64,000 nt of DNA from an uncultured Chitinophagales bacterium. GTDB taxonomy: Bacteria; Bacteroidota; Rhodothermia; Balneolales; HLUCCA01. Below the pieces are notes generated by a model that had not been told where the DNA came from, ran no database searches, and saw nothing but the letters and a program-made list of their open reading frames with translations. Shown here piece after piece: positions 1 to 64,000 of this stretch; the stretch's first letter is position 1, and the number at the start of each line of letters is the position of its first letter. The stretch is taken from NCBI GenBank assembly GCA_964473555.1, contig CAYYPL010000003.1, positions 191,166-255,165 on the forward strand, in the 5' to 3' direction. The translations under genes were made by a program, and so were the position numbers.

Positions 1-453
1 CTGACGGGTAAACTGCTTGAGTTCAACGGGTAGATCTTTTTTTCGATGATGGTAGACAAAAGACCTGCCGTTTCCATCAATGGTCCCATTTCCGGTAATA
101 CTCACGTTTTCGGCGTGTTGTGTGAAAATCATTCCAAGCTGAGTACCATTTTTGTACCGGGAATAATCCGCCAGGTTTGGAGAGCCTAACAGTGTAGCTC
201 CAGCATCCAAAAACAAATGGATGTGTGATCGTAGCTCAATGGTGCCAATCATAAAATCTCCTGCCGGAACGATCACCGTACCCCCACCTTTTTTTGCCTG
301 GAAGTCAATGGCGGACTGAATCATTTCTGTATTTAGGGTTTTACCGTCGCCAATGGCCCCAAAATCTACAACCGATATGGGTTGCGCGTACAATGTAGTC
401 ATTTTTCCCAGTATCAGGATGATACCAAGGATTGTTTTGAAACTGATTTTCAT
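1..453 (-). CDS. Secreted GH28-like / pectate-lyase-fold glycosidase, N-terminal part (gene runs off the left edge)
   Basis: My own minus-strand translation from the ATG at 453 stays open to base 1: MKISFKTILGIILILGKMTTLYAQPISVVDFGAIGDGKTLNTEMIQSAIDF...ENVSITGNGTIDGNGRSF. It has a signal peptide, and the DFGAxGDGKT and ITGxGTIDGxG motifs are typical of right-handed beta-helix glycosidases. It is absent from the ORF track because there is no stop in the window. Confidence 0.65.
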   Translation of the reverse strand, partial: MKISFKTILGIILILGKMTTLYAQPISVVDFGAIGDGKTLNTEMIQSAIDFQAKKGGGTVIVPAGDFMIGTIELRSHIHLFLDAGATLLGSPNLADYSRYKNGTQLGMIFTQHAENVSITGNGTIDGNGRSFVYHHRKKDLPVELKQFTRQ

Positions 454-483
454 GTTGTGTCTTTTTATTTAGTGAACCATGAG

Positions 484-1908
484 TTAATCCCAACGATCGG
501 TTCGAAATGATGAAGCGGGTAGCCCGGCTGTGTTGAATAGTGATGCCGAGGAGATATTGTCCCAAGCGTAACGTACCGCTACAGGATTACTCACGGCGGG
601 ATGCGAAACCCTGATCCGATTTGGTTCCAGAATTACTTGAGCTGGATAAAAAATCTGATCATTACCAGCAATCATTAAACTCTGCACCCCATCAGGTCCG
701 CCTACAAGTCCATCGTCGAGATACTCAAAACTGATAATGAGTTCATTTCCAACGAGCTCTGTCGACTTGTAAACCGGCCCGCAATAGACAAGTTCCTTGT
801 TATACGTGTGACCCGCAGCCCAGAGAGCCAGCCGTCTGCCCACTTCCTGTTTGTTGGCAGGATGGATGTTGTTTGCATCACCAATGTCAAGTGTGACAAC
901 CATACCCGTATTGGGTTCTGCCATAGACTCTAATTGTGCTTCCCGAAGTTTTTGAGACGCTATCTCTTGCCCATAATCGTATGGGGCAATCTGTACAAAG
1001 TAAAAAGGGACCTGACCCTGACCCCATCTTTCTCGCCAGGTACCTATCATGGTCGTAAACTTCTCTTTGTACGCTGCTGGATTCCCTGAGTCTGACTCTC
1101 CCTGATACCAGATAAATCCTTTGATGGTAAAGGGAATCAAGGGATGAATCATTGCATTGAACAAAACCGTCGGGGTGTATTGTGTTAACGTATCGGCTTT
1201 GGATATCTGTTCTCTAACCTGTTCATATCCACCAATTCGCTCGAGTTCTTCAACCGGAATCCAGGAGTCTACCGCCGTTCCACCCCAGCTCGAGTGAATG
1301 ACTCCAATGGGAACTCCTAACTTCGAGTGCAGGTGCTTTGCAAAAAAGTAGGCAGTAGCGCTCATCGAAGACACATTTTCCGTGGTAGCAGGTAACCACT
1401 GTCCATTTAACTGTTGAATGGGTTCTCCGGACAAAGCACGTTCTACCATAATCATTCGGATATCGGGATTCGTGGCAGCAGCGATTTCAATTTCAGAATC
1501 CAGGATTGGATTATCCGGCCACCCGGATAAGGGCATTTCCATGTTTGACTGACCCGATGCCACCCAAACTTCTCCAATGGCGACATCATTTATAAGAAGG
1601 GTATCGGAACCCGCTATGACCTCTAAGCGGTGTCCGATATTTGCTGAAGGAGTTACTAGATGAGTTATCCAGGTTCCATCTGGTTTCGCACGGGTAGCAG
1701 ACTGTGCTCCCCAACTGGTTGAAATAACCACTTGTTCTCCGGGCTGAGCCCATCCCCAAATCGCAACTTCTGTCTGCTGCTGTAGAACCATTGAATCCCC
1801 AAATAACCCCGCAAGTCTAAATGCCACATTTTGCACTTGATGGCCACGGTCACATGACATTGCGGACATTACAATGATAACTAAGTATAAGGATGAACTT
1901 AACTTCAT
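484..1908 (-). CDS. Sialate O-acetylesterase-like (SASA/DUF303) carbohydrate esterase, lipoprotein; likely acetyl-mannan esterase by context
   Basis: The VASGQSNMEMPL motif (GQSNM) and the overall 470-aa architecture match the SASA family. There is an N-terminal signal with Cys (SAMSCD). It sits in the mannan locus. Confidence 0.7.
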   Translation of the reverse strand: MKLSSSLYLVIIVMSAMSCDRGHQVQNVAFRLAGLFGDSMVLQQQTEVAIWGWAQPGEQVVISTSWGAQSATRAKPDGTWITHLVTPSANIGHRLEVIAGSDTLLINDVAIGEVWVASGQSNMEMPLSGWPDNPILDSEIEIAAATNPDIRMIMVERALSGEPIQQLNGQWLPATTENVSSMSATAYFFAKHLHSKLGVPIGVIHSSWGGTAVDSWIPVEELERIGGYEQVREQISKADTLTQYTPTVLFNAMIHPLIPFTIKGFIWYQGESDSGNPAAYKEKFTTMIGTWRERWGQGQVPFYFVQIAPYDYGQEIASQKLREAQLESMAEPNTGMVVTLDIGDANNIHPANKQEVGRRLALWAAGHTYNKELVYCGPVYKSTELVGNELIISFEYLDDGLVGGPDGVQSLMIAGNDQIFYPAQVILEPNRIRVSHPAVSNPVAVRYAWDNISSASLFNTAGLPASSFRTDRWD

Positions 1909-1916
1909 CGAATTAG

Positions 1917-3323
1917 TTATGCAATTTCATTGACCGACCGGTTTTTTTCAAGCTCGCCACCGATACGTTTCATCGTCTTTTCATCCAGATTATAGAAAAC
2001 AATGAATCCAACGGCCATGAGTGCACCTATTCCGGCCAGTACACTGATCATGAGACGAATTCCAAGTAACGCCGTATCGGTCTGGGGGACATTCGCTACA
2101 TAGCCAAAGGCCGACAAGAACCATCCACTGATGGCGCCGCCGATGGTCCAACCGAACTTCTGCGACATCGAAGAAGATGAAAAAATGAGTCCAGTTGCCC
2201 TACGACCCGTCTTCCACTCCGAGTAATCGGCGATATCGGCATACATAGACCAAATAAGAGGCAGTACGATCCCTGCTGTGATTCCAATTGCAACATTTAA
2301 AAGAAATATCAGCTCAATGTCAGTTGGACGCAGAAAGTAAAGCATAAAACTCAGCACTGCAGAACCCAGCATCGCGTAAAGAAACGTTGATTTTTTACCT
2401 ATTCGTTCAGAAACGGGTTTGGCGAGGAGTACTCCGATAATATTAGAGGCAAGCCAAATAGACATATAGGCAGAAACCAGTACGGAATAACTCAACTGAC
2501 CGATGAACATGACTTCCTGATCCATAATGTAATAAGTGAAGTAGAATAGCATAGCTCCTTCACGAAGCGAGTTGAAAATGAGAACTGAAATCGCGGCGCC
2601 CAACATGATGAACCAGGGTTTGTTTTTCATCATGTCTTTTAGATCCGAGCGCAGATTACTTTTTTCTACAGCTGGTTCCAGGCGTTCACGGGTTCCTGCG
2701 AATGTCAGGACGAACAAAATAGCAGCCAGAATGGCGTAGATTCCAACAGTAACCTGATAGCCGGTTGAGGGGCCAAGGGTTTCTCCGAAATAATCTATGA
2801 GATAGGTAGCGGTGGCAGTGACAAATAGTCCACCCGAAAAAGCTCCCAGAAATCGGTAGGAAGCCAGGGAGGTACGTTCGGTGGTATCTGAGGTCATTAC
2901 TCCCATAAGAGCAGCATAGGGGACATTCACAGCCGTGTATACCATCATCATCATCGTATAGGTGACATAGGCGTAGACCAGTTTACCAGTCGCGCCAAGG
3001 TCGGGTGTCGTAAACGTAAGGATTCCTATGAGGGCAAAAGGCACTGCAACGAAGAGTAAATAGGGACGAAATTTACCCCAACGTGTGGTGGTTCGATCTC
3101 CTATGAGACCCATAATCGGATCATTTGCTGCATCCCACAAACGGGTTAGCAGGAACATGGTACCCACCGCTGCAGCCGAGATTCCAAACACATCGGTGTA
3201 GAAGAACAGCAAGAACATGGAAAACAGCTTCCAGAACATAGAGGAAGCAAAGTCTCCGAGTCCGTAGGAGACTTTCTCTGTAAATTTGAGCTTCATTGGG
3301 TTGATCGAATTCATATCATGCAC
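1917..3323 (-). CDS. Glycoside-pentoside-hexuronide (GPH):cation symporter, MFS superfamily
   Basis: The N-terminal GLGDF...LLFFYTDVFGI...RLWDAANDPIMGLIGDRTxTRWGKFRPYLL signature is that of MelB/XylP/YicJ-type transporters. About 12 hydrophobic segments. Confidence 0.85.
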   Translation of the reverse strand: MHDMNSINPMKLKFTEKVSYGLGDFASSMFWKLFSMFLLFFYTDVFGISAAAVGTMFLLTRLWDAANDPIMGLIGDRTTTRWGKFRPYLLFVAVPFALIGILTFTTPDLGATGKLVYAYVTYTMMMMVYTAVNVPYAALMGVMTSDTTERTSLASYRFLGAFSGGLFVTATATYLIDYFGETLGPSTGYQVTVGIYAILAAILFVLTFAGTRERLEPAVEKSNLRSDLKDMMKNKPWFIMLGAAISVLIFNSLREGAMLFYFTYYIMDQEVMFIGQLSYSVLVSAYMSIWLASNIIGVLLAKPVSERIGKKSTFLYAMLGSAVLSFMLYFLRPTDIELIFLLNVAIGITAGIVLPLIWSMYADIADYSEWKTGRRATGLIFSSSSMSQKFGWTIGGAISGWFLSAFGYVANVPQTDTALLGIRLMISVLAGIGALMAVGFIVFYNLDEKTMKRIGGELEKNRSVNEIA

Positions 3324-3358
3324 CTAATTGACGATTATTTATGTTGATTGCGGGTGTT

Positions 3359-4720
3359 TTAAGGGTTCCCCTCGATAGTATTTGCATGCTGGCGAATGAC
3401 ATCCAAAGTCGTGAGGTCATCGGCAAATATCGAGTTCAATCCCTGAGGTTCTTGTGGTGGATCACCCACAAATGGATCACCTGGGCGCCAGCGGGCATCT
3501 TCGTGTTGAGGAATTCCATATCCACCCCAGCTCCAGAAATTGGTTCCAGACAAAGGCGAGTTTAAAGCAATATTGTTTTCAACAATCAGGAATACAAATC
3601 TCAGATAGTTATCTCGGTACGTTATCGCAGTTCCTGGTTCAAATCGTTCAAAATCTCTTCCCAGTCCAAACTCAGACAGAACTGTTGGTTTATTCAGTTG
3701 TTTCGCGTAATCGATATGTTTTTGGATGTAGGCTCGGGCACTATCCTGCGTGACCTGAAAAGATACTTCCATGTTATTCGCATCAAACCATCCCCAGTTT
3801 TTGGCCCACATGTGGAACGTAAGATAGTCCACATCTGGTGAAGCATGGGCCTCTAGGTACATCGTTTCTGAGTTACGGCTACCAGCAAGTCCTTCATTCC
3901 CAGTTGAAAGTAACTGATGTGGGGCCAGTTCTTTGATGAATCGGGCACTTTCGTGCACCCATTTAATGAACTGAGGACCATTTTGAAGCCCTTCGTCCCC
4001 GGATCCGGGTCTGGGTTCATTGGCCAGCTGCCAGGACATAATGGTTGGATCCTGATTGTAATCCATTCCCGTGATTGTGTTTTTCCGGGTAATAACGTGG
4101 GTAATGTACTCTTTCCATGCCTGTTGGGCTGATCCGTTGAAATAAAATCGGGCGGCATGGTTCTGAAATCCGTGCCAGTCGCCAGTCTCACCCGGATCAG
4201 TTGCTGGACCCTCCCCAAACCATTCGCTATACACGCTCATTCCACCCGACCATTCCCACATATTGTTCAGAAATACTACCGCTTTCATGTCCCTTTTGGC
4301 CATCTCAGCGAGTAAAAAATCTAATCCGACAAGCAGATTCTCGTTGATTTCACCGGGAGCCGACTGAAAGGAAGGTTGCAGTGCACGTGTATGATTGGCC
4401 TGTTCAGAGGCCGCAAGAATCCGTAGGTTCGTGATACCCGTTTCTTTGAGTAAATCCAGTTCCTGTATCAATCTGTTTCTATCCCCTTCAGGCCCGGGAG
4501 ATCCCAGGTAAGCTCCGTACCAAAAATTGGTACCCACAAAGCGATAGGTTTCCCCATTGAGTTTAAACTGAGTTCCATCCACCTGAACAAATTCAGCACT
4601 TTTGGGAGTTTTTGAGGAAAAATCGCAACCTGAAAGGAATTGCACTGAAAGTAGTACCCCAAATACATAGACAAGCGGGAGTAGCTTTTTAGTTACAAAT
4701 CGGCTTTTAGTTGATTTCAT
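3359..4720 (-). CDS. GH5 endo-beta-1,4-mannanase, secreted lipoprotein
   Basis: Motifs FVGTNFWYGAYLG, WQLANEPR (acid/base Glu) and LSEFGL (nucleophile Glu). Signal peptide with Cys (FLSGCD). Confidence 0.8.
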   Translation of the reverse strand: MKSTKSRFVTKKLLPLVYVFGVLLSVQFLSGCDFSSKTPKSAEFVQVDGTQFKLNGETYRFVGTNFWYGAYLGSPGPEGDRNRLIQELDLLKETGITNLRILAASEQANHTRALQPSFQSAPGEINENLLVGLDFLLAEMAKRDMKAVVFLNNMWEWSGGMSVYSEWFGEGPATDPGETGDWHGFQNHAARFYFNGSAQQAWKEYITHVITRKNTITGMDYNQDPTIMSWQLANEPRPGSGDEGLQNGPQFIKWVHESARFIKELAPHQLLSTGNEGLAGSRNSETMYLEAHASPDVDYLTFHMWAKNWGWFDANNMEVSFQVTQDSARAYIQKHIDYAKQLNKPTVLSEFGLGRDFERFEPGTAITYRDNYLRFVFLIVENNIALNSPLSGTNFWSWGGYGIPQHEDARWRPGDPFVGDPPQEPQGLNSIFADDLTTLDVIRQHANTIEGNP

Positions 4721-4729
4721 TGTTTTGAG

Positions 4730-5728
4730 TCAGTTCGGTGAATGAGTCTCGTAGGATTTTTCGACCAATACTTTCGTAGCCAGGATACCTTCTTCTTCAG
4801 AAAGTTTACTCCCTTCATATTCAACGCAGATATACTCTTGAAATTCAGATTTCCTGATGATGTCCATCATTCTAAAATAGTCGATAGTAGTCTCAAATCC
4901 CTGAATATCAAATGCATGGGATTTTGCACTAACGGATTTAGCCAATGGCATGAGTTTTTCTACACCGATGTATCTGTTATAGATATCACCATCGCCCCAG
5001 ATAAAGTCTTCGGAAAACGTGAAATTATCAAAATCGACCACTGTTCCGAGTAATGGATGATCGGCTAAACGGATGGTTTCCACCAACCAGTCCGCGTTAC
5101 TCGACATCCCTCCATGATTCTCAACCAGAATCATCAATCCGAATTGTTGGGCTCTTTGTGCCAGTTGATGCAATCCATCAGCAGCCAACTTAACCTGTTC
5201 ACTGGCTTTACCCATACTAAATGCATTCACACGCATGTAGTTGCAACCGAGCTGTTTGGAAGCTTCCATCCATTTTATATGATTCTCAATGGCCTGAGCT
5301 TTCATTTTAGCATCAGGATGACCGATAAATCCTTCTTCATCAACCATCAGCAAGATATTTTTTACCCCTAGTGAGTCCGTTCTTCGTTTGAGCTCATTTA
5401 AAAATGTTGCATCTGTAGCATGCCCGTATATCAGTGTGTTGACATATTCAACGGCATCAAATCCGAGTTCTTTAGCTTTTTCCGGAAAATCGAGCGGATG
5501 AAGAGTACCTTGCCACAATCGATCGGGATCTGAATGAAGTGTACGTTGCCAGGCTTCATAGTCATCCTTTGAGTTACCAAAAATAGCCCTATGGAGTGCC
5601 CATTGAGAAAGTGATAATTTGAGCTGGGAATCGCGATTTCTTTCCATTGTTTCAAATTTCAGAGGATTCACCATGGTACCACCAAGTGCTAAAGTAACTG
5701 AACCAAGAAAATTTTTGCGATTCATCAT
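4730..5728 (-). CDS. Xylose-isomerase-like TIM-barrel protein (sugar phosphate isomerase/epimerase family) with Tat-like signal
   Basis: The N-terminus MMNRKNFLGSVTLALGG resembles a twin-arginine-type leader (RK variant). The body resembles the AP-endonuclease-2/xylose-isomerase TIM-barrel family (VENHGG motif). Confidence 0.6.
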   Translation of the reverse strand: MMNRKNFLGSVTLALGGTMVNPLKFETMERNRDSQLKLSLSQWALHRAIFGNSKDDYEAWQRTLHSDPDRLWQGTLHPLDFPEKAKELGFDAVEYVNTLIYGHATDATFLNELKRRTDSLGVKNILLMVDEEGFIGHPDAKMKAQAIENHIKWMEASKQLGCNYMRVNAFSMGKASEQVKLAADGLHQLAQRAQQFGLMILVENHGGMSSNADWLVETIRLADHPLLGTVVDFDNFTFSEDFIWGDGDIYNRYIGVEKLMPLAKSVSAKSHAFDIQGFETTIDYFRMMDIIRKSEFQEYICVEYEGSKLSEEEGILATKVLVEKSYETHSPN

Positions 5729-6933
5729 TATTTATTTCCAGATGAGTCAGCAACGTACATATCCGGTAGATCATCCTCAAGCCAGACAAACGGATCAGCC
5801 CGAAATTCCACGAAATTTTGCGCACTGATCTGACCAGGGAATGGCGCATAGTAATGATCTCTTCGTTCTCTGTCGTAGGTTGCATTCCGCCATACCAGAA
5901 AGTATGCGATCTGGCGTGTCTTTTCGTTATGAAGTACCGATGATAATATCACATCTGTCCACCAACGAGGATTGGGAATGGCTTCGAGTCCTGTCTCGGT
6001 CAGGGCTGCAACCTTACCCCTGTCGTTGGCAATATCAACCGTGTACTCCAGACTCCGGCGAAAATGTTCTAACTGAATTTCGGGAGGTGTGTCATTTACG
6101 GGATGACCAAGATCCCAATAATTATCCAGTCCAATGATGTCGACATAGGCATCACCCGGATATCCCCATAGATACCCGCTTTCAAAATTCTCGATATCGA
6201 TGCGACTCCTGTCGGGAGAGTACGCATAAATCAGATTATTAAGGCCATGGAAATCACGGAGGTACTCGACTGTGAATCTCCAAAGTGCAATGAAGTCTTC
6301 TTCATTAGTTGACCCCTTGCACCACCAGAACCAGTCCCCGTTATGTTCATGCCAGGGACGAAAAATCACAGGGACTGGTGCCAATTCACGAAAGTATTCG
6401 GCTGCACGATCCAGATTTTGCTTTAGAATAGGATGAAGGTCTCCACCCGGAATGATTCGATGCACAACTGCTGTAGTATCATAAAACGACTTACCGGTTC
6501 CAGGATTGTACATATGCCACTCATACGTCAATATACCACCACGATCAAAGGTACCACGATCTCGTTTCAGCTGGATATCGACACGTGCTTGTCTGGTTGA
6601 GTCGTCAAACTGTGGATTAGCGACATAGTTTACATCCCATCCATACACCGCAGGAAAGGATCCGGAGACATCCTTCACATCAGATCGGATTGAATCGACC
6701 GGAAGATCGGAACTATGCCAGGTGTAGCCATAATCCAGGGTAGCCTGGTGCCCGAACATAAGACCCTGTCCGGCATAGTGATGCAGGTTCTGGTACAAAT
6801 TCTGCGTGAGTTGACCCGCATTGGGATCAACCATAGACATCTGCTCAGAAACATTTAGGTCTGAATGTTTGACACAGCCCATAAAAATTACAACCAAGCT
6901 AATAATAAACAGGTAATTAGATATTTTTATCAT
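5728..6933 (-). CDS. GH26 beta-mannanase, lipoprotein
   Basis: FRPWHEHNGDWFWW matches the GH26 acid/base motif, and ALTETG matches the nucleophile motif. Lipoprotein signal (FMGCVK). Confidence 0.85.
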   Translation of the reverse strand: MIKISNYLFIISLVVIFMGCVKHSDLNVSEQMSMVDPNAGQLTQNLYQNLHHYAGQGLMFGHQATLDYGYTWHSSDLPVDSIRSDVKDVSGSFPAVYGWDVNYVANPQFDDSTRQARVDIQLKRDRGTFDRGGILTYEWHMYNPGTGKSFYDTTAVVHRIIPGGDLHPILKQNLDRAAEYFRELAPVPVIFRPWHEHNGDWFWWCKGSTNEEDFIALWRFTVEYLRDFHGLNNLIYAYSPDRSRIDIENFESGYLWGYPGDAYVDIIGLDNYWDLGHPVNDTPPEIQLEHFRRSLEYTVDIANDRGKVAALTETGLEAIPNPRWWTDVILSSVLHNEKTRQIAYFLVWRNATYDRERRDHYYAPFPGQISAQNFVEFRADPFVWLEDDLPDMYVADSSGNK

Positions 6934-6979
6934 AGTCCTCGTATTAGATTTGGAAGTATCTTATGAATGGGTAGATCAG

Positions 6980-8227
6980 CTACCTCTGAGCCAATTCAGT
7001 GTTAATTTCTGAGTTACTTAATTCATTAATCAATGAATGGACCAGAATACAGGCTCGGGAAGTGTGATAAGGACATTTCCATGGACCCACTTTATCATCC
7101 GTCAAAACAGGATTTCCCTGTCGGGAGACGCGAAAATACCACTCCCCGTGATGCCTGTCTATCACATGGTTTGAGATAAATTCCCAAATCGACAAGACCG
7201 TTACCAGGTACTCCGAATTTCCGGAAAGTTTATAGGCGAACATAAGTCCAACCATCGCTTCCGCCTGAGCCCACCAGTGTTTTTCGGTATTGGTCACGGA
7301 ACCATGCTCGCCAGCATTATAGACCCCGCCGTATTCGGTATCAATTGCCTGCCTCAGCACCATTTCGGAGACTTCCAAGGTTACCTGTTCGCAACGCACT
7401 ACCAAATCCGTGCGATGGATTGCCTGGGCTGCATCAAGCATCAACCAGACGGTCTCAATGTCGTGTCCATAGGAGTACACGGAGGTAACAGGGCGCCAGT
7501 TTTCATCAAAAAAGGCATAAAAATGGTGCCCTACTGGATGATAGATTTTGTCTAAAAACACCTCCAGCATCATAACCAGTCGGTCTTTTAGAACCTGATC
7601 CGGCCACACTTTATAGAGTGCGGCATAAGCTTCAAGTAGATGCAAATGAGTGTTTGTTGAACGTGGAGCCATCAAGTCGCTTTCTCCAAGTCTTACATCG
7701 TCAAGTGGACTCCAATCCTGGGTAAAAGCCTCCAAATACGCCTGATAATTGGCTGAGAATGCATTTTTTTCAATCAGATGAAAGAGCTCTATGGCACGAT
7801 CCAGAACGTGCTGGTCTCCTGTTGCATCACAGATTGTAGCATAGGCATAAATTCCGAAACTTTGTGCATATACATGTTTTTTGGAATCTATCGCATTGCC
7901 GGTAGCATCTGTCATCCAGTATAATCCGCCATTGACTGGATCGGTAAATTCATCGTGAAGAATTCGGGCTGCAGCCTGCATCGGGACAAGAAGAGAAGCG
8001 TCGGCAGTAAATTTATAAGAAGCTGCAAAGGTGTACGCGATTCGGGCTATCAGGATTGCAGAACGCTCTGCCTGCGGATGGATTTGATTTTGGGCATCAA
8101 TCCTGCCGTTAAATGAATCTGATACATCCGAATACACACGGTCTTTCCAGTATGGAAGAATATGCGAATTCAGTTCAGTAAATAAGGCTTCTTTGAGTTT
8201 AAGTAACTCAGTTTCAATCTTCATCAA
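6980..8227 (-). CDS. N-acylglucosamine 2-epimerase superfamily; cellobiose/mannobiose 2-epimerase
   Basis: A 415-aa AGE-family (alpha/alpha)6 protein. There is a 4-nt overlap with the upstream GH130 gene. The epimerase-phosphorylase pairing is characteristic of mannan catabolism. Confidence 0.75.
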
Positions 8228-9399
8228 AAGCCTGCTTTCTTATTGGCATTGATCAGGTCTATTCGTTGTTGGACTGATTCTGCTGATCTGTATCCATCTG
8301 AAGGAGTATTCAGCACGTAGTCAAGCAACTGGTCGACACTTGTTGTGGCAACATGGAGCCTGGTATCGGATGAAGCATAATAGATAAAGACACTGCCATT
8401 GTCATCTGCGATCCATCCGTTACTAAATAACACATTCGAAACATCCCCTACGCGTTCGTCGCCTTCTGGACCCATAAACAAACCGCCGGGACGAGCGATA
8501 ATCTTGCCGGGTTCGGCCAAATCAGTCAGAAACAGATACAGTACATAGCGTAATCCGGCCGCTGTATTCCTGACCCCGTGAGCCAGGTGCAACCACCCTT
8601 TTGGCGTTTTGATGGGAGCCGGACCCTGACCGTTTTTGGCTTCTTTTATGGTATGATAGACACGTGGATCAATGACCGTTTCCTGATCGATGACACAGTT
8701 TTCCATAGAATCTGCCAAAGCCCAGCCTATTCCACCACCAGAACCTGCTTCAATAAACCCATCTTGCGGACGAGTATATAACGCATACTTCCCATTCACA
8801 AACTCAGGATGCAACACAACATTTCGTTGTTGTTTGGAATTGGATTTCAGATCAGGAAGTCGTTCCCAGTTTATAAGGTCTTTTGTTCGTACGATTCCAG
8901 CCTGAGCCACTGCACTGGAAGTATCGTGTTTTGGAGCTTCGGGATCTTTTCGTTCGGTGCAGAAAATACCATAGATCCACCCGTCTTCATGTGCAGTCAA
9001 TCTCATATCGTACACATTGGTATCCGGATTCTCTGTCTGAGGTATGACACACGGATACGGCCAGAAAGTAAATTGGTCTATTCCATTGGGACTCTCTGCA
9101 ACTGCGAAAAATGACTTTCTGTCGGAACCTTCTACTCGGGCAACAACCAGATATTTCCCGTTAAACTTAATGGCTCCGGCATTAAAAACGGCTCCAACAC
9201 CGAGTCTTTCTATGAGATACGGGTTGGTTTGTGGATTGAAATCGTAGCGCCAGTTTAAGGGAACATGATTATGGGTCAAAACGGGGTGTTCGTATCGTTG
9301 ATAAACTCCATTGGATACGGCAACAGGACGGTTCGGTCGAGATAATAATGATTGATAATGTTCTTTAAGCGCAGTCAGACGCTTTTCAAATAGTGACAT
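8224..9399 (-). CDS. GH130 4-O-beta-D-mannosyl-D-glucose phosphorylase-like
   Basis: A 391-aa protein with no signal peptide and GH130 beta-propeller-type sequence ([32 protein letters not shown]). Synteny with the epimerase and the GH26/GH5 genes. Confidence 0.8.
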
Positions 9400-9511
9400 G
9401 CTCAGCGATGTAAATAAATAATTCCGATTTCAGTGAACAGAGAAAAAAATCAGGACCCACACCAACCCTTCGATGGGGTCCTGACCAGGATGGATACGAA
9501 ACTTTTAATAG

Positions 9512-9541
9512 AAACCGGATCGTGATGACTCGATCCGGTTT
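9512..9541 (-). terminator. Hairpin downstream of the T9SS protein gene
   Basis: AAACCGGATCG-8nt-CGATCCGGTTT is an 11-bp perfect stem starting 9 nt after the stop. On the minus strand it is followed by a T/A-rich stretch (CTATTAAAAGTTT). Confidence 0.5.
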
Positions 9542-9549
9542 TGAAGATA

Positions 9550-12036
9550 TTATTTAATTAACAACATCTTACGCATTTCTACAAAATTACCTGCTTCGAT
9601 GCGATAGATGTAAGTTCCGGAAGCCAGATTAGCTGCATTGAAATTCAACGTATGCATTCCGGAGGAGTACATTCCCTGAGCAAGGACAGCTACCTGTTGC
9701 CCCAGCACATTGAATACAGTCAGTTTCACATCAGATGCTTGTGGCAATACGAAACTGATATTCGTGGTTGGGTTAAATGGATTCGGATAGTTTTGGCTCA
9801 ATGCAAATCCACTTGGCATCTCGTCAAACTCTACGGAGGTCGTAATGACTTCAAACAGGTTCATTGAGTCGATACCAATTCTACCGGATGCATTGGAGAA
9901 CGTGATGGAGTTAGCACCAGCATTCAGCGTTGCGCCATTCAGACTAACGGTAACGAATGCTTCAGAGTTACCATTGAAAGTCAGGGTTCCGGCTGAAGTA
10001 CCATTAACAGATATATCAATGGATGCTGATTCACCTTCGAGAACTAAACCACGCACAGATACGATGTACGTTCCTGCATTGGTCACAGAGAAGCCCACAT
10101 CTGCTGAACCTGTTTTCATGTCAACATATGCATCACCGTTAGCACAGAGAGTTCCGGTACAGACCAGGTCGGCACCATTGAGGTTAGCTCGGGATCCCAA
10201 AAGTGTTTTCACCACATCATCACCTTTTAAGATCTCCACATTCTCATACTCCATGTATCCCCAGCTACGACCCAATGTGAGTTTATTGGATCCTGCATTT
10301 AATGTTACACCTTCCAGAGTGCCGTATGCCCATGGTAAATCTGCTGTGATATTCATACCAAGAGTAACGAAACCTACTTGAGTATCATTGATCAGAATGT
10401 TAGTCTGACGACCGGGATTTGAATCGGTGTACCAGGTTCTGTGTTTGACTTTGATCGTGTATTGACCCGTCTCTGCAACATCAAATTCCCAGTAAGGAAC
10501 ACCACTACCAGCTACACGAACGGCATAACGATCTTCCATCAGGGTAACTTCCGCATCTCCAGACACGTTGCCATCTTCTGCCTCAAAGGAACCAGCGTTC
10601 ACTAGTTCAGGAGCGGCACCTGCTAAACCTCGTATTTCAGCTTCTTGTTGCTCACGGGCATTATCCCAGGCAGCTTTTTGCTCTGGAAACCAGTTCAAGT
10701 CACCCAATGGGAATCCACCAATACCAGCAGTTTTGTGGGTTTCGTTGGTGTAAGATAGATTCTCAGGAAGCGGCCACTGAATCGAAAGGTTATTGTCTTC
10801 ACGACCCGGATCCCAATAGTAAGATGGTATCGTCTCTGATTGTGCACGAATTGCATTGATAAATGCGATCATTTCATCAAAGTTTTTGGCATAATTGACT
10901 AAACCGGGATTTGGTCCATCGAAGGTGTTTTGAATCACAATATTGTCATACTCATCCGCATAGTTTTGAGTACGTACGTTTACGAATGGTTGCTTGCGCA
11001 ATGGGAACTCATCCGTTGATGTTGACTGAAAGAAAGCATCAATTTCCGGATCTGTGTAATTGGAATTGTTAGAGAGCACTACCACACGCTCAATTTCAAG
11101 ACCATATCGGGTTGGAAGTTCATCGATGTAGAACATACCAGAAAACTGATTGTCTTCCTGTCCTAATCGGATAGAATTGAACCCTTCGGAACCTTCGCCA
11201 TGCCACCAGCCGTTTACAATCAGGTTGTTGGTGAAGAACGAGTTTTTGTGCCAGCCATGAAGCACGGGATGACGTCCAACATTCACGAAGGTATTGTGGT
11301 TGATCCATAGTTCACTTGCAACACCACCTTCAACCTGGATAGCAAATCCACCGATATGGAAGAATGTGTTGTTCACGATATGGACTTTTGCCATATCTGA
11401 CCAGATGGACATCCCACGACCACCCCAGGGTTGATTGGTAGAATGTAGGTTTCTGAATTTGGAGTTTTGAATATAGATTTCAGAACCCTGGCCGTAGAAA
11501 CCTAAGATTCCCCATGCAGCATATTCAAAAATCACATTATCAATCGTGTAATTCGCACCTGTAGCGTCGAATCTGAGGATTTCGTATGGTAAATCACCAA
11601 GTGTGGTTTTTCCATTGATAATCAGATTTTTCAGCAAAACATCGCCGCCGGCTGTTAAGATTTTATCGGATCGTGATCCATCTTCTCTATGTTCGAGTTG
11701 AATCATCGGCGGGTTTTTAAGAGGATCACTTGGATCACCCTCTTCTCCGACAATGCGTAGTGCAAAACCGTTGTTTTCGATTCTTTCAGTGATGTAATAG
11801 AATCCACCTTGCTCGAGTTGATAGATTCGATTCGGATTTGCTCGACTACCGTCAGCGAGTGTATCACCTGCAATAGCATTGTAGAGTGAATTGACGATAA
11901 GATTATTTCCGTCCAGCCAGGGTACAGTCATAATGTCGGAATCCTGTGCCACCGCCTTTTGGGAAGGGATAGCAAGAACCAACGCTAGAAGTACACATGA
12001 CAGCATTTTGTATGTGTTTTTCATTGTTTTCTCCAT
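9550..12036 (-). CDS. T9SS-secreted protein: N-terminal right-handed beta-helix region, two CBM6/35-like modules, Por C-terminal sorting domain
   Basis: Signal peptide. Repetitive N/G/I-rich beta-helix-like segment. GSFEAEDGNVSGDAEV...YTIKVKHRTWY is CBM6/35-like. The C-terminus LSQNYPNPFNPTTNISFVLP...GTYIYRIEAGNFVEMRKMLLIK matches the T9SS C-terminal domain (CTD) consensus. Confidence 0.75.
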   Translation of the reverse strand: MEKTMKNTYKMLSCVLLALVLAIPSQKAVAQDSDIMTVPWLDGNNLIVNSLYNAIAGDTLADGSRANPNRIYQLEQGGFYYITERIENNGFALRIVGEEGDPSDPLKNPPMIQLEHREDGSRSDKILTAGGDVLLKNLIINGKTTLGDLPYEILRFDATGANYTIDNVIFEYAAWGILGFYGQGSEIYIQNSKFRNLHSTNQPWGGRGMSIWSDMAKVHIVNNTFFHIGGFAIQVEGGVASELWINHNTFVNVGRHPVLHGWHKNSFFTNNLIVNGWWHGEGSEGFNSIRLGQEDNQFSGMFYIDELPTRYGLEIERVVVLSNNSNYTDPEIDAFFQSTSTDEFPLRKQPFVNVRTQNYADEYDNIVIQNTFDGPNPGLVNYAKNFDEMIAFINAIRAQSETIPSYYWDPGREDNNLSIQWPLPENLSYTNETHKTAGIGGFPLGDLNWFPEQKAAWDNAREQQEAEIRGLAGAAPELVNAGSFEAEDGNVSGDAEVTLMEDRYAVRVAGSGVPYWEFDVAETGQYTIKVKHRTWYTDSNPGRQTNILINDTQVGFVTLGMNITADLPWAYGTLEGVTLNAGSNKLTLGRSWGYMEYENVEILKGDDVVKTLLGSRANLNGADLVCTGTLCANGDAYVDMKTGSADVGFSVTNAGTYIVSVRGLVLEGESASIDISVNGTSAGTLTFNGNSEAFVTVSLNGATLNAGANSITFSNASGRIGIDSMNLFEVITTSVEFDEMPSGFALSQNYPNPFNPTTNISFVLPQASDVKLTVFNVLGQQVAVLAQGMYSSGMHTLNFNAANLASGTYIYRIEAGNFVEMRKMLLIK

Positions 12037-12069
12037 GATTTGTTTAGGGTAAGTTCTTCGTGTTGAGGG

Positions 12070-15048
12070 TTATTTAAATTGATATCTGACTCCCAGATCC
12101 ATCGTGAAACCGTAGTATTCGATGAAGGTGGGATAGTTTCCAATTGAGGACTGATAGTTCCTGTCGGCTCTGTTGTTCAGGTTGTTGAAGTTGCCAAATA
12201 CCTGAAGGTTGTAGGGGAGCTGTTGCTTCACCGAAAGGTCAAATCGGTAATAGTCTTCTGTGAATCGGTCATTCTCGGGATTCGATGCCAGTGATCTCAG
12301 GATATCAGACTGATATAAGTATGATGCTCGAATAGAGAAGCCTTTGTAATCATATCCCAGCGTGATGTTGGTAATGGAACTGGGCTGGTCCGGCATCCGA
12401 CCCACTCTGAACGTATCTACAATGACATCGCGTGTAAAAGGTGGACGAGCTGGTCGGGGTGTAATCGCGATCGACTCACGAGAGAATTGCGGATACTTTG
12501 TCTCCGACTCGAGTATAGTGAAGTTGACATTCAAGACCAGACCCTTCATAAAAGAGGGTAAATACCAGAAACTGGTCTGCCAATCTAATTCGACTCCTTT
12601 GACCGTGGCCAGATAATCGTTGTTCAGCGATGTTCCAACCCGGGGTACTCCATTCAGATTCGGAATTTTTATCTCAGGTAGAATGGTTTGACCTGCCAGT
12701 AACGGGAAATTGACACCCCAGATGAGTCCAGAGATTTCTTTATAGAATGCAGATACAGTAAAAAATCCCAGTTTATTTCGATACACGGACAGAGACGCAT
12801 CGTAATTCACAGATTCTGAAGTACGTAATTGCGTGTTTGGAGCACTTAACCAGTCCCGGAATCTACTCACATAGGTGATTGGAGCAAACTGACGGAAGGT
12901 CGGACGGGATAAGGTGTGCGTGTAAGCTAATCGGAGATTGATCCAGTCAACCGGCTTAATTTGAAGATGGACCATCGGAAGCAAATGCTGATTACTTCGA
13001 GTTGTGGATGTGTCCCGATAGGCAACGGTGGTAGGTAGGCCATTTACCCCTAAAGGACGATCTTCCGTTCCGAGAGTGAACTTGGCAGAGTAATCAGTAT
13101 GCTCCGTTTCGTATCTCACCCCAGGCATTAAGGTGACATAGTTACCAAAATTGATTTCGGTCATGGCATAAGCAGCTCCGTATTCCTCCATACCCTCATA
13201 ATCGTTACTCAAAGAACCTTGTCCCAGATAATTGAAATACGGCCTTAAGACATCCGTTACCTGTCGAAGCGCACTACCGTTCAACGTGTACCCAAGTGGA
13301 TATTCGCTATTTAAAAAATTGTCCCTGGTGTACGTATCCTGGAAAAATGTGAGCGGGAAACGGTTCATTCCTGTCTGAAGCCCTAAGTCAGGAAGTTGTT
13401 GGGCTACGATATTTCGTGCTTCCTGATCACCGCCGTAGTACATCCCACGACCAATTTCTTCCTGATCATGCACCCTATCCATTCTTCGGTACTTACCACC
13501 TGCTTTTACATACCCATTGATCTGTTTGGTAAGACTAAATGGCAGGGAAACATTCGCAAAAAAACCGGTTTCGTTTTCAGTCGTTTTACGATTCGTGATG
13601 TTCATAAAGTTGAAATAGGTGTTTTCAATATCATTTTTGAAAACACCGGGTATAGTTGCTGGGGGTGCAAATCGAATTTTACCTAGATCAGCTCCGTTGA
13701 AAGCACTTTCTTCCATGAAATCCCAGTAAAAGTCATTGGGATGTTTGTTGAGTGACGACGTGTAGGATCCGCCCACATCAAATCGTATCCAGTCAAAGTC
13801 TTGTTCGAGATTCACACTCGTTGTAAATATAGAAGCATCACCTTTTGATATACTGTAGCTGTACTTATGCTGATTGGACCCCACATTCAGTTCATTTGTC
13901 CTGGTAGATCCGTCATTTCCCAAATAGTTATAAAACGAATTGAATACGACTTTTCCTTCCCAGAAGGAGTAGTCCAACAAGAGATTCCCGCCAAGTCTAC
14001 TGCGCGTATTCGAGTTTTCCCTCAAGTTGAGTGAGGTAACATTGGGTGTTAATACATTCCCATTCTGTGGATTTGGAATCAGTTCGTATCCACCGCTAAA
14101 CTGATCTGCTGAACGGTCATAACTATCTGCATTGAAACCAACGATTACTCCAAACGTGTTGTCAAAGAAGCGCTTTCCAGTTGAACCCACAATCTTGTAA
14201 TTCCCGGTTGTACCTTGCAACGCAGTATACCCCCCAGAAAGCTGAAGGTCTGCAAACAAGCGTTCTGGAGCAGTACGAAGCCTTAAATCTACTGTCCCGC
14301 CAATGGCATCCGCGTCTTTGTCTGGAGTCAAGGCCTTAGTCACTTCGATTCCGTCAAGCATATTACTCGAAACCAAAGACAGATCAACGCTTCTGTCTTG
14401 TGTGTCTACCGAGGGCACTCTGACACCATTCACTGTAACCGTGTTAAATTTTGGTGAAAGTCCACGAATTGCGATTTTGTTCGCTTCGCCCCCGGAACGC
14501 TGAATCGCAACACCTGGCAAACGTCCGATAGACTCAGCTGCATTCACATCGGGTAATTCCTGTATCCTATCCGATGAAACAATATTCGTGATGGTGTTGG
14601 ATGTCCGTTGCTGATTGATAGCCGCCATCTGTCCACGGGCCTGAGCGGTTATAATGACATCTTCGCCCACAACCCCCTGCCATTCCATCTGGAAGTTCAC
14701 CACAAGAGTACGCTGACCAGCGGTTACTGTAATCTCACGGGTAATGGTAGTAAAGCCAATATAGGTCACTTCCAGCACATACGTTCCTGGCCGTACGTTC
14801 GGTATCACATACTGACCATCTAAATCCACCGCAGATCCAATACTGGTCCCTTTGATAATCACATTGGCCCCTAGTAGTGACTCATTCGACCCGACTTCTG
14901 TAACGGTACCTGATATCCGGGTTCCCGTCTGTGCATTTCCATCAATTGGTGACCAAACCAAAACCGAAAAAAGAATCCCGGCAACAATGGAAATATTGCG
15001 AGTAAGCTGTTTGAAGATATAAGACGAAATTTGATGGGTTTTACTCAT
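12070..15048 (-). CDS. TonB-dependent receptor with carboxypeptidase-regulatory-like N-domain (non-SusC, CUT-locus type)
   Basis: N-terminal ISGTVTEVGSNESLLGANVIIKGTSIGSAVDLDGQY (CarbopepD_reg). Plug motif IAIRGLSPKFNTVTVNGVRVPS. 992 aa. Confidence 0.85.
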   Translation of the reverse strand: MSKTHQISSYIFKQLTRNISIVAGILFSVLVWSPIDGNAQTGTRISGTVTEVGSNESLLGANVIIKGTSIGSAVDLDGQYVIPNVRPGTYVLEVTYIGFTTITREITVTAGQRTLVVNFQMEWQGVVGEDVIITAQARGQMAAINQQRTSNTITNIVSSDRIQELPDVNAAESIGRLPGVAIQRSGGEANKIAIRGLSPKFNTVTVNGVRVPSVDTQDRSVDLSLVSSNMLDGIEVTKALTPDKDADAIGGTVDLRLRTAPERLFADLQLSGGYTALQGTTGNYKIVGSTGKRFFDNTFGVIVGFNADSYDRSADQFSGGYELIPNPQNGNVLTPNVTSLNLRENSNTRSRLGGNLLLDYSFWEGKVVFNSFYNYLGNDGSTRTNELNVGSNQHKYSYSISKGDASIFTTSVNLEQDFDWIRFDVGGSYTSSLNKHPNDFYWDFMEESAFNGADLGKIRFAPPATIPGVFKNDIENTYFNFMNITNRKTTENETGFFANVSLPFSLTKQINGYVKAGGKYRRMDRVHDQEEIGRGMYYGGDQEARNIVAQQLPDLGLQTGMNRFPLTFFQDTYTRDNFLNSEYPLGYTLNGSALRQVTDVLRPYFNYLGQGSLSNDYEGMEEYGAAYAMTEINFGNYVTLMPGVRYETEHTDYSAKFTLGTEDRPLGVNGLPTTVAYRDTSTTRSNQHLLPMVHLQIKPVDWINLRLAYTHTLSRPTFRQFAPITYVSRFRDWLSAPNTQLRTSESVNYDASLSVYRNKLGFFTVSAFYKEISGLIWGVNFPLLAGQTILPEIKIPNLNGVPRVGTSLNNDYLATVKGVELDWQTSFWYLPSFMKGLVLNVNFTILESETKYPQFSRESIAITPRPARPPFTRDVIVDTFRVGRMPDQPSSITNITLGYDYKGFSIRASYLYQSDILRSLASNPENDRFTEDYYRFDLSVKQQLPYNLQVFGNFNNLNNRADRNYQSSIGNYPTFIEYYGFTMDLGVRYQFK

Positions 15049-15360
15049 GGCCAGGGAAGTTCATGTTAAGTTTATACTCAAATCATTTGATTAATTAGAT
15101 CGACAAATTCTTCACCCACATAACCTGTATTATAAAAGCGCTTTTTTATCGAATGATTATATGGGCGCGGATTACATAACTAGCTGTCTTGCCGAATAAT
15201 TTATCAATCAAATTGATTTAATACAAAACAACATTAATCAAAATATTTTACCAAGTCAAGGGTCCGTGGAATTATTACAAAATTTTAGGTACTTGGGATA
15301 AACCATCCAAACCGATACGATTGTATCCGTACGCTGAGGTATCGCAACTCACATCGATGT

Positions 15361-16284
15361 TCAACGACGTTGACCCAGAGTTACCTCAAGGCCCTTCTCT
15401 GCTGACAATGTAAATGTACTGCCGGCCGGAAGGACAAACAGCTGCATTCCTGTTGCTCCATGCATGTCGCCTGGTTGAACTAGATTGCTTATTCCATCTA
15501 CGAATAAAACAACCTGACTGTCCCCAATGACTTCAAAATGTCCGCCGGGACGGACCCACAAGGCTGTGGCTTCGTCGATACCTGCTGCGAATTGTTCCGG
15601 ATGATCCAGCAGTGTGCTGATCAACCGATTCATGCGGCTTCGTCGAATGAAATGCTGATCAATGATGATATGTGAGAGAAGTCCGATACCCGGACTGGTA
15701 ACCACATTATCTTTACGAATGGAGGCAAATGCCCGATTTTCGTCCGGACTCACCTCATCACCGGTGATCATGACCCGGCTCATGACCGCAGCACCAGCAC
15801 TGGTACCAGATATCACCGCTCCGTTTCTGTAGGCCTCGTGTATGGCTTCGATCAACATCCCATCGCCAAGGTACTCCATCAACCGATTCTGGTCGCCCCC
15901 GCTGAACCAGATTCCTTTGGCATTTCGGATCTGCTCTGCAATGGCCGGATCCGTTTTATCGTTTTCATCCATCATCAGGACGTCGACCTGTTTTGCACCA
16001 TAGCCATAAAACTGATCACGTTGCTCCCATCCCACCGTGTCTGGTATGGATGACGCCATAGGAATGATCAGAATGCTGCTATCAGGACTAAGCTCAACAA
16101 TCTTGTTCATAATAGACAATGGGCGCGGTCCGCCACCTACAATAACCAGATTACCTCCAGCTGAGTCAGAAGGGCTCGGATCGATAGCCTCAGCACTGAA
16201 TCCGGGTCTTTCTGTTGCTGACTGACTACATGATACTGTCAATAATGTGGCTACGACAAAGGCTAGTTTGATGGTGGATTTCAT
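15361..16284 (-). CDS. cphE: Cyanophycinase (peptidase S51), lipoprotein
   Basis: Motifs LVIVGGG, IWFSGGDQNRL and GTSAGAAVMS (nucleophile Ser). Signal with Cys (LTVSCSQ). Confidence 0.75.
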   Translation of the reverse strand: MKSTIKLAFVVATLLTVSCSQSATERPGFSAEAIDPSPSDSAGGNLVIVGGGPRPLSIMNKIVELSPDSSILIIPMASSIPDTVGWEQRDQFYGYGAKQVDVLMMDENDKTDPAIAEQIRNAKGIWFSGGDQNRLMEYLGDGMLIEAIHEAYRNGAVISGTSAGAAVMSRVMITGDEVSPDENRAFASIRKDNVVTSPGIGLLSHIIIDQHFIRRSRMNRLISTLLDHPEQFAAGIDEATALWVRPGGHFEVIGDSQVVLFVDGISNLVQPGDMHGATGMQLFVLPAGSTFTLSAEKGLEVTLGQRR

Positions 16285-16306
16285 AATATCTGAGTTGCGT
16301 GTATGA

Positions 16307-17404
16307 TTATTGCTGTTGAATCAGATTTCGAATCACTCGTGATGAAGCGTGCAGATCCTCAATCAGGATAAACTCATCGTCGGCATGTGGATTCTGGGCT
16401 CCGATTCCGATATTTATTGCCGGAAATCCGCGGGAGTTTAGGACATTGGCATCACTACCTCCTGTGTATCGAAGTGGGTTGACCTGGAGTCCGGCATCGC
16501 TTAACGCCTTTTCAATTCGTTGAACCATGGTCGATCCGTCAGAATGCGAATACGGTCCGAATTCGCGCACCGAGTTAAACTCAACCCCTGCGCCGTACGA
16601 CGCTGCCACCGATTCGAACAATTCCCGTGTCTCCGCAAGTAGCCTCCGTATTTCGGTGTCATCAACCGCCCTGATTTCTCCTACTACCACGCACTCAGGC
16701 GCCACCACATTCGTGGCCATTCCACCGTGAATCGATCCGATATTGATCGTGGTCATCTCTGCCAAACGACCAATCTGATACCTGGATATGGCATCTGCCG
16801 CCACTTTGATCGCACTGATTCCCGCCTCTGGATTCACCGCAGCATGAGCCGCCTTCCCCTTGAATGAGGCAGTGAATCCATAATTCCCCACACATTCCTT
16901 GATGTACGCTCCCGGGCGTCTGGCACTGTCAAAAACCCACACGGCCCGCACGTTAAATCCGCTTAAATCCAGCACTGCGGCCCCTTTCAACCCAATTTCT
17001 TCCGCAATTGAAAACACCGCAATGTAATTCCTGCTTTCCGCCTTCCACCGCTCCCATTCCGACAGCAGATCCATAACCAAGGCAACCCCTGCGCGGTTAT
17101 CCGCTCCCAGTTGGGAAGTCCCATCCGATTGCAAACGCCCCTCCCTTTCCACTACCTGGATCACCGAAGTATCTCGAACCGTATCCATATGAGCCATAAA
17201 CACATCTACTGGTATGGAACGATCTAAATGATGCGGAACCACGATCAGATTTCCCGTTGTGCCACCGAGCTTCTCCCCGGCATGGTCTTCAATAACATCA
17301 AACGGCAAACCAGTTAACTGCTCACGAATAAAAGCAGCCACTTTGTGCTCTTTGAGCGAGGTACCTTGGATTAATACGAGTTGTTTGAATAAGTCGATTA
17401 GCAT
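16307..17404 (-). CDS. M20-family metallopeptidase (PepT/YqjE-like di/tripeptidase)
   Basis: Motifs AHMDTV, GADNRAGVA and AEEIGLKGA. 365 aa, no signal peptide. Confidence 0.7.
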   Translation of the reverse strand: MLIDLFKQLVLIQGTSLKEHKVAAFIREQLTGLPFDVIEDHAGEKLGGTTGNLIVVPHHLDRSIPVDVFMAHMDTVRDTSVIQVVEREGRLQSDGTSQLGADNRAGVALVMDLLSEWERWKAESRNYIAVFSIAEEIGLKGAAVLDLSGFNVRAVWVFDSARRPGAYIKECVGNYGFTASFKGKAAHAAVNPEAGISAIKVAADAISRYQIGRLAEMTTINIGSIHGGMATNVVAPECVVVGEIRAVDDTEIRRLLAETRELFESVAASYGAGVEFNSVREFGPYSHSDGSTMVQRIEKALSDAGLQVNPLRYTGGSDANVLNSRGFPAINIGIGAQNPHADDEFILIEDLHASSRVIRNLIQQQ

Positions 17405-17480
17405 ATTTATGGTAATGGGAAGTTGGTAGTGGGGAAAATACTCGAACTAATCCCTTTTCCCAAATATCTACTATCTGTTG

Positions 17481-17571
17481 AGTACACAGTTCACAGTACA
17501 CAGTTCACAGTACACAGTACACAGTACACAGTTCACAGTTCACAGTACACAGTTCACAGTACATAGTACAC
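17481..17571. repeat. Tandem heptamer array (AGTWCAC)x13
   Basis: Direct reading gives agtacac agttcac agtacac agttcac agtacac x3 agttcac x2 agtacac agttcac agtacat agtacac. Confidence 0.95.
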
Positions 17572-17633
17572 ATATTGATGTACGCACAAAGCGCAGGAAA
17601 CGCAGAAAGTGCACGAGAACTTTGCTTAAATCA

Positions 17634-17690
17634 CTGCCCTTCCTGATCCTTCTGACCTTTCTGACCCTTCTGATCTTTCTGATCTTTCTC
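17634..17690. repeat. Tandem nonamer array (CTGAYCYTT)x6
   Basis: Direct reading gives ctgcccttc ctgatcctt ctgaccttt ctgaccctt ctgatcttt ctgatcttt. Confidence 0.9.
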
Positions 17691-17827
17691 CACCAGTTCA
17701 AATGAAAACTTACTCCAACCATCATCCATTTAACACATCTTGCTCTCTTGATCTAGATCACTATGAATTCCCAAAAATACCTTCTATCATCCCTCAAACC
17801 CCATTTATCTAACCTATTTCTGCTGTA

Positions 17828-19117
17828 ATGACGTATCAAAGAACGACTCCAGACGAAGCCGTAAAACTCATTAAATCCGGAGACCGTGTGTTTTTGCATG
17901 GAAGTGCGTCAACTCCGATCGATCTTATGGATGCTTTGGCCAGACGGGCCCACGAGCTTCGTGAAGTTGAGTTGGTAAACATAACTACGATTGGTAAAAG
18001 CGAACTGGTCAATCCGAAGTTTAAAGAATCCTTTTTCTTCAACTGCCTGTTTGTTTCCGAAAATCTGAGACCCACCCTTCGTGAGGGCAGAGGCGATTAT
18101 GTTCCGGTATTCCTGAGTGAAATATCACGCCTATTCGAGAAAGGATATTTACCATTGGATGTGGCTATGGTTCAGGTAAGTCCGCCTGACAAGCACGGAT
18201 TTTGTTCCCTGGGAACTTCCGTAGATGTGGCTCGATCGGCAGTCAAACACGCTAAACTGGTCATTGCTCAGATTAACAAGCACATTCCTCGAACCCACGG
18301 CGATGGAATTTTGCATATTTCAGATGCCAATGCGGTGGTTGAAATGGATCGTCCATTACCTGAAGTCAATTATGCTGCAGGACTCACGGAAGCTGACCAT
18401 AAAATAGGTCATTATATCGCTGAGCTCATTGAAGATGGCTCAACACTTCAGATGGGAATTGGATCCATTCCGGATGCGGTTTTATTATGCCTGAATTCCC
18501 ACAAAGACCTGGGGATTCACACGGAAATGTTTTCCGATGGTTTAATTCCTCTGTTAGAGTCGGGTGTGGTTACGAATTCCATGAAGCGTAAGCACCAGGG
18601 CAAAGTGGTATCCTCATTTGCAGTTGGAACTCAAAAATTGTACGATATGGTGGATGATAATCCCCTATTCACCTTTTTGGAAGCTGAATATGTAAACGAT
18701 ACAGCGGTTATTCGTCAGAATCCGAAAGTAGTAGCTATCAATTCAGCCATTGAAATCGATCTTACAGGACAAGTTTGCGCAGATTCGATCGGAACGGTGC
18801 AATTTTCGGGGGTTGGTGGACAAATGGATTTCATCAGGGGTGCATCCTTGTCGCAGGGAGGTAAACCGATTATCGCCATGCAATCTACCACCCCGAGAGG
18901 TGTCAGTAAGATCACTCCATTCTTGAAGGAAGGTGCAGGTGTTGTGACCACTCGTGCCCACACCCAGTATGTCGTGACCGAATATGGTGTGGCCAATCTG
19001 TACGGGAAAAATCTACGTCAACGGGCTCAGGCTCTTCGGGATATTGCACATCCTGATCACAGGGAAGAGTTGGATAGAGCTATTCATTTTCGCTTCGCGA
19101 GTGGAGAGCGTGACTGA
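17828..19117 (+). CDS. Acetyl-CoA hydrolase/transferase family (4-hydroxybutyrate/succinate CoA-transferase-like)
   Basis: 429 aa, with family-typical length and segments (LQMGIGSIPDAV, GQVCADSIG, SGVGGQMDF). Confidence 0.8.
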   Translation: MTYQRTTPDEAVKLIKSGDRVFLHGSASTPIDLMDALARRAHELREVELVNITTIGKSELVNPKFKESFFFNCLFVSENLRPTLREGRGDYVPVFLSEISRLFEKGYLPLDVAMVQVSPPDKHGFCSLGTSVDVARSAVKHAKLVIAQINKHIPRTHGDGILHISDANAVVEMDRPLPEVNYAAGLTEADHKIGHYIAELIEDGSTLQMGIGSIPDAVLLCLNSHKDLGIHTEMFSDGLIPLLESGVVTNSMKRKHQGKVVSSFAVGTQKLYDMVDDNPLFTFLEAEYVNDTAVIRQNPKVVAINSAIEIDLTGQVCADSIGTVQFSGVGGQMDFIRGASLSQGGKPIIAMQSTTPRGVSKITPFLKEGAGVVTTRAHTQYVVTEYGVANLYGKNLRQRAQALRDIAHPDHREELDRAIHFRFASGERD

Positions 19118-19356
19118 CGTCATGTTGAGTACAGCTTCGCTGTGGAGAGTGGTGCTTTGCTCCGGAGAGTTTTACTTCGCGGTGGGGCGTCTTCGACGCA
19201 GTTGGGCTGCACGGGAGGGAATGAATGGATAAAATCCGATTTTTAGGGAAGCTGCCCTTTCTGCACCCGTGCACTTCGTGCGCTATTTGGAATATATTGC
19301 TTGCCCGTTTTCCTGCTTGCCTGCTTTCCAGTTAGACCGCTGGTTTACTTATATAT

Positions 19357-19389
19357 GAAAAAGGGCTGAGACAATTTCTGCCTCAACCC
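19357..19389 (-). terminator. Rho-independent terminator of the TBDR gene
   Basis: The minus strand reads GGGTTGAG-11nt-CTCAGCCC followed by TTTTTC, about 60 nt after the stop. Confidence 0.6.
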
Positions 19390-19451
19390 TTTCTTCAGTT
19401 TTCTGTTTTCCGTGATCTCTTCTCAACAAAATCCTCAACAGTGGATTTTGG

Positions 19452-22196
19452 CTAGAACTTCAACGTCAGTCGAGAGTAGATATATCTACCATCAAATCCG
19501 AATGGGGTTAATCCACTATACTGGAAAATACCAAAGTTACTGCTAGGTTGCAGGGTTCGGTCTGGATACACATCGAAGAGGTTGTTCACCCCAACAGCAA
19601 AACGTGTACCCGTAGCAACCTCTCTGGAAATCTCCAGGTCGGTGATGAATTTTTCGCTGTACGTCTGATCCAGGTTAGGATTTGAGGTGTGATAAGATTT
19701 ATACTCACCAAATCTGTTCACACGGATCAATACATCCCAGGCGTCTCTGGACACACTTATCGAAGACTGAATCGAACTACTTGGCTGACCTTCTTCATAC
19801 CGTCCTTGCTCTACGCGTCCGAATAGCGGTACTGAGGTGTATTGTGCCAGAGCAGATGGTGTGGTGATTTCATCTTTGTTCGTGATCTCTGTCTGAGTGA
19901 TGTTTGCTCCCAGTGTTGTCCGGATGGTATAATCCTCAACCTGAATAGCATATCGGGCAATGATATCAACTCCAGTAGTTCTTGAGTCCACCGCATTGGT
20001 GAAATAGCGACCACCGGTAGCATTTACACCCTGAGTAGATAAGAAACTTTGCAGTGATCCACCCGGACCAGAGCCGGTAAAGTTCTCACTAACTACTACC
20101 CTGTCTGTGATGCTGATGTTGTAATAGTCAGCTGTTAGACTGAAATTACCACGCTGGAAGGTTACTCCTCCACTGAGGTTAACTGATTTTTCGGCTTCCA
20201 GATCTATAGCTCCCAAAGCACGTGCGGCCGGACTACTAACTGGGAAAGTTCCAATTTCAAATGGAATTCCATTGATAAAGTTTGTAGAAACCGCTGAGAA
20301 ATACGACTGTGCCAATGATGGTGCACGGAATCCGGTACTAAATGCTCCACGCACTGCCAGGCCTTCGATAAACTCATATCGTCCGCTTACTTTACCTGTA
20401 AAGATGGATCCAAAGTCAGAATAGTTTTCGAAGCGAAGTGCGGCACCCATCAAAAGTTGTGAAGTGATGTCATTCTCTGCATCGAGGTAAAGTCCGATAT
20501 TTGTCCGTGATTCATCTGTGGCGTTTCTTGGGGTAAATCCAGGAAATACCTGGGCACCAGGAGCTTTTCCAGCAACGGGTCCCGCTACAAATGAAGGTGC
20601 TTCACCAGCCTCGATCTGATAGTTTTCGTATCTGAACTCAGCTCCCATAGCCACAGTCATCGGACTCGCCGTCCCAATTTCCAACGTTCTGACCATATCA
20701 AAATTGGTACTAGCCTGTGTAAAGATCAGAGCTCCAGCATAGAATTTGGATGGGCTTGTCGGACCAAATGATGCGTTCAATGATTTATTGACCCCGAACT
20801 CAAGTCGGTTACGACCAATGGTCTCACTCAAATCGTAGTTCCATTCGCCCATACTTCCACGAACTCCTGTTGCAACAGAAAAGTCAGATATATTGGTCTC
20901 GATATGCGGTAAAAATCCGTCGGGATAAATCTCCAGGGTGTTTCGGGCATCCAATGCACGGCGATAGAATCCTGCTGCACTACCCTGACGATTCGATAAA
21001 CCACCAAATGCATACCAGGTTTTGTCATCACTGATGTCATATTCAGCATTATAGAATAAACTTAAGTCCTGGAGCTCGGCACTTCCGTACTTGTGGTTGA
21101 TTCTGTTGAATGTAGCCTCCCGTGGATCGTTCGCAGTGGGATATTGTTGGCGTGGGTCCAATCCTGCTCGGTTTGTCGGATCCTGATTACGGAACTGACC
21201 AGCAATATAGAAATTCCCTCTCTCTCCAAGATCTCCACCGTATCCAAGGTGCAAGCTAAGACTCTTACCGTCGGTGTAGGTTACTTTATCTTCCAGGAAC
21301 CGTGAGTTTCCTGCCCAAGACTCTGGAGTTCCATTCATCGGTAGCGCCTCGTTGGTTTTATAACCACGCTGAGTCACGCTATAGTTTTGACCATAGGTCA
21401 TAGATGCATCGAATCCGCTATCTTTTTTTAACACGATATTAATCACCCCTGCAATGGCATCAGAACCATACTGGGCAGCTGCACCGTCACGCAGAACTTC
21501 AATACGCTCGATCATATTTGAGGGAATCGCGTTCAGGTCAACACCCGTTGCACCACGTCCGACAGATCCGTTCAAGTGGACCAAAGCACTGGTATGGCGA
21601 CGCTTTCCGTTTACCAGAACCAATACCTGGTCAGGGCCAAGTCCACGCAATGTAGCCGGATTCACATGATCCGTTCCATCGGTGACCGACGACTTTGGCG
21701 AATTGAAACTAGGCACTAGCTGACGAATGATCGCTGTGGTTTGCATATAGCCAAACTGCTCCAACTCAACCCCGGATATCACGTCAACTGGTACAGTCGA
21801 CTCGATCACTGTCCGTTCAGTCGATCGTGTTCCCAAAACGATGATATCATCAGCACCAATGAGGTCAGGATTCATATCAAAGTTGAGGTTTACCGTTTGT
21901 CCGGCTGCAACTGTTACACTTTGGCGCAGTGGCGCATAACCCACAAATGTAGCCCTAAGCTGATAGGTTCCAGCTGTCAGGGTGAGTGAGTAGGCACCTT
22001 CGAGATTAGCCGTCGAACCTCGTGTTTGTCCCACGACCGATACATTTGCCCCGGTTAATACCTCTCCGTTGGTGGCATCTCGTACAATGCCCGTTACGGT
22101 TCCCGTTGACTGAGCTACCAAATCCATAGTAGCCGTAAACAACATCACCGCAATAGCCAGGCTAAAAGCCCGCATGCTGTAGTAGTTTTTTTTCAT
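19452..22196 (-). CDS. TonB-dependent receptor with CarbopepD_reg N-domain, substrate unknown
   Basis: N-terminal VTGIVRDATNGEVLTGANVSV, a plug domain, the C-terminal residues LTLKF with terminal Phe, 914 aa. Confidence 0.85.
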   Translation of the reverse strand: MKKNYYSMRAFSLAIAVMLFTATMDLVAQSTGTVTGIVRDATNGEVLTGANVSVVGQTRGSTANLEGAYSLTLTAGTYQLRATFVGYAPLRQSVTVAAGQTVNLNFDMNPDLIGADDIIVLGTRSTERTVIESTVPVDVISGVELEQFGYMQTTAIIRQLVPSFNSPKSSVTDGTDHVNPATLRGLGPDQVLVLVNGKRRHTSALVHLNGSVGRGATGVDLNAIPSNMIERIEVLRDGAAAQYGSDAIAGVINIVLKKDSGFDASMTYGQNYSVTQRGYKTNEALPMNGTPESWAGNSRFLEDKVTYTDGKSLSLHLGYGGDLGERGNFYIAGQFRNQDPTNRAGLDPRQQYPTANDPREATFNRINHKYGSAELQDLSLFYNAEYDISDDKTWYAFGGLSNRQGSAAGFYRRALDARNTLEIYPDGFLPHIETNISDFSVATGVRGSMGEWNYDLSETIGRNRLEFGVNKSLNASFGPTSPSKFYAGALIFTQASTNFDMVRTLEIGTASPMTVAMGAEFRYENYQIEAGEAPSFVAGPVAGKAPGAQVFPGFTPRNATDESRTNIGLYLDAENDITSQLLMGAALRFENYSDFGSIFTGKVSGRYEFIEGLAVRGAFSTGFRAPSLAQSYFSAVSTNFINGIPFEIGTFPVSSPAARALGAIDLEAEKSVNLSGGVTFQRGNFSLTADYYNISITDRVVVSENFTGSGPGGSLQSFLSTQGVNATGGRYFTNAVDSRTTGVDIIARYAIQVEDYTIRTTLGANITQTEITNKDEITTPSALAQYTSVPLFGRVEQGRYEEGQPSSSIQSSISVSRDAWDVLIRVNRFGEYKSYHTSNPNLDQTYSEKFITDLEISREVATGTRFAVGVNNLFDVYPDRTLQPSSNFGIFQYSGLTPFGFDGRYIYSRLTLKF

Positions 22197-22550
22197 TAAT
22201 TCTCCTGTTATTTTGGTTTTTCATCACATCTATACCGAGAGTGGATGTTACTCTCAGCGTTATCAGACAATGTGCTGGAACAGCGATATCACTGCCAGCT
22301 CAAAGACCTAAATGACTCGATACATCCATTCGATGGCTAATATAAACAATTGTTGAAAAGTTCCAATTATTACAAGTTTGAAGTATCAATAAATTATAGA
22401 GTTGCCGGAAAGCTTTCAGATTGATTCATTGCATATTTACCCAACTTTTCTATCTTTCCGTCAGTGACAGAGCCCATTTGTACGGAAAGCTGGATGCACA
22501 TCTGTTTTGTCACCTTTTTTTAATCCATAAGCCGAACAACGACACTATCT

Positions 22551-24251
22551 ATGAAGCGCTTAGTTGAACTATCAATACTCCTGTACTTTTTAATCGTACC
22601 TGGAGTGACTTTAGCCCAGGTCGGGTACATGAAATCATTTGATCACGCAGCTGTTGTAAGTGCCACTCAACAGGCATCAGAAGCAGGGATAGAAATCCTA
22701 CGCAAAGGAGGAAACGCAGTAGATGCAGCCGTTGCAACTAAATTTGCCCTGGCTGTTACATTCCCGGCTGCCGGAAACATCGGAGGTGGCGGTTTTATGG
22801 TTTATCGTGCCGCAGATGGTACCTCCGCGACCCTCGACTTTCGTGAAATGGCTCCCGCAGCTGCACATCGTGACATGTACCTGGATGCCGGGGGTGAAGT
22901 CGTCGATGGTCTGAGTACCTACGGACACTTGGCCTCAGGCGTACCCGGAACGGTAGATGGGATGATTACTGCGCTTCAAAAGTATGGTTCACTGCCTCTG
23001 GATGTGGTGATAGAGCCGGCGATTCGACTTGCTCGCGAAGGGTTTAATTTGTCGTGGCGCGAGGCGACTGCATTGAACCGAAACCGCTCCCGATTCGCAT
23101 ATTTTGAATCCTCTTCGAAGTATTTCACCAAGCCTGAGGGCGAACAATTTGTAGAGGGTGAACTTTTCAAACAGGAGGACCTGGCACAAACCCTGGAACG
23201 AATCGCCAGTCAGGGTCGGGACGGATTCTACGCTGGAGAAACAGCAGATTACATCGTCGCTGAAATGCAGAACAATGGTGGAATCATTACTCACGAGGAT
23301 CTTAAGAACTACAAAAGTGTCTGGCGCGATCCACTGAAGGTGAACTATCATGACTACGAACTGTTGATCATGGGACCACCAAGCAGCGGTGGTATCGCTT
23401 TGGGACAAATGCTTAAAATGCTTGAACCCTACAACCTCAAGCGACTCGGTTACAATACTCCTGAAACGGTCCATTTAGTCACTGAAACGATGCGTCGGGT
23501 ATACGCCGACCGAGCTGAATTCCTGGGTGATCCTGACTTTTATGATGTTCCTGCCAATGAACTTTTGACGACCAGATACGCCCGTGAACGCATGCAGTCG
23601 TTTAATCCGGCACGAGCAAGTCGCAGCGACGAAATTTCGCATGGTCAACCCCTTGCCTGGGCCGAGTCAGAAGAAACGACCCACTTTTCGGTAGTAGATG
23701 CCGCTGGAAATGCAGTTTCCATTACTACAACCCTCAATGGTGGATATGGATCGTACGTCTCAATAGGTGGGGCTGGATTCCTGATGAACAATGAAATGGA
23801 CGATTTTTCGATCAAGCCGGGATTTCCGAATATGTTTGGTCTGGTTGGAGGCGAAGCCAACTCCGTTCAACCGGGAAAACGTATGCTAAGCAGCATGACT
23901 CCAACAATCGTGAGTAAAAGTGGAAAACTCACTATGATTTTGGGTACTCCTGGAGGGTCAACCATTATCACGACCGTACTTCAAGTGTTTTTAAATGTCG
24001 CTGAATACGGAATGAACATCCAACAGGCTGTGGCTTCACCCAGATTTCATCATCAGTGGCTGCCAGATCAGCTTTATTTTGAGCCCTTTATGTTTAATCT
24101 ACATACCAGGGAACGACTACATTGGATGGGGCACAATCTTAGTGAACGGAGTTATTACACGGGTCAAGCTGATTGTATTCTTGTAACAGAGTCAGGCCGT
24201 ATTGATACCGGTGTTGATCCACGGGGTGATAATTACGCTGCAGGCTATTGA
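22551..24251 (+). CDS. ggt: Gamma-glutamyltranspeptidase
   Basis: Signal peptide. The autoprocessing site ETTHFSVVDAAGNAVSITTTLN and the GGxxMNNEMDDF motif are present. Confidence 0.9.
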   Translation: MKRLVELSILLYFLIVPGVTLAQVGYMKSFDHAAVVSATQQASEAGIEILRKGGNAVDAAVATKFALAVTFPAAGNIGGGGFMVYRAADGTSATLDFREMAPAAAHRDMYLDAGGEVVDGLSTYGHLASGVPGTVDGMITALQKYGSLPLDVVIEPAIRLAREGFNLSWREATALNRNRSRFAYFESSSKYFTKPEGEQFVEGELFKQEDLAQTLERIASQGRDGFYAGETADYIVAEMQNNGGIITHEDLKNYKSVWRDPLKVNYHDYELLIMGPPSSGGIALGQMLKMLEPYNLKRLGYNTPETVHLVTETMRRVYADRAEFLGDPDFYDVPANELLTTRYARERMQSFNPARASRSDEISHGQPLAWAESEETTHFSVVDAAGNAVSITTTLNGGYGSYVSIGGAGFLMNNEMDDFSIKPGFPNMFGLVGGEANSVQPGKRMLSSMTPTIVSKSGKLTMILGTPGGSTIITTVLQVFLNVAEYGMNIQQAVASPRFHHQWLPDQLYFEPFMFNLHTRERLHWMGHNLSERSYYTGQADCILVTESGRIDTGVDPRGDNYAAGY

Positions 24252-24405
24252 CGCGCTTGCATATCAAAATCCAGCAGCGGTAAACAGACAACAGTAAACT
24301 GTAAACAGCCATGCAGTTTATCTCATGCTCGTAGTGCATCAAATAACTCTTAAAACAATTTTGACTACTGTTTACTTGCCTGAATACTACTATAATCTGG
24401 CTGGG

Positions 24406-24506
24406 CCGTTTACAGTTTTCACTCGGCTTCGCCTCTTGATTTTCGTTCAAAGACTGCGTGGCTTTGCCACTTGTGTTTGAACTCCAATTCCGTTTTCACT
24501 TTACTG
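24406..24506 (+). repeat. About 100-nt structured intergenic repeat element, copy A
   Basis: About 85-90 percent identical by eye to 37121-37221 (reverse complement) and 41206-41300. The shared core is TTCGTTCAAAGACTGCGTGGCTTTGCCACTTGTGTTTGAACTCCAATTC. Confidence 0.9.
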
Positions 24507-24511
24507 ATTTT

Positions 24512-25882
24512 ATGCTAGACACGTTTAAATCCCAATTACGAACCGAATTTCCAGAGTATGCCGAGGTTGTGATTCGGGCACTGGGTGAAGACCAGACGGT
24601 GTCTGTCAGGGTGAATCGGGCGAAGGAGTTGACGGGTGGGCTGGAAGCGTTGCAAAGCGCGACCGGGAATGTGGAGTGGGAACCTGATGGATATTACCTG
24701 GCTGAGAGACCGCAGTTTACGCTGGATCCCGCGCTTCATGCCGGAGCTTATTACGTACAGGAAGCGTCTTCGATGGTGGTAGGAAGCATTGCGCGTGAGC
24801 TGTTGTCGAAGATTCCGGGTCGGCGACGGATTCTGGATCTATGCGGTGCCCCAGGTGGCAAAGCCACACACCTGGCCTCGTTACTTCGTTCCAATGACTT
24901 GCTGGTGACCAATGAGGTCATCCGCTCCCGGGCTTCGATCCTGACCGAGAACATCACCAAATGGGGAGCTCCGAATGTGGCGGTCACCAGCAACGATCCG
25001 TCGCACTTTGCGGCCCTGGGGTCGTGGTTTGATCTGGTCGTAGTCGACGCTCCGTGTTCGGGAGAGGGATTGTTCCGCAAGGATCCGGCCGCAATCGACG
25101 AGTGGTCGCCGGAGGCGATCACCCACTGTGCGCTGCGGCAGCAGCGCATTCTCGACGACATCTGGCCAGTGCTGAATCCGGGTGGATACCTCATTTACAG
25201 TACATGTACCTATAACCGCCAGGAGAACGATGAGCGTGTACTAGAGTTGTTGCGCACCGGCCAGGCAGCGTCCGTGCGCCTGTCGCCCCACACTCTCCCC
25301 GGCGTTGTTGAAGACCATACCCCGGCATCGCCCGGCGGACACGAAGCCTGGATGTATCGCTGCTTCCCGGGACTGGTCAGAGGCGAGGGACAGACCATCT
25401 CGGTGCTTCGTAAACTGCACACAGCCAAACCCGAATACGGATACGATTCGCCTGGGGTGCGCTTCCGGCTCGAAGAAGGTCCGGCGTCGGGCCTGGTGGC
25501 TCTGATGGACCCAACCCTTGACTATACGACGCTTCGTAATGCGAAGGTGTCGTTTGTGGTACTGAGGGACATTGCCCGGGAGGTTGAGGAACTAAGCCGG
25601 GCACTGCAGGTGGTCCATGTCGGGGTGCCCGATGCGGCGCCGGACCGTCCGCCTCACGCCCTGGCAATGAGCATCACCTTCAACCGGGATTCCGTGGCTT
25701 CGCTTGAGGTTACTACTGAAATGGCGCTGCAATACCTCCGCCGTGAAAGCATTCCGGTAGACAACACCGCTCACGGACTCGTCTGCATCAGCCATCAGGG
25801 ACGCCCTCTGGGATTCGGCAAAGCCGTTCGAGGGCGATTGAACAACCATTATCCGATGGAATGGCGCATCAGAATGCGGTAA
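24512..25882 (+). CDS. rsmF: NOL1/NOP2/Sun-family rRNA cytosine-C5 methyltransferase (RsmF/RsmB-like)
   Basis: Motifs YYVQEASSM, LDLCGAPGGKATHL, DAPCSGEGLFRKDP and YSTCTYNRQEND. The start is moved to the ATG at 24512 because the GTG at 24458 lies inside the repeat element. Confidence 0.8.
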   Translation: MLDTFKSQLRTEFPEYAEVVIRALGEDQTVSVRVNRAKELTGGLEALQSATGNVEWEPDGYYLAERPQFTLDPALHAGAYYVQEASSMVVGSIARELLSKIPGRRRILDLCGAPGGKATHLASLLRSNDLLVTNEVIRSRASILTENITKWGAPNVAVTSNDPSHFAALGSWFDLVVVDAPCSGEGLFRKDPAAIDEWSPEAITHCALRQQRILDDIWPVLNPGGYLIYSTCTYNRQENDERVLELLRTGQAASVRLSPHTLPGVVEDHTPASPGGHEAWMYRCFPGLVRGEGQTISVLRKLHTAKPEYGYDSPGVRFRLEEGPASGLVALMDPTLDYTTLRNAKVSFVVLRDIAREVEELSRALQVVHVGVPDAAPDRPPHALAMSITFNRDSVASLEVTTEMALQYLRRESIPVDNTAHGLVCISHQGRPLGFGKAVRGRLNNHYPMEWRIRMR

Positions 25883-26127
25883 AATGGACCTTTATGCGTA
25901 TTTTTAAAATCCAATGCTAGTTTAAAGTCCGTTGTTCACAACGAAATAACGGTGTCATCCAGGCTCATATTTGTCTATACATACAACATATCATGGACAA
26001 ATGAATCACAACTCTTGCAACTCACAACGTTTCTCAGTCCATATTACAAAGTAAATTTTCTCAATCAGAATCACTATCACTGGCAAGGATAGTTTCACCT
26101 CATCACTCAATCTAATTTTCAACTCGT

Positions 26128-26565
26128 ATGATCAAAGCTGAAATCGAACTCAAAGACGGCGTTTTAGGTATTGAACTTTTCGATGACGATGCACCGGGCA
26201 CAGTAGCCAATTTTGTAAAACTTGCGAAATCCGGATTCTACAACGGACTTAGCTTCCACAGAGTTATTCCGGATTTTGTGGTACAGGGTGGTTGTCCGGA
26301 AGGCTCTGGACGCGGTGGACCTGGATACACCATCAAGTGTGAACTCGATGGGGTAAAGCAATTTCACGATCGCGGAGTTTTGTCGATGGCACACGCTGGA
26401 CGCAACACAGGTGGGTCTCAGTTTTTTATCTGCCACAGTCGCAAAAACACGGCTCACCTCGACCGAAATCATACCGTGTTTGGGAAAGTAGTGGATCATG
26501 TCGATCTCATCGATGGGATTCGTCAGGGTGAGAAAATGATCGAAGTTCGTATTCTGGAATCATGA
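26128..26565 (+). CDS. ppiB: Cyclophilin-type peptidyl-prolyl cis-trans isomerase
   Basis: Motifs [28 protein letters not shown] and HTVFGKV. Confidence 0.9.
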
Positions 26566-27023
26566 TCCATTTTACGGAACAACGCCAGGAATTCCTTGAT
26601 GCACTCAACAGACTTTCCCCGGATACACTGCCGGCTTTTGGAATGATGACTCCGCAACATATGGTAGAACATCTTTCTCAGGCGATCAGTATTTCGAATG
26701 GGGATCGTACGATACGACTCATGGTCGACGAAGACCGTGCAGCCAAACAAAAACGCATCATGATCTACAGTGATCGTCCCTTTCCGATGGGAATGCAGGC
26801 TCCGGCTATGGAAGGGAAACTGGCGAAGTTACGGTTTGATAGTCTGGATGAGGCAAAAGAAGAGCTCATCAGACACATGAACAAGTTCGACACCTGGCAC
26901 CGGATCAATCCGGATGCCGGGTGTATACATCCATTTCTGGGTTTACTAAATCATCAGGAATGGGTGAAGTTTCATTCAAAACACATAACGCATCATTTTA
27001 AGCAATTTAATCTTGTGGCATAG
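26562..27023 (+). CDS. DUF1569/DinB-superfamily protein
   Basis: ATGA overlap with ppiB. The helical 153-aa protein ends in [12 protein letters not shown], typical of DUF1569-like proteins. The assignment is from memory only. Confidence 0.45.
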
Positions 27024-27039
27024 CCCACAAGATTAAATT
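27004..27039 (+). terminator. Perfect 15-bp hairpin enclosing the stop codon
   Basis: AATTTAATCTTGTGG-catagc-CCACAAGATTAAATT. The TAG stop (27021-27023) lies in the loop. Confidence 0.6.
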
Positions 27040-27352
27040 AGTAAACAGAAAAGAGTAACCTGTAAACAGCCCAACCGTGAACAGGAACAAGTCTTTAGTT
27101 TTTATTTTGCTTTGGTATACAGTTTCCGACCAAAGACTTCTTAGTTTCACCATTCATTACTAATCTTGGGCCGTTTACCGGTTACTGTTTTCTGTTTTCT
27201 GTTTTCTCACAGATATATTAAATCAACCAACTTTTTCGTTTAAAAACTACCCGTTAACAGGGCTCACAAGCAACTTGTATTGTAGCGAAGTTCGTCGGGG
27301 TTGTTTATTTTATCACATTAACATTCATTCACACGTTTAAGGTATTCCTCTT

Positions 27353-28237
27353 ATGAAGCGCGTTGCTTTATTTTTGTTAACAAACATTGCTGTAATTCTG
27401 GTAGCCAGTATCACCCTGTCTATACTGGGTGTTGGTTCCTTCCTGGATGAGTCGGGAACAAACTTAAATCTGACATCCCTACTTATTTTCTGTTTTGTCT
27501 TTGGTATGACGGGATCATTCATTTCCCTGCTGTTATCCAAAAAAATGGCAATTTGGTCAACAGGTACCAAAATTATCGACGCTCCGCGCACCCGTGAGGA
27601 GCATTGGCTGGTCGATACCACTCGTGAACTTGCCCAAAGAGCTGGAATCGGAATGCCTGATGTTGGAATTTTCCCGTCTGAACAATCAAATGCCTTCGCT
27701 ACGGGCTCCAACAGAAATAAAGCTCTGATGGCAGTTAGCTCGGGTATGCTTCAACGCTTCAATAAAAATGAACTTCGGGCTGTAATCGGACACGAAATCG
27801 CCCATATCGCGAACGGTGACATGATCACTATGACCTTACTCCAGGGTATTATGAACACCTTTGTGATGTTCCTGGCCAGAGTTGCCGGATTCATCGTAGA
27901 CCGAGTGATCCTTAAGAACGAACGGGGGCTCGGAATAGGTTTTTATATCACCACCATCGTGATGGAGATCCTGCTGATGATTCTGGCTTCAGTCATTACC
28001 ATGTGGTTCTCAAGACAACGTGAATATCGTGCAGATGCAGGGGCCGCGTCACTCACAAGCAAGGAAGACATGATTGGCGCCCTGAGATCACTCAAACGTG
28101 AAATGGGAATGCCTGACCAGATGCCGGAAAGTCTGAGCGCTTTTGGAATCAATTCAGGCCAGCGCTCTGGACTTAAAGCACTTTTTATGACGCACCCTCC
28201 GCTGGATGAACGTATCACAGCACTGGAAAAATTGTAA
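27353..28237 (+). CDS. htpX: M48 zinc protease HtpX
   Basis: HEIAHIANGD (HExxH), four hydrophobic segments, and the C-terminal THPPLDERI motif. Confidence 0.9.
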   Translation: MKRVALFLLTNIAVILVASITLSILGVGSFLDESGTNLNLTSLLIFCFVFGMTGSFISLLLSKKMAIWSTGTKIIDAPRTREEHWLVDTTRELAQRAGIGMPDVGIFPSEQSNAFATGSNRNKALMAVSSGMLQRFNKNELRAVIGHEIAHIANGDMITMTLLQGIMNTFVMFLARVAGFIVDRVILKNERGLGIGFYITTIVMEILLMILASVITMWFSRQREYRADAGAASLTSKEDMIGALRSLKREMGMPDQMPESLSAFGINSGQRSGLKALFMTHPPLDERITALEKL

Positions 28238-28245
28238 CAGTACTC

Positions 28246-28276
28246 AAGGCGGCTCAAAAAAAGGCCGCCTTTTTTG
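28246..28276 (+). terminator. Rho-independent terminator of htpX
   Basis: AAGGCGGC-loop-GCCGCCTT followed by TTTTT. Confidence 0.8.
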
Positions 28277-28450
28277 TCTGATCCAAAAATATGTATGAAG
28301 GATACCAAGCTGGATAATGGAATGTTATCCATACATAAACCGAGTATGAACAACCTGGGAGCCATATTGAATGACGTTGTCCGTCGAATCGGTTATATCC
28401 TTTCTGGTCCACTGATTTTTATAACTAATAAACCATCAGATATCAAATAA

Positions 28451-29209
28451 ATGACTACAGAAGACCATGTGTTAAAAGAATATCCCAACGCTATGGCCGG
28501 GAGTGATGTAACAGACAAGTATCTAGGCTTCCTGTCCGACGAGTTCAAATCAGATTTGAACAAGATGTTATTTGCTACCTCGGTCTGCTCAGACGACGTC
28601 AACGTCTCAACAGATTTTCGCAGGGTGCTCAAGCGACCATTTTCGATGGGTGGTCTGGGTGGACTTCCCTTTGCCGGATACACAGGCATGGTTGCATTTG
28701 CCCACCATATTCCAGATGGTGGGGATGGGTTCGTGTTCTATGGTCCACATATCGGCATAACCCGTGATGGTAGATTAGGCAGGATGATACGACAGGGACA
28801 GAGCCACGAAACAAACAGTTGTGGTGCACTTATGCTGGCTCTGGACAGAATGAAAAATGGGGGTCATAGCCCCTTGATCGACAACGATAAACTCGACATT
28901 GAACAAATCCATCTGGAAGAAGCCTTACTACCTTTCAAAGACCGTATTCTTGGGGCCGACAATCAGGCTAAAGAGGTCACCGAAGTAGCCATGGAAGTGA
29001 TCCATCGACGGATCAAGAAGTTATCAGGAATGGCAAAGAAAGAATTTCATTGTAAACGAATCTTCTGTCTTGGCGGTGTGATCATCAACACGGATCCAGG
29101 CGAACCAGATTACGTGGATGTACGCCACTTCTCGATGTATAATGTTGAAGACCTCGAGGAGATTTATCCGATATCATTGCTCGAATCAGAGGCGTTCAAA
29201 GCGTTGTAG
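28451..29209 (+). CDS. Hypothetical protein with Cys-x-Asp ... His ... Cys-Gly motif set (possible LCIB/LCIC-like beta-carbonic-anhydrase fold)
   Basis: The SVCSDDV, YGPHIGIT and ETNSCGAL motifs are spaced like a beta-CA-type zinc site. 252 aa, no signal peptide. Confidence 0.35.
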   Translation: MTTEDHVLKEYPNAMAGSDVTDKYLGFLSDEFKSDLNKMLFATSVCSDDVNVSTDFRRVLKRPFSMGGLGGLPFAGYTGMVAFAHHIPDGGDGFVFYGPHIGITRDGRLGRMIRQGQSHETNSCGALMLALDRMKNGGHSPLIDNDKLDIEQIHLEEALLPFKDRILGADNQAKEVTEVAMEVIHRRIKKLSGMAKKEFHCKRIFCLGGVIINTDPGEPDYVDVRHFSMYNVEDLEEIYPISLLESEAFKAL

Positions 29210-29212
29210 TTT

Positions 29213-29355
29213 TAGGGAAGTAGGGAGTAGGGAGTAGGGAGTGGGTAGTAGGTAGTAGGAAGTAGGTGGGAGTTGGTATTCTCACTCCCTACTCCCCACT
29301 CCCCACTACCCACTACCCACTCCCTACTCCCCACTCCCTACTCCCCACTCCCTAC
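29213..29355. repeat. Palindromic pair of heptamer arrays (TAGGGAG-type / CTCCCTA-type)
   Basis: The left arm (29213-29272) is built of tagggag/tgggtag/taggtag units. The right arm (29283-29355) is their complement (actccct actcccc actaccc ...). It sits between convergent genes and overlaps the last codons of the 29324 gene. Confidence 0.9.
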
Positions 29356-30385
29356 ACAATAAAAGCTGATTTCGGGCTCTGACCAGGTTTTGCTGCGGAT
29401 AGTCACACGAGAAATACACATTCCCATTCAGATGGTCGGTCAAAAATCGGATTCCCATGATCAAGGCCATGTATGGTCCGGAGAACGCAATCAATTCGCG
29501 CTCCTTTTCTGTAATCCATGAATCAGCTACCTCCATATATCCCTGTAAAAAAGTCTGTTCGTAGCTCGAATTCAGCTCCATTGCACCCAGATCGGGACTA
29601 TCCTCCGGTATATTCGGCACAAGTGTTCGCAGACAATCTCCAATATCAAAGTGAATGATCCCCGGCATTACGGTATCCAAATCTACCACGCATCGGGCAT
29701 TCCCATCCCTGTCGAACATCAGATTATTGAATTTGGAGTCGTTGTGTGTAATCCGAATAGGAATACTCCCTGATTTCATAGCCCGCTCAAGAGCAATCAA
29801 CGTGTGGTAATGTCCTTCAAGTTGTTCAAATATGGGAAACAATTCGTCTACACAGGCCTTTGGAGCCTGTTTCGCTTGATGGAGCTGTTGATACCGATGT
29901 TCGAGTGAATGAAAGTACGGAATGGTTACATGCAGTTGCCGTGGATCCAGGTCAGACAGTGCCTGAGTGAATGTCGCAAATGCTTTACCAGCCTCCAGTA
30001 CCATGTCCATGTTCAAAGGTGCATGATATCCTTTCAGATGGCTTTTGAAGCCATACACACGCCAGAATGCCCCGTCTTCTGAAACATACAAGTCACCCGA
30101 TTGAGATTTCCTCAATTCGAGGGTTTCGTAGGGACTACCACTAAATTCGTTTGCTAATTTTCGGTTTATCAGGTCAATATTGCTCATTAACCCATCTATG
30201 TTGCGAAATACATTCGTATTGATCTGCTGAAGCAGCCAATCCCCATCCGGGCCAGTTACCCGAAAAGAAGTATGAATGAGCCCGGTTTTTATTTCACAAA
30301 TGGTGATATCTGCAGGTTCAATACCGCCATTTGATGATTCGTAGTACTGCCGAAGTATCTTTTGCAGGTTCAAATCAGAATTCAT
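29324..30385 (-). CDS. APH/choline-kinase-fold sugar anomeric kinase (NahK/AmgK-like)
   Basis: Phosphotransferase-family catalytic segment ITHNDSKFNNLMF...VVDLDTV (Brenner-like HxDxxxxN and DxD). The ATG at 30385 gives an 11-nt overlap with the upstream gene. Confidence 0.6.
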   Translation of the reverse strand: MNSDLNLQKILRQYYESSNGGIEPADITICEIKTGLIHTSFRVTGPDGDWLLQQINTNVFRNIDGLMSNIDLINRKLANEFSGSPYETLELRKSQSGDLYVSEDGAFWRVYGFKSHLKGYHAPLNMDMVLEAGKAFATFTQALSDLDPRQLHVTIPYFHSLEHRYQQLHQAKQAPKACVDELFPIFEQLEGHYHTLIALERAMKSGSIPIRITHNDSKFNNLMFDRDGNARCVVDLDTVMPGIIHFDIGDCLRTLVPNIPEDSPDLGAMELNSSYEQTFLQGYMEVADSWITEKERELIAFSGPYMALIMGIRFLTDHLNGNVYFSCDYPQQNLVRARNQLLLCREWGVGSGE

Positions 30386-31265
30386 CCGGATAGACCCCGG
30401 CTGCGTGCAATTCACTTAAACGTGCATGAACCGCGGCGTTATCTTCGGGATAAGTGACACCAAACCACTCACTGTCTGTGGGGACGAGCGCCACTGGCTG
30501 GCTTCTGTCGATCATTGCAGATAAGACGTGCGCGAGATAAAATTCCGATGTGCTACCGGATTCGAGTTTGGCGTAAAACCTCGCAAATTCGTCATGAATC
30601 AGAGGAAACACCTGCGGACTGAATCCCATCAGGTTCATAGATACCAGATCATCGGGCTGAAGTTCACGTTCTATACCGCCTTCTTCAGCTACGATGATGG
30701 TTCCTTTCTTAAGGATGGATTTCATCTCCTGAATACTTTTAAGTCGGCCATTTCCATCCCCTTTACACACTCCGCGAGAAACCGTTCCGTGTTCGCTAAG
30801 TGTATTTTCAAGTTTGTAACCCACGATACAGGCTCCAGGCTTGGTTGCGTCCATCGAATTTAGATAGGTGAACGCATCGTGAATCCCATCGCGCCCATAA
30901 AAGTCATCTGCATTAACGATAGCGAATGCTTCCTGAACCTCCGATTCTGCCATCCACATGGCGTGGGCAGTCCCCCATGGTTTGGTTCTGCCTTCCAGGA
31001 CCTCATATCCGGCTGGAAGTGCGGAAAGTTCCTGATACACCACTCTGATATCTATCTTACCTTCCCAGGTTTTCATCACTGACTCACGAAAAGCGGGTTC
31101 GATCTGGCGACGAATCACACAAACCACCTTATCGAATCCAGCTTGAATGGCATCATACAATGTATAATCCAGTATCAGGCGCTGAAATGGTCCAAATGTG
31201 GCAAATTGTTTCGTCCCTCCATAGCGGCTGCCCATCCCGGCAGCTAAAATTACAAGTGATGGCAT
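30375..31265 (-). CDS. Sugar-1-phosphate nucleotidyltransferase
   Basis: N-terminal ILAAGMGSRYGGTKQ (GxGxRx(n)K) and KPWGTAHA motifs. Confidence 0.7.
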   Translation of the reverse strand: MPSLVILAAGMGSRYGGTKQFATFGPFQRLILDYTLYDAIQAGFDKVVCVIRRQIEPAFRESVMKTWEGKIDIRVVYQELSALPAGYEVLEGRTKPWGTAHAMWMAESEVQEAFAIVNADDFYGRDGIHDAFTYLNSMDATKPGACIVGYKLENTLSEHGTVSRGVCKGDGNGRLKSIQEMKSILKKGTIIVAEEGGIERELQPDDLVSMNLMGFSPQVFPLIHDEFARFYAKLESGSTSEFYLAHVLSAMIDRSQPVALVPTDSEWFGVTYPEDNAAVHARLSELHAAGVYPDEF

Positions 31266-31277
31266 ATATTGAGAAAA

Positions 31278-31364
31278 GGGATTAGGGATTAGGGATTAGA
31301 GTACACGGTTCACGGTACACGGTACACAGTACACAGTACACAGTACACAGTACACAGTACACAG
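31278..31364. repeat. Tandem heptamer arrays (GGGATTA)x3 followed by (GTACACR/GTTCACG)x9
   Basis: Direct reading. The GTWCACA unit family is the same as at 17481-17571. Confidence 0.95.
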
Positions 31365-31434
31365 AAAATAGCTCATTACTTCATAACTGTAAAGTAGAAC
31401 CAACTCCCTACTTCCGACTACCTACTTCCTGTAT

Positions 31435-32784
31435 TTAAAACCCAAAAATAGGTTTTCGGGTCATCCAGTTTCCTTCCGTGAAATCGGGGATTTCTTGAGG
31501 AGCCCCGCCTTCGCGGATAGATTGTTCAGACAATGGGGTGATCACCCGCATCACTGCAGCATCGTATACGTCGATAACCGCTTCTGAATTGGCCTTAACG
31601 CACTCTACAAATTCACGATCCAAAAAGTAATCCATGCCTCCGTGTCCGCTACCTACCGCGATCTCACCGAACTCGCGCCACAGTCTGTGGTCATATTTTT
31701 CAAACCAGACATCCCACTCGTCCCATCGGTGAGACTGAGATACGCCTTCAACATGTACACGACGGGTATGATAGTCGAATTCAGCCAGACCTTTTACACC
31801 CTGGACTCTGAATCCAAGTGAATAAGGTCGCGGTAAATTCGTATCGTGGGTCAGCAAAATCGTTTCACCATTGGCTGTTGCGATCTGTGAGGTGACAATA
31901 TCCCCCAAACGCCAGTTGATGTTTTCGTAGGGGTGATTCTCTCCTCCATCCGGATGATCCACCACATACTGATTTAAGCCTCGTGCTTTGGACGCAAATG
32001 AGGATATCATCGTTAAACGGTTGCCTCGATTGACATCCAGCATGGCATTCAGCGGACCCAGGCCGTGTGTTGGATACAGCTCACCATTTCGATGAATGGA
32101 ATGTTCTGTGCGCCAGCGTGCTTCTCCGTAAGATCCTTCGCCAAAGATCAGTCCGCCTTTACCATCGTTGAATTTGACTTCACGCAAATCGTGTTGGTAT
32201 CCACCACGCAGATGGATTAATTCCCCAAAAACATGATCCCGTACCATGTTCAGTACAGCAAGAACATCCCGTCGATAGTTCACATTTTCCAGAAAGAACA
32301 AGTGAGTACCCGTTCGCTGATGCGTCCGGACCAGTTCCCAGCACTCATCCAATGAAAACGCGCCCGAGACTTCAACTCCGGTGTAAACACCTGCATTCAT
32401 GGCCGCAATGGACATTGGGGTGTGCCATTTCCAATCAGTAGAGATAATCACTCCATCCAGATCTTCTTTTTCGAGCATTTCGAGATACGCTTCCGGACTG
32501 TCACTATACACACTGGGAGCTGGTTTTCCCTTGGATGTGAACATGTCCAGGGTTCGGTTCACTGCATCCGGATCTATATCACAAATGGCAGGACATACAA
32601 CTCCAGGGTAATTCAACACATTGTTGACGTGGTTCCGACCACGAAGTCCGGTACCAATAAATCCAATCCTTACGTCCGTACGTGTGCCAGGAATCCGTGC
32701 ACCAAGAAAGGTTGGAAGTGTAAGAGTTCCTGCTGCTACAACAGAAGCCGATTGAAGAAATGTGCGTCTGGTATATGGTGCCAT
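31435..32784 (-). CDS. Gfo/Idh/MocA-fold NAD-dependent enzyme with Tat signal, GH109-like
   Basis: N-terminal RRTFLQSASVVAAG twin-arginine leader, and a Rossmann motif RIGFIGTGLRGRNH as in GH109 alpha-N-acetylgalactosaminidases. Confidence 0.55.
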   Translation of the reverse strand: MAPYTRRTFLQSASVVAAGTLTLPTFLGARIPGTRTDVRIGFIGTGLRGRNHVNNVLNYPGVVCPAICDIDPDAVNRTLDMFTSKGKPAPSVYSDSPEAYLEMLEKEDLDGVIISTDWKWHTPMSIAAMNAGVYTGVEVSGAFSLDECWELVRTHQRTGTHLFFLENVNYRRDVLAVLNMVRDHVFGELIHLRGGYQHDLREVKFNDGKGGLIFGEGSYGEARWRTEHSIHRNGELYPTHGLGPLNAMLDVNRGNRLTMISSFASKARGLNQYVVDHPDGGENHPYENINWRLGDIVTSQIATANGETILLTHDTNLPRPYSLGFRVQGVKGLAEFDYHTRRVHVEGVSQSHRWDEWDVWFEKYDHRLWREFGEIAVGSGHGGMDYFLDREFVECVKANSEAVIDVYDAAVMRVITPLSEQSIREGGAPQEIPDFTEGNWMTRKPIFGF

Positions 32785-34580
32785 TAGAATATTGCTTTAC
32801 GTAAATGTTTAAATATCAGCCAGGATGATAGTACAAAAACCAGTGTCAATACTGACCCGGTTATAAAATTCCCGTACAGGAAGCTACCGGTACCCATAAG
32901 GGCAGAATAAATACCGATACATCCTACAAAAACCATCAAAATACTGCCTGGAACACTCCATGTGCCAGAATCGGAGATCGTTTCACCGCGTACGGAGGCT
33001 TCGGTTCTGAGTTTTTGCCATCCAGGTCCACCTGGACGCGTAAGTTCATAAAAACGCTTCTGCGTTTCGTATGACTCTGGACTGGTAACATATGCTGTAA
33101 CTATCCAAACAATCGTTGTGATAGCCACTGCTAACAATAATTTCATCGTGAATCCATCCAGGTAGGCAGTGACCAGGGCTTCATCGGGAACCACAAGTAC
33201 CAAAACAAAAGCCACAATGGTACCACTGATCATGGCCACGACCTCTGTTACTGCGTTAATCCGCCACCAAAACCATCGTAACAGGTAAATACCCCCAGTT
33301 CCGGCACCTGACAATAGTAAAATATTGAACGCCTGAGTAGCGTCACGAAGTAGAAAAAGAGCCAGAAATCCGGAGAAAATCATCAAAAACACGGTCGAAA
33401 CTCGTCCCATAAACACCAATTCCCGTTCCGAGGCCTGTGGACGGATAAAACGGCTATAAAAATCGTTCACCAGATAGGATGATCCCCAGTTCAGGTGAGT
33501 ACTGATCGTTGACATATGTGCGGCGATCAGTGAAGCGGTGACTAAACCTAGCCATCCGGGAGAAAGCAGGGTCATCATGACAGGATAGGCAATGTCTTGT
33601 CCGAGGTACTGCTCATTGATATGAGGAAATACAGCCCGGATCGACTCCAGATCCGGGAACAGAATGATCGAAGACAATGCCACGATAATCCACGGCCACG
33701 GACGTAACGCATAATGTGCCACATTGAACAGAAGCGTTGCTCCAACCGCGTGATGTTCATTCTTTGCCGCTAAAATACGCTGGGCAATATATCCACCACC
33801 GCCCGGTTCTGAACCCGGGTACCACACCGCCCACCACTGCACAGCGATTGGAATGATGAACATGGTAACGAGCAGGGAAGGATGATCCATACTTGGGAAA
33901 AAATCCAGTTTACCGGCAACTGCGGGATGATCAAACAACGCGGACAGTGATCCGATTTCAGGTTGGTTGATGGCTACGTGAGCAGCATACAGGGCGCCTG
34001 TCATGGCAATTCCAAACTGGAAAAAGTCGGTCCAAATCACCCCTTTTATCCCCCCCATCGCCGAGTAAACTACGACAACAACCGAGCTTACAACAACTAC
34101 AAATAGCGGTGAGAGTCCAAACATCACCGCTCCGATTTTGATAGCTGCCAGGGTAACCGTGCCCATAATCAGGCAGTTATAGAGAATTCCGAGATACAAT
34201 GCCCTGAATGCCCTTAAAAACGAAGCCATTTTTCCGCTGTAACGGATTTCATAAAACTCGAGATCTGTAAGAACCTGAGAGCGCCGCCATAGACGTGCAT
34301 ACACAAAGACAGTGACCATTCCGGTAATGAGGAACGACCACCACGCCCAGTTTCGGGCTACACCGCCCTCACGTACGAATCCAGTGACCAGGTTTGGTGT
34401 ATCTGCAGAGAAGGTAGTTGCCACCATCGAAATACCCAGCAACCACCAAGGCATCGAGCGTCCACCCAAAAAGAACTGCTCTGGATTTTTTCCCGCGGTT
34501 TTTGATGTCCACCAACCGATTCCGAGCACAATCACAAAAAAAGTGCCCAGAATCACCCAGTCGATTCCACTCAGTAACAT
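32784..34580 (-). CDS. Sodium:solute symporter (SSS family)
   Basis: 598 aa with about 13-14 hydrophobic segments. The N-terminal region FFLGGRSMPWWLLGISMVATTFSADTP is typical of SSS carriers. Confidence 0.85.
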   Translation of the reverse strand: MLLSGIDWVILGTFFVIVLGIGWWTSKTAGKNPEQFFLGGRSMPWWLLGISMVATTFSADTPNLVTGFVREGGVARNWAWWSFLITGMVTVFVYARLWRRSQVLTDLEFYEIRYSGKMASFLRAFRALYLGILYNCLIMGTVTLAAIKIGAVMFGLSPLFVVVVSSVVVVVYSAMGGIKGVIWTDFFQFGIAMTGALYAAHVAINQPEIGSLSALFDHPAVAGKLDFFPSMDHPSLLVTMFIIPIAVQWWAVWYPGSEPGGGGYIAQRILAAKNEHHAVGATLLFNVAHYALRPWPWIIVALSSIILFPDLESIRAVFPHINEQYLGQDIAYPVMMTLLSPGWLGLVTASLIAAHMSTISTHLNWGSSYLVNDFYSRFIRPQASERELVFMGRVSTVFLMIFSGFLALFLLRDATQAFNILLLSGAGTGGIYLLRWFWWRINAVTEVVAMISGTIVAFVLVLVVPDEALVTAYLDGFTMKLLLAVAITTIVWIVTAYVTSPESYETQKRFYELTRPGGPGWQKLRTEASVRGETISDSGTWSVPGSILMVFVGCIGIYSALMGTGSFLYGNFITGSVLTLVFVLSSWLIFKHLRKAIF

Positions 34581-34782
34581 GATAAAAATTTTAATAGGTT
34601 CACATACATTGACTTACAAGCAGAAGTTGTGGAAAATTTTTATAAAGAACAATAAAGTGAAACGTGGAGCTAAGAGCAGCGGGTTGGAGAACAGATAAAA
34701 CCTTCTCATCTAATGTCACATAAAGGTATTACACTGTAACGTATGTCGTCAAAAATCAATTCTGCTTAACGTGAACTATGTA

Positions 34783-35325
34783 CTAAAATCTACCCATCCG
34801 ATATCTCTTCTGCACCACACCTTTCTCCGACTTATTCACCTCAATAAGCTTGAGTAGATGATCTTTGGAACCGTCTTTGAATAAGGGAATCCCCGTTCCA
34901 AGCAGAATCGGAATCTCGGTGATGGTGATTTCGTCGATGAGTCCAGCTTCGAGAAACTGCTGGATGTTCACACCTCCGTCAATGTAAAGATGTTCTTTTC
35001 CTTCGGAAGCGAGTGTCGACACGATTTCTGTTGGATTCCCATTCAAAACCCGCACTTTTTCCACTAATTCCGGCGGACAATCCAAATTTCTTGAGGTCAA
35101 TACAACAACTTCCGTACCCTCGTAGTACCATTTATCGAAGGTCAACGCTTTTTCGTAGGTGTTACGTCCCATAACAATAGCATCAACGGTCGAATTAAAA
35201 GCATCATATGTAAGTCCGAGCGACATGGCATCATCAAACTCAGGTCGCATCAACCACTCGATGTCACCATCGGTCCGAGCAATAAATCCATCCACACTCG
35301 TGGCAATAAAAACGGAACATTTCAT
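34783..35325 (-). CDS. Dihydrofolate-reductase-like (RibD C-terminal domain) family protein
   Basis: MKCSVFIATSVDGFIARTDGDIEWL is a typical family N-terminus. The start is moved to the internal ATG at 35325, and the upstream 39 codons look like intergenic read-through. Confidence 0.65.
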   Translation of the reverse strand: MKCSVFIATSVDGFIARTDGDIEWLMRPEFDDAMSLGLTYDAFNSTVDAIVMGRNTYEKALTFDKWYYEGTEVVVLTSRNLDCPPELVEKVRVLNGNPTEIVSTLASEGKEHLYIDGGVNIQQFLEAGLIDEITITEIPILLGTGIPLFKDGSKDHLLKLIEVNKSEKGVVQKRYRMGRF

Positions 35326-35443
35326 AATAGAAATCTGCTTAAGTCTGATTTTGTTCATGGTAAAAATATCGGATTCGCAGATTTCAGAAAAGAGAATAGG
35401 GAGAAGTGATAAGGGTAAGATTTTTCTGGTGCATCCCTGCACT

Positions 35444-36358
35444 TTAAGACCCTTCTGCCCTCTGCTTGCCCGCTAGCCTGCTTGCCCGCTCCACCGCTCC
35501 AACGCTTACCCGCTCATACAACCACACCCGAAACTCAGGCGTTGTGGGTGGAGAGTGTTTGGCACCTTTGAGTAGTTCGGACTGAAGATTGGTTATCTTG
35601 CCTTGAAGCCGGTCAATCAATGCCCCACCCGGAAACGAAATATCATGTTCGGCTGCAACCACCAGTACTGGCATGGTCAATCTGGACAATTCTTCGTCCG
35701 ACGCCAGTGGTGGGATTTTCATATTCGGATTGAAATCCAGAAATGAGTCCCCGATATAGTGCGACCAGTCATCGTCCCACGTTGTTACCAAATGCTCAAC
35801 CAACCCGCGTAGGTTTTTCTCACTCTGATTCATGCGGAATTTCATCATTGGCCAGGCCATTTTTGAGAAACCGCTTATCAAGGATCCCTGAACAATACCA
35901 GCTGGAACAATAAGAGTCAATGACTTCACACGCTCCGGATAATTCGAAGCAAATTGTCTGGACACAAATCCACCCAGACTCACTCCAAGTAAATCAAAAG
36001 AATGTAGTTTCAGCCCATCGACTACTTCGCGAAGCCACCGGGCGTGGGAATCATCCGTGTACGACAACCGAGCGGGAATCCCCTTCACCGATTGTCCCGG
36101 AATGTCAGGCGCGAGCAGGTAGTAATCCCGAGCCAAAAGACTCAGCTCCGATAACAAATGCGCCGAGCTCGTCAACATCGCATGAAGACACACTATCGGA
36201 GGCTTCGAAGGATCCCCAACTGCCAGCACATGACTGGATCCGAACGACGTTGTGACCTCAATAGACCTGGTTGGCGCATCTATTTTAACCCAAAACCGGT
36301 CATACCAACCCTGCAAACGAGTCTTTGCGGCTTCACTTTTAAAAACTGGAGTTCCCAT
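35444..36358 (-). CDS. Alpha/beta-fold hydrolase
   Basis: Nucleophile elbow LLGVSLGG and an HG-type oxyanion region (VCLHAM). The C-terminal roughly 20 codons are encoded by an octamer repeat array. Confidence 0.7.
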   Translation of the reverse strand: MGTPVFKSEAAKTRLQGWYDRFWVKIDAPTRSIEVTTSFGSSHVLAVGDPSKPPIVCLHAMLTSSAHLLSELSLLARDYYLLAPDIPGQSVKGIPARLSYTDDSHARWLREVVDGLKLHSFDLLGVSLGGFVSRQFASNYPERVKSLTLIVPAGIVQGSLISGFSKMAWPMMKFRMNQSEKNLRGLVEHLVTTWDDDWSHYIGDSFLDFNPNMKIPPLASDEELSRLTMPVLVVAAEHDISFPGGALIDRLQGKITNLQSELLKGAKHSPPTTPEFRVWLYERVSVGAVERASRLAGKQRAEGS

Positions 36359-36390
36359 GATTGCTTTATCGAAATAAATTGCGATTTAAG

Positions 36391-36684
36391 TTATTTATCA
36401 AACTCTTTACCAAGAAGTCTCCTAGTATGCCATATTGTCAATAACTCAATGTGGCTAGGTTTCAATTCATAAATTAGTCGATAGTTCCCATGAATCAATT
36501 CCCTAACATCCGATTGATCAAACTCTGATACAACTCTTCCACTTTCAGGATGCTCTCGGAGTAGGTCTATGTGTTCGAATACTCCATCAGACCAATTCAA
36601 TGCCGTAACCAGATCATCCAAAGCTATATAGTCAATACACTCTTCCAGTTTTTCGACGAACTTTTTTGAAAGAACTACTTCCAC
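36391..36684 (-). CDS. parE: Type II toxin, ParE/RelE family
   Basis: 97 aa with a family-like C-terminal segment (NYRLIYELKPSHIELLTIWHTRR). There is a 10-nt overlap with the upstream antitoxin gene. Confidence 0.75.
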   Translation of the reverse strand: MEVVLSKKFVEKLEECIDYIALDDLVTALNWSDGVFEHIDLLREHPESGRVVSEFDQSDVRELIHGNYRLIYELKPSHIELLTIWHTRRLLGKEFDK

Positions 36685-36959
36685 TTAGCTAGATGCTCAT
36701 TAATTCGTGCACGAGCCTGCTCCACGGAATAAACCTCACCCCGCTCGATTTGTTCCTTAGCTTCAAGCAAATCTTCCAAAAGTTCAAGGCGCTCTGTAAT
36801 CCGGTCAAACTCACTAACATCCATTAATACTGCCGCACTTTTTCCGTGCTGAGTCAGGACAATCGGCTGCTTATCTCGTTTCAAACGTTTAATAAAATCT
36901 GCTGAATTCGTTCGAAAATCAGACAACGGTTCGATATCTCTTGCTACAGAAACTTTCAT
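36675..36959 (-). CDS. Type II antitoxin, Phd/YefM family
   Basis: 94 aa. The segment LSDFRTNSADFIKRLKRDKQPIVLTQHGKSAAVLMDVSEFD matches the Phd/YefM N-domain pattern. Confidence 0.8.
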   Translation of the reverse strand: MKVSVARDIEPLSDFRTNSADFIKRLKRDKQPIVLTQHGKSAAVLMDVSEFDRITERLELLEDLLEAKEQIERGEVYSVEQARARINEHLAKWK

Positions 36960-37120
36960 AATAAGTATTTATTTGGTATTAATAAGGACTTCTAATGTAC
37001 CATTGAACAACTTAATGTGCAACTTTATAACCAGCTTAACTCTAGTGATATTAATTACCAGCTACAGTCGAATCAAGGACTTTCATTCCTAAATTTGTGT
37101 AGCACTTGCTTTGCAAGTAT

Positions 37121-37221
37121 GTAAACGGACTTGAGTAAACAGAATTGGATTACAAACACAAGTGGCAAAGCCACGCAGTCTTTGAATGAAAATCAAGAGG
37201 CGGAGCCGAGTGAAAACTGCC
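37121..37221 (-). repeat. About 100-nt structured intergenic repeat element, copy B (inverted)
   Basis: The reverse complement aligns with copy A: GCAGTTTTCACTCGGCTCCGCCTCTTGATTTTCATTCAAAGACTGCGTGGCTTTGCCACTTGTGTTTGTAATCCAATTC. Confidence 0.9.
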
Positions 37222-37421
37222 ATACTCTTCTTCCTTTGCCCTCTTTGACCCCTATTTCCTGCTCCACTGCTCCCCGCTCCACCGCTCTACTGTTCCACCG
37301 CTCCACCCACTACCACGAAAAAAGACTTGTATTGTTTATTCTATTCACAATTTTGCATACATATTCGTAATATGAATATGAAGCATGAATTCCTAACCTT
37401 AAGAACAACCCGCTCGCCCGA

Positions 37422-37790
37422 ATGTTGATCCGACTCAAATCTCTACTACTTTTATTCGCTTTCCTGGTCGGAGCCATTCAACCTATTGTTCCTTTGATTG
37501 AATACCATGTGTTCAAGGACGATATCATCGCATTTTTCTGTGTGAATCGAGATGACCCAAACTCGACATGCAACGGAGTCTGTTATCTGGCTAACCAAAT
37601 CGAACAGGCACAGGAAAAGCAGTCTGACACGTTCGACGGTCTCGGTTCTTACTACCCTATTTCAATCGCAGCTGAATCTGTTTCTCTGCCCCCATCACCT
37701 GCGTCTCTGCAGGACTACCCCACCTTGCCTCTGTCTGATCTGGCATGGAATTTCAAGCAGGTCGAAGTTCCACCACCCATATCGGCCTGA
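37422..37790 (+). CDS. Small membrane-anchored protein with C-x10-C-x3-C motif, unknown function
   Basis: One N-terminal hydrophobic helix, then FFCVNRDDPNSTCNGVCYLANQ. It is the first gene of a plus-strand cluster with the lipoprotein and TBDR. Confidence 0.5.
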   Translation: MLIRLKSLLLLFAFLVGAIQPIVPLIEYHVFKDDIIAFFCVNRDDPNSTCNGVCYLANQIEQAQEKQSDTFDGLGSYYPISIAAESVSLPPSPASLQDYPTLPLSDLAWNFKQVEVPPPISA

Positions 37791-37950
37791 TTATCTTAGC
37801 ATAGTCCCTATTCCTGACGAATCCCTGTAACCGCTTGCGTACCTACCTGTTTTTAAATAAGGTAGCATCCATACTTTTGGTAGTATCACAACCACTGGAC
37901 AAGCTCCTGATTCGTCCAACCTTTTATGTACTATTAATAATTTATTCTTT

Positions 37951-38745
37951 ATGAAACGTTTTATGTATTTCATGTCCCTCGCCGGACTCCTGTTTTTTGC
38001 ATCCTCCTGCACTACTAAAGATTCCAACGAAATCGAAATCCCAAATCTGATGAAAATCGGTGAGTTTACCGACGCCGGAATCACCGTGGTGGCCTATTCC
38101 GATCGCGAACTGGCTGTGGGACATAACCATCTGTATCTCGAAGTGCATCAAAATGGCACCCGATACGATAATGCTTCAATCCAGTTCACTACCATGATGT
38201 TTATGGAGTCGCACTCTCATGCATCTCCATTCGGACTCCCGGAACAGGTGCGTGAAAGAACCCACAATCTGTACAAGACCTGGGCCATTTTCACGATGCC
38301 ATCCGGAATGATGGGTCGGTGGGAACTTCAATTTACAGTCAAAAACGCCAACCAGTCTCAGACTATTGCCACCGGTGTCATCCCCATTCAGGTAGCACAA
38401 TCTACCCGTGTTTCCACGTTTATGGCAGAGAATGGCACCCGATATATCTTGACTTTGGTGAATCCGATGGAACCAAAAGTTGGACTAAACGACCTGGAAG
38501 TAGCCCTGCATCGAAGTGAATCGATGATGAGCTATCCAGCTGTCACCAACGCCGCTGTCGTGTTCGAGCCATGGATGCCTTCGATGGGACACGGATCAAG
38601 CAACAATGTCTCACCCTCCCATCAGGCTAACGGTTTCTATAAAGGAAAGGTCAATTTTAACATGACCGGTGACTGGGAACTGCGCTTCGATATGACCATC
38701 AATGGGATGACTATGTCTCGCAGGACGTTTGCCCTCGAATTTTAA
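37951..38745 (+). CDS. Lipoprotein with two YtkA/FixH-like modules carrying Met/His-rich motifs
   Basis: Lipobox FFASSC. There is an internal duplication, and each half ends in a MxGxWEL(Q/R)F motif (MMGRWELQFTV and MTGDWELRFDM) preceded by MMFMESHSHA or WMPSMGHGSS. Confidence 0.6.
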   Translation: MKRFMYFMSLAGLLFFASSCTTKDSNEIEIPNLMKIGEFTDAGITVVAYSDRELAVGHNHLYLEVHQNGTRYDNASIQFTTMMFMESHSHASPFGLPEQVRERTHNLYKTWAIFTMPSGMMGRWELQFTVKNANQSQTIATGVIPIQVAQSTRVSTFMAENGTRYILTLVNPMEPKVGLNDLEVALHRSESMMSYPAVTNAAVVFEPWMPSMGHGSSNNVSPSHQANGFYKGKVNFNMTGDWELRFDMTINGMTMSRRTFALEF

Positions 38746-38808
38746 TTCTCACATGTTGCCGGATACTCTGACCCCTCTGTATCCGGCAGCATTTTCGAAA
38801 GTTTTGTT

Positions 38809-41034
38809 ATGAATCGATCGATTTTAGTACTGACTATACTTTTTTTTATTTGTTTTAGTCCCGCTCTGGCATCGAGGATGCTGCACGGTGTTGTATTGGA
38901 TGCCAGTTCAGGAGCTCCGATCGAAGGGGTCCACGTCGCTATCGCTCAATCTCAGACAGGAACCATCACCAATGCGACCGGCGAGTTCATGCTGGCAATT
39001 CCATCTCAACACCTGATCCTTGTGTTTTCACACATCGGATACCAAAAGCGGGAGGTTTCGCTACATGACATTTCAGATCTTGATGAGCATATACAGATTT
39101 TACTGCAGCCAAAAAGTGTATCCTCCGATGAAGTCTTGATCACCGCAAATCGGACAAATACCGGATACAATGGCATCAATAATGACATTCGTACCAAGAC
39201 AGTGGACGATTACCTGGCCTCAACTGCCGGACTAGACCTTGTATCAAGAGCCAATATAGCCCGGGATCCCGTGGTAAGAGGTCTCCGCGACGGCCGTGTT
39301 GCCGTGATGGTCGATGGGATGCGCCTGACTCCAGCTTGCGTAGATGGCATGGATCCGGCTACAGCGTACATCGAAACGGACAATCTAAGGTCTATCGAGG
39401 TCAGCAAGGGATTCGATCCTGAGTCATCGATTGGAGCATCATCCGGAGCAGCGGTGAACTTTTCACTTTCACGTCCAGTGTTAAACAGCGGGTTGTCGAT
39501 TTCAGCCGAAACCGGATATCAGTCAGTCAGCGAACAAAAGGTGGTCCAGGGATCGATCTCCTACGGACAAGAAACCTTGGCATTTCGGGCTTCAGGTACT
39601 TTCCGCGATGCGTCCGATTACTCAGCTGGAAAGAATACGCGCATTTCGGGATCCGGATATCAAAAGAGTAACGTTCTCACATCTCTCGTCTACCATCCGA
39701 CCGAAAAACATCAGTTCAACCTTCGATACATTGGCGATTTTGCTGGAAAAATCGGATATCCAAACTTGATCATGGATACCCGCAACGCAACTGCACACAT
39801 TTTTGGGCTCGAACATGCATGGATTAATCCATTCCCTGCTGTAGCAAGTATCACCTCTAATGTGTACATCAACACGGTCAATCACCTGATGGATGATTAC
39901 GATCGCGACGTCACAGCTCGGACTGTCATGCCAAACATGTACATGCCTATGGATGGAGAAACCGTTACTGCCGGACTAACAAGCAAAGCTATTCTATTAC
40001 ATGGCAATCACTTCGCGACCATTCAGCTGGAGGCATACCAACTTGATGCATTCGCTGATATGCTCATGGAACACCTCAGTCCGGATATCAACGACATGTA
40101 TCTCATCAACCTGGGAGATGTAACCCAACAACATCTTGGATTGACCACCTCGTATCGATACGTTACTGAAAATGGATATCAACTAGGTGGAAGTTTAACT
40201 CTGCGAGGTGAGAATAATCTGCTTCGCGAAACCAGTGCCCGGGCAACCTATCAAGCTGAATATCCAGACTTAGATACGCTGGAACCACTCGGACTAGCCT
40301 ACACTACAGGTGTATCGGTGGAAAAAGAGCTTCATAAATGGTTAAGAAGTGGGGTATCTTTCAGTCACGGAACCCGGCTTGCAGACCACATGGAGCGTTA
40401 CGGATACTATATTTATCAGCCTCTTGATGGATTTTTCTACTTCGGAAATCCGAGCTTGAGACCCGAGCGTAGCACAAAATTTGAAATCAACACACAGTTT
40501 GGAGCTGCAAACACTACTATCTCAGGAAATGCCTCTTTTTGGGTGAATCGTCTCGATAACTATATAGCTGGATTACGTCAGGATGCGCTGTTCAAGCGGT
40601 ATCAGAACATGGGCTCGGCCACGTTATCCGGATTCGAAATCGAATTGGCTGCGAACCTGCCTCCTCACTGGAAAGCAGGTTCTGTTGTTTCTTATGTACA
40701 TGGCAATCATAACGAACTGAACGAACCATTACCGATGATTCCACCTTTTAAAGGAACCGTATACCTGCAACGACAGTCTGAGTCGATACAACTTGAAGGT
40801 CGACTTCGATGGGCAGCCGCTCAAAATCGAATTGCCTCACAAAATAGCCTTGAAACTACCACAGGCGGGCACATTTTGATCGACTTTTTCGCTCAAAAAC
40901 GCCTAGGGAACATGTTTTCATTGCAGATAGGCGTAGAAAACATCATGGATACCTACTACATCGATCATCTGAGCGTTAACTCGATTCCATCTACAGGAAG
41001 AAATATTCAACTTTCGCTGAGGTTGAAATTGTAA
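38809..41034 (+). CDS. TonB-dependent receptor with CarbopepD_reg N-domain, substrate unknown (metal suspected)
   Basis: N-terminal LHGVVLDASSGAPIEGVHVAI, a plug segment VMVDGMRLTPACVDGMDPATAYIE, 741 aa. Confidence 0.8.
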   Translation: MNRSILVLTILFFICFSPALASRMLHGVVLDASSGAPIEGVHVAIAQSQTGTITNATGEFMLAIPSQHLILVFSHIGYQKREVSLHDISDLDEHIQILLQPKSVSSDEVLITANRTNTGYNGINNDIRTKTVDDYLASTAGLDLVSRANIARDPVVRGLRDGRVAVMVDGMRLTPACVDGMDPATAYIETDNLRSIEVSKGFDPESSIGASSGAAVNFSLSRPVLNSGLSISAETGYQSVSEQKVVQGSISYGQETLAFRASGTFRDASDYSAGKNTRISGSGYQKSNVLTSLVYHPTEKHQFNLRYIGDFAGKIGYPNLIMDTRNATAHIFGLEHAWINPFPAVASITSNVYINTVNHLMDDYDRDVTARTVMPNMYMPMDGETVTAGLTSKAILLHGNHFATIQLEAYQLDAFADMLMEHLSPDINDMYLINLGDVTQQHLGLTTSYRYVTENGYQLGGSLTLRGENNLLRETSARATYQAEYPDLDTLEPLGLAYTTGVSVEKELHKWLRSGVSFSHGTRLADHMERYGYYIYQPLDGFFYFGNPSLRPERSTKFEINTQFGAANTTISGNASFWVNRLDNYIAGLRQDALFKRYQNMGSATLSGFEIELAANLPPHWKAGSVVSYVHGNHNELNEPLPMIPPFKGTVYLQRQSESIQLEGRLRWAAAQNRIASQNSLETTTGGHILIDFFAQKRLGNMFSLQIGVENIMDTYYIDHLSVNSIPSTGRNIQLSLRLKL

Positions 41035-41205
41035 ATAATAGCCAAGCAGGCAAGAGGGCAAGAGGACAAGAGGACAAGCAATTTCGCATTTTCTCAAAAT
41101 AAACCGCACTCCTGCCCCGAGCTATTACCCCGTTCTCACTCGTCTGTACCTCATGATGTACAACCAAAGCCGACATGGATTCACCACACAAGTTTGGTCT
41201 TGTAT

Positions 41206-41300
41206 GGCTGTTTTGACACGGCTTCTCCTCTTTATTTTCGTTCAAAGTCTGCGTGGCTTTGCCACTTGTGTTTGAACTCCAATTCAGTTTTCCGTTTACA
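41206..41300 (+). repeat. About 100-nt structured intergenic repeat element, copy C
   Basis: GGCTGTTTTGACACGGCTTCTCCTCTTTATTTTCGTTCAAAGTCTGCGTGGCTTTGCCACTTGTGTTTGAACTCCAATTCAGTTTTCCGTTTACA aligns with copies A and B. Confidence 0.9.
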
Positions 41301-41330
41301 CTTGAAATTGGGTCAAAACCCAATTTCAAG
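41301..41330 (-). terminator. Perfect 13-bp hairpin enclosing the TBDR stop codon
   Basis: CTTGAAATTGGGT-caaa-ACCCAATTTCAAG. On the minus strand the 5-prime arm encodes the last residues LEIGF, and the TGA stop spans the stem/loop junction. Confidence 0.6.
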
Positions 41331-43763
41331 TCTTAGTAAAAAATGCCTCCCGGCCTGCGGATAGTAAAAATTGAACCGATACTCTTCCCCGCCCCAGTAC
41401 CACGCGTAGGTGTATCCGTTGGTTTCATAAGCAGTATCAAGTACGTTGAAAACCTGCAGAGACAAACTGGCGTTGCGCAGACTGGCTATCCCGCCGAGGT
41501 CGTAGCTGAATTCCAGATCATGGATCAAGTACGGATCAATGGACCGGCTTTCAAGTCCGGAGTTGTCCAAATACTGCCGACTGACTCCCTTGGTAATGAG
41601 TCCGGCCTGAAACCTTCCTCTTTCATAATTGAAGGTGCTGGATCCCACCATTTCGGGCGATAACGCAATCGGAGTGTCCTCATACACGATTTCACGCTGA
41701 GCCCCCGTGTCGAAATCATCCACAAACTCTACGAATTCCGGAATCCGGTGCCGACTCAGGGTCAAATTCCCACCCCACTGCCACGAATCACTCAATCGCA
41801 ATCCGCCTTCGAGCTCAATCCCAACCCGATAACTGTCTTTCACGTTGGTGCGGATCGCCGCTCCTACGTCGTTCAACTGTCCGGTGAGAATCAGTTGATT
41901 GTCATAGTTCATCCAGAAGAAATTGGATCCGACATACCATCCGGACCGATCGATACGATATCCGGCTTCAAGGTCATACAACGTTTCGTGACTGGGGCGG
42001 GACTCGGGCGTCGATTGCGTGTACTCCCGACGCACCGGTTCTTTGTTGCCCACACTGTACGAAATATAGGCACGCTGACCGTTTCCGGAGCGATAAACCA
42101 GTCCAGCCTTCGGATTGAAAAAGGTCAGGTCGACGGACTGGTCAACACTGTTCTGATTCCTGTCGAAGCCCAGAAATGTGTATCCAACTCGTCGCACCTG
42201 AACGTCGCCAAACGCGCTCAGTCGCTCAGAAAGGTCATAATTGAGCTTGGTATACGCGTTTAAATCCGTTTTGAATCCATTATTATCGTAATACCGGTCT
42301 CCGATGCTCAACTGTGGAGCATTTCGGGCCCAAATCACCTCTCCGAAGTGGTCTCCATCGTATTCGTTGTATCCACCTCCGGCTGTAAGTGTCCATTTTT
42401 CGGCCTGATACTCGGTCGAAACCACCATCCCGTAAAAGTGATTGTCCAGCCAACGGCGCCGAACCAGATCACTTCGTGGCGATCCCTGAACAATGGTATA
42501 GGTCGAAAGCCGATCGTCTTCACGGAATTCTTCGAAGTATCCCGCCCCACGTGTGTAATGCAGCGCCGAATTCAGATACCAGTTGTCCTGAAGCCGGTAG
42601 GAATAGTGCAGCTGATAATGAGTCTGCGAATACTGATCAACCTGATCTTCATAAGTGAACATATTATACCGGCGGGGATCGCTATTCAGCAAACGCTGGG
42701 TCTCAGCCTCGGACAATCCATGATTCTCGGCGTAGTACAACATTCCCTCGCGGTCGTTTCTAAGACGCGCCTCCGGGATACCGTTCCAGGCCTGATAAGT
42801 ACGCTCACTGCCCGAAAACACATTAATCTTGAGCAAGTCCCGGGATCCGTATCTGGACGCCGACACAAACCAGGAACTCAAGTCGGATGTCGCCCGATCA
42901 ATGAATCCATCACTTTGTATTGAAGAAAGTCTACCTTCAATAGCCCACTGATTTGGAAGGAGTCCGGTTCCAACCTGGAGTGTATTTCGGAAGGTATTAA
43001 AACTGCCATAGGTCGATGAAACCCGTGCATAGGGATCCGTTTCAAGGGCGCCAGTCTGCAGATTTAGTGTTGCTCCAAACGCTGCCGGACCATTGGTCGA
43101 AGTACCGACTCCACGCTGTATCTGCATGTTTCCTACAGATGATGCGAAGTCAGGTAGGTTGACCCAGAACACGCCATGCGACTCGGAGTCGTTGAGTGGA
43201 ATCCCATTAATCGTAACATTGATTCGGGTATCGTCGACACCACGGATACGCAGTCCGGTGTATCCGATTCCAGCTCCGGCGTCGGATGTACTCACCACAG
43301 ATGGCGTCTGAAGCAGCAAAAACGGGATATCCTTACCCGAATTCTGTTTTTCGATGTCGTCGCGGGTCACGTTCGAATACGTAACCGGAGTTCTGTCGTC
43401 GACTCGATGTCCCATGACAAAGATTTCGTCCGAAATCACCGTTTCTGGCAATAGAAGCACCGAAATACTCGAAGCATCACTCTTGCGGACAGTAATCGAC
43501 TCGGATTTATACCCCAAAAACGACACTTCAAGTGTTATTGACCCACGATCCCATGCCGTAGCAGGTGGGGTATAGGTAAATCGCCCATCGAGTCCCGTCC
43601 TAGCGCCGAAATCTGTTCCAGAAATCCGTACTGCGGCACCTGGCAGCGGATCCCGGGTAGTTGCATCACGCACCACTCCAGAAACTGACTGTGCAGAAAT
43701 GATATCTGGCAGTAACAATACCACCAGCAATGTAGTTGAAAGAAGAAATTTAAGTTTAAGCAT
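41313..43763 (-). CDS. TonB-dependent receptor, thiamine/thiamine-precursor uptake inferred from the TPP riboswitch
   Basis: CarbopepD_reg N-domain (VSGVVRDATTRDPLPGAAVRISG), plug and barrel, terminal Phe. The start is moved to the ATG at 43763 (MLKLKFLLSTTLLVVLL signal), because the longer ORF would run into the riboswitch expression platform. Confidence 0.85.
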   Translation of the reverse strand: MLKLKFLLSTTLLVVLLLPDIISAQSVSGVVRDATTRDPLPGAAVRISGTDFGARTGLDGRFTYTPPATAWDRGSITLEVSFLGYKSESITVRKSDASSISVLLLPETVISDEIFVMGHRVDDRTPVTYSNVTRDDIEKQNSGKDIPFLLLQTPSVVSTSDAGAGIGYTGLRIRGVDDTRINVTINGIPLNDSESHGVFWVNLPDFASSVGNMQIQRGVGTSTNGPAAFGATLNLQTGALETDPYARVSSTYGSFNTFRNTLQVGTGLLPNQWAIEGRLSSIQSDGFIDRATSDLSSWFVSASRYGSRDLLKINVFSGSERTYQAWNGIPEARLRNDREGMLYYAENHGLSEAETQRLLNSDPRRYNMFTYEDQVDQYSQTHYQLHYSYRLQDNWYLNSALHYTRGAGYFEEFREDDRLSTYTIVQGSPRSDLVRRRWLDNHFYGMVVSTEYQAEKWTLTAGGGYNEYDGDHFGEVIWARNAPQLSIGDRYYDNNGFKTDLNAYTKLNYDLSERLSAFGDVQVRRVGYTFLGFDRNQNSVDQSVDLTFFNPKAGLVYRSGNGQRAYISYSVGNKEPVRREYTQSTPESRPSHETLYDLEAGYRIDRSGWYVGSNFFWMNYDNQLILTGQLNDVGAAIRTNVKDSYRVGIELEGGLRLSDSWQWGGNLTLSRHRIPEFVEFVDDFDTGAQREIVYEDTPIALSPEMVGSSTFNYERGRFQAGLITKGVSRQYLDNSGLESRSIDPYLIHDLEFSYDLGGIASLRNASLSLQVFNVLDTAYETNGYTYAWYWGGEEYRFNFYYPQAGRHFLLRLEIGF

Positions 43764-43842
43764 AATTCCCTGTATGATGTTGTGTTCATCAGGGATGCTG
43801 CGTGAATGGCTATACAATTGAGACCGTGCGACTAAATGTCGA

Positions 43843-43938
43843 ACAGTACCGGTTTCCCTTCGCCGGCATTACCCGGATCAGGTGTTTGGGGTTTGATCTC
43901 AGCCCGCTTCGCAAGCACCCCCAACCTTGGTTTGTCAA
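43843..43938 (-). promoter_or_regulatory. TPP (THI-box) riboswitch
   Basis: The minus strand reads GGGGTGCTTGCGAAGCGGGCTGAGATCAAACCCCAAACACCTGATCCGGGTAATGCCGGCGAAGGGAAACC. This matches the conserved GGGGUGC, CUGAGA, ACCUGAUC.GG.UAAU.CC.GCG.AGGGA blocks of the TPP aptamer and lies about 80 nt upstream of the TBDR start. Confidence 0.9.
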
Positions 43939-44202
43939 AGATTGGAAAGACGAATGGTACTACTTTTTTAGCAGATTGTAAAGACGCGAGCCGGGAGCGG
44001 CGAGCGGCGAGCCATATCTTTTCACGTTTTCTCTTGCGTCAGCAACTTTCTCGTGCGTCAGCAAATTGCTCTTGGCGAAGCCAACTTTCACACGCGCAAG
44101 TGTCTTTCTACTGCACACCGCTCGCTGCTCGCCGCTTACCCAATCTGAAATTAAAATCGTATCTTTGTCCTGTAAGTTAATCCCAATTAAAACCATACCC
44201 GT

Positions 44203-44706
44203 ATGAAAGAAACCATCCGCCAATCAATCGATTCCACTGTCCTACTGGGATTACGCGTCATTTTTGGTTCATTTTTAATGGGTGTATTGGTTTTTACCCT
44301 GTTTTCTGTCGTGATGTACTTGAATCAGGCAGGTAATCCGGATTTGGTAGTTCCAGTGGAGAGTAATGCCACCCTCCTTACCTACCTGGCACTAGGATAT
44401 ATGGTAGTAGCGATTCCGGTTTCATCGATACTCTTCAAACGTTTTCTGAAAATCGAACAGAAGTCCGACGCCAACGTGATTATTGCCAATATCCGTTCTG
44501 CATTGCTTGTCCGACTCGCTGTATTTGAGGGGGCCGCACTGCTGGCCGCTACCGGACTCCTGATCGCCGCTATGGATGGATTCCTGGTGGGGAATCCTAA
44601 CGTATGGATCAATTTGGTGCCAATCGCCTATTTCACCTTGCATATCATCGCAAATTGGCCAACGGTGGCACGGATGGTTTCGATATATGAGTACCACTTT
44701 TTCTAG
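44203..44706 (+). CDS. Hypothetical integral membrane protein (about 4 TM segments)
   Basis: The ORF has four long hydrophobic stretches. No recognisable motif. Confidence 0.5.
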   Translation: MKETIRQSIDSTVLLGLRVIFGSFLMGVLVFTLFSVVMYLNQAGNPDLVVPVESNATLLTYLALGYMVVAIPVSSILFKRFLKIEQKSDANVIIANIRSALLVRLAVFEGAALLAATGLLIAAMDGFLVGNPNVWINLVPIAYFTLHIIANWPTVARMVSIYEYHFF

Positions 44707-44987
44707 CAAATTATTCCTCTCCCGTATTTAAGTGCCCAAAGCACAGTAGGTATCTACTTGGCAGCCCACTTCATCAAATGGACGTTGGTTGCATCAGGTG
44801 TCAGTGAACTGGTTCTGCTTAACCACTGATCCAGCTAACCCACTCTCTTCTGTTTTCGTCCAAGTTGTACACGATTGATATCATGATACGGCGCACCAAA
44901 AGATGCTTGTGTACTTTCCTCCCATTCTGCACTATCTGTGCGCCTTTTTAATGAACGATGTCCGTTTATTCGTGCGTTATGTGGTAC

Positions 44988-45998
44988 ATGAAATCTTTGC
45001 TTTTAATACTGTCTTTCCTTCTGATTGGATGTCAATCGAACCCATTTCAAAATGATCCGGATGTGGGTCAAAACCGGCCTTCATCTCTTGGTTATGTCGG
45101 TAATCCGGTGGACCTATCGACCGATCACGAGTCGCTGATCGTTCTTGGTGGCGGGGGACCAGACCAGGATGATGCGATGCGTCGCATGGTTCAGGCAGCC
45201 TCAGGGGGCAACATCACGGTACTTCGATCCACGGGAACAGCTGCCTACAATACCTATTTATTTTCCCTTGCTCCTGTGGGGTCCGTTGAGACCTTTCTCA
45301 TCAACTCCCCCATCAAGGCCGCTAATTCACGCACGAATTCGCTCATTCGTAACTCAGAAGTTGTTTTTATTGCCGGCGGAGATCAACAGGACTATGCTCG
45401 CTTTTGGACGAATTCTGATATGGAATTCACTGTGCAAGATCTCATCCAGAACAAAAAGATTACCATTGGGGGTACATCGGCTGGAGCTATGGTTCTGGGG
45501 GGAGTTTATTTCGATGCTGCTTTCGGCACATTTACCGCCCAGGATGCAATGATGAATCCTCTTGATCCACGAGTAAGTCTTCGCCCGGGACTCTTCGGCA
45601 CTCCTTCCATTTTGAAAAACCGAATGATTGACACCCATTTTCGTCAACGAAACCGAGAGGGACGACTAATGACGTTCATCGCAAAGGCGGGGTATGACAC
45701 CTATTCCGGTATTGGAATAGATGAACAAACCGCGCTCATTATAGATCATCACGGTATTGCAACGGTTTACGGAGTCGGTTTTGCGTGGTTTTATCTACCC
45801 CAGGAAGGATTCGCACCCGAGATCCTGCAAAATGGTCGTCCATTGACCTGGGATCACGACCGTCGGGCTGTTCGAGTCTGGAAAATCGGTAACGGTGAAC
45901 GGTTTGATCTGAATACCGATCGTCCACTTGACCGTCCGGCCGGATACTTCGCGTTTGTCCAGGAAGGGTCATTTTTTATCGAAGCCGACGATGAATGA
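44988..45998 (+). CDS. Cyanophycinase-like peptidase S51, lipoprotein (second paralog)
   Basis: Motifs VFIAGGDQQDY and GGTSAGAMVLG. Lipobox LLIGCQS. The start is moved to the ATG at 44988 (MKSLLLILSF). Confidence 0.65.
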   Translation: MKSLLLILSFLLIGCQSNPFQNDPDVGQNRPSSLGYVGNPVDLSTDHESLIVLGGGGPDQDDAMRRMVQAASGGNITVLRSTGTAAYNTYLFSLAPVGSVETFLINSPIKAANSRTNSLIRNSEVVFIAGGDQQDYARFWTNSDMEFTVQDLIQNKKITIGGTSAGAMVLGGVYFDAAFGTFTAQDAMMNPLDPRVSLRPGLFGTPSILKNRMIDTHFRQRNREGRLMTFIAKAGYDTYSGIGIDEQTALIIDHHGIATVYGVGFAWFYLPQEGFAPEILQNGRPLTWDHDRRAVRVWKIGNGERFDLNTDRPLDRPAGYFAFVQEGSFFIEADDE

Positions 45999-46130
45999 TT
46001 CCTTTGTTTACGACAAGACCTACCAGCGAATAACGTCAACACGATTTAGGCATCTTCAGAGATTCTCTTTTCTCTTATCTGTTTTCGCTTGTCTATTTTT
46101 TTGATTTTCAGAATGAAAAGCAAAAAAATA

Positions 46131-46229
46131 GGGGTAAGCGACTCCTATCGCACCGCTACAACCTCTTACCGTTGCTACCTTCCGGTCCTGGCGGAGTTCA
46201 GAGGGAGCTGGTCGTAAGAGACTTACCCC
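46131..46229 (-). ncRNA. ffs: Signal recognition particle RNA (small bacterial SRP / 4.5S RNA)
   Basis: The minus strand reads GGGGTAAGTCTCTTACGACCAGCTCCCTCTGAACTCCGCCAGGACCGGAAGGTAGCAACGGTAAGAGGTTGTAGCGGTGCGATAGGAGTCGCTTACCCC followed by TATTTTTTT. It has the terminal pairing GGGGTAAG/CTTACCCC and the conserved domain-IV motif CAGGnCCGGAAGGnAGCA. Confidence 0.85.
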
Positions 46230-46236
46230 TAGAAGC

Positions 46237-46267
46237 CAAAATTACGGCATTTCCATCCCCAATCAAA
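46237..46267 (-). promoter_or_regulatory. Bacteroidota-type promoter of ffs (-33 TTTG, -7 TAATTTTG)
   Basis: On the minus strand, TTTG-19nt-TAATTTTG ends 7 nt before the predicted 5-prime G of the SRP RNA. This matches the TAnnTTTG consensus. Confidence 0.6.
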
Positions 46268-46449
46268 GCAGTTTTTCAGGAATTCTCTCCACCTTCACGT
46301 GAAAGACACTGCTCACCATCCGCGATGAGCGGATACTCTCCACGGCGCAGCCATCCTATCCAGTCTGTAAAACAAAGTTCTCATTTGCGAAGCAAATACT
46401 TCTCAATCGTAAACCGAGTACTTCTCATTCACACGGCGAATACTTCACC

Positions 46450-46480
46450 CTTCCCGCTAACCTGTACGGTTAGTGGGAAG
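46450..46480 (-). terminator. Hairpin immediately after the lon stop
   Basis: CTTCCCGCTAACC-tgtac-GGTTAGTGGGAAG forms a 13-bp stem with one G-U pair on the minus-strand transcript. There is no clear U-tract. Confidence 0.4.
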
Positions 46481-48874
46481 TTAAAATATATGCCCCAACG
46501 CCTCGTCTATCGTCGAAACCGCCACGATTTCCAGACCCTGTTTCACTTTCTCGGGAATCTCGGCCAAATCTTTCACATTATCCGCCGGAATAATGACTTT
46601 GGCTATACGATTTCGTTGTGCTGCCAGTAATTTTTCATTCAATCCACCAATGGCATACACTTCACCACGAATGGTAATCTCGCCGGTCAACGCCACGTCG
46701 TGTCGTATGGGTCGTGCTGTCAATAGCGACAACAGGGCCAGGGCCATGGCCATACCCGCACTTGGACCATCCTTCGGTATGGCTCCCTCCGGGATGTGCA
46801 GGTGAAATTCATGTGTTTCAAAATAACTTTCTTCGATACCGAATCGCTGGGCATTCGACTTCACATAGGTCAAGGCAGCCTGAGCAGACTCTTTCATCAC
46901 ATCGCCCAATTGTCCGGTAAGTGTGAACCTGGATTTCCCTTTTACGGCGGCAACATCGATTTGAAGTATAGATCCTCCGGTTGAGGTCCATGCCAGTCCA
47001 TTTATGGATCCAATTTTGTCGACTTTATCCAGCTGTCGATCCCTATATCGCTCAACTCCCAGAAGTTCTACCACTTTCTTCTCATCGACAGTGATTTTAC
47101 CCACGCGCTTTCCGTCTGCTTTTTTGTTCACCTGGATGCGGGCCAGTTTTCTGCAGACCGATGCCAGCTGTTGTTCAAGTTGTCGCACACCGGACTCCCC
47201 CGTATAACTACGAATAACACGCATCATGGCGGCGTCGGTCATGGTTATCTTATCTGCCGACAATCCATGGGACTGATACAGCTTGGGTAATAGATGTCGG
47301 CGGGCAATCTCGAGTTTATCGTGTTCCAGGTATCCGGGTAGATTGATGATCTCCATCCTGTCAAGCAAGGCCGGCTGGATCTGACTGGCCACATTGGCCG
47401 TTGTAATGAACATAACCTGGGATAAATCGAAATCCAGATCCAGATAATGGTCGTTGAACGTATCGTTTTGTTCCGGATCCAGCACTTCGAGCACGGCAGA
47501 TGATGGATCCCCACGGAAATCATGACTCAATTTGTCGATTTCATCCAGAATAATCACTGGATTCATAGACCCGGCTTTCTTAATTCCCTGAATGATCCGT
47601 CCAGGCATAGATCCAATGTAGGTCTTTCGATGACCACGAATTTCGGCTTCGTCATTGACACCACCCAGGGCAATGCGTACCATTTTACGTCCAAGCGCGT
47701 TCGCAATAGATTTAGCCAGGGATGTTTTTCCCGTACCTGGTGGTCCCACAAAACATAAAATCTGACTTTTGATGGACTTCACCAGATTCAAAACGGCGAT
47801 GTATTCCAGAATCCGTTCCTTGGGCTTTTCCAATCCGAAGTGATCTTTTTCAAGCTCATTTTCTACCACCTTGATGTCCAGATTATCTGAAGTATAGGTT
47901 CCCCAGGGTAGCGAAATGATCCAGTCGATGTAATTTCTGGAAACCGTATACTCGGGCGACATCTGAGGAGTTTTTTTCAGACGGTCGAGCTCTTCCATAG
48001 CTTTGGCTTTGGCGTCGGCACTCATCTGTAGTCCATCGATCACTTCTTTGAGTCGGATCAGCTCGGGATCTCCAAAATCGTTCTGGTCCAGCTCCTCCTG
48101 CAATGCACGGATCTGTTCCTGGATGAAATACTTTTTCTGCGACTCCTGAATATCTTCCTGAACCTTTTCGGTAATGCGATTGGAGACCTCCATCACTTCC
48201 AGCTCACTGGTCAACAGCGTAAGGAAAAACTTGTATTGATCTTCGATCGTGCGCTTTTCAATCAATTTTTGACGATCTTTCAGATCTAAATCCAGGTAGG
48301 AAGCCATATAATACAACTGCTTAGCCGGATCAGATTCGGGATCGAATCCAAGCAGTACTTCCTCAGGAAGTTCACTATTCATCAGTACAAACTTCTCGAA
48401 CTTTTCCCGGGTACGTCGGTTCAAGGTCTTGAAAACGAGCTTATTTTTGGGTTCCGGAAGATTTACGGGAGTGACTTTGGACTCAAACCAGCCTGTTTCA
48501 TTCGTGGTGACTGTCTTGATCTTTCCAATCGTAACACCGCTCACCAGAACTTTCATCAGATTATTTGGCAGGCGCAATACCTGCATTACTTTAGCGATGG
48601 TACCGTACTTGTATAGATCATCTACCGACGGATCTTCCTGATCCGGGTCTTTTTGAGTAAGTAAAAACATAAACTGTGATCCCAACATAGAAGCTTCGAC
48701 AGCCGCCAGACTCGAGTCTCGTCCGACCAGAATCGGGAACATAGAGTAGGGAAATATCAGGGTGTCGCGCAGGGGTAATACCGGAAGCTGATATTCGCTC
48801 GAGGAGTCGAATTCCTCAATCAACAATTCCGGAATCATAATTTCTGTGTTGGAGAGCTGTTTTTTCTTGGCCAT
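46481..48874 (-). CDS. lon: ATP-dependent Lon protease
   Basis: Walker A GPPGTGKTS, the catalytic Ser motif KDGPSAGMAM, and the N-terminal LPVLPLRDTLIFP motif. The start is moved to MAKKKQ (ATG at 48874). Confidence 0.95.
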   Translation of the reverse strand: MAKKKQLSNTEIMIPELLIEEFDSSSEYQLPVLPLRDTLIFPYSMFPILVGRDSSLAAVEASMLGSQFMFLLTQKDPDQEDPSVDDLYKYGTIAKVMQVLRLPNNLMKVLVSGVTIGKIKTVTTNETGWFESKVTPVNLPEPKNKLVFKTLNRRTREKFEKFVLMNSELPEEVLLGFDPESDPAKQLYYMASYLDLDLKDRQKLIEKRTIEDQYKFFLTLLTSELEVMEVSNRITEKVQEDIQESQKKYFIQEQIRALQEELDQNDFGDPELIRLKEVIDGLQMSADAKAKAMEELDRLKKTPQMSPEYTVSRNYIDWIISLPWGTYTSDNLDIKVVENELEKDHFGLEKPKERILEYIAVLNLVKSIKSQILCFVGPPGTGKTSLAKSIANALGRKMVRIALGGVNDEAEIRGHRKTYIGSMPGRIIQGIKKAGSMNPVIILDEIDKLSHDFRGDPSSAVLEVLDPEQNDTFNDHYLDLDFDLSQVMFITTANVASQIQPALLDRMEIINLPGYLEHDKLEIARRHLLPKLYQSHGLSADKITMTDAAMMRVIRSYTGESGVRQLEQQLASVCRKLARIQVNKKADGKRVGKITVDEKKVVELLGVERYRDRQLDKVDKIGSINGLAWTSTGGSILQIDVAAVKGKSRFTLTGQLGDVMKESAQAALTYVKSNAQRFGIEESYFETHEFHLHIPEGAIPKDGPSAGMAMALALLSLLTARPIRHDVALTGEITIRGEVYAIGGLNEKLLAAQRNRIAKVIIPADNVKDLAEIPEKVKQGLEIVAVSTIDEALGHIF

Positions 48875-49090
48875 GAATACGGTAAAAATAATCGATGAAT
48901 GAACCTCTAAGTTAGTCATTTTTCCGGCTTATTGGGTTCTCCTTTTTTTCACAACGATTTTGATGTAAGGAATTTCGAATTTTTGACACATATATAGAGA
49001 CAAAGCCCTCGATCGGATTGGAAAGTGCCCGATTTGGTCATAAATTCAGCGCAATGGCATCAAAATGAACCTTTTTTACGATAACATCCC

Positions 49091-50791
49091 GTGATTAAAA
49101 CGATCTACGTTAAAGATTTTGCGTTAATCGATGAACTTGAAATTCATCCCGGTGCGGGTCTGAATATCATTACGGGACAAACAGGTGCCGGTAAATCTAT
49201 CCTGGTAGGTGCTCTGAATATGATTCTGGGTGAGCGTGCCGACACCGAGGTTATCCGATCAGGAGCCTCCAAAGCCATAGCCGAAGCCATGATTGCGCTT
49301 CCAGCGAAGAATCCTGTACTTGATGGATTACTCAAAGAGGCCGAGGTCGAGGTGGGAACGGAACTCATTCTTCGACGTGAGATTCGGGATTCAGGGAGTC
49401 GGGCATTTATCAATGATACTCCGGTAGCTATTTCGGTATTGAAGGCGGTTGGGGATCAATTGGTTGACCTTCACGGACAACACGACCATCAGTTATTGCT
49501 TCGCGAAGAGAATCATCAATTGGTACTGGATGTGGATGCTGAAGTCATCGCTGCGCTGCATGATTATAGAGTTCAGTTTGAGGCATACACTGCTCTGGAC
49601 CGTGAGCTGAAATCATTGCGGCGCCAGGAACAACAACTTCGCGAAAAACAGGAACTCTATCGCTTCCAGGTAAAGGAATTGGAGCAGGCGCGTCTGGATC
49701 CAGACGAAATCGAAGAGATGGAGAACGAGATGCTTCTGCTTGATAACGCAGAGATCCTGGATCAAAAAGCGGCTTTGATCAGCTCCGTTGGTACTGACGG
49801 TGAACTCGACATCACAACTGTATTAGCCACCCTCGAGCATGCTCTGGAAGATCTGGCCCGAATTGAACCGGAATTCGGTTCCTACCTGCAGGAATTCGAA
49901 GCGGCGCGAATCACGATCCAGGAAACCATCCAGTTTGCTGAACGTTACCGTTCCACCATTGAATTTAATCCCATTCGACTCGAATCACTTCGAAATCGAC
50001 AGTCTGACATCCGAAAACTTGAGAAAAAGTACGGCAAGAACGTGTCCGAACTCCTCGAGTACCTGGATGATGTGCGAAGTAAACTTAATCTGGCCGACCA
50101 TTTCGAAATCGAGATCGAAAAACTCGAACAAAAGCTTGGCACAACCCGAAAAACCCTTACCCTTGCAGCGCTCCGTCTCCACAATGCCCGCATCTTCGCC
50201 GGAACACATCTCAGTGAGTCCATCGTGGCCGAGCTGGCGCATCTCGGCATACCACATGCCGCTTTCCGGGTCGACGTTTCTTGGAATATCGACAAAAACG
50301 GGTGGATCGACATCGAAGGAAACCATGTCGCATGTACCGAGTCAGGAACTGACACCGTACGCTTTTTCATATCCACGAACAAAGGCGAAACGCCCAAACC
50401 GCTGTCCAAAACCGCATCCGGTGGAGAGATCAGTCGCGTCATGCTCGCCCTGAAATCCATTATCGCCCGTGAACAGTCGCTACCAGTTATGATCTTCGAC
50501 GAGATCGATACGGGAATCAGCGGAGAAATCGCAGAAAAAGTCGGGAGAACGATGCGGCGACTCGCATCCAGCTGCCAGATCATCGCCATTACCCACCAAC
50601 CCCAGATCGCCAGTCAGGCTCACCATCATTTCAAGGTTTCAAAAGCTGAGTCAGACGACCGCACCATTACATCCATCACTAAGCTCGACGAAGAACAACA
50701 CATTCTCGAAGTAGCGACACTCATGAGCGGAGCAACCGTGACCAGCGCTGCGATTGAGAGTGCAAGGATACTTATTGAGCAGGCTCAATAA
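49091..50791 (+). CDS. recN: DNA repair protein RecN
   Basis: N-terminal IKDFALIDELEIHPGAGLNIITGQTGAGKSIL, a coiled-coil middle, and a C-terminal signature ASGGEISRVMLAL...FDEIDTGISG. GTG start. Confidence 0.95.
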   Translation: MIKTIYVKDFALIDELEIHPGAGLNIITGQTGAGKSILVGALNMILGERADTEVIRSGASKAIAEAMIALPAKNPVLDGLLKEAEVEVGTELILRREIRDSGSRAFINDTPVAISVLKAVGDQLVDLHGQHDHQLLLREENHQLVLDVDAEVIAALHDYRVQFEAYTALDRELKSLRRQEQQLREKQELYRFQVKELEQARLDPDEIEEMENEMLLLDNAEILDQKAALISSVGTDGELDITTVLATLEHALEDLARIEPEFGSYLQEFEAARITIQETIQFAERYRSTIEFNPIRLESLRNRQSDIRKLEKKYGKNVSELLEYLDDVRSKLNLADHFEIEIEKLEQKLGTTRKTLTLAALRLHNARIFAGTHLSESIVAELAHLGIPHAAFRVDVSWNIDKNGWIDIEGNHVACTESGTDTVRFFISTNKGETPKPLSKTASGGEISRVMLALKSIIAREQSLPVMIFDEIDTGISGEIAEKVGRTMRRLASSCQIIAITHQPQIASQAHHHFKVSKAESDDRTITSITKLDEEQHILEVATLMSGATVTSAAIESARILIEQAQ

Positions 50792-50936
50792 GCGTTTGGA
50801 TGTGATGTTCACACGTTGGCGGGAGCGTTGCTCCCTGTTTGTGTGGCTTTCGCCACGGAGGAGAGAGTAGTCTTCCGCTTGCGAAGCAAGCCCCAACGAT
50901 CGCAACGCGAACACCAACAGAATTCAAAGAATTCGC

Positions 50937-52916
50937 CTACAGCACACGTAGTGTGCGTGTCAATTGCTTCGCAATTGACGTGTAATCTATCCCAACTTCC
51001 CGGTACAGTTCGTCTTGGGAGCCATGCTCGATAACCTCGTCCTGGATTCCCATAATTTTTACCGAAATATCGTTATGATGCTCGGAAATATACTCCGCAA
51101 CAGCTGATCCGAAGCCTCCAATCTTGGTCCCATCTTCCACAGTAACGATATGTCGGTACTTCGTGGCAATCCGGTCAAGTAGTTCCGTATCGAGTGGCTT
51201 GACGAATCGCATGTTCGCATGCCCGACCTGGATACCTTCCCCGGCCAGTAATCTGACTGCTTTACTGGCTTCGTTTCCAATAGTTCCAATGGATAAAATC
51301 ACAACCTCTTTGCCATCAACCAGCATCTCGCCCTTCCCAATTTCCATGGGCTGAGGCAGGCGTCCGTTCAGGAAATTTTCGACTTCACCACGTGGATAAC
51401 GAATGGCGAAGGCGCCTTTTTCGTACCCGGCAGCCGCAGCCATCATATCCTGTAACTCAACTTCGTTCATGGGTGCTCCTACCACCATATGGGGAATACA
51501 TCGCAGGTATGACAAATCATAGAGCCCATGGTGGGTCGGACCGTCAGCACCGACCAATCCACCCCGATCCAGACAGAAGACGACCGGAAGTTTCTGGATA
51601 CACACATCGTGCACTACCTGATCGTAGGCCCTTTGCAGGAAGGTAGAATAAATCGCCACGAATGGTTTCATTCCCTGGGTAGCCAATCCCGCAGCAAAAG
51701 TGACCGCATGCTGCTCGGCAATGCCAACGTCGTAGGTTCGATCGGGCATTTCGTTCATCATTTTCAGAAGTCCGGTGCCGCTAGGCATGGCCGCCGTGAT
51801 TCCAACAATGCGCTTATCGTTCTCAGCCAGGTGGATCAGGGTGTCTGCAAACACATCCTGATACTTGGGCAAGGATGGTTTTTCTGATTTGGCAACCAAT
51901 GAAGCGCCGGTGATTTTGTCAAACGGACTCCCGGAGGCGTGCCACTTCACCTGATCGCGTTCAGCTGGAGCAAATCCTTTTCCTTTTACTGTAACCACAT
52001 GGAGTAATTTTGGTCCCGGAATCTTTTTGAGATCCTGGAGGGTCTTGGTCAAGGCCCTGACGTTGTGTCCGTCTACCGGACCGTAGTACTTAAATCCAAG
52101 CGCCCGGAACAGCGATCCGGGAGTCAGCACGGTTGTGAGTGCGGCTTCCAGACGAGATGCCACCTTACGCATTTTGTCGCCGGCTTTCTTGAAGTGACCG
52201 AGCATATCATACACTTCATCACGAATTTTGTTGAAGGTCTCACTGGTCGTGATTTCCGCCAGATACTCCTTCAAAGCACCCACATTCGGATCTATCGACA
52301 TCCGGTTATCGTTCAATATGACCAAAATATTACTGTTCATGGCTCCAGCATTGTTCAACGCCTCAAACGCCATCCCCGCGGTCATGGATCCGTCGCCAAT
52401 TATGGCAACCACGTGTTTATCGGTATCCTGATGTTCACTTCCAACAGCCATGCCCAGGGCGGCAGAAATGGACGTGCTTGAGTGACCCACACCGAATGTA
52501 TCATACTCACTTTCAGAACGTTTAGGAAAACCGGAAATCCCTTTGTACTTACGATTGGTATGAAATACGTCCCGACGACCAGTCAGTATCTTATGTCCGT
52601 ATGCCTGGTGTCCCACATCCCAAACCAGTAAGTCGTGCGGCGTATCGTATGCGGCATGGAGTGCAACGGTAAGTTCAACCACACCCAGACTCGCGCCGAA
52701 GTGTCCTCCATGGATGGATACCACGTCGATGATAAAATCCCGAAGTTCGTAACTCAGGTCTACCAGTTGGTCAGGCGACAGATTTCTGATGTCGGCAGGG
52801 GAGTTGATTGTGGCCAGGAGTGGTCCAGGCACGGCTACACGTTCAAGAGGATTTGAAGGACGCTGTTCGGCATCCTGCGCTTCAGTTGGTATCGGTAGGG
52901 TTGGATGAGACATCAC
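50937..52916 (-). CDS. dxs: 1-deoxy-D-xylulose-5-phosphate synthase
   Basis: Motifs GHFGASLG, WDVGHQAYGHKILTGR and IIGDGSMTAGMAFEALNNAG (ThDP motif). There is a 4-nt overlap with xseB. Confidence 0.95.
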   Translation of the reverse strand: MMSHPTLPIPTEAQDAEQRPSNPLERVAVPGPLLATINSPADIRNLSPDQLVDLSYELRDFIIDVVSIHGGHFGASLGVVELTVALHAAYDTPHDLLVWDVGHQAYGHKILTGRRDVFHTNRKYKGISGFPKRSESEYDTFGVGHSSTSISAALGMAVGSEHQDTDKHVVAIIGDGSMTAGMAFEALNNAGAMNSNILVILNDNRMSIDPNVGALKEYLAEITTSETFNKIRDEVYDMLGHFKKAGDKMRKVASRLEAALTTVLTPGSLFRALGFKYYGPVDGHNVRALTKTLQDLKKIPGPKLLHVVTVKGKGFAPAERDQVKWHASGSPFDKITGASLVAKSEKPSLPKYQDVFADTLIHLAENDKRIVGITAAMPSGTGLLKMMNEMPDRTYDVGIAEQHAVTFAAGLATQGMKPFVAIYSTFLQRAYDQVVHDVCIQKLPVVFCLDRGGLVGADGPTHHGLYDLSYLRCIPHMVVGAPMNEVELQDMMAAAAGYEKGAFAIRYPRGEVENFLNGRLPQPMEIGKGEMLVDGKEVVILSIGTIGNEASKAVRLLAGEGIQVGHANMRFVKPLDTELLDRIATKYRHIVTVEDGTKIGGFGSAVAEYISEHHNDISVKIMGIQDEVIEHGSQDELYREVGIDYTSIAKQLTRTLRVL

Positions 52917-53107
52917 TGAGAAGTTTGTTGATTCACTTTTTCTATACGCAGTTCAGCGGAATCCAGGATTTCAGAGCAGTATTTTGACAGCTTAAGGCCC
53001 TCTTCATACAAATTAACCGAATCTTCTAATGTGACTGAACCCTCTTCGAGTTTGCTCACGATAGATTCCAGTTTCTTTAAAGCCTCTTCGAAGGTGATTC
53101 GTTCCAT
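52913..53107 (-). CDS. xseB: Exodeoxyribonuclease VII small subunit
   Basis: 64 aa with FEEALKKLESIVSKLEEGSVTLEDSVNLYEEGLKLSKYC. xseB-dxs synteny. Confidence 0.9.
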   Translation of the reverse strand: MERITFEEALKKLESIVSKLEEGSVTLEDSVNLYEEGLKLSKYCSEILDSAELRIEKVNQQTSQ

Positions 53108-53311
53108 GGGTAAGCAGTGTTAGTCATGTAATTCTGTTTTGAATACAATTTAATGAATCAACCTCGTCAGACCAAAGTAAACAAGAAAGAGTATAAATTC
53201 GGAATGCTGTGTTGATTTAAACGGTTATTGGGAATATTTTCGCACATATCTTGTGTAAATAGGGTAAATTAAAACGCCAAATTAACGTATAAACCACATT
53301 AAGGAAGTATC

Positions 53312-53644
53312 ATGGCATACGTCGTTACCGAACCTTGCGTAAACTGTAAGTACACCAACTGCGCGGCAGTTTGTCCCGTGGATGCATTCCGCGAAGGACC
53401 CAATTTTCTGGTTATTGATCCTAATGAGTGTATTGACTGCGACGCTTGTGTTTCGGAGTGTCCCGTTGAAGCTATTTTCCCGGATGATGAAGTTCCGGCA
53501 GCCTGGGAGCATTATATCGAGTGGAACGAACGCCTTGCCGAAAAATGGGCCGATCACGTGATCAATGAAACCAAAGATGCACTCCCCACCGCCGACGAAT
53601 GGGCCGAAAAATCCAAATCGGTTGATGATATTAAAGAGTGGTAA
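53312..53644 (+). CDS. fdxA: 7Fe ferredoxin (3Fe-4S plus 4Fe-4S)
   Basis: Cysteine pattern [26 protein letters not shown]...[12 protein letters not shown]. Confidence 0.9.
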
Positions 53645-54473
53645 TCTGTCCCGTGTCGCGGAGTTGGTCCAATTCGACCGACCCCGCGTTATGGGTATTC
53701 TGAATTGTACCCCCGACTCGTTTTCCGACGGGGGACAGTTTCTCCACACCGACCGGGCCCTTTCCCATCTCGGGCAAATGATTGTTGAAGGGGCAACCTA
53801 CATCGATATTGGCGGGGAATCGACTCGTCCAGGTTCTGATCCCGTCTCGGTGGATGCCGAACTGGATCGCGTAATTCCAGTTCTCGATGCTGCGCTGAAA
53901 TTGTATCCGAATGTGGTCTTTTCTGTGGATACCACCAAGTATGAAGTCGCTTTGGAAGCGTTAAAGTTAGGCGCTCATTTTGTAAACGACGTGAGCGGTC
54001 TGCGAAAAGAGCCTCGTTTCATAGAGCTCTGTGTGAGATACGGTGCTGGAATCATGCTCATGCACTCGATTGGGAATCCCAAGACGATGCAACAAAACCC
54101 TGTGTACCAGGATGTGGTCAAAGAAGTGCGTGAGTATCTGTTGGATAAAGCTTCAATTTGTCAGGGTGCTGGCGTTCCATCGATAATTATCGACCCAGGA
54201 TTCGGGTTTGGAAAGACTCTGGAGCACAATATCACCTTGTTACGTGACTTAAAATATATCACAAATTGTGATTTACCTGTACTTGTTGGAATCTCCAGAA
54301 AATCAATGCTGGGATCCATCACAGGTGGGAAACCTACCGAAGAGAGACTAGCAGCTACGGTTTCGGCTCATTTTTATGCACTGCTGCAGGGAGCAAAACT
54401 TCTCCGTGTACACGATGTGAAAGAGGCCGTAGATTCCATTGCCGTATTTGAGGCGTTAGGATTTTCGTTTTAA
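53625..54473 (+). CDS. folP: Dihydropteroate synthase
   Basis: [15 protein letters not shown] and the [15 protein letters not shown] motif. The start is uncertain: the ATG at 53625 overlaps the fdxA end by 20 nt, and the alternative is the ATG at 53691. Confidence 0.9.
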
Positions 54474-54543
54474 GCGTATGATGGCTTATATTCCATCATC
54501 ACGGCATTAAGCCTTTACCTGCTAACGCTCACGACCCAATACG

Positions 54544-55344
54544 TTGATCCCACTTGGATTCCTGGATTTCGGCTTCAAAGATCTGATCGAGACCACGATC
54601 ATAGCGATGGTTATTTTCTATATTTATCGCTGGATTCGGGGATCGTTCGCTGTGCCTGCTTTCCTGGGAATCATCATTATATTTTTGATCAATGCCCTTT
54701 TCAGTGTCCTGGGATTCACCACAATCAACTTCATACTCCGCCGCATCACCGATGTGGGAATTTTGGCAGTCATTATCATTTTCCAGCCTGAGATACGGAA
54801 ATTACTGTACAGTTTGGGTCAAAACACGCATTTCGACCGCTTTTTTGCCCGAAAAGAGTCGGAAACAGTCATTGAGGAGGTAATTGAAGCCGTAAAAGCG
54901 ATGTCACGGGCCAAAACCGGAGCTCTCATTGTTTTTGCCAAGTCATCGACACTGCACGACCAGGTTGATCCCGGTATCAAACTCGATGCAAAAGTGACCA
55001 GCAAATTGCTCATGACCATCTTCCAGAAGGATACTCCGTTACATGATGGTGCTGTGGTTATCCGCAATGATCGCATCGTTGCTGCCTCAGCCTACCTTCC
55101 CATATCCCAAAACCCCAATATATCGTCTGTATTCGGAACCCGGCACCGGGCAGCACTTGGAATCAGTGAGACGAACAATGTACTGGTCGTCATTGTGTCG
55201 GAAGAGACCGGGCGGATATCTGTCGCCAGAAACGGATCACTGATCTCGGGCATGACCGTACAGAATCTGCGCGTTGAGATGGAAAAACACCTTGCCGACA
55301 GAACCATCACCAACGAAGAAATCGGATTCAGCTCCGAGGCCTGA
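54544..55344 (+). CDS. cdaA: Diadenylate cyclase CdaA (DisA_N domain, membrane anchored)
   Basis: Three N-terminal TM segments. The DAC motifs TPLHDGAVVI and GTRHRAALG are present. folP-cdaA synteny. TTG start. Confidence 0.85.
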   Translation: MIPLGFLDFGFKDLIETTIIAMVIFYIYRWIRGSFAVPAFLGIIIIFLINALFSVLGFTTINFILRRITDVGILAVIIIFQPEIRKLLYSLGQNTHFDRFFARKESETVIEEVIEAVKAMSRAKTGALIVFAKSSTLHDQVDPGIKLDAKVTSKLLMTIFQKDTPLHDGAVVIRNDRIVAASAYLPISQNPNISSVFGTRHRAALGISETNNVLVVIVSEETGRISVARNGSLISGMTVQNLRVEMEKHLADRTITNEEIGFSSEA

Positions 55345-55345
55345 T

Positions 55346-56062
55346 GTGCATATAAACGTTGCTTCCAGTCACGAGCCCGCGTACATAGCCGGTTCAACTC
55401 CCGGGCTTCTACTCCCTTCCGTGTTCCCCGACATTCAGTGGCTTCGGATAGCCCTGCATGCCAATACCCTGTTTCTTGCCGATAACACCACATTTTCGCG
55501 GAAAAGCCGCTCCCACCGGGGAAAAATCCGAACTCCGGATGGCTTCCAGTGGATCCATGTACCCCTACTCCCCGACGACCGCACCCGTCCCCTGGCTTTG
55601 GCACACCTCGACCAGCGGTCCGACTGGCTTACCCCGATGTGGCGATCATTGGAGTTCAATTACCGAAACAGTATCTATTTCGAATTTTATGAAGATGACC
55701 TGCGCGAATTCTTGCAACATCTCAGAACACTGACCACCTTTCGTCAGGGCTGTGAGCTGGTACTCGAGCAGATTCATACCCTGCTGGAAATCAATCTGCC
55801 CCCGATTGTCTGGCTATCTGAACAGAGGAATCCTGATGGAAATCTGCGACAGGTTCTCGATGCCAACATCCCCATTCTTACCGAAGCAGATTCCCGGAAC
55901 TATCTTGCTCCCCTGCCAGGAAGTGTGTATCCGAGTCCAGATTTACCGCACTACAGGCAACATTTTGGCAGCTTTGAACCGAACTGCTGCTGGCTGGATC
56001 TGCTTTTCGAACGCGGCCCAGATTCCTGGGAATATCTGGACAAGCTTAAAGTGAGTATTTAA
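55346..56062 (+). CDS. WbqC-like family protein
   Basis: The pattern FLADNTTFSRKSRSHRGKIRTPDGFQWIHVPL...WLTPMWRSLEFNYRNSIYFEFY resembles the WbqC family. A GTG start at 55346 directly follows the cdaA stop. Confidence 0.5.
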   Translation: MHINVASSHEPAYIAGSTPGLLLPSVFPDIQWLRIALHANTLFLADNTTFSRKSRSHRGKIRTPDGFQWIHVPLLPDDRTRPLALAHLDQRSDWLTPMWRSLEFNYRNSIYFEFYEDDLREFLQHLRTLTTFRQGCELVLEQIHTLLEINLPPIVWLSEQRNPDGNLRQVLDANIPILTEADSRNYLAPLPGSVYPSPDLPHYRQHFGSFEPNCCWLDLLFERGPDSWEYLDKLKVSI

Positions 56063-56173
56063 CCGTTCTTTTTCTGCCCATTGATTCATTCCATATCCGA
56101 TTTGCCTATATTTACCTCATATCTACAGAAATTGAACGGGTAACATACCCTAACTATCCGATATTCGTTTTTC

Positions 56174-59059
56174 ATGGTCAAGATCGAACAGGCACCTGCA
56201 ATTCATCACGATATGCTCACGCGAAGGCTTTTCGCAAACGACGCATCGATGTATCAAGAGATTCCCGAGGGAGTATTTTTTCCAAAGAATGAATCAGACA
56301 TTCAGGCTTTGGTAAGCTGGTGTGCCGCAAAGGGTGTATCGATTACGGCGCGAGCTGCTGGTACCAGTCTGGCTGGACAGGCAACCGGTGGTGGTATCGT
56401 GATGGACACTTCCAGATTCATGAATCAGATTCTGAAGATCGAGACGGATCGAAGTGTCGCTCACGTACAGCCTGGGGTCATTCGTGACACACTGAATCGC
56501 GAAATCGGTGCCTTCAAATTACAGTTTGGTCCGGACACCTCCACAACCAACCGTTGCATGATGGGTGGTATGATCGGCAATAACTCAGCCGGATCGTTTT
56601 CTCTGAAACACCGTACTACCCGAGAACATGTCAATCGTTTGCGTACCGTTCTCAGTGACGGCTCGATAGTAGAGTTTGGTCCGGTTACAAACGAAGAACT
56701 GAAACAAAAGTGCACGCTGGATACACTAGAAGGCAGGATCTATCGCGAAATGCTGGATCTCCTTCGCCAGCACAAGTCACTCATTCAGGACTCCTATCCT
56801 CATCCCGAAATAACTCGCCGAAACACAGGCTATGCACTGGATCGTTTGTGTGAAATGGAGCCTTTGACTGCTGGTGGTCGCCCGTTCAACCTGGCTGAGC
56901 TTTTGACCGGGAGTGAAGGGACTCTGGCAATGACCGTGGACGCCGAAGTTCGGCTGGTACCTTTGCCGGAGTACAAGATATTGATGGTTGGACAGTATAC
57001 CACACTTCATGAGTCGATGTTGGCAACCGTTATTGCCGCAAAAGCCGGTACGGCAGCTGTGGAGCTGATCGATGATATCATTATTGATGCAACCAAACTC
57101 AATATCGAACAGAGTCGTAATCGTTTTTTTATTGTCGGTGAGCCGAAAGCGGTTCTGATGATTCAGTTTGAGGGCGATGATCTGGATGAGTTACATGAGC
57201 GTGCGCAATGGCTTGAACGCGAGCTTCGTGGAAAAAATTTAGGGTATGACTACAAGGTCCTGACCGATGCAGACCAGATGAACCGGGTATGGGATCTTCG
57301 AAAAGCGGGATTGGGATTACTGATGGGTACGTGGGCAGAGTCGCGAACCCCTGAGTTTATCGAAGATACTGCGGTTCGGGTTGAAGATCTGCCACAGTAT
57401 ATCGAAGAATTTAAGCAGATCATGGCCAGGTACAATACCCATTCGGTCTACTATGCCCATGCATCCGTTGGCGAGTTGCATCTTCGACCGGAATTGAATC
57501 TGACGACCCGTGAGGGGCTCGAAACGATGAAGAAAATGGCCCTAGATGTGGCTCATTTGGTACGAAAATATCGGGGATCACTGTCGGGCGAACATGGTGA
57601 CGGGAGGGTTCGGGCGCCGTATATCCGGTATGTTCTGGGTGAAGAGATGATGCCCATACTTGCACAGGTCAAACGAATCTGGGATCCCGCCGGGATTTTC
57701 AATCCAGGTAAGATTGTGGATGCCAAGCCCATGGATGCCGACCTGAGATTTTATCCTGAAGACAAACACCCTCAATTCCCAACGGTATTCAGTTATCGTA
57801 CCGAGGGTAGTTTCATGTCTTTGGTAGATAAATGCAATGGTGCCGGAGTATGTCGTAAATTGGCAGCATCGGGTGGCACCATGTGTCCGTCGTATATGGC
57901 AACGAATGATGAAAAAGACTCGACACGGGGTCGGGCGAATGTATTTCGGCAGGTCTTCCGAGGGGATCGCCTGGACGCATTCGAATCTGATGATCTAAAA
58001 CAAGGCCTGGATCTGTGCCTGAGTTGTAAAGCCTGCAAGAGTGAGTGCCCAGCGAATGTGGACATGGCCAAGATGAAAGCAGAATTCATGCAGGGGTGGC
58101 ATGAGCGTAAAGGATCCACCTTGAGTGAACATTTTTTTGCACGATCGGAGGTTGTGTATCCACTGGCCGCGGCGTTCGCACCGTTGGTGAATGTATTGAA
58201 CGGGACGGGGTTTGGTAAAGGGGTTTTCCGGAATTTGTTCAAAATCCATCCAGAGCGTAACCTTCCGACTTTTAGTAGTAAACCCTTCCATCGATGGATG
58301 AGGAAGCAGGTGGTTGCGAATCCGGATGGTCCTGAAGTGCTGATTATGACCGATTATTTCATGAATTATCATGAACCGGAGATTGGAATCGCGATGGTTG
58401 AAGTGTTGCAACACCTGGGATACAGGGTTATGGCTACTCAACCGATGAGCAGCGGACGGACCTTGTTATCGAAGGGATTTGTGAAAGATGCGAAGAAGGT
58501 CGCCGAGAAAAACATCCGAAAACTGGCTCCATTTACACACAAAGGCATCTCGGTGATTGGACAAGAACCTTCGGAAATATTGACACTGAGAGATGAGTAT
58601 CTGGATTTGTGTAGTGAGGAGCAATTGTCTGATGCACAGACTCTGGCCAGAACGTCGTTCCTGTTCGAAGAATTCATCGCGAAGCATTTTAAGGAGCATC
58701 CTGAGGCTGGAAAACGTTTCCAGGCATCTGGAAAGGAAGTCCACGTACACGGACATTGTCATACCAAGGCGCTGGTTGGATCACAATCCATACTCGACAC
58801 CCTCAAAGGTGCCGGATTCAGTCCTATCGAACTTAAAACCGGATGCTGTGGTATGGCAGGAAGTTTTGGCTATGAGGAAGATCACTATGACGTATCGATG
58901 AAAATCGGTGAGCTGACCGTATTTCCAAAAGTGCGTGCACTCGAAAACGATGCTCTTTTGTGTGCTCATGGATTCTCATGCCGCCATCAGATCTCCGATG
59001 GAGTAGCCCGCCAGGCGCAACACACCGCGGTCATTCTTCAACATCATATCCGTCCATAA
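56174..59059 (+). CDS. FAD-linked oxidase fused to 4Fe-4S dicluster and CCG domains (YdiJ-like 2-hydroxyacid dehydrogenase)
   Basis: N-terminal PCMH-type FAD domain (ARAAGTSLAGQATGGGIVMD), Fe-S motifs CxxCxxCxxxCP (CLSCKACKSECP), and a C-terminal CCG motif (TGCCGMAGSFG). 961 aa. Confidence 0.8.
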   Translation: MVKIEQAPAIHHDMLTRRLFANDASMYQEIPEGVFFPKNESDIQALVSWCAAKGVSITARAAGTSLAGQATGGGIVMDTSRFMNQILKIETDRSVAHVQPGVIRDTLNREIGAFKLQFGPDTSTTNRCMMGGMIGNNSAGSFSLKHRTTREHVNRLRTVLSDGSIVEFGPVTNEELKQKCTLDTLEGRIYREMLDLLRQHKSLIQDSYPHPEITRRNTGYALDRLCEMEPLTAGGRPFNLAELLTGSEGTLAMTVDAEVRLVPLPEYKILMVGQYTTLHESMLATVIAAKAGTAAVELIDDIIIDATKLNIEQSRNRFFIVGEPKAVLMIQFEGDDLDELHERAQWLERELRGKNLGYDYKVLTDADQMNRVWDLRKAGLGLLMGTWAESRTPEFIEDTAVRVEDLPQYIEEFKQIMARYNTHSVYYAHASVGELHLRPELNLTTREGLETMKKMALDVAHLVRKYRGSLSGEHGDGRVRAPYIRYVLGEEMMPILAQVKRIWDPAGIFNPGKIVDAKPMDADLRFYPEDKHPQFPTVFSYRTEGSFMSLVDKCNGAGVCRKLAASGGTMCPSYMATNDEKDSTRGRANVFRQVFRGDRLDAFESDDLKQGLDLCLSCKACKSECPANVDMAKMKAEFMQGWHERKGSTLSEHFFARSEVVYPLAAAFAPLVNVLNGTGFGKGVFRNLFKIHPERNLPTFSSKPFHRWMRKQVVANPDGPEVLIMTDYFMNYHEPEIGIAMVEVLQHLGYRVMATQPMSSGRTLLSKGFVKDAKKVAEKNIRKLAPFTHKGISVIGQEPSEILTLRDEYLDLCSEEQLSDAQTLARTSFLFEEFIAKHFKEHPEAGKRFQASGKEVHVHGHCHTKALVGSQSILDTLKGAGFSPIELKTGCCGMAGSFGYEEDHYDVSMKIGELTVFPKVRALENDALLCAHGFSCRHQISDGVARQAQHTAVILQHHIRP

Positions 59060-59085
59060 GGACAGATAAAATAGGATCCTTCTGC

Positions 59086-59598
59086 TTAAAGCACCGTTTC
59101 CATCTTGAATTCGAAGCTTCGGTTGCAATCGTGCAGTGAGCGGATTTCACCGGTCCTGCGAAATCCAAGCTGTTCATACATCCGGTGTGCATCCAGAAAC
59201 CGGGTATCGGTCCACAGGTGAATGGAATTGGAGCCGCGGGATCTGGCAATTGCCAGGGCCTGGGTAGTCATCCATTTTCCAAGTCCGAGACCACGATAGT
59301 CTGCCTTGAGGTAAACCCTACTCAAATATGGCCCCCGGCCCACGTTCTTTATGGCGATACTGCCTATAATTTCGCCTTCCTCGGTAGTCAATGCCAGTAG
59401 TAAGGTCTCATCCGGATCGGCATAATGCTTGTCGTAGAACACAAAGTCGGGCAGTTCATCGATCTGGACAAACGTCCATCCATACTCATCGAAAACAGTA
59501 CGGATGATATCAGACATCGGCGCCAGGTCTGGCTTAGTAGCGGGCCTTAACACGAAAGTATGCCCATTGATCTGTGTGCTGAAGGAGTTCATATCCAA
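59086..59598 (-). CDS. GNAT-family N-acetyltransferase
   Basis: 170 aa with the acetyl-CoA-binding segment YRGLGLGKWM. Confidence 0.75.
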   Translation of the reverse strand: MDMNSFSTQINGHTFVLRPATKPDLAPMSDIIRTVFDEYGWTFVQIDELPDFVFYDKHYADPDETLLLALTTEEGEIIGSIAIKNVGRGPYLSRVYLKADYRGLGLGKWMTTQALAIARSRGSNSIHLWTDTRFLDAHRMYEQLGFRRTGEIRSLHDCNRSFEFKMETVL

Positions 59599-59691
59599 AA
59601 AATACAGGAAAAAGGCAGCTTTTCCACAATTCCTGAGTAAATCATCGTAGCTGAGCGCTTATTGGACAAGTGCAGGAGTCGTGTGCGCCTG

Positions 59692-60489
59692 TTAGATAGA
59701 ATCTGAGGTTGCGAAAACCGGATTGAACTCTTTGAGCGGGAGCGCGCCATAGGACTGAGAGTCACCCTCTGTACGTTCGAGGAGCATTTCATAAACAACT
59801 TTGTCGCTGCGATAGAAACGTTTTTGATAATAAACCGGTTTGCCTCCCAGGGTGTAAGAAACTCGTTTAAGTAGCATCAATGCCGTTCCATGAGGTACCT
59901 TCAGGAATCCAGCTACTTCGTTGGAAGCATTTTCGGCGCTGATTCTGTAGGTCCCGCGTAATATGGGTATTTCATAATCCACTTCCAGAATATCGTAGAT
60001 GGTCTTTTCGTTTAGCGAATCGGATTCCAGAAGCTGACCATACTTCATGGGTAACCAGGTGATATCGTATGCAATCGGTTCGTTGTCACCCAGACGTAAC
60101 CGATCGACCCGAACCACCAGTTGCCCTTCTTTGATCTCAAGTTTATCAGCAAGGGCTTTGGTTGCAGGTTCCTGCACAAAGGCAATAACCTGAGAAGAAG
60201 CCTTAAGACCTGCTTTTTTCATGTCCTCACTGAAGTCGGTGAGCTTGATGAGGGTTTGAGGATCTCTGAAGTCGCTGACAAATGACCCTAAACCCTGACA
60301 TCGGTATATCACCGATTCACTCTCCAGGGTTTGAAGAGCACGTCTAACTGTAACACGACTGACATCAAACTTTGTAGCCAGTTCATTTTCTGAAGGAATT
60401 TTCTGGTCAGGTTTAAGTGCGCCGGATTCAATCTGATCGAGTATCCAGTCAGATATTTGTGCGTGTAGTGATTTTCCTTGTTGTATCAT
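59692..60489 (-). CDS. GntR-family transcriptional regulator, HutC/FarR subfamily (UTRA effector domain)
   Basis: N-terminal winged helix IPSENELATKFDVSRVTVRRAL. The C-terminal domain, about 150 aa, has UTRA-like length. Confidence 0.85.
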   Translation of the reverse strand: MIQQGKSLHAQISDWILDQIESGALKPDQKIPSENELATKFDVSRVTVRRALQTLESESVIYRCQGLGSFVSDFRDPQTLIKLTDFSEDMKKAGLKASSQVIAFVQEPATKALADKLEIKEGQLVVRVDRLRLGDNEPIAYDITWLPMKYGQLLESDSLNEKTIYDILEVDYEIPILRGTYRISAENASNEVAGFLKVPHGTALMLLKRVSYTLGGKPVYYQKRFYRSDKVVYEMLLERTEGDSQSYGALPLKEFNPVFATSDSI

Positions 60490-60750
60490 TACTTGTAAAT
60501 ACAGGATTTAAGTTCATACCAAATATACGGCACAATTTTAGTACAAGCAATACCTGTATCTACAAGTTTGTGTATAAATCAACGATGATACCATATAAAA
60601 CACACTCATAATATGCTTTAAATGAGTATTTAAGGGTATCACGACTAAATTTGTCATTTTTTTATTTTTTTTGCTATGCTTGTATTGACAAGTAGTAACA
60701 TTACTTTCTATATTAGTGCTACAACACGAAATCATTATTAAAATTTTATC

Positions 60751-61314
60751 ATGACCGAACTACTGACACAACCCTGGCCCTGGTATGTTGCCGGACCGCT
60801 GATTGGACTCATTATTCCATTATTACTTTACTTTGGAAACAAAACTTTTGGATTTTCATCCAATTTTCGTCACGTATGTGCGGCCTGCTTTCCTGCCGGT
60901 ATTTACTTTTTCAACTACGACTGGAAGAAAGATGGTGCCTGGAATTTGATATTCCTGGTAGGCACGGTAGTTGGAGGATTCATGGGTGGATATCTTTTTG
61001 CCAACCCGGATCCGATTGTACTCACAGAGGGAACAAAAGCGTTTTTAAGTGCCAACATGGGCGTGACTGATTTCACGGGTTTTGTTCCATCCCAGATTTT
61101 TAACTGGGAGAGTCTGGGAACTGCATCGGGCATCATCATTTTGGCCCTGGGCGGATTTCTGATCGGATTTGGAACTCGCTATGCAGGTGGCTGTACTTCA
61201 GGCCATGCCATTTCTGGACTGGCCAACCTTCAGGTTGCCTCATTGATTGCTGTCATTGGATTCTTTATTGGTGGACTCCTGATGACCTACTTCATTCTGC
61301 CGGCACTACTGTAG
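60751..61314 (+). CDS. YeeE/YedE-family sulfur-compound transporter component
   Basis: Multi-pass membrane protein with the GTRYAGGCTSGH motif. Confidence 0.8.
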   Translation: MTELLTQPWPWYVAGPLIGLIIPLLLYFGNKTFGFSSNFRHVCAACFPAGIYFFNYDWKKDGAWNLIFLVGTVVGGFMGGYLFANPDPIVLTEGTKAFLSANMGVTDFTGFVPSQIFNWESLGTASGIIILALGGFLIGFGTRYAGGCTSGHAISGLANLQVASLIAVIGFFIGGLLMTYFILPALL

Positions 61315-61363
61315 TCTGCTCGAACAATATTGAGAAGTTAATAGACATTCAAATTAAACTGTT

Positions 61364-61792
61364 ATGATGAAAATCTCTGAAATTATCCGTTATCTGGTTT
61401 TTGGCATCTTCTTCGGTATTATCCTGGTCAAATCTGAAGTGGTGTCTTGGTTCCGGATTCAGGAAATGTTCCTTTTCGAATCCTTTCACATGTATGGAAT
61501 TATTGGATCGGCTATCCTCGTCGGAATGATTTCCATCCAGCTGATCAAACGATTTAATCTCAAGGACATTGATGGAAACCCAATCGTCGTTGCTCCTAAA
61601 GATGCTACCACCTGGAAAAGATATATCATTGGCGGATCTATTTTTGGACTTGGGTGGGCTATGGTTGGAGCTTGTCCGGCGCCGTTGTTCATCCTTTTGG
61701 GCTCTGGACTGTTCATAATTATTGTCCCGATAGTGTTCGCGATTGCTGGAACATGGGTCTATGGCAGATTGATGCACAAATTGCCCCACTAA
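61364..61792 (+). CDS. YeeE/YedE-family membrane protein (second half-transporter)
   Basis: 142-aa, 4-TM protein adjacent to the first YeeE/YedE gene. The motif GLGWAMVGACP is present. Confidence 0.7.
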   Translation: MMKISEIIRYLVFGIFFGIILVKSEVVSWFRIQEMFLFESFHMYGIIGSAILVGMISIQLIKRFNLKDIDGNPIVVAPKDATTWKRYIIGGSIFGLGWAMVGACPAPLFILLGSGLFIIIVPIVFAIAGTWVYGRLMHKLPH

Positions 61793-61839
61793 CGAATTTA
61801 AAAGAATGATAACAAAACAAAACAACTACGGAGAACAGT

Positions 61840-63258
61840 ATGTATTTCAAACAAATCTTTGATGAAAAACTCGCACAGTATTCATATATCATCGGATGCC
61901 AAAAAAATGGTGAAGCAATGGTTATTGATCCAATGCGCGACATTGACACATACATTCAGATCGCAGCCAAAGAAAATCTTAAGATCGTTGCTGCAGCTGA
62001 CACGCACATCCACGCCGATTATTTGTCCGGATTACGTGAATTGGCCGAGCGGGGAGTAAAAGTCTATGCCAGCGACGAAGGAGACAACGACTGGAAGTAC
62101 GAATGGCTCAAAGACAGCAGCTACAACTATCAGTTACTCAAAGACGGGGACACGTTCTCTATCGGTAACATCCGTTTCAAAGCGTGGCACACGCCGGGTC
62201 ACACACCAGAGCATTTGAGCTACTTCGTTACAGATGGAGCTGCAGCCGATGAGCCATTAGGTATCGCGACCGGTGACTTTGTTTTCGTTGGAGATGTGGG
62301 ACGACCTGATCTGCTTGAATCGGCTGCGGGACACACCGGGAATATGGAGCCTTCGGCTCGCCGTTTGTTCAAGACGGTTGAGGATTTTAAAAAAGTACCT
62401 GAGTACATGCAAATCTGGCCAGGTCACGGTGCAGGATCTGCTTGTGGTAAAGCTCTTGGCGCGATACCGGAGACCACCGTTGGATACGAGCTTCGTTTCA
62501 ACCAGTCCATCCGGGCTTCATCCAGTGAAGATAACTTCGTGAAATTTATTCTCGATGGTCAGCCTGAACCGCCGATGTACTTCGCCAGAATGAAGCGGGA
62601 TAACAAACTCGGACCAAACGTATTGGGATCACTCCCGAATCCAAAGCATTTGTCCCAGCTTGAAATCGGTAACATGGTGGGCAAAAAAGACAGTGTGATC
62701 ATCGATACCCGAACCAAGGAAGCCTTTGCTGCCTTGCACCTTCCCGGATCCTTACTTTCTACCTTAAACAAGCAGTTCAACACCATCGTGGGATCGTATG
62801 TAGAAGAAAATGAGTCCATGTATCTGGTTGTAGAACACCATCAGGTTCAGGAAGCCGTCATTGACCTGATCCGTATCGGGCTGGACAATATCGTGGGCTA
62901 CATCACTCCTGCTGATCTTTCACTGTATGCTGAAAATGGCGGCAACGTAGCTACCATGAAAGCCTATACCTTTGATGCCATCAAAGATCTGACCAGTGAA
63001 GAAGGATACGCCGTTCTTGATGTTCGCAAAGCCACGGAATATACTCTGGGGAGTATTCCTGGCGCCCAAAACATCGCTCATACCCGTCTTCACGTGCGGG
63101 TAAACGAGGTACCTCGCGACAAGAAACTTATTGTTCATTGTCAGGCTGGCGGACGCTCAGCCGTTGCCGCAGCATACCTTCAGCGAGCGGGCTACGATGT
63201 GCTCTTTGTAGACGACAAGTACGAGAATTATGAGGCACTGGTAGCAGCTACTGCCTGA
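61840..63258 (+). CDS. Persulfide dioxygenase (MBL fold) fused to rhodanese domains
   Basis: Motifs DTHIHADYLSG and WHTPGHTPEH (metal ligands). The C-terminal rhodanese active-site loop is VHCQAGGRSAVAA. Confidence 0.8.
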   Translation: MYFKQIFDEKLAQYSYIIGCQKNGEAMVIDPMRDIDTYIQIAAKENLKIVAAADTHIHADYLSGLRELAERGVKVYASDEGDNDWKYEWLKDSSYNYQLLKDGDTFSIGNIRFKAWHTPGHTPEHLSYFVTDGAAADEPLGIATGDFVFVGDVGRPDLLESAAGHTGNMEPSARRLFKTVEDFKKVPEYMQIWPGHGAGSACGKALGAIPETTVGYELRFNQSIRASSSEDNFVKFILDGQPEPPMYFARMKRDNKLGPNVLGSLPNPKHLSQLEIGNMVGKKDSVIIDTRTKEAFAALHLPGSLLSTLNKQFNTIVGSYVEENESMYLVVEHHQVQEAVIDLIRIGLDNIVGYITPADLSLYAENGGNVATMKAYTFDAIKDLTSEEGYAVLDVRKATEYTLGSIPGAQNIAHTRLHVRVNEVPRDKKLIVHCQAGGRSAVAAAYLQRAGYDVLFVDDKYENYEALVAATA

Positions 63259-63287
63259 TCGATTTAGATAACTCCATAGATAACATC

Positions 63288-63325
63288 AGGTACGGGAGCC
63301 GACAACTCCCGTACCTCCTTTTCTC
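63288..63325 (+). terminator. Rho-independent terminator
   Basis: AGGTACGGGAG-7nt-CTCCCGTACCT followed by a T-rich tail CCTTTTCTCC. Confidence 0.7.
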
Positions 63326-63370
63326 CTTTCACAACATCTCCTCCTTAACTGCTGACCATACAGCCAATCC

Positions 63371-64000
63371 ATGCAAACCTCCACTTCCCTGAAACGGTGG
63401 ATTCCCATTTTATCATGGCTTCCATCCTATTCATCCAATCTGCTCAAAGGTGATTTGACCGCTGGAATCACGGTCGCCGTGATGCTAATTCCACAGGGAA
63501 TGGCCTATGCGGTGTTGGCAGGACTTCCTCCGGTGTACGGTCTGTATGCCTCAACCATTCCGCTAATTTTGTATGCTATTTTTGGCACTTCCCGGGAGCT
63601 GGCTGTTGGTCCTGTTGCAATGGTATCTCTCATTGTCTTTGCTGGTATCGGCGCGATTGCTGAGCCCGGATCGGATCGATTCATTCAACTGGCCCTCTTG
63701 GCCACACTGGGTGTTGGGTTTGTTCAGCTGATGATGGGTTTATTCAGGATGGGATTTCTGGTTAACTTTCTGTCGCATCCCGTTCTAAGCGGATTCACAT
63801 CGGCCGCCGCAATCATTATCGGAGCCAGTCAGATAAAAAGTCTTTTTGGACTGGACATGCCCGGATCTTTGCCCGTACTGGAAACACTGTACACGGCTAT
63901 GATGCAGCTGGACACCTTAAATCTGGCCACTGCACTGATTGGTGTAGCCTCTGTTGTCACGATCATCGGTTTAAGAGCCTGGAAAAAAGCCTTCCCTTCA
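63371..64000 (+). CDS. SulP-family anion (sulfate) permease, N-terminal part (runs off the right edge)
   Basis: My own translation from the ATG at 63371 stays open to base 64000: MQTSTSLKRWIPILSWLPSYSSNLLKGDLTAGITVAVMLIPQGMAYAVLAGLPPVYGLYASTIPLILYAIFGTSRELAVGPVAMVSL. This is a classic SulP N-terminus. Confidence 0.85.
   Translation, partial: MQTSTSLKRWIPILSWLPSYSSNLLKGDLTAGITVAVMLIPQGMAYAVLAGLPPVYGLYASTIPLILYAIFGTSRELAVGPVAMVSLIVFAGIGAIAEPGSDRFIQLALLATLGVGFVQLMMGLFRMGFLVNFLSHPVLSGFTSAAAIIIGASQIKSLFGLDMPGSLPVLETLYTAMMQLDTLNLATALIGVASVVTIIGLRAWKKAFPS

Follow-up and report, generated by a model that had tools for sequence, protein, structure and literature searches.

The 828-residue protein encoded at positions 9550-12036 on the minus strand of the window (the whole 64,000-nucleotide stretch of DNA that was analysed) is, on balance, likely to be the β-mannan-specific member of a family of T9SS-sorted β-helix proteins that serve as dedicated surface partners of one clade of TonB-dependent receptors (TBDRs). 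It is best read as a T9SS-anchored, putatively non-catalytic glycan-capture partner of the TBDR encoded directly upstream, and it probably captures β-mannan for this receptor in place of SusD. Its anchoring at the cell surface, glycan binding by the helix, the lack of catalysis and any physical contact with the TBDR are inferred. The glycan-capture reading is supported by the pairing of the two genes, their co-divergence, the association with mannan loci and a remote homology to lipoproteins of SusCD loci. An earlier note on this DNA had proposed a surface glycan-capture protein replacing SusD or SGBPs, and these comparative observations support that proposal well.

Domain structure of the 828-residue protein

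The open reading frame lies on the minus strand and translates into 828 amino acids; a plus-strand reading of the same interval was rejected, as its frame is full of stops. The start used in databases corresponds to Met5, which gives a protein of 824 amino acids. The gene is present in single copy, with no paralogue found by tblastn in its own genome. Its features are as follows.

9550-12036, minus strand: gene for the T9SS-sorted β-helix/CBM35 protein (ORF list, translation, Pfam, NCBIfam, AlphaFold2)
11947-12036, minus strand: Sec type-I signal peptide, residues 1-30, ending in AVA before QD (read by eye from the sequence)
10612-11943, minus strand: right-handed parallel β-helix domain, residues 32-475, the family-defining module (AlphaFold2 model)
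10684-10710, minus strand: PxGDLNWFP motif, residues 443-451 (154-sequence family alignment)
10198-10608, minus strand: CBM35 module 1, residues 477-613 (Pfam PF16990, E 1.9e-11)
9841-10170, minus strand: second β-sandwich, weakly CBM35-like, residues 623-732 (AlphaFold2 model, phmmer)
9553-9801, minus strand: T9SS type-A C-terminal sorting domain, residues 746-828 (TIGR04183, PF18962)

The signal, again read by eye, has an AVA/Q type-I cleavage site and lacks a lipobox; Gln31, just past this site, is 85% conserved across the β-helix family. AlphaFold2 models of the full-length protein (pLDDT 86.5) and of the N-domain alone (pLDDT 95.3, pTM 0.94) both contain a right-handed β-helix at residues of about 32-475, that is, over some 440 amino acids, and thereby bear out the β-helix-like N-terminal region described in the earlier note. 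The helix is followed by a helical linker, two β-sandwiches (477-613 and 623-732) and the sorting domain (746-826). The Pfam Beta_helix model gives a sub-threshold match at residues 160-275 (22.2 against 25.9).

The first sandwich is matched by Pfam CBM_35 (PF16990) at residues 515-601 (E 1.9e-11, 44.7 bits against a cut-off of 28) and opens with FEAEDG at residues 483-488, the EAEDG-type motif that had been pointed out before. CBM_35 is matched in 40 of 40 orthologues, among which W516, W569, W592, N550 and N584 are kept. The second sandwich is weakly similar (phmmer) to CBM35 chains in the PDB, namely 5x7o (E 0.008), 3zm8 (E 0.034; a GH26-CBM35 mannanase) and 2vzp (E 0.09), and its region also holds a sub-threshold second stretch of Pfam CBM_35. 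Of the two CBM6/35-like modules claimed initially, both are thus upheld by fold and the first also by sequence, the second being weak at that level.

The Por C-terminal sorting domain, likewise recognised in the earlier note, scores above the cut-offs of TIGR04183 (45.2 bits, cut-off 23) and of PF18962 Por_Secre_tail (residues 750-824, 41.1, cut-off 27), and a PorU sortase is encoded in the same genome (NF033707, 1051 bits, cut-off 420; C8:41896-45339). Searches of Pfam and NCBIfam yielded no GH or PL family match for the protein, which agrees with the initial failure to recognise a GH/PL catalytic signature, and no clear match to an unrelated PL or GH family arose. At the sequence level the PDB gave no match for the whole protein and none for CBM module 1.

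Pairing with a TonB-dependent receptor

The gene is preceded by a TBDR gene and followed by strong predicted RNA structure.

12070-15048, minus strand: TonB-dependent receptor, 992 amino acids (Pfam, NCBIfam)
12037-12069, minus strand: TBDR-to-partner spacer, 33 nt from the TBDR stop codon to the partner start codon
9441-9541, minus strand: two strong hairpins past the partner stop codon (9512-9541 and 9448-9486; RNA folding)

The receptor consists of a carboxypeptidase-regulatory-like N-terminal domain, a plug and a barrel. It is of the TonB-Xanth-Caul type (TIGR01782, 375.9 bits, cut-off 310) and fails the SusC model TIGR04056, which it matches at the N-terminus only (55.8 against 368). The location of the partner downstream of the TBDR had been given correctly before, and the distance of 34 nt is amended to 33 nt.

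At 59 of the 62 family sites examined, the gene immediately upstream and on the same strand encodes a homologue of the TBDR (32-64% identity), the median spacer over the 59 pairs being 49 nt; two of the three exceptions are accounted for by a contig end and a gap of roughly 650 nt. Synteny with the TBDR in relatives, whose absence the earlier note had named as one of two refuting observations, is therefore conserved. Pairwise distances between receptors and between partners are correlated (r = 0.94, 60 pairs, Mantel p 0.001), and the correlation persists among distant pairs only (r = 0.75). Simple operon co-inheritance would also give rise to such adjacency and co-divergence.

The hairpin region at 9441-9541 has a folding energy of -42 kcal/mol (z = -4.6), and 0 of 200 shuffled sequences were as stable. 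In the second hairpin (9448-9486), U7 comes after a stem of 17 bp, an arrangement that resembles an intrinsic terminator or attenuator and would close the TBDR-partner unit. Because of this terminator-like element 3′ of the partner gene, the two genes look like a separate transcription unit.

A β-mannan locus and the two forms of the family

Downstream of the pair and co-directional with it, positions 1-9399 carry the following genes, assigned by Pfam/NCBIfam, with lipoprotein signals read by eye.

8224-9399, minus strand: GH130
6980-8227, minus strand: cellobiose/mannobiose 2-epimerase
5728-6933, minus strand: GH26 lipoprotein
4730-5728, minus strand: xylose-isomerase-like TIM barrel
3359-4720, minus strand: GH5 lipoprotein
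1917-3323, minus strand: GPH symporter
484-1908, minus strand: SASA esterase lipoprotein
1-453, minus strand: GH28-like N-terminus, running off the window

A ROK regulator (Pfam/NCBIfam) and, just outside the window, a T9SS GH5-like/CBM35 protein of 867 amino acids belong to the same locus. The locus is thus already predicted to have surface-type mannanases, apart from the β-helix protein.

Clustered at 50% identity, the sequences matched by the β-helix domain (E ≤ 1e-3) form at least 786 clusters. Sites of the family were found in Balneolales, Rhodothermia, Ignavibacteria/Melioribacter, KSB1 and Acidobacteriota, and in some genomes its paralogues have multiplied to up to six copies. In a scan of genome contigs, most of 80 loci were matched through the generic T9SS-tail pattern QNYPNPFN only, and the loci were re-screened with the N-domain.

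Long forms of the family, which carry the CBM35-like region as in the 828-residue protein, have a TBDR upstream at 32 of 32 sites. Homologues of GH130 and/or the 2-epimerase accompany them at 27 or more of these 32 sites, many of which also hold GH26 or GH5, and the long form is accordingly taken as the β-mannan form of the family. Short forms are composed of helix and sorting tail, and are found in xylan, pectin and β-glucan loci; about 100 of 154 family representatives have this composition, with no CBM. The enzymes around short forms comprise GH10 (four times), GH115, GH3, GH28, PL9, PL11, PL2, GH88, GH94 and GH2, tallies that were pooled over 20 neighbourhoods and describe the set, not single loci.

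Relatives among lipoproteins of Bacteroidia

By profile comparison only, the nearest annotated relatives of the helix family appear to be the DUF4957/DUF5123 lipoproteins. In hhalign the family aligns with fn3-DUF4957-DUF5123 lipoproteins at 98.4% probability (E 5.4e-15, 199 columns), against 4.3% for a GH28 control. The Pfam models themselves (PF16318 and PF17161) do not match the 828-residue protein at E ≤ 10, and match two short-form paralogues faintly (E 0.09 and 0.5), with scores well short of the cut-offs.

The DUF4957/DUF5123 lipoproteins are encoded directly after SusC-SusD in six of six Bacteroidia loci. Genes of both groups neighbour that of a TonB-dependent glycan importer whose N-domain is carboxypeptidase-regulatory-like, and both groups have a predicted cell-surface location. 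They differ in the means of attachment, a lipid anchor and SPII signal in the lipoproteins as opposed to a T9SS C-terminal domain and SPI signal in the 828-residue protein. The fn3 N-terminal domain, the lipobox cysteine and the upstream SusC-SusD genes of the reference lipoproteins are absent from the protein described here, which directly follows a TBDR of TonB-Xanth-Caul rather than SusC type, with no SusD gene. Conversely, the T9SS family has the C-terminal PxGDLNWFP motif and its mannan subfamily two CBM35-like modules. The taxonomic distributions of the two groups are largely complementary.

BT1030 and BT1026 of Bacteroides thetaiotaomicron are β-helix proteins encoded beside susCD pairs that bind homogalacturonan/RG-II non-catalytically and show no active-site conservation, and BT1030 is required for growth on RG-II (bioRxiv 10.64898/2026.03.13.711244). 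They probably belong to the DUF4957/DUF5123 kind. The same preprint cites CBM89, a β-helix CBM of a capybara-gut GH10 xylanase, as the fold relative of BT1030 and BT1026 (bioRxiv 10.64898/2026.03.13.711244). CBM89 offers a precedent for a parallel β-helix as a non-catalytic glycan binder, one that is a module within an enzyme, whereas the 828-residue protein is a stand-alone TBDR partner. The 50 best Foldseek matches of the N-domain in the PDB do not include CBM89.

Conserved residues: binding or catalysis

The features best conserved throughout the family are an N-cap (D58, Y72 and Y80), Asn ladders and the PxGDLNWFP stretch at 443-451, the last being the best conserved of all (G445 100%, L447 98% and W449 96% in the 154-sequence alignment). 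Possible roles of this motif are those of a structural cap or of a docking site. Charged residues that are fairly conserved family-wide are D58, D166, R195, D216, H247, R317, D342 and D446; in the helix turns and central coils, the alignment shows no constellation of carboxylates that is shared throughout the family. Glu221 is 94% conserved in the family, but is replaced by Val in the 828-residue protein and its 95%-identical relative, and position 216 varies between D, E, K, N and A among close relatives. A catalytic site composed of D216, E221 and H247 was set aside for these two reasons.

Thirteen helix positions are conserved in the long form only. A subset of these (Q113, G142, Q202, W204, Q234, R255, W278 and E281), all kept in the 828-residue protein, recurs at a spacing of about one coil. 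The periodicity suggests a stripe of Gln, Trp, Arg and Glu on one face of the helix, a candidate binding face.

Alternatively, the β-helix could be the catalytic domain of a new GH, lyase or esterase family, and the protein a CBM35-targeted surface endo-enzyme feeding the TBDR. We consider this improbable, and a β-helix mannan-active enzyme, the second suggestion of the earlier note, is weakened by the occurrence of the family in xylan, pectin and β-glucan loci, the lack of a carboxylate set and Val221. The right-handed β-helix is indeed the fold of PL1/3/6/9, GH28/49/55/87/91 and CE8, and Foldseek comparison of the N-domain with the PDB placed PL6 lyases, RbmB lyase, DFA-IIIase and GH87 at the top (TMq ≤ 0.46, identity 11-18%). 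These matches are, however, weak and generic, the best being PL6 structure 7dmk (E 7e-4, TMq 0.46, 11% identity). The whole model had returned CBM-driven matches of low TM that were uninformative on the helix, and the N-domain was therefore modelled alone. No enzyme family of Pfam or NCBIfam is matched, and GH28 reached 4% in hhalign.

Secreted enzymes typically combine a CBM with a T9SS tail, as does the 867-residue GH5-like protein of this locus, and D166, R195, D216, E221, H247 and R317 are conserved; against this stand the variable position 216 and the Val at 221 mentioned above. Furthermore, the family follows TBDRs in loci whose glycans differ in chemistry, mannan and xylan being neutral and pectin acidic, and a single conserved catalytic chemistry is therefore unlikely. 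Enzymes of PULs shuffle among loci, whereas the helix gene is locked to the TBDR, and the characterised β-helix neighbours of susCD are binders without active sites.

Comparison with SusCD, CUT loci and Rhodothermus marinus

The SusD models PF07980, PF14322 and PF12771 do not match the 828-residue protein at E ≤ 0.01 or at E ≤ 1. SusD has a TPR-like α-helical fold, as opposed to a T9SS-sorted non-lipoprotein that is modelled by AlphaFold2 as β-helix and β-sandwiches. The earlier note had placed the protein where a SusD would sit; the position directly after the TBDR holds and is all that is shared with SusD, so that a replacement of SusD is meant in a positional sense, and the TBDR here is not of SusC type. 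By homology the protein appears closer to an SGBP than to SusD. Since five true SusD homologues are encoded elsewhere in the same genome, the pair represents a parallel system and not a lineage-wide replacement of SusD. In its organisation it nevertheless resembles SusC/SusD (RagA/RagB), being a two-gene unit of a TBDR followed by a predicted surface glycan-binding partner, with strict adjacency, co-divergence, loci for many glycans, paralogues within genomes and, probably, its own transcription unit.

The CUT loci of Xanthomonas and Caulobacter contain TonB-Xanth-Caul receptors (for example SuxA, MalA and NagA), CAZymes, an inner-membrane transporter and a regulator. Their receptors belong to the same NCBIfam subfamily as the TBDR described here (TIGR01782 above cut-off), and this composition is matched by the TBDR, glycoside hydrolases, GPH symporter and ROK regulator of the present locus. 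To our knowledge, CUT-locus receptors work without a dedicated surface partner, and Proteobacteria lack a T9SS. Unlike them, the TBDR here has a SusC-like carboxypeptidase-regulatory N-domain and is nearly always followed by a T9SS β-helix gene.

A similar arrangement can be found in the xylan cluster of Rhodothermus marinus, in which the non-SusC TBDR Rmar_1070 is followed by Rmar_1071, a hypothetical protein with a Por sorting domain; the two are predicted to be co-transcribed, and Rmar_1071 is cell-attached and was given no role (PMC6987092). Judged by the published gene table, Rmar_1070/1071 have the same arrangement as the TBDR-partner pair, and Rhodothermia genomes do carry the β-helix family. 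A literature search found no description of a TBDR/T9SS β-helix pair, and the terms 'T9SS', 'type IX', 'Ignavibacteri' and 'Rhodotherm' are absent from a 2026 review of bacterial glycoside transporters.

Proposed mechanism

In the glycan-capture model, the protein would be exported by Sec and cut after AVA, leaving Gln31 N-terminal. The type IX system would then move it across the outer membrane by means of its C-terminal domain, and PorU would trim the sorting domain and attach the protein to the cell surface. There, the two CBM35-like modules and the Gln/Trp/Arg/Glu stripe of the helix face may hold mannan or glucomannan chains, which would be cut by the T9SS GH5-like/CBM35 enzyme together with the GH5 and GH26 lipoproteins. 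The helix partner would hand the fragments to the adjoining TBDR, and the GPH symporter, 2-epimerase and GH130 phosphorylase would complete the pathway inside the cell.

Two other roles can be envisaged. A general adhesin or spacer, whose CBM35 modules tether the cell to mannan-rich particles, whose helix is a rigid stalk and whose link to the TBDR is one of co-expression only, seems very unlikely to us. Many adhesins are found among T9SS cargo, β-helices are often rigid stalks in surface proteins, and no part other than the CBM35 modules bears a recognised signature of carbohydrate binding. Yet the pairing with the TBDR is kept by the roughly 100 representatives without a CBM, the conserved and co-diverging part is the helix, and a mere stalk would have no need of subfamily-specific Trp, Gln, Arg and Glu positions.

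There is equally little chance that the partner serves the TBDR itself, as an assembly, stability or gating subunit or as a link between it and the T9SS attachment machinery, with glycan specificity residing in the TBDR and the CBMs: the strict pairing and co-divergence would suit such a role, as would the substrate-independence of the best-conserved features (N-cap, Asn ladders and PxGDLNWFP), but the subfamily-specific conservation of the helix goes with the kind of glycan that a locus is for, SusD is present alongside the remote homologues in Bacteroidia, which occupy the SGBP position, and the B. thetaiotaomicron β-helix neighbours of susCD, probably of the same kind as those homologues, bind glycan directly.

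The glycan-capture reading can be extended to a broader and more tentative proposal, which we regard as possible though rather doubtful. The partner would form a stable complex with the TBDR, as a T9SS-anchored lid or substrate-loading subunit, and the pair would constitute a third architecture for TonB-dependent glycan import beside the SusCD 'pedal bins' and the lone CUT-type receptors. It would be derived from the same β-helix stock as the accessory SGBPs of Bacteroidia, and would provide Rhodothermia, Ignavibacteria, KSB1 and their allies with their principal means of taking up glycans.

Implications

TonB-dependent glycan import is known mainly from SusC/SusD in Bacteroidia and from lone receptors in Proteobacteria. 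The pair described here appears to be the counterpart of these systems in Balneolales/Rhodothermia, Ignavibacteria, KSB1 and some of the Acidobacteriota, large and for the most part uncultured lineages that break down polymers of plants and algae in soils, sediments and saline waters. Its loci are overlooked by PUL predictors keyed to SusD, because the family has no Pfam or NCBIfam model and its members are annotated as 'hypothetical' or 'T9SS sorting domain protein'. Once recognised, the pair could serve as a marker for SusD-independent glycan loci, and it would tie the T9SS to nutrient uptake. The mannan subfamily, with its CBM35 modules, its clear substrate and a conserved helix stripe recognised by sequence periodicity, is a handy test case, and cultured relatives are at hand in Melioribacter, Rhodothermus and Balneola.

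Domain organisation of the 828-aa protein

The protein is encoded by a single long open reading frame on the minus strand (window 9550-12036; 828 amino acids, P0001), which in public gene calls starts four residues further in (824 amino acids, P0002). A plus-strand reading of the same interval was rejected, as the frame is closed by stops. The start codon is separated by 33 nt from the stop codon of the 992-aa TonB-dependent receptor (TBDR; window 12070-15048, minus strand). Read by eye, the N-terminus is a type-I signal peptide cleaved between AVA and QD, and Ala30 and Gln31 are conserved at 83% and 85% across the beta-helix family. AlphaFold2 modelling gave a pLDDT of 86.5 for the full-length protein, from a 40-sequence alignment, and a pLDDT of 95.3 with a pTM of 0.94 for the N-domain alone.

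Domains of the 828-aa protein (minus-strand product)
Residues ~32-475: right-handed parallel beta-helix with two helices at its end (AlphaFold2 models)
Residues 160-275: Beta_helix (Pfam, below threshold)
Residues 477-613: beta-sandwich 1 (AlphaFold2 models)
Residues 515-601: CBM_35 (Pfam, E 1.9e-11)
Residues 623-732: beta-sandwich 2, with weak CBM35 resemblance (AlphaFold2 models)
Residues 750-825: T9SS type-A sorting domain (PF18962 and TIGR04183, both over cut-off), modelled C-terminal to both sandwiches

The earlier note had proposed a beta-helix, two CBM modules and a Por tail, leaving the strand unstated; Pfam and AlphaFold2 bear out the helix, the first module and the tail, and the second module proves only weakly CBM35-like.

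The mannan locus and its receptor

Genes for the use of mannan follow on the same strand, and the locus extends beyond the window start (G000:C3:178000-191165, locus L169, where G000 is the window's own genome and C3 the contig).

Genes of the locus
Downstream, minus strand (Pfam/NCBIfam): GH130; cellobiose/mannobiose 2-epimerase; GH26; xylose-isomerase-like TIM barrel; GH5; GPH symporter; SASA esterase
Window 1-453, minus strand: first 151 codons of a 511-aa GH28-like gene, the rest lying outside the window
L169, past the window start: cupin/mannose-6-P-isomerase-like gene
L169, opposite strand: metallophosphoesterase; 867-aa GH5-like/F5-8/Big_7/CBM35/T9SS protein; second GH26 lipoprotein; ROK regulator

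The GH26, GH5 and SASA proteins bear lipoprotein signals (by eye). The GH28-like gene is an unexpected member of a mannan locus.

The TBDR passes the TonB-Xanth-Caul model TIGR01782 (375.9 against a cut-off of 310), and its match to the SusC model is confined to the carboxypeptidase-regulatory-like N-domain (NCBIfam). The genome encodes the PorU sortase and, away from this locus, five SusD homologues. The same contig carries two more TBDR genes (C3:178627-181041, plus strand, and C3:302435-305131, minus strand); Pfam assigns a carboxypeptidase-regulatory-like domain to one product (804 aa), and the other is only 24% identical to the window TBDR. G000 has a single copy of the beta-helix gene, so neither of these receptors can have a partner of this type, and pairing is confined to one clade of receptors.

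Family and pairing with the receptor

A word-indexed search returned 422 relatives, mostly of ~830 aa, from Balneolales, Melioribacter/Ignavibacteria, KSB1 and Acidobacteriota, named, if at all, 'hypothetical', 'T9SS type A sorting domain-containing' or 'CBM35 domain-containing'. An exhaustive HMMER search (E<=1e-3) limited to the helix domain gave 786 clusters at 50% identity, which split into a long form of about 800-900 aa, with the CBM35-like region, and a short form of about 520-620 aa consisting of helix and sorting domain (Por tail in 9/9 tested). In the phylum sample the family occurs in 70 of 401 genomes, with up to 6 copies per genome. Of the taxonomic families that lacked it, the three with the most genomes sampled gave 0/87, 0/28 and 0/21 carriers.

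The earlier note called for a check of co-occurrence with non-SusC TBDRs in related genomes: receptor and partner are strictly adjacent at 59 of 62 sites, and the gap between them has a median of 49 nt. A homologue of the window TBDR lies immediately upstream at 32/32 long-form and 19/20 arbitrarily chosen short-form sites, and in Pfam-annotated contigs of Melioribacter, KSB1, Acidobacteriota and Balneolaceae the beta-helix gene directly follows a ~990-aa CarboxypepD_reg-Plug receptor. The three exceptions are a contig end, a ~650 nt gap and one true exception. This last, gene 8769-10505 of locus L121 (G085:C7:71000-89000), is the sole one among the 62 that has no homologue of the TBDR before it; two ORFs, of 207 and 618 aa, take that place, and a second family gene lies ~14 kb off on the same contig. 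A tandem order of TBDR, partner, TBDR, partner is seen at L119 (G113:C6) and L002, resembling the tandem susCD pairs of some Bacteroides PULs.

The genes near the 20 short-form sites, taken together (GH10 four times, GH115, GH3, GH28, PL9, PL11, PL2, GH88, GH94, GH2, UxaC), point to loci for xylan, pectin/rhamnogalacturonan and beta-glucan. At least 27 of 32 long-form sites carry GH130 (62-71% identical) and/or the 2-epimerase, and GH26 or GH5 is often present as well. The helix family is thus not bound to one glycan, and judged by these neighbours the CBM35-bearing subfamily, window protein included, is its beta-mannan version.

Relatives among DUF4957/DUF5123 lipoproteins

Pfam finds neither DUF4957 nor DUF5123 in the window protein, even at E<=10. 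The closest annotated relatives of the helix family appear at profile level: comparison of its profile with that of seven DUF4957 proteins gave 98.4% probability (E 5e-15, 199 columns), against 4% for a GH28 control profile. Lipoprotein-type N-termini were read by eye in 6/7 of these proteins (L170-L174, L176), and Pfam scans of three (L170, L172, L173) show the architecture fn3-DUF4957-DUF5123. Judged by the sizes and order of their genes, the six loci fetched all run SusC-sized, SusD-sized, then DUF4957; Pfam confirmed SusD in three and a SusC-type receptor in two. The T9SS family and the DUF4957 lipoproteins have a nearly complementary spread in the phylum sample: the taxonomic family with DUF4957 in 5/10 genomes has the T9SS form in 0/28, and both forms occur in one genome only (G111).

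Possible members of the same group are described in a 2026 preprint: BT1030 and BT1026, two beta-helix proteins encoded beside susCD pairs in the RG-II PUL of B. thetaiotaomicron, are reported to bind homogalacturonan and RG-II in gel shift and ITC and to lack conserved active-site residues, with BT1030 membrane-associated and required for growth on RG-II (bioRxiv 10.64898/2026.03.13.711244).

Capture partner or enzyme

In the helix domain, 19 positions are more than 85% identical in long and short forms alike.

Positions conserved in both forms
N-cap: D58, Y72, L74, Y80
N196, G206
Asn/Thr/His ladder: N222, T224, H247-N248-T249, N270-N271
Y429
PxGDLNWFP motif (443-451), in part: P443, G445, D446, L447, W449

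A further 13 helix positions are conserved in the long form only; of these Q113, G142, Q202, W204, Q234, R255, W278 and E281, all kept by the window protein, recur at about one-coil spacing, a sequence periodicity, not one of coordinates, that fits a putative substrate-specific binding groove. Glu221, which 94% of long forms keep, is replaced by Val only in the window protein (11374-11376, minus strand) and a 95%-identical relative; Asn227 is His throughout its close clade, and at position 216 the window protein has Ala in place of the D, E, K or N of close relatives.

The most economical reading, and in our view the probable one, is that the 828-aa protein, anchored through T9SS and non-catalytic, captures glycan as the dedicated partner of a CUT-type receptor. 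Such a partner would share homology with the beta-helix lipoproteins that are accessory components of Bacteroidia PULs, yet stand alone in the SusD position; by homology it is nearer to an SGBP than to SusD. It may cap the TBDR barrel as SusD does, though this is less likely than not. Pairwise distances of receptor and partner correlate closely (r = 0.94, 60 pairs, Mantel p 0.001), which shows the two genes evolving as a unit, not contact, since related operons would give the same correlation. A new enzyme family, the earlier note's second proposal, is improbable: Foldseek with the helix alone lists PL6 7dmk first (E 7e-4, TMq 0.46), then Rhombotarget A, RbmB and DFA-IIIase, all generic beta-helix matches; Pfam and NCBIfam detect no GH, PL or CE family, a sequence search of the PDB gives no matching chain, and the family alignment holds no carboxylate set kept family-wide in the central coils. 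The GH26 and GH5 lipoproteins and the 867-aa GH5-like protein already provide surface endo-mannanase candidates in the locus.

TonB-dependent glycan importers that work with a binding partner on the cell surface are already known as a general kind, to which such a pair would belong. Literature searches found no published description of a TBDR paired with a T9SS beta-helix protein; a Rhodothermus marinus gene table lists TBDR Rmar_1070, then a Por-tailed hypothetical, Rmar_1071, without comment (PMC6987092).

Flanking features

Two very stable hairpins (window 9441-9541, minus strand; z = -4.6) lie inside the 150-nt gap 3' of the partner gene, the second a 17-bp stem followed by U7. They are likely a terminator or attenuator between the TBDR-partner pair and the enzyme genes, so that the pair may form its own transcription unit.

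The exported xylose-isomerase-like TIM-barrel gene (4730-5728, minus strand) adjoins GH26, and a counterpart of 70% identity likewise sits next to GH26 in another mannan locus of Balneolaceae; with further copies of the gene at L155 (441-1418) and L156 (16841-17890) counted in this observation, it appears to be a conserved component of such loci.

What the first reader, a model, noticed from the sequence alone, without database searches (positions are those of the whole stretch)
17481..17690. Heptamer (x13) and nonamer (x6) tandem arrays inside a divergent promoter region
(AGTWCAC)x13 and (CTGAYCYTT)x6, plus a purine-rich quasi-repeat between them (GCGCAGGAAACGCAGAAAGTGCACGAGAA), fill most of the 423-nt spacer between the M20 peptidase gene (minus) and the CoA-transferase gene (plus). 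Slipped-strand changes in unit number would alter promoter spacing, so this is a candidate contingency or phase-variable switch. Architecturally it resembles cyanobacterial STRR heptamer arrays, in what looks like an FCB-group genome.
Basis: seen in the sequence. Interest (0 to 1): 0.6.

Follow-up and report, generated by a model that had tools for sequence, protein, structure and literature searches.

The report
Genome-wide heptamer repeat arrays, local copy
The two tandem-repeat arrays between the peptidase and CoA-transferase genes are real, but they are one local copy of a repeat class found at well over 100 sites in this uncultured Bacteroidota genome, they fill a gap left by the loss of a transporter gene, and they lie outside the conserved control region, so they are most likely ordinary fast-evolving spacer DNA and not a dedicated on/off switch.

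Summary
Both arrays exist as described: AGTWCAC x13.1 at 17481-17572 and CTGAYCYTT x6.2 at 17634-17689. They are not specific to this locus. The 3.14-Mb genome has 205 period-7 arrays built from 48 unit types, including 31 AGTACAC-type arrays. About 75% of the arrays lie in the 11% of the genome that is non-coding, and they show no strand bias relative to genes. They are rarest in divergent (promoter-only) spacers, at 10% against 24% of convergent spacers.

Three same-genus genomes carry a DcuC/YfcC-type transporter gene between the M20 and CoA-transferase genes. This genome has lost it. The 318 nt that replace it (17406-17723) hold all the arrays. The conserved CoA-transferase upstream block (17724-17827) lies outside them.

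The longest run of identical units is 3, which makes a poor slippage substrate. Between sister species, array sites are conserved (23 shared, 8 and 3 unique, of 241 spacers), but unit type and number differ at nearly all of them. Slippage-type change is therefore real on an evolutionary scale.

The class is known: LSSR/STRR-like repeats, Xanthomonas/Nostoc GGGNATC, Beggiatoaceae TAACTGA. This scan has reported it before, on another piece of this genome and in at least 10 other genomes.

The parts
16307..17404 (-). M20-family peptidase gene (365 aa). In same-genus relatives it is the gene downstream of a DcuC/YfcC-type transporter.
   Evidence: Pfam PF01546 and PF07687. 88% aa identity to G002:C29:15191-16282.
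17406..17723 (.). Lineage-specific 318-nt segment. It replaces 1582 nt in G002 that carry a 452-aa DcuC/YfcC-type transporter gene. It contains all the arrays.
   Evidence: blastn homology to G002 ends at 17405 and resumes at 17724. The G002 insert encodes PF03606 DcuC, 1.7e-46. tblastn finds no homologue of the transporter anywhere in G000.
17411..17434 (.). Decayed heptamer run (GGTAATG GGAAGTT GGTAGTG GGG), 6 nt from the M20 start codon. It belongs to the ACTNCCC/AGTGGGT family.
   Evidence: blastn-short matches heptamer arrays at C5:116195, C4:127128-127199 and other loci. C5:116195-116225 shares the same 'ACCATAAAT' leader, 9 nt ahead of a gene start.
17481..17572 (+). Heptamer array (AGTWCAC) x13.1. 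Unit pattern A T A T A A A T T A T A' A; longest run of identical units is 3.
   Evidence: TRF score 142. One of 31 AGTACAC-type arrays in the genome.
17591..17619 (+). Purine-rich quasi-repeat, about three degenerate 9-mers (GCAGRAARY).
   Evidence: Read directly from the sequence. Only short 13-17-nt similarities elsewhere. It does not pair with the nonamer array in the fold.
17634..17689 (+). Nonamer array (CTGAYCYTT) x6.2.
   Evidence: TRF score 63. Related nonamer runs occur at 10 or more other loci, two of them next to AGTACAC arrays: C3:307486 and C2:250434.
17724..17827 (+). Conserved upstream block of the CoA-transferase gene, with an invariant ACACATCTTGCT core at 17733-17744. It is the probable promoter/leader of that gene and lies outside the arrays.
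   Evidence: blastn to G002. Three-species alignment A1.
17828..19117 (+). Acetyl-CoA hydrolase/transferase-family gene (429 aa).
   Evidence: Pfam PF13336 and PF02550. Orthologues in 25 of 31 relatives.

Best explanation
The two arrays are local copies of a genus-restricted, genome-wide class of short-unit (7-9 nt) tandem arrays. These are long simple-sequence repeats of the STRR / GGGNATC / TAACTGA kind. They grow and shrink by replication slippage, and their units are drawn from a vocabulary shared between loci.

In this lineage, the DcuC/YfcC-type transporter gene that sits between the M20 peptidase and CoA-transferase genes in all three congeners was lost. The 318-nt segment now in its place consists largely of such arrays. 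The CoA-transferase keeps its conserved 104-nt upstream block to the right of the arrays.

M20 used to lie behind the transporter. It must now be transcribed either from inside the new segment or from the old divergent promoter region. In the second case the arrays would form part of its leader.

The arrays are therefore best read as tolerated, mutable spacer DNA with at most an incidental effect on expression, not as a selected phase-variation device.

Shown: the arrays, their genome-wide distribution, the gene loss, the conserved block, and unit-number and unit-type turnover between species.
Inferred: slippage as the mechanism, loss rather than gain of the transporter (parsimony), the promoter positions, and the absence of a dedicated function.
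For: - Genome-wide class: 205 period-7 TRF rows with 48 unit types. About 75% lie in the roughly 11% of the genome that is non-coding.
- There are 31 AGTACAC-type arrays. The same variant units recur at many loci: AGTTCAC at 13 loci, AGAGCAC at 12, AGTGCAC at 10.
- Depleted in divergent spacers: arrays in 10% of divergent, 15% of tandem and 24% of convergent spacers of 100 nt or more. Divergent vs convergent p=1.4e-4.
- No sense/antisense preference: 37 vs 48.
- Gene loss: G002, G001 and G003 all have a transporter gene between M20 and the CoA-transferase. Homology breaks at 17405 and 17724.
- The CoA-transferase upstream block is conserved outside the arrays.
- In G002 a different, perfect array, (AGCGGTTG)x4.1, abuts the M20 start codon. 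This fits the genome-wide pattern of conserved array sites with changing content: 23 shared, 8 and 3 unique, of 241 spacers, OR 198.
- The array types are restricted to this genus among the 31 genomes searched.
- The spacer has no significant secondary structure (z=0.08).
- The literature describes the same class with the same distribution. It is under-represented between divergent ORFs and not tied to surface genes (PMC4692102). In some Bacteroidetes, relatives have shorter repeat-free spacers (PMC4679880).
Against: - No transcription data, so a promoter or leader role for M20 cannot be excluded. M20 lost its upstream operon partner, and only 76 nt separate its ATG from the heptamer array.
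- Strong conservation of array sites between species could reflect selection for having an array there.
- A Nostoc preprint reports that deleting a promoter-proximal heptamer array changes regulator effects on a reporter (10.1101/2022.06.06.494920).
- Within-population length variation was not testable.
Confidence: 0.7

Rival explanations
1. Phase-variable or rheostat switch. Slippage changes the number of heptamer or nonamer units, and that changes transcription of M20 and/or the CoA-transferase.
For: - At hmw1A, heptanucleotide SSRs between two promoters tune expression, with more units giving less transcript (PMC8262952).
- Unit numbers in this class differ between sister species.
- After the transporter loss, M20 must draw its promoter or leader from this spacer.
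Against: - The array is interrupted: at most 3 identical units in a row, 88% and 80% matches.
- The class occurs at well over 100 loci beside unrelated genes and is depleted in divergent spacers.
- The flanking genes are metabolic.
- The conserved CoA-transferase control block lies entirely on one side of the arrays.
- Promoter-like matches inside the array are at chance level.
- The first 6.7 units are identical in two independent runs. This is weak evidence.
Confidence: 0.1
2. The arrays are multivalent binding platforms for a DNA- or RNA-binding protein, as part of a global regulatory layer. This has been proposed for TAACTGA repeats and for Nostoc heptamers. Under this reading they would act on the M20 leader or on the divergent promoter region.
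For: - Array sites are conserved between species although their content changes.
- Arrays abut start codons: M20 in both G000 and G002, and C5:116195.
- Published proposals exist (PMC4679880; 10.1101/2022.06.06.494920).
Against: - 48 different unit types and replacement of unit type at orthologous sites argue against a sequence-specific binder.
- No orientation bias relative to transcription.
- No positional preference for starts over stops in same-strand spacers (38 vs 47).
Confidence: 0.12
3. The arrays are repair scars. On this reading, they are written or expanded where DNA was broken and rejoined, so their presence here is a direct consequence of the transporter deletion.
For: - This spacer is a gene-content breakpoint.
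- Arrays occur in 8/47 breakpoint spacers vs 23/468 conserved ones (OR 4.0, p=0.004).
- The neighbouring indel junction (the TonB-dependent receptor gene, absent in G002) also carries tandem repeats.
- MacGregor (PMC4679880) noted a possible link to gene rearrangement.
Against: - The association disappears after controlling for spacer length (7/39 vs 21/202, p=0.18).
- Most arrays sit in spacers with conserved gene adjacency, and most breakpoints have none.
- G002 already has an array next to M20 without the deletion.
Confidence: 0.06
4. Assembly artefact. The contig was joined wrongly across an AGTACAC array shared by two loci, so the apparent gene loss and the spacer are not real.
For: - The genome is a 155-contig MAG.
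- k=31 contigs from two runs break inside this array.
- AGTACAC arrays exist at 31 loci.
Against: - The transporter has no homologue on any G000 contig, at 98.9% completeness.
- The array's A/T unit pattern is locus-specific, and at 92 nt it is shorter than typical large assembly k-mers.
- Both flanks are the expected syntenic neighbours.
Confidence: 0.02

Closest known systems
Genome-wide heptameric long simple-sequence repeats: LSSR with 5-11-nt units (Mrazek, Guo & Shah 2007, as summarised in PMC4679880) and the GGGNATC / GGGGA(C/T)T repeats of Xanthomonas and Nostoc (Rehm et al. 2015, PMC4692102)
   Same: - Tandem 7-nt units, 2 to more than 20 copies, at many dispersed sites.
- Over-represented in non-coding DNA.
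- Under-represented between divergent ORFs.
- Next to general metabolic genes.
- Copy number differs between relatives.
- Other arrays in this genome use G-rich units of the same type, such as GGGGAGT, AGGGAGT and AGGGATT.
   Different: - The two arrays at this locus have no G-tracts, so they cannot form G-quadruplexes.
- The organism is an uncultured Bacteroidota.
- 48 unit types coexist, and unit type is often replaced at orthologous sites.
STRR (short tandemly repeated repetitive) heptamers of heterocystous cyanobacteria (own knowledge: Mazel et al. 1990; not re-read here)
   Same: Heptamer tandem arrays, several unit families per genome, intergenic, function unknown. Some units share a CAGT/ACTG core.
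   Different: Different phylum and different unit sequences. STRR is defined on cyanobacterial units, so this is an analogue and not a member.
TAACTGA intergenic direct repeats of Beggiatoaceae, cyanobacteria and five Bacteroidetes (MacGregor 2015, PMC4679880)
   Same: Heptamer arrays in Bacteroidetes spacers alongside other heptamer repeats. Close relatives have shorter spacers without repeats, and gene content differs at array-bearing spacers. Some arrays lie immediately upstream of start codons.
   Different: Different unit, and here there is no forward-orientation bias relative to the downstream gene. Some AAAACAG arrays in this genome do contain ATAACTG variant units.
Heptanucleotide SSR (ATCTTTC)n between the P2 and P1 promoters of hmw1A/hmw2A in non-typeable Haemophilus influenzae (PMC8262952, PMC12721329)
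   Same: A 7-nt tandem array of 13 or more units in the upstream region of a gene.
   Different: The hmw SSRs are perfect repeats, are confined to adhesin contingency loci, lie between two mapped promoters, and vary within populations. Here the array is interrupted, is one of hundreds, flanks metabolic genes, and has no mapped promoters around it.

Membership tests
Genome-wide heptameric LSSR class (Mrazek 2007; Rehm 2015) | Tandem arrays of 5-11-nt units, longer than chance | tested here: met
   TRF scores 142 and 63.
Genome-wide heptameric LSSR class (Mrazek 2007; Rehm 2015) | Many dispersed copies across the genome, with heptamers the dominant period | tested here: met
   205 period-7 rows, against 24 of period 8 and 41 of period 9. 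There are 31 AGTACAC-type arrays.
Genome-wide heptameric LSSR class (Mrazek 2007; Rehm 2015) | Over-represented in non-coding DNA and under-represented between divergent ORFs | tested here: met
   About 75% of arrays lie in about 11% of the genome. Arrays in 10% of divergent vs 24% of convergent spacers, p=1.4e-4. Gene calls were crude longest-ORF calls.
Genome-wide heptameric LSSR class (Mrazek 2007; Rehm 2015) | Unit number varies between related genomes | tested here: met
   Met for the class at orthologous spacers of G000 and G002. Not testable for this locus, because the spacer has no orthologue.
G-quadruplex-forming GGGNATC-type repeats (Rehm 2015) | A G-tract in each unit, with four or more units | tested here: not met
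   AGTWCAC and CTGAYCYTT have no run of 3 or more G or C. Other arrays in the window do, for example 29213-29352.
Cyanobacterial STRR sensu stricto | Cyanobacterial host and STRR1-3 unit sequences | tested here: not met
   The host is Bacteroidota. The units differ. STRR unit sequences were recalled from memory and not re-read.
SSR contingency / phase-variation locus | Long uninterrupted perfect repeat tract | tested here: not met
   The longest run of identical units is 3, i.e. 21 nt. Matches are 88% and 80%.
SSR contingency / phase-variation locus | Tract lies within an ORF or between functional promoter elements of the regulated gene | tested here: inconclusive
   The conserved CoA-transferase block lies wholly to one side. 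Consensus promoter scans were at chance level. There are no TSS data.
SSR contingency / phase-variation locus | Associated with surface, host-interaction or restriction-modification genes and confined to a few loci | tested here: not met
   The flanking genes are an M20 peptidase and a CoA-transferase. The class is genome-wide.
SSR contingency / phase-variation locus | Tract length heterogeneous within a population | not testable with these tools
There is no same-species contig in the collections.

The most novel reading that the evidence does not exclude
Array sites persist across species while the unit family at a site is replaced from a vocabulary shared between loci. The same variant units also recur at a dozen loci. 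Plain local slippage does not explain either fact. Together they would fit an active process: inter-array conversion, or a site-targeted, templated array-writing activity. Under this reading, that process refilled the spacer after the transporter gene was lost, and the arrays now supply the leader or promoter context of the M20-S51 peptidase operon.
Probability: 0.1. Interest if true: 0.7.

Novelty: new member of a known kind. Interest (0 to 1): 0.25.

Why it matters
As a candidate switch it matters little, because the evidence points to an ordinary copy of a known repeat class. Its main value is as a clean example of that class. The class is known but still unexplained. In this genus it is lineage-restricted. 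Arrays occupy the same spacer sites in sister species while their unit type and number turn over. An array-rich spacer has replaced a whole gene.

If complete genomes or long reads of this genus become available, it would be a good system for asking how heptamer arrays spread between loci and whether they are selected for.

Tried and rejected
- **Read-level heterogeneity.** I did not try read laying, because it takes only ids from that tool.
- **Independent assemblies.** Logan contigs from SRR14492199 and SRR14492188 are identical to the window over 4222 and 1235 nt. Both stop after 6.7 units, which is the k-mer limit, so they say nothing about copy number. The exact CoA-transferase protein is not on record.
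- **Probes of public collections.** An exact 41-nt probe from the spacer middle found nothing in metagenome contigs or genome contigs. Protein-based scans found no same-species locus; the best matches were 75% and 84%.
- **Hairpin or terminator reading.** The whole spacer folds no better than shuffles (z=0.08). The purine-rich stretch does not pair with the nonamer array.
- **Promoter prediction.** One sigma-70-like match lies inside the array, against 1.3 expected by chance. The Bacteroidetes -7 motif TAnnTTTG is not enriched in the window (39 vs 36 expected). Its only hit in the spacer is on the minus strand at 17772-17779. Neither result is usable as evidence.
- **Arrays as marks of rearrangement breakpoints.** The association is suggestive before length control (p=0.004) but not significant after it (p=0.18).
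- **A fixed heptamer+nonamer composite element.** The pairing recurs at C3:307383-307513 in the same order and at C2:250311-250459 with the nonamer inverted. Three co-occurrences are about what chance gives among array-bearing spacers, and the non-array linkers are not shared.
- **ORFs through the arrays.** The 75-aa and 61-aa ORFs were taken as by-products of stop-poor repeats and not pursued.

Full report
**Observation.**
The window holds (AGTWCAC)x13.1 at 17481-17572 (88% matches, TRF score 142) and (CTGAYCYTT)x6.2 at 17634-17689 (80% matches, score 63). A purine-rich stretch at 17591-17619 reads as about three degenerate 9-mers. The arrays lie in the 423-nt spacer between an M20 peptidase gene (16307-17404, minus strand) and an acetyl-CoA hydrolase/transferase-family gene (17828-19117, plus strand). 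The two arrays cover 35% of the spacer. The figure is 48% if the purine-rich stretch and a decayed heptamer run at 17411-17434 are counted.

**The arrays are not specific to this locus.**
- The same window has another AGTACAC array at 31300-31364 and several other heptamer arrays.
- The genome is 3.14 Mb in 155 contigs, 46.8% GC. TRF finds 205 period-7 rows falling into 48 canonical unit types.
- A dedicated scan finds 31 AGTACAC-type arrays of at least 4 units. This one is among the longest at 13 units, but its longest run of identical units is only 3.
- The same variant units recur at many loci: AGTTCAC at 13, AGAGCAC at 12, AGTGCAC at 10.
- With crude longest-ORF gene calls (88.6% coding), about 75% of heptamer arrays fall in the non-coding 11%.
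- In same-strand spacers they show no sense/antisense preference (37 vs 48) and no preference for gene starts over stops.
- Arrays occur in 10% of divergent spacers of 100 nt or more, 15% of same-strand spacers and 24% of convergent spacers. Divergent vs convergent gives OR 0.33, p=1.4e-4. Promoter-only spacers are therefore where the class is rarest.

**What the spacer is.**
- The CoA-transferase has orthologues in 25 of 31 related genomes.
- In all three same-genus genomes, M20 and the CoA-transferase are also divergent neighbours, but about 1.6-1.8 kb apart.
- In G002, the closest relative, the interval holds a 452-aa membrane protein of the DcuC/YfcC carrier family (PF03606, 1.7e-46). It is on the M20 strand, so the arrangement is transporter then M20. 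G001 and G003 have the same gene.
- blastn homology between G000 and G002 stops exactly at the M20 start codon (17405) and resumes at 17724. So 318 nt in G000 replace 1582 nt in G002.
- G000 has no homologue of the transporter on any contig, at 98.9% completeness.
- By parsimony, the transporter was lost in the G000 lineage. Every array of the finding lies in the replacement segment.
- The two ancestral spacers in G002 are 161 nt (transporter to M20) and 166-268 nt (CoA-transferase to transporter). They add up to roughly the present 423 nt.
- G002 carries a different, perfect array, (AGCGGTTG)x4.1, abutting the M20 start codon. In G000 a decayed ACTNCCC-type heptamer run occupies that place.

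**Where the control regions probably are.**
- The 104 nt upstream of the CoA-transferase ATG (17724-17827) are conserved in G002 and partly in G001. They include an invariant ACACATCTTGCT at 17733-17744. This block lies entirely to the right of both arrays.
- Gain or loss of units in a tandem array changes only the distance between sequences on its two sides. I found nothing that places parts of one promoter on both sides.
- Consensus promoter scans are uninformative. One sigma-70-like match lies inside the array, against 1.3 expected by chance. The Bacteroidetes -7 motif is not enriched in the window.
- The spacer has no significant secondary structure (z=0.08).
- M20 has lost its upstream operon partner. 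It must now be transcribed either from within the new segment or from the old divergent promoter region. In the second case both arrays would lie in a roughly 360-nt leader. This is inference and needs TSS data.

**Do unit numbers change?**
Read-level heterogeneity could not be tested.
- Two independent k=31 assemblies are identical to the window, but both break inside the array.
- No same-species contig exists in the collections searched.

As a substitute, I compared 813 kb of the sister species G002 with G000.
- G002 has the same repeat class, at 41 period-7 arrays per Mb against 65 per Mb in G000.
- I compared 241 spacers with conserved gene adjacency, counting arrays of at least 3 copies. 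Arrays are present in both species at 23, in G000 only at 8, and in G002 only at 3. This gives OR 198, p=2e-22. The OR is 115 for spacers of at least 100 nt and 26 for at least 200 nt.
- At nearly all shared sites the copy number differs, for example ACCCACT 12.4 vs 2.6, AACCGCTC 3.8 vs 7.8, and TACTGTG about 5 vs 8.6. Often the unit family differs too.
- So slippage-type change is real on an evolutionary scale, and the contents of arrays turn over quickly. That says nothing about rapid reversible switching at this locus.

**Distribution.**
- AGTACAC arrays: 87 pattern hits in G000, 5 in G002, and none in 29 other relatives.
- ACTCCCY arrays: 143 hits in G000, 77 in G002, 1 in G005.
- AAAACAG arrays: G000 only.
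- G003 has CCCTCAY arrays, seen through the control pattern.

The class is thus confined to this genus among the genomes searched. Repeats are often poorly assembled in MAGs, so 'not found' does not mean 'absent'.

**Other ideas tested.**
- Arrays as scars of rearrangement: 8/47 breakpoint spacers vs 23/468 conserved ones carry arrays (p=0.004). After requiring at least 50 nt of non-array spacer, the figures are 7/39 vs 21/202 (p=0.18). This is not established.
- A fixed heptamer+nonamer composite: the pairing recurs at two other loci, once with the nonamer inverted, and the linkers are not shared. It is a loose association, not an element.

**Comparison with what is known.**
- The class matches the heptameric long simple-sequence repeats surveyed by Mrazek et al. 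2007 (as summarised in PMC4679880).
- It also matches the Xanthomonas/Nostoc GGGNATC repeats. Those are over-represented in non-coding DNA, under-represented between divergent ORFs, and sit next to metabolic genes. The authors judged phase variation unlikely (PMC4692102).
- MacGregor (PMC4679880) described long heptamer arrays in some Bacteroidetes whose close relatives have shorter repeat-free spacers, and noted gene-content differences at such spacers. This locus is another example.
That tract is perfect, confined to adhesin genes, and flanked by mapped promoters. None of these features is met here.
- A Nostoc preprint reports modest effects on reporter output from deleting a promoter-proximal heptamer array (10.1101/2022.06.06.494920). 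An incidental influence on expression therefore cannot be ruled out.

**Earlier notes of this scan.**
Earlier notes describe the same class on another piece of this genome and in at least 10 other genomes, with the same overall verdict. I used them as leads only. The counts above are my own.

**Verdict.**
The arrays are a new member of a known, still unexplained repeat class. The locus-specific addition is that the array-rich spacer replaces a lost transporter gene.

Noticed in passing
window 19118-22612 (TonB-dependent receptor gene 19452-22196, minus strand): This roughly 3.5-kb stretch, just downstream of the CoA-transferase, corresponds to only 317 nt in the syntenic G002 contig. So the receptor gene is a gene-content difference on the other side of the same gene. 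Its junction spacer holds other tandem repeats: a 20-mer x2.6 at 19134-19185 and an 8/16-mer at 19298-19329.
   Followed up: partly
window 17733-17744 and 17763-17828: ACACATCTTGCT is invariant upstream of the CoA-transferase in three species. A 21-codon upstream ORF begins at a conserved ATGAA, and its TAA stop overlaps the CoA-transferase ATG (TAATG). The ATG is conserved in G002 and G001, but the reading frame and length are not.
   Followed up: partly
L029 (G002:C29), 15158-15190 in contig coordinates: A perfect octamer array, (AGCGGTTG)x4.1, directly abuts the start codon of the M20 orthologue in the sister species, inside what looks like an operon (transporter then M20).
   Followed up: partly
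G000 C5:116195-116233: An ACTNCCC-type heptamer array is followed by the same 'ACCATAAAT' leader as at M20. It lies 9 nt upstream of the start of a gene whose N-terminus (MNNVTLKIEGMTCASC...) looks like a heavy-metal P-type ATPase.
   Followed up: no
G000 C2:14466-14772: Long AAAACAG arrays contain ATAACTG variant units. In tandem these spell the TAACTGA heptamer described in Beggiatoaceae, cyanobacteria and some Bacteroidetes (PMC4679880). AAAACAG arrays were found only in G000 among the 31 genomes searched.
   Followed up: no
window 29213-29352 vs G002:C29:5466-5595: The inverted heptamer pair between convergent genes is present at the orthologous site in G002, with different arm lengths: 7.6 + 10 units here, 10.1 + 5.7 there.
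   Followed up: partly
window 15361-17404: The M20 peptidase and S51 (cyanophycinase-family) peptidase genes form a same-strand pair. In the congeners a DcuC/YfcC-type carrier precedes them. The loss of the carrier in this genome may have changed how substrate reaches this peptidase pair.
   Followed up: no
earlier notes on this genome: Earlier notes of the scan label this genome Balneolales in one place and Chitinophagales in another. The nearest named relative I found is only 'Bacteroidetes bacterium UBA11400', so the order-level placement is unresolved here.
   Followed up: no

What the first reader, a model, noticed from the sequence alone, without database searches (positions are those of the whole stretch)
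24406..24506. Approximately 100-nt structured element present three times in the window (24406-24506 plus, 37121-37221 minus, 41206-41300 plus)
The three copies align over about 85 nt with only scattered substitutions. The consensus is CAGTTTTCACTCGGCTYCGCCTCTTGATTTTCRTTCAAAGACTGCGTGGCTTTGCCACTTGTGTTTGAACTCCAATTC. The core can fold as TTCAAA..AC..GTGGC-TTT-GCCAC..GT..TTTGAA. The contexts differ: between co-directional genes (ggt/rsmF), in a divergent region (antitoxin / Cys-motif gene), and in a convergent region (two TBDRs). This argues against a gene-specific cis-regulator and for a REP/MITE-like dispersed element or a multicopy small RNA. All copies are bordered by GTAAACAG/CTGTTTAC-type short repeats. 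I do not recognise it as a named RNA family. It is the most likely undescribed feature here.
Basis: seen in the sequence. Interest (0 to 1): 0.7.

Follow-up and report, generated by a model that had tools for sequence, protein, structure and literature searches.

The report
Small hairpin repeat scattered between genes
A 77-base hairpin-forming DNA unit is scattered between genes in an uncultured Chitinophagales genus, is present or absent at the same site in close relatives, and is a new but fairly ordinary example of the small interspersed repeats (REP/MITE-like) known from many bacteria.

Summary
Three copies that are 86-93% identical lie at 24413-24497 (+), 37135-37219 (-) and 41208-41292 (+). 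A fourth, diverged copy (41130-41207) sits in tandem before the third. A possible decayed relic lies at 27096-27178.

The organism is an uncultured Chitinophagales bacterium. Related genomes lack the element at two of the sites (clean "empty sites"). A further site holds 0, 1 or 2 copies, depending on the strain.

Nine distinct copies align without gaps. They keep a small 5' stem-loop and a 38-nt imperfect hairpin through compensatory changes (10 of 20 pairs; 0 of 500 shuffles reach this). There are no terminal inverted repeats. Each unit instead starts with a heptamer-like box, CNGTTTTCAC, and is followed by the same box. Empty sites keep one box, and the units sit inside heptanucleotide arrays.

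No match was found in Rfam, plasmids, phages, viral contigs or species-representative genomes. A small-peptide reading was tested and rejected.

Best reading: a non-coding, REP-like dispersed repeat. It is gained, lost and duplicated by recombination or slippage at its heptamer boxes, or possibly by a single-strand HUH transposase. It is a new member of a known kind, of moderate interest.

The parts
24413..24500 (+). Copy 1: a 77-nt unit plus the repeated terminal box. It lies between the ggt stop (24251) and the RsmF start (24512).
   Evidence: CM 111.9 bits. Absent from the orthologous site of L003, where the flanks are conserved. Logan contigs L001 and L002 break at window position 24475, inside this copy.
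24415..24423 (+). Left terminal box GTTTTCACT of copy 1. The identical 9-mer recurs at 24492-24500 (spacing 77).
   Evidence: the repeat finder family D2. The empty site in L003 keeps a single CCGTTTTCACT.
24419..24439 (+). 5' small stem-loop of copy 1: TCA(CTC)GGC(TTC)GCC(TCT)TGA.
   Evidence: Helices 1 and 2 of the consensus. Primary sequence is highly conserved in all copies.
24445..24482 (+). Main imperfect hairpin of copy 1: GTTCAAAgACtgcGTGGCtttGCCACttGTgTTTGAAC.
   Evidence: Inverted repeat I1 and inner stem 24458-24470. Helices 3 and 4 have 9 of 14 pairs with changes on both sides across copies.
37132..37219 (-). Copy 2. It lies in the divergent region between the Phd antitoxin gene (start 36959, minus strand) and ORF 37422-37790 (+).
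   Evidence: CM 104.3 bits. The Logan contig L087 starts at window position 37157, inside this copy.
41130..41207 (+). Diverged copy ('div'), directly upstream of copy 3 and in tandem with it (period 78).
   Evidence: nhmmer E = 0.005 and CM 61.9 bits. 53-56% identical to copies 1-3. Absent, together with copy 3, from L083, L084 and L085.
41208..41299 (+). Copy 3 plus the trailing heptamer-like units AGTTTTC CGTTTAC. It lies in the convergent region between two TonB-dependent receptor genes.
   Evidence: CM 102.7 bits. Absent from relatives. L087 ends at window position 41278, inside this copy.
27096..27178 (+). Possible decayed relic of a unit, followed by (CTGTTTT)3 at 27185-27207.
   Evidence: CM R2 with filters off gives 9.3 bits and E = 0.026 over 501 nt, which is weak. 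It shares CGACCAAAGACT and GTTTCACCA with the L097 copy. It is conserved in L003.
24280..24308 (-). Heptamer array (CTGTTTA/CAGTTTA on the minus strand) upstream of copy 1. It is the same unit family as the element's terminal boxes.
   Evidence: TRF: period 7, 4.1 copies; regex scan.

Best explanation
This is a non-coding, REP-like interspersed repeat specific to one genus of uncultured Chitinophagales.

Anatomy. One unit is 77-78 nt and has four parts:
- a heptamer-like box, CNGTTTTCAC;
- a small stem-loop whose sequence is conserved;
- a 38-nt imperfect hairpin whose pairing, rather than its sequence, is conserved;
- a short tail (CCAATTC or TTGTATGG).
The unit is always followed by another CNGTTTWC box, or by a short array of such heptamers.

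Shown:
- Units occur singly or as tandem pairs in intergenic regions, in either orientation relative to the neighbouring genes.
- They are present or absent at orthologous sites in closely related genomes.
- Empty sites retain one copy of the box.
- The hairpin is maintained by compensatory substitutions.

Inferred:
- The same 8-11-nt box bounds each unit, and similar heptamer arrays fill the intergenic regions of these genomes. Units are therefore probably deleted precisely and duplicated in tandem by slippage between boxes. They are probably seeded at new loci by ectopic recombination or template switching between heptamer arrays.
- The hairpin is kept either because the folded strand promotes or is required for this copying, or because it serves the host as a transcript-end or stability signal.
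For: Multicopy status:
- Copies 1-3 are 86-93% identical.
- Short-read contigs from two samples break inside the copies.

Insertion polymorphism:
- Copy 1 is absent from L003, with flanks conserved to the base.
- Copy 3 and 'div' are absent from L083, L084 and L085.
- The flavin-reductase/methyltransferase spacer holds different numbers of copies: 0 in L091; 1 in L092, L093, L094, L095 and L097; 2 in L089. The methyltransferases are 95-100% identical to the L088 (= L094) query.

Structure:
- Nine distinct copies align without gaps.
- 86.7% of cells are paired.
- 10 of 20 pairs have changes on both sides.
- 0 of 500 shuffles reach this, and slid controls give 0-3 such pairs.
- In copy L089b the inner stem is completely rewritten, from GUGGC/GCCAC to GCACC/GGUGC.

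Boxes and boundaries:
- Exact 9-nt and 11-nt direct repeats lie at both ends, spaced 77 nt apart. There are no terminal inverted repeats.
- Empty sites keep one box: CCGTTTTCAC in L003 and CTGTTTTTAC in L091.
- The left boundary differs between copies. Copy 1 joins inside a CAGTTT heptamer. Copies 2 and 3 carry GTATGG, the tail of a preceding unit, as in 'div', L095 and L089a. This fits recombination better than a fixed transposase cut.
- Tandem pairs exist: 'div' with copy 3, and L089a with L089b.

Not a known family or mobile element. No transposase was found among about 40 ORFs of the window.
Against: - Only 9 distinct copies from 5 loci could be collected, so copy number per genome is extrapolated.
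- Much of the covariation comes from a few lineages. The ACCAAA/TTTGGT state is shared by five copies ('div', L088, L097, L095, L089a) and may be a single event. Five compensatory pairs come from L089b alone.
- Thermodynamic support is modest (z from -2.2 to +0.7). The three most diverged copies no longer fold to the consensus.
- The recombination and slippage mechanism is inferred from junction anatomy, not observed.
- At the copy 3 site, the empty allele of the relatives has no recognisable box.
- No expression data exist, so an RNA function is not excluded.
Confidence: 0.5

Rival explanations
1. It is a REP/PATE-type element mobilised in trans by a single-strand-specific HUH (Y1) transposase. 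Candidates are the Bacteroidetes RAYT subclass 2.6 or an IS200/IS605 TnpA. The enzyme would recognise the hairpins on ssDNA and insert the unit next to a short target (..TTCAC or TTTAC) without making a target duplication.
For: - There are no terminal inverted repeats. The unit has two internal stem-loops, one near each end, conserved by covariation.
- The empty site equals the left flank, plus one box ending in TT(C/T)AC, plus the right flank. That is what 3'-of-target insertion and precise excision would give.
- Every right boundary ends in TTCAC or TTTAC.
- Bacteroidetes RAYT-like genes (subclass 2.6) are reported to be flanked by atypical hairpins that recur in the genome (PMC6006769).
Against: - No Y1 transposase was seen in the window.
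- None appears in the gene lists of the fetched genus loci.
- The left boundary is not fixed: copy 1 differs from copies 2 and 3.
- The conserved box is 8-11 nt, much longer than the 4-5-nt targets of known family members.
- There is no GTAG or CGTC tag.
- Complete genomes could not be searched.
Confidence: 0.22
2. It is a functional RNA element. It could be a multicopy small RNA, or a transcript-end stabiliser or terminator module. Its conserved 5' segment would act as a seed or protein-binding site, and its 3' hairpin plus U-rich tail would define or protect a 3' end.
For: - The architecture looks like an sRNA: conserved sequence at the 5' end, then a hairpin conserved by covariation, then a U-rich tail (UUCCAAUUCCGUUUUC).
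- The inner stem plus TTGTGTTTGA is flagged as terminator-like.
- Copies 1 and 3 lie downstream of co-oriented genes.
Against: - No sequence upstream of the unit is conserved between copies, so the element carries no promoter of its own.
- Orientation relative to neighbours is inconsistent. At the flavin-reductase/methyltransferase site, the site shared by the most genomes, the unit is antisense to both genes.
- The strand cannot be decided from wobble pairs: 3 G-U on this strand against 7 on the other.
- There is no Rfam match.
- The element is dispensable at orthologous sites.
Confidence: 0.2
3. It is a small protein gene encoding a peptide of about 23 aa, (M)AVFTRLRLLIFVQRLRGFATCV. This could be, for example, a hydrophobic type-I-toxin-like or leader peptide present in several copies.
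For: - The sense frame has no stop across the first 21 codons in all 9 copies. Differences lean towards third codon positions (11/12/24 in five copies; 16/20/30 in nine).
- Copies 2 and 3 have an ATG at the right place.
Against: - An ATG is present only in copies 2 and 3. The stop codon is TGA in copies 1 and 3, but TGT, TGG or CTT elsewhere.
- pN/pS is 0.76 in this frame, against 0.68-1.32 in the other five frames, so there is no purifying selection on the peptide.
- The stem rewrite in L089b changes the peptide but keeps the pairing.
- No called protein in a 5.8-billion-protein collection matches either strand's translation.
Confidence: 0.03
4. It is an assembly artefact or a chance similarity.
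For: The source is a metagenome-assembled genome, where repeats can be mis-joined.
Against: - Independent assemblies from other samples (ENA ERZ869909, ERZ869933 and ERZ795077; JGI 3300048834 and 3300075147; NCBI GCA_964550435.1) carry related copies in proper gene context.
- The copies differ from each other by substitutions.
- 0 matches are expected by chance.
Confidence: 0.01

Closest known systems
REP/BIME elements and REPINs, with their RAYT (TnpA-REP) transposases. This includes the 'atypical secondary structures' next to Bacteroidetes RAYT subclass 2.6 (PMC3733652; PMC6006769).
   Same: - Short, non-coding, intergenic and multicopy.
- Defined by a hairpin kept through compensatory changes.
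- No terminal inverted repeats.
- Occur singly or in pairs, and are species- or genus-specific.
- Present or absent between relatives.
   Different: - The unit is longer (77 nt, against 20-40 nt) and has two stem-loops.
- There is no GTAG or CGTC tag at the hairpin foot.
- Pairs are in direct (tandem) orientation, not inverted.
- The unit is bounded by an 8-11-nt direct box shared with heptamer arrays.
- No RAYT gene was found in the sequence available.
MITEs such as Correia/NEMIS (Neisseria), RUP (Streptococcus pneumoniae) and ERIC/RU-1 (enterobacteria)
   Same: - About 100 nt, intergenic and dispersed.
- Fold into a hairpin.
- Show insertion polymorphism between strains.
- Can carry fortuitous ORFs (PMC2759123).
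   Different: MITEs are defined by terminal inverted repeats and a short target-site duplication made by a DDE transposase. Here the ends are direct, not inverted. The flanking repeat is the same sequence at independent sites.
MIRUs (mycobacterial interspersed repetitive units; from my own knowledge of Supply et al. 1997)
   Same: - Unit length is similar (MIRUs are about 46-101 bp).
- Intergenic.
- Occur as single or tandem units with copy-number variation.
- Contain an open frame.
   Different: MIRU ORFs overlap the stop and start codons of flanking genes and are co-oriented with them. Here neither holds: copy 1 ends 15 nt before the RsmF ATG, and the copy at the L088 site is antisense to both neighbours. 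MIRUs are not defined by a covarying hairpin.
Intergenic heptanucleotide arrays (LSSR/STRR; TAACTGA repeats in Beggiatoaceae, cyanobacteria and a few Bacteroidetes; PMC4679880)
   Same: The element is embedded in such arrays, and its terminal boxes are array-like (CNGTTTW). Both are intergenic and vary between strains.
   Different: The element is a unique 70-nt structured core, not a simple-sequence array. The neighbouring heptamer units differ in sequence from site to site.

Membership tests
Rfam RNA families (any) | Score at or above the family's gathering threshold against a covariance model | tested here: not met
   The gathering scan of the window finds only SRP and TPP elsewhere. E-value mode on copies 1, 3 and 'div' gives only noise of at most 14 bits.
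MITE (non-autonomous DDE transposon) | Terminal inverted repeats | tested here: not met
   The repeat finder with seed 6 on three copies finds only the internal hairpin and no terminal inverted arms.
MITE (non-autonomous DDE transposon) | Target-site duplication of fixed length whose sequence differs from site to site | tested here: not met
   The direct repeats are 9 nt (copy 1) and 11 nt (L092) of the same box, GTTTTCAC, at independent sites. They are degenerate in copies 2 and 3.
Canonical REP (GTAG/CGTC superfamilies) | A 20-40-bp palindrome with an unpaired GTAG or CGTC tag at one end (PMC3733652) | tested here: not met
   The consensus reads ..CAAAGACTGC-GTGGC..GCCAC-TTGTG.., with no GTAG or CGTC at the foot on either strand. 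The unit is 77 nt.
Canonical REP (GTAG/CGTC superfamilies) | An associated RAYT/TnpA-REP gene flanked by the same hairpins | not testable with these tools
   None lies in the 64-kb window or in the fetched genus loci.
IS200/IS605-derived PATE | Subterminal hairpins at both ends, insertion 3' of a fixed 4-5-nt target, and no target duplication | tested here: inconclusive
   Two stem-loops are present, and the empty sites fit 3'-of-target insertion. However, the left boundary differs between copies, and the conserved box is 8-11 nt.
Dispersed structured repeat (generic REP-like class) | Multicopy, intergenic, polymorphic between relatives, with a hairpin conserved by covariation | tested here: met
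MIRU-like minisatellite | An ORF overlapping the stop and start codons of flanking, co-oriented genes | tested here: not met
   Copy 1 ends 15 nt before the RsmF ATG. The unit at the L088 site is antisense to both neighbours. pN/pS is about 0.76.
Integron attC site | Inverse core RYYYAAC and core GTTRRRY at the two ends, next to cassette ORFs and an integrase | tested here: not met
   By direct reading of the alignment, neither motif is present at the ends. No integrase lies in the window.
Small protein gene | Conserved start and stop codons and purifying selection in one frame | tested here: not met

The most novel reading that the evidence does not exclude
The element and the heptanucleotide arrays are two faces of one system. 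A structured 70-nt core would be specifically targeted to CNGTTTW heptamer arrays, or would seed and organise them. It would move through a single-stranded, hairpin-dependent mechanism not yet described for Bacteroidota. This could be a dedicated HUH or other enzyme with an unusually long 8-11-nt target, or a hairpin-induced template-switch mechanism. That would offer a mechanistic handle on why some bacterial lineages fill their intergenic regions with heptamer arrays.
Probability: 0.15. Interest if true: 0.65.

Novelty: new member of a known kind. Interest (0 to 1): 0.35.

Why it matters
Small interspersed repeats shape bacterial intergenic regions. They break assemblies, as they did here in two short-read data sets. 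They can change promoters, transcript ends and mRNA stability, and they are useful strain markers.

This family is the first I can document for this uncultured Chitinophagales genus. It is unusual in being bounded by direct heptamer-like boxes and embedded in heptanucleotide arrays, a poorly understood feature of some Bacteroidota and cyanobacteria. If the link to the arrays is mechanistic, it would make the origin and turnover of those arrays testable.

Otherwise it is a routine addition to the catalogue of REP-like repeats. Its practical use would be a covariance model for masking and annotating these MAGs.

Tried and rejected
1. Exact-pattern scans with the core (hairpin left free) over species-representative genomes and JGI metagenomes gave 0 hits. 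The family is therefore narrow. A degenerate pattern built from positions invariant in the four window copies then found one metagenome contig, L088.

2. Small-peptide hypothesis. It was prompted by an apparent third-position bias and by the in-frame tandem copy. It was rejected because start and stop codons are inconsistent and pN/pS (0.76) is no better than in other frames. The codon-phase bias also stops being significant with nine copies.

3. Known RNA family: rejected.

4. Plasmid, phage or viral origin: no match.

5. Further or more distant copies: none beyond this genus. This used nhmmer, a six-frame peptide HMM, and two covariance models over 1.3-1.44 Mb of fetched Bacteroidota loci.

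6. Terminator role: the inner stem plus T-rich tail is flagged, but orientation fits in only two of five sites.

7. Deciding the functional strand from wobble pairs: inconclusive.

8. Walking along the source contig: not possible. One edge protein was not on record, and only short Logan contigs were returned.

9. An empty-site test for copy 2: the one relative with upstream sequence (L084) has a different neighbouring gene, so there is no orthologous spacer to compare.

Full report
**1. The observation**

- Read directly, they share an 85-nt block.
- The repeat finder reports 91% (copy 1 against copy 3), 94% (copy 1 against copy 2) and 88% (copy 2 against copy 3) identity.
- The 34-nt core occurs three times with at most one mismatch, against none in 100 shuffles.
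- My boundaries are 24413-24497 (+), 37135-37219 (-) and 41208-41292 (+).

- Copy 1 lies between the gamma-glutamyltranspeptidase gene and RsmF, which are co-directional.
- Copy 2 lies in a divergent region next to a Phd/ParE pair.
- Copy 3 lies in a convergent region between two TonB-dependent receptor genes.

A profile search added a fourth, diverged copy directly upstream of copy 3 and in tandem with it: 41130-41207, period 78, nhmmer E = 0.005, 61.9 bits with the covariance model. A weak, probably decayed relic lies at 27096-27178 (9.3 bits).

**2. Organism and distribution**

The window comes from an uncultured Chitinophagales bacterium. The best species-representative relative of its RsmF (88% amino-acid identity) is MAG CAZJZI01.

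The core pattern, with the hairpin left free, has no exact match in 185,579 representative genomes or in the JGI metagenome contigs. Nothing related is found in Rfam at either threshold. Nothing related is found in PLSDB plasmids, GenBank phages or IMG/VR contigs.

I then built a degenerate pattern from the positions invariant in the four window copies. It found one metagenome contig, L088, with a copy 88% identical to copy 1.

Using the methyltransferase gene next to that copy as a handle, I fetched the same locus from six further assemblies of the genus.
- L092 and L093 carry the same copy as L088 (L094 is L088 itself).
- L097 has one copy. It belongs to the same MAG as L003.
- L095 has one copy.
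- L089 has two diverged copies.
- L091 has none. It comes from the same sequencing run as contigs identical to the window.

Two covariance models run over 1.36 and 1.44 Mb of fetched Bacteroidota loci found no copy outside this genus.

**3. Evidence that units are gained and lost**

- Copy 1. In L003 the flanks of copy 1 are conserved to the base, but the unit is missing. L003 reads GGGCCGTTTACAGTTTACAGTTTAC-CGTTTTCAC-TTTACTGATTTTATG. The window reads GGGCCGTTTA-CAGTTTTCAC[TCGGC...CCAATTC]CGTTTTCAC-TTTACTGATTTTATG.
- Copy 3. Three relatives with 82-89% identical receptor genes lack both 'div' and copy 3.
- The flavin-reductase/methyltransferase spacer. The number of units varies from 0 to 2, although the methyltransferases are 95-100% identical to the L088 query.
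- Assembly breaks. Short-read (Logan) contigs carrying proteins identical to the window's end inside copy 1 (window position 24475). Another spans exactly from inside copy 2 to inside copy 3 (37157-41278). This is the behaviour expected of a repeat present in many copies.

**4. Anatomy**

All nine distinct copies align without a single gap (A8). In order, a unit has:
- a box CNGTTTTCAC;
- a small stem-loop, TCA(CTC)GGC(TTC)GCC(TCW)TGA, whose sequence is almost invariant;
- a 38-nt imperfect hairpin;
- a tail, either CCAATTC or TTGTATGG.

There are no terminal inverted repeats. Instead the first 9-11 nt recur exactly 77 nt downstream: GTTTTCACT in copy 1 and TCCGTTTTCAC in L092. In the other copies the unit is followed by one to three CNGTTTWC heptamers.

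Empty sites keep one such box: CCGTTTTCAC in L003 and CTGTTTTTAC in L091.

The left boundary is not fixed. Copy 1 joins inside a pre-existing CAGTTT heptamer. Copies 2 and 3 both carry GTATGG before the unit. That motif is the tail of a preceding unit, as seen in 'div', L095 and L089a.

The units sit in genomes whose intergenic regions are filled with 7-8-nt tandem arrays. This phenomenon has been described for a few Bacteroidetes and cyanobacteria (PMC4679880). Arrays of the CNGTTTW type also exist without a unit, for example at 27185-27207 and 19396-19410.

**5. Structure**

Counted on the nine ungapped copies:
- 86.7% of cells are standard pairs (shuffles 77.0 ± 1.4);
- 10 of 20 pairs have a change on both sides (shuffles 3.4 ± 1.2; 0 of 500 reach 10);
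- sliding the partners by 1-3 columns leaves 0-3 such pairs and 33-49% pairing.

The clearest cases of compensatory change are these.
- The outer stem is TTCAAA/TTTGAA in copies 1-3 and ACCAAA/TTTGGT in five other copies.
- The inner stem is GUGGC/GCCAC in most copies, GUGGU/ACCAC in L095 and L097, and fully rewritten as GCACC/GGUGC in L089b.

Caveats:
- The sample is small, and some states are shared by descent.
- Single-sequence stability is modest (z from -2.2 to +0.7).
- The three most diverged copies no longer fold to the consensus.
- The strand that folds cannot be decided. There are three G-U cells on this strand, against seven A-C cells that would be G-U on the other.

**6. The coding idea, tested and rejected**

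The sense frame reads (M)AVFTRLRLLIFVQRLRGFATCV. The diverged tandem copy is in the same frame with several synonymous differences, so I tested a small-peptide gene.

It fails on several counts.
- An ATG is present only in copies 2 and 3.
- The stop codon is TGA, TGT, TGG or CTT, depending on the copy.
- pN/pS is 0.76, against 0.68-1.32 in the other five frames.
- With nine copies the codon-phase counts are 16/20/30, which is not significant.
- The stem rewrite in L089b changes four residues while keeping the pairing.
- A search of 5.8 billion proteins with both strands' translations found nothing.

**7. Mechanism**

Shown:
- The element is a multicopy, non-coding unit.
- It is gained and lost at intergenic sites within one genus.
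- Its hairpin is under selection.

Inferred and preferred (0.5):
- Identical 8-11-nt boxes bound each unit, and similar heptamer arrays are everywhere in these genomes.
- Slippage or unequal exchange between boxes would delete units precisely. This would explain the empty sites that retain one box.
- The same process would duplicate units in tandem, as in 'div' with copy 3 and L089a with L089b.
- Ectopic recombination or template switching between arrays would seed new loci. This would explain the ragged left boundary.

Main rival (0.22): mobilisation by a single-strand HUH (Y1) transposase.
- This fits the absence of inverted repeats, the two stem-loops (one near each end of the unit), and the geometry of the empty sites.
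- It also fits the report that Bacteroidetes RAYT subclass 2.6 genes are flanked by atypical hairpins that recur in the genome (PMC6006769).
- Against it, no such gene is present in the window or in the fetched loci. The box is also much longer than known targets.

Second rival (0.2): an RNA role, as an sRNA or a transcript-end module.
- It remains possible, because the layout resembles a seed followed by a terminator hairpin.
- Against it, no promoter travels with the unit, and its orientation relative to genes is inconsistent.

**8. Comparison with what is known, and verdict**

The element works like a REP-type repeat. It does not pass the membership tests for several defined families.
- Canonical REPs: there is no GTAG or CGTC tag, and the unit is 77 nt rather than 20-40 nt (PMC3733652).
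- MITEs: there are no terminal inverted repeats and no variable target duplication.
- MIRUs, integron attC sites, and any Rfam family.

I file it as a new member of the generic class of dispersed structured repeats. Its distinguishing twist is the direct heptamer-like boxes and the embedding in heptanucleotide arrays.

Interest is moderate (0.35). A specialist would not be surprised by a lineage-specific REP-like family. The possible mechanistic link to heptamer arrays is the part worth following.

Noticed in passing
window 17481-17572, 19298-19329, 24280-24308, 27185-27207, 29213-29352, 31277-31364, 35486-35506, 37261-37307, 41051-41078, 43986-44012, 46063-46099; also L088 1915-1990 and L091 4960-5200: Almost every intergenic region carries tandem arrays of 7-8-nt units (for example AGTACAC x13 and GCTCCACC x6). 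The unit sequence differs from site to site, and the arrays differ between close relatives. The phenomenon is reported for a few Bacteroidetes and cyanobacteria (PMC4679880), but it is very dense here.
   Followed up: partly
window 29215-29266 and 29295-29346: Two heptamer arrays in opposite orientation, (GGGAGTA)n and (TACTCCC)n, form 52-nt inverted arms that are 88% complementary. They lie between the ends of two convergent genes (28451-29209 on + and 29324-30415 on -). This is a potential long hairpin or bidirectional terminator built from simple repeats (I3-I8).
   Followed up: no
window 24280-24310 and 27041-27071: A 31-nt motif, GTAAACAGAnAAnAGTAAnCTGTAAACAGCC, 90% alike at the two places. 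At each place it lies about 20-30 nt after a stop codon (ggt; ORF 26562-27023). Both are conserved in the related MAG L003.
   Followed up: no
window 27024-27352, especially 27215-27310: This intergenic region is 88% identical to L003, while the flanking coding regions are only 77-83% identical. The conserved non-coding block may be a promoter/leader or a small RNA upstream of the M48 peptidase gene.
   Followed up: no
window 43838-43932 (-) and 46128-46235 (-): A TPP riboswitch lies directly upstream of the TonB-dependent receptor gene 41313-43817 (-), which suggests thiamine-regulated outer-membrane uptake. A Bacteroidales-type small SRP RNA is also present.
   Followed up: no
L091 4953-4967, L092 5646-5660, L095 8429-8443, L089 8562-8580, L097 9784-9800: A small hairpin, GCGCAC-N3/4-GTGCGC, lies immediately after the flavin reductase stop codon. 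It is conserved across the genus with compensatory changes (GCACTCCGTGC, GCGCACAAAGTGCG, GCGCACATAGTGCGC).
   Followed up: no
L095 8560-8700 and L089 8690-8720 (minus strand as printed): A second short repeated motif, CCTGCAC(A/C)(A/C/T)GTCTT(T)AAAG, recurs next to the element copies. L095 appears to keep the flanks of the L089b unit while lacking its core. That would be another presence/absence event.
   Followed up: partly
L001/L002 3' ends (window 24475); L087 both ends (window 37157 and 41278): Public short-read (Logan) contigs of runs SRR14492199 and SRR14492200 end exactly inside the element copies. This is a practical sign that the repeat fragments assemblies of this organism.
   Followed up: yes
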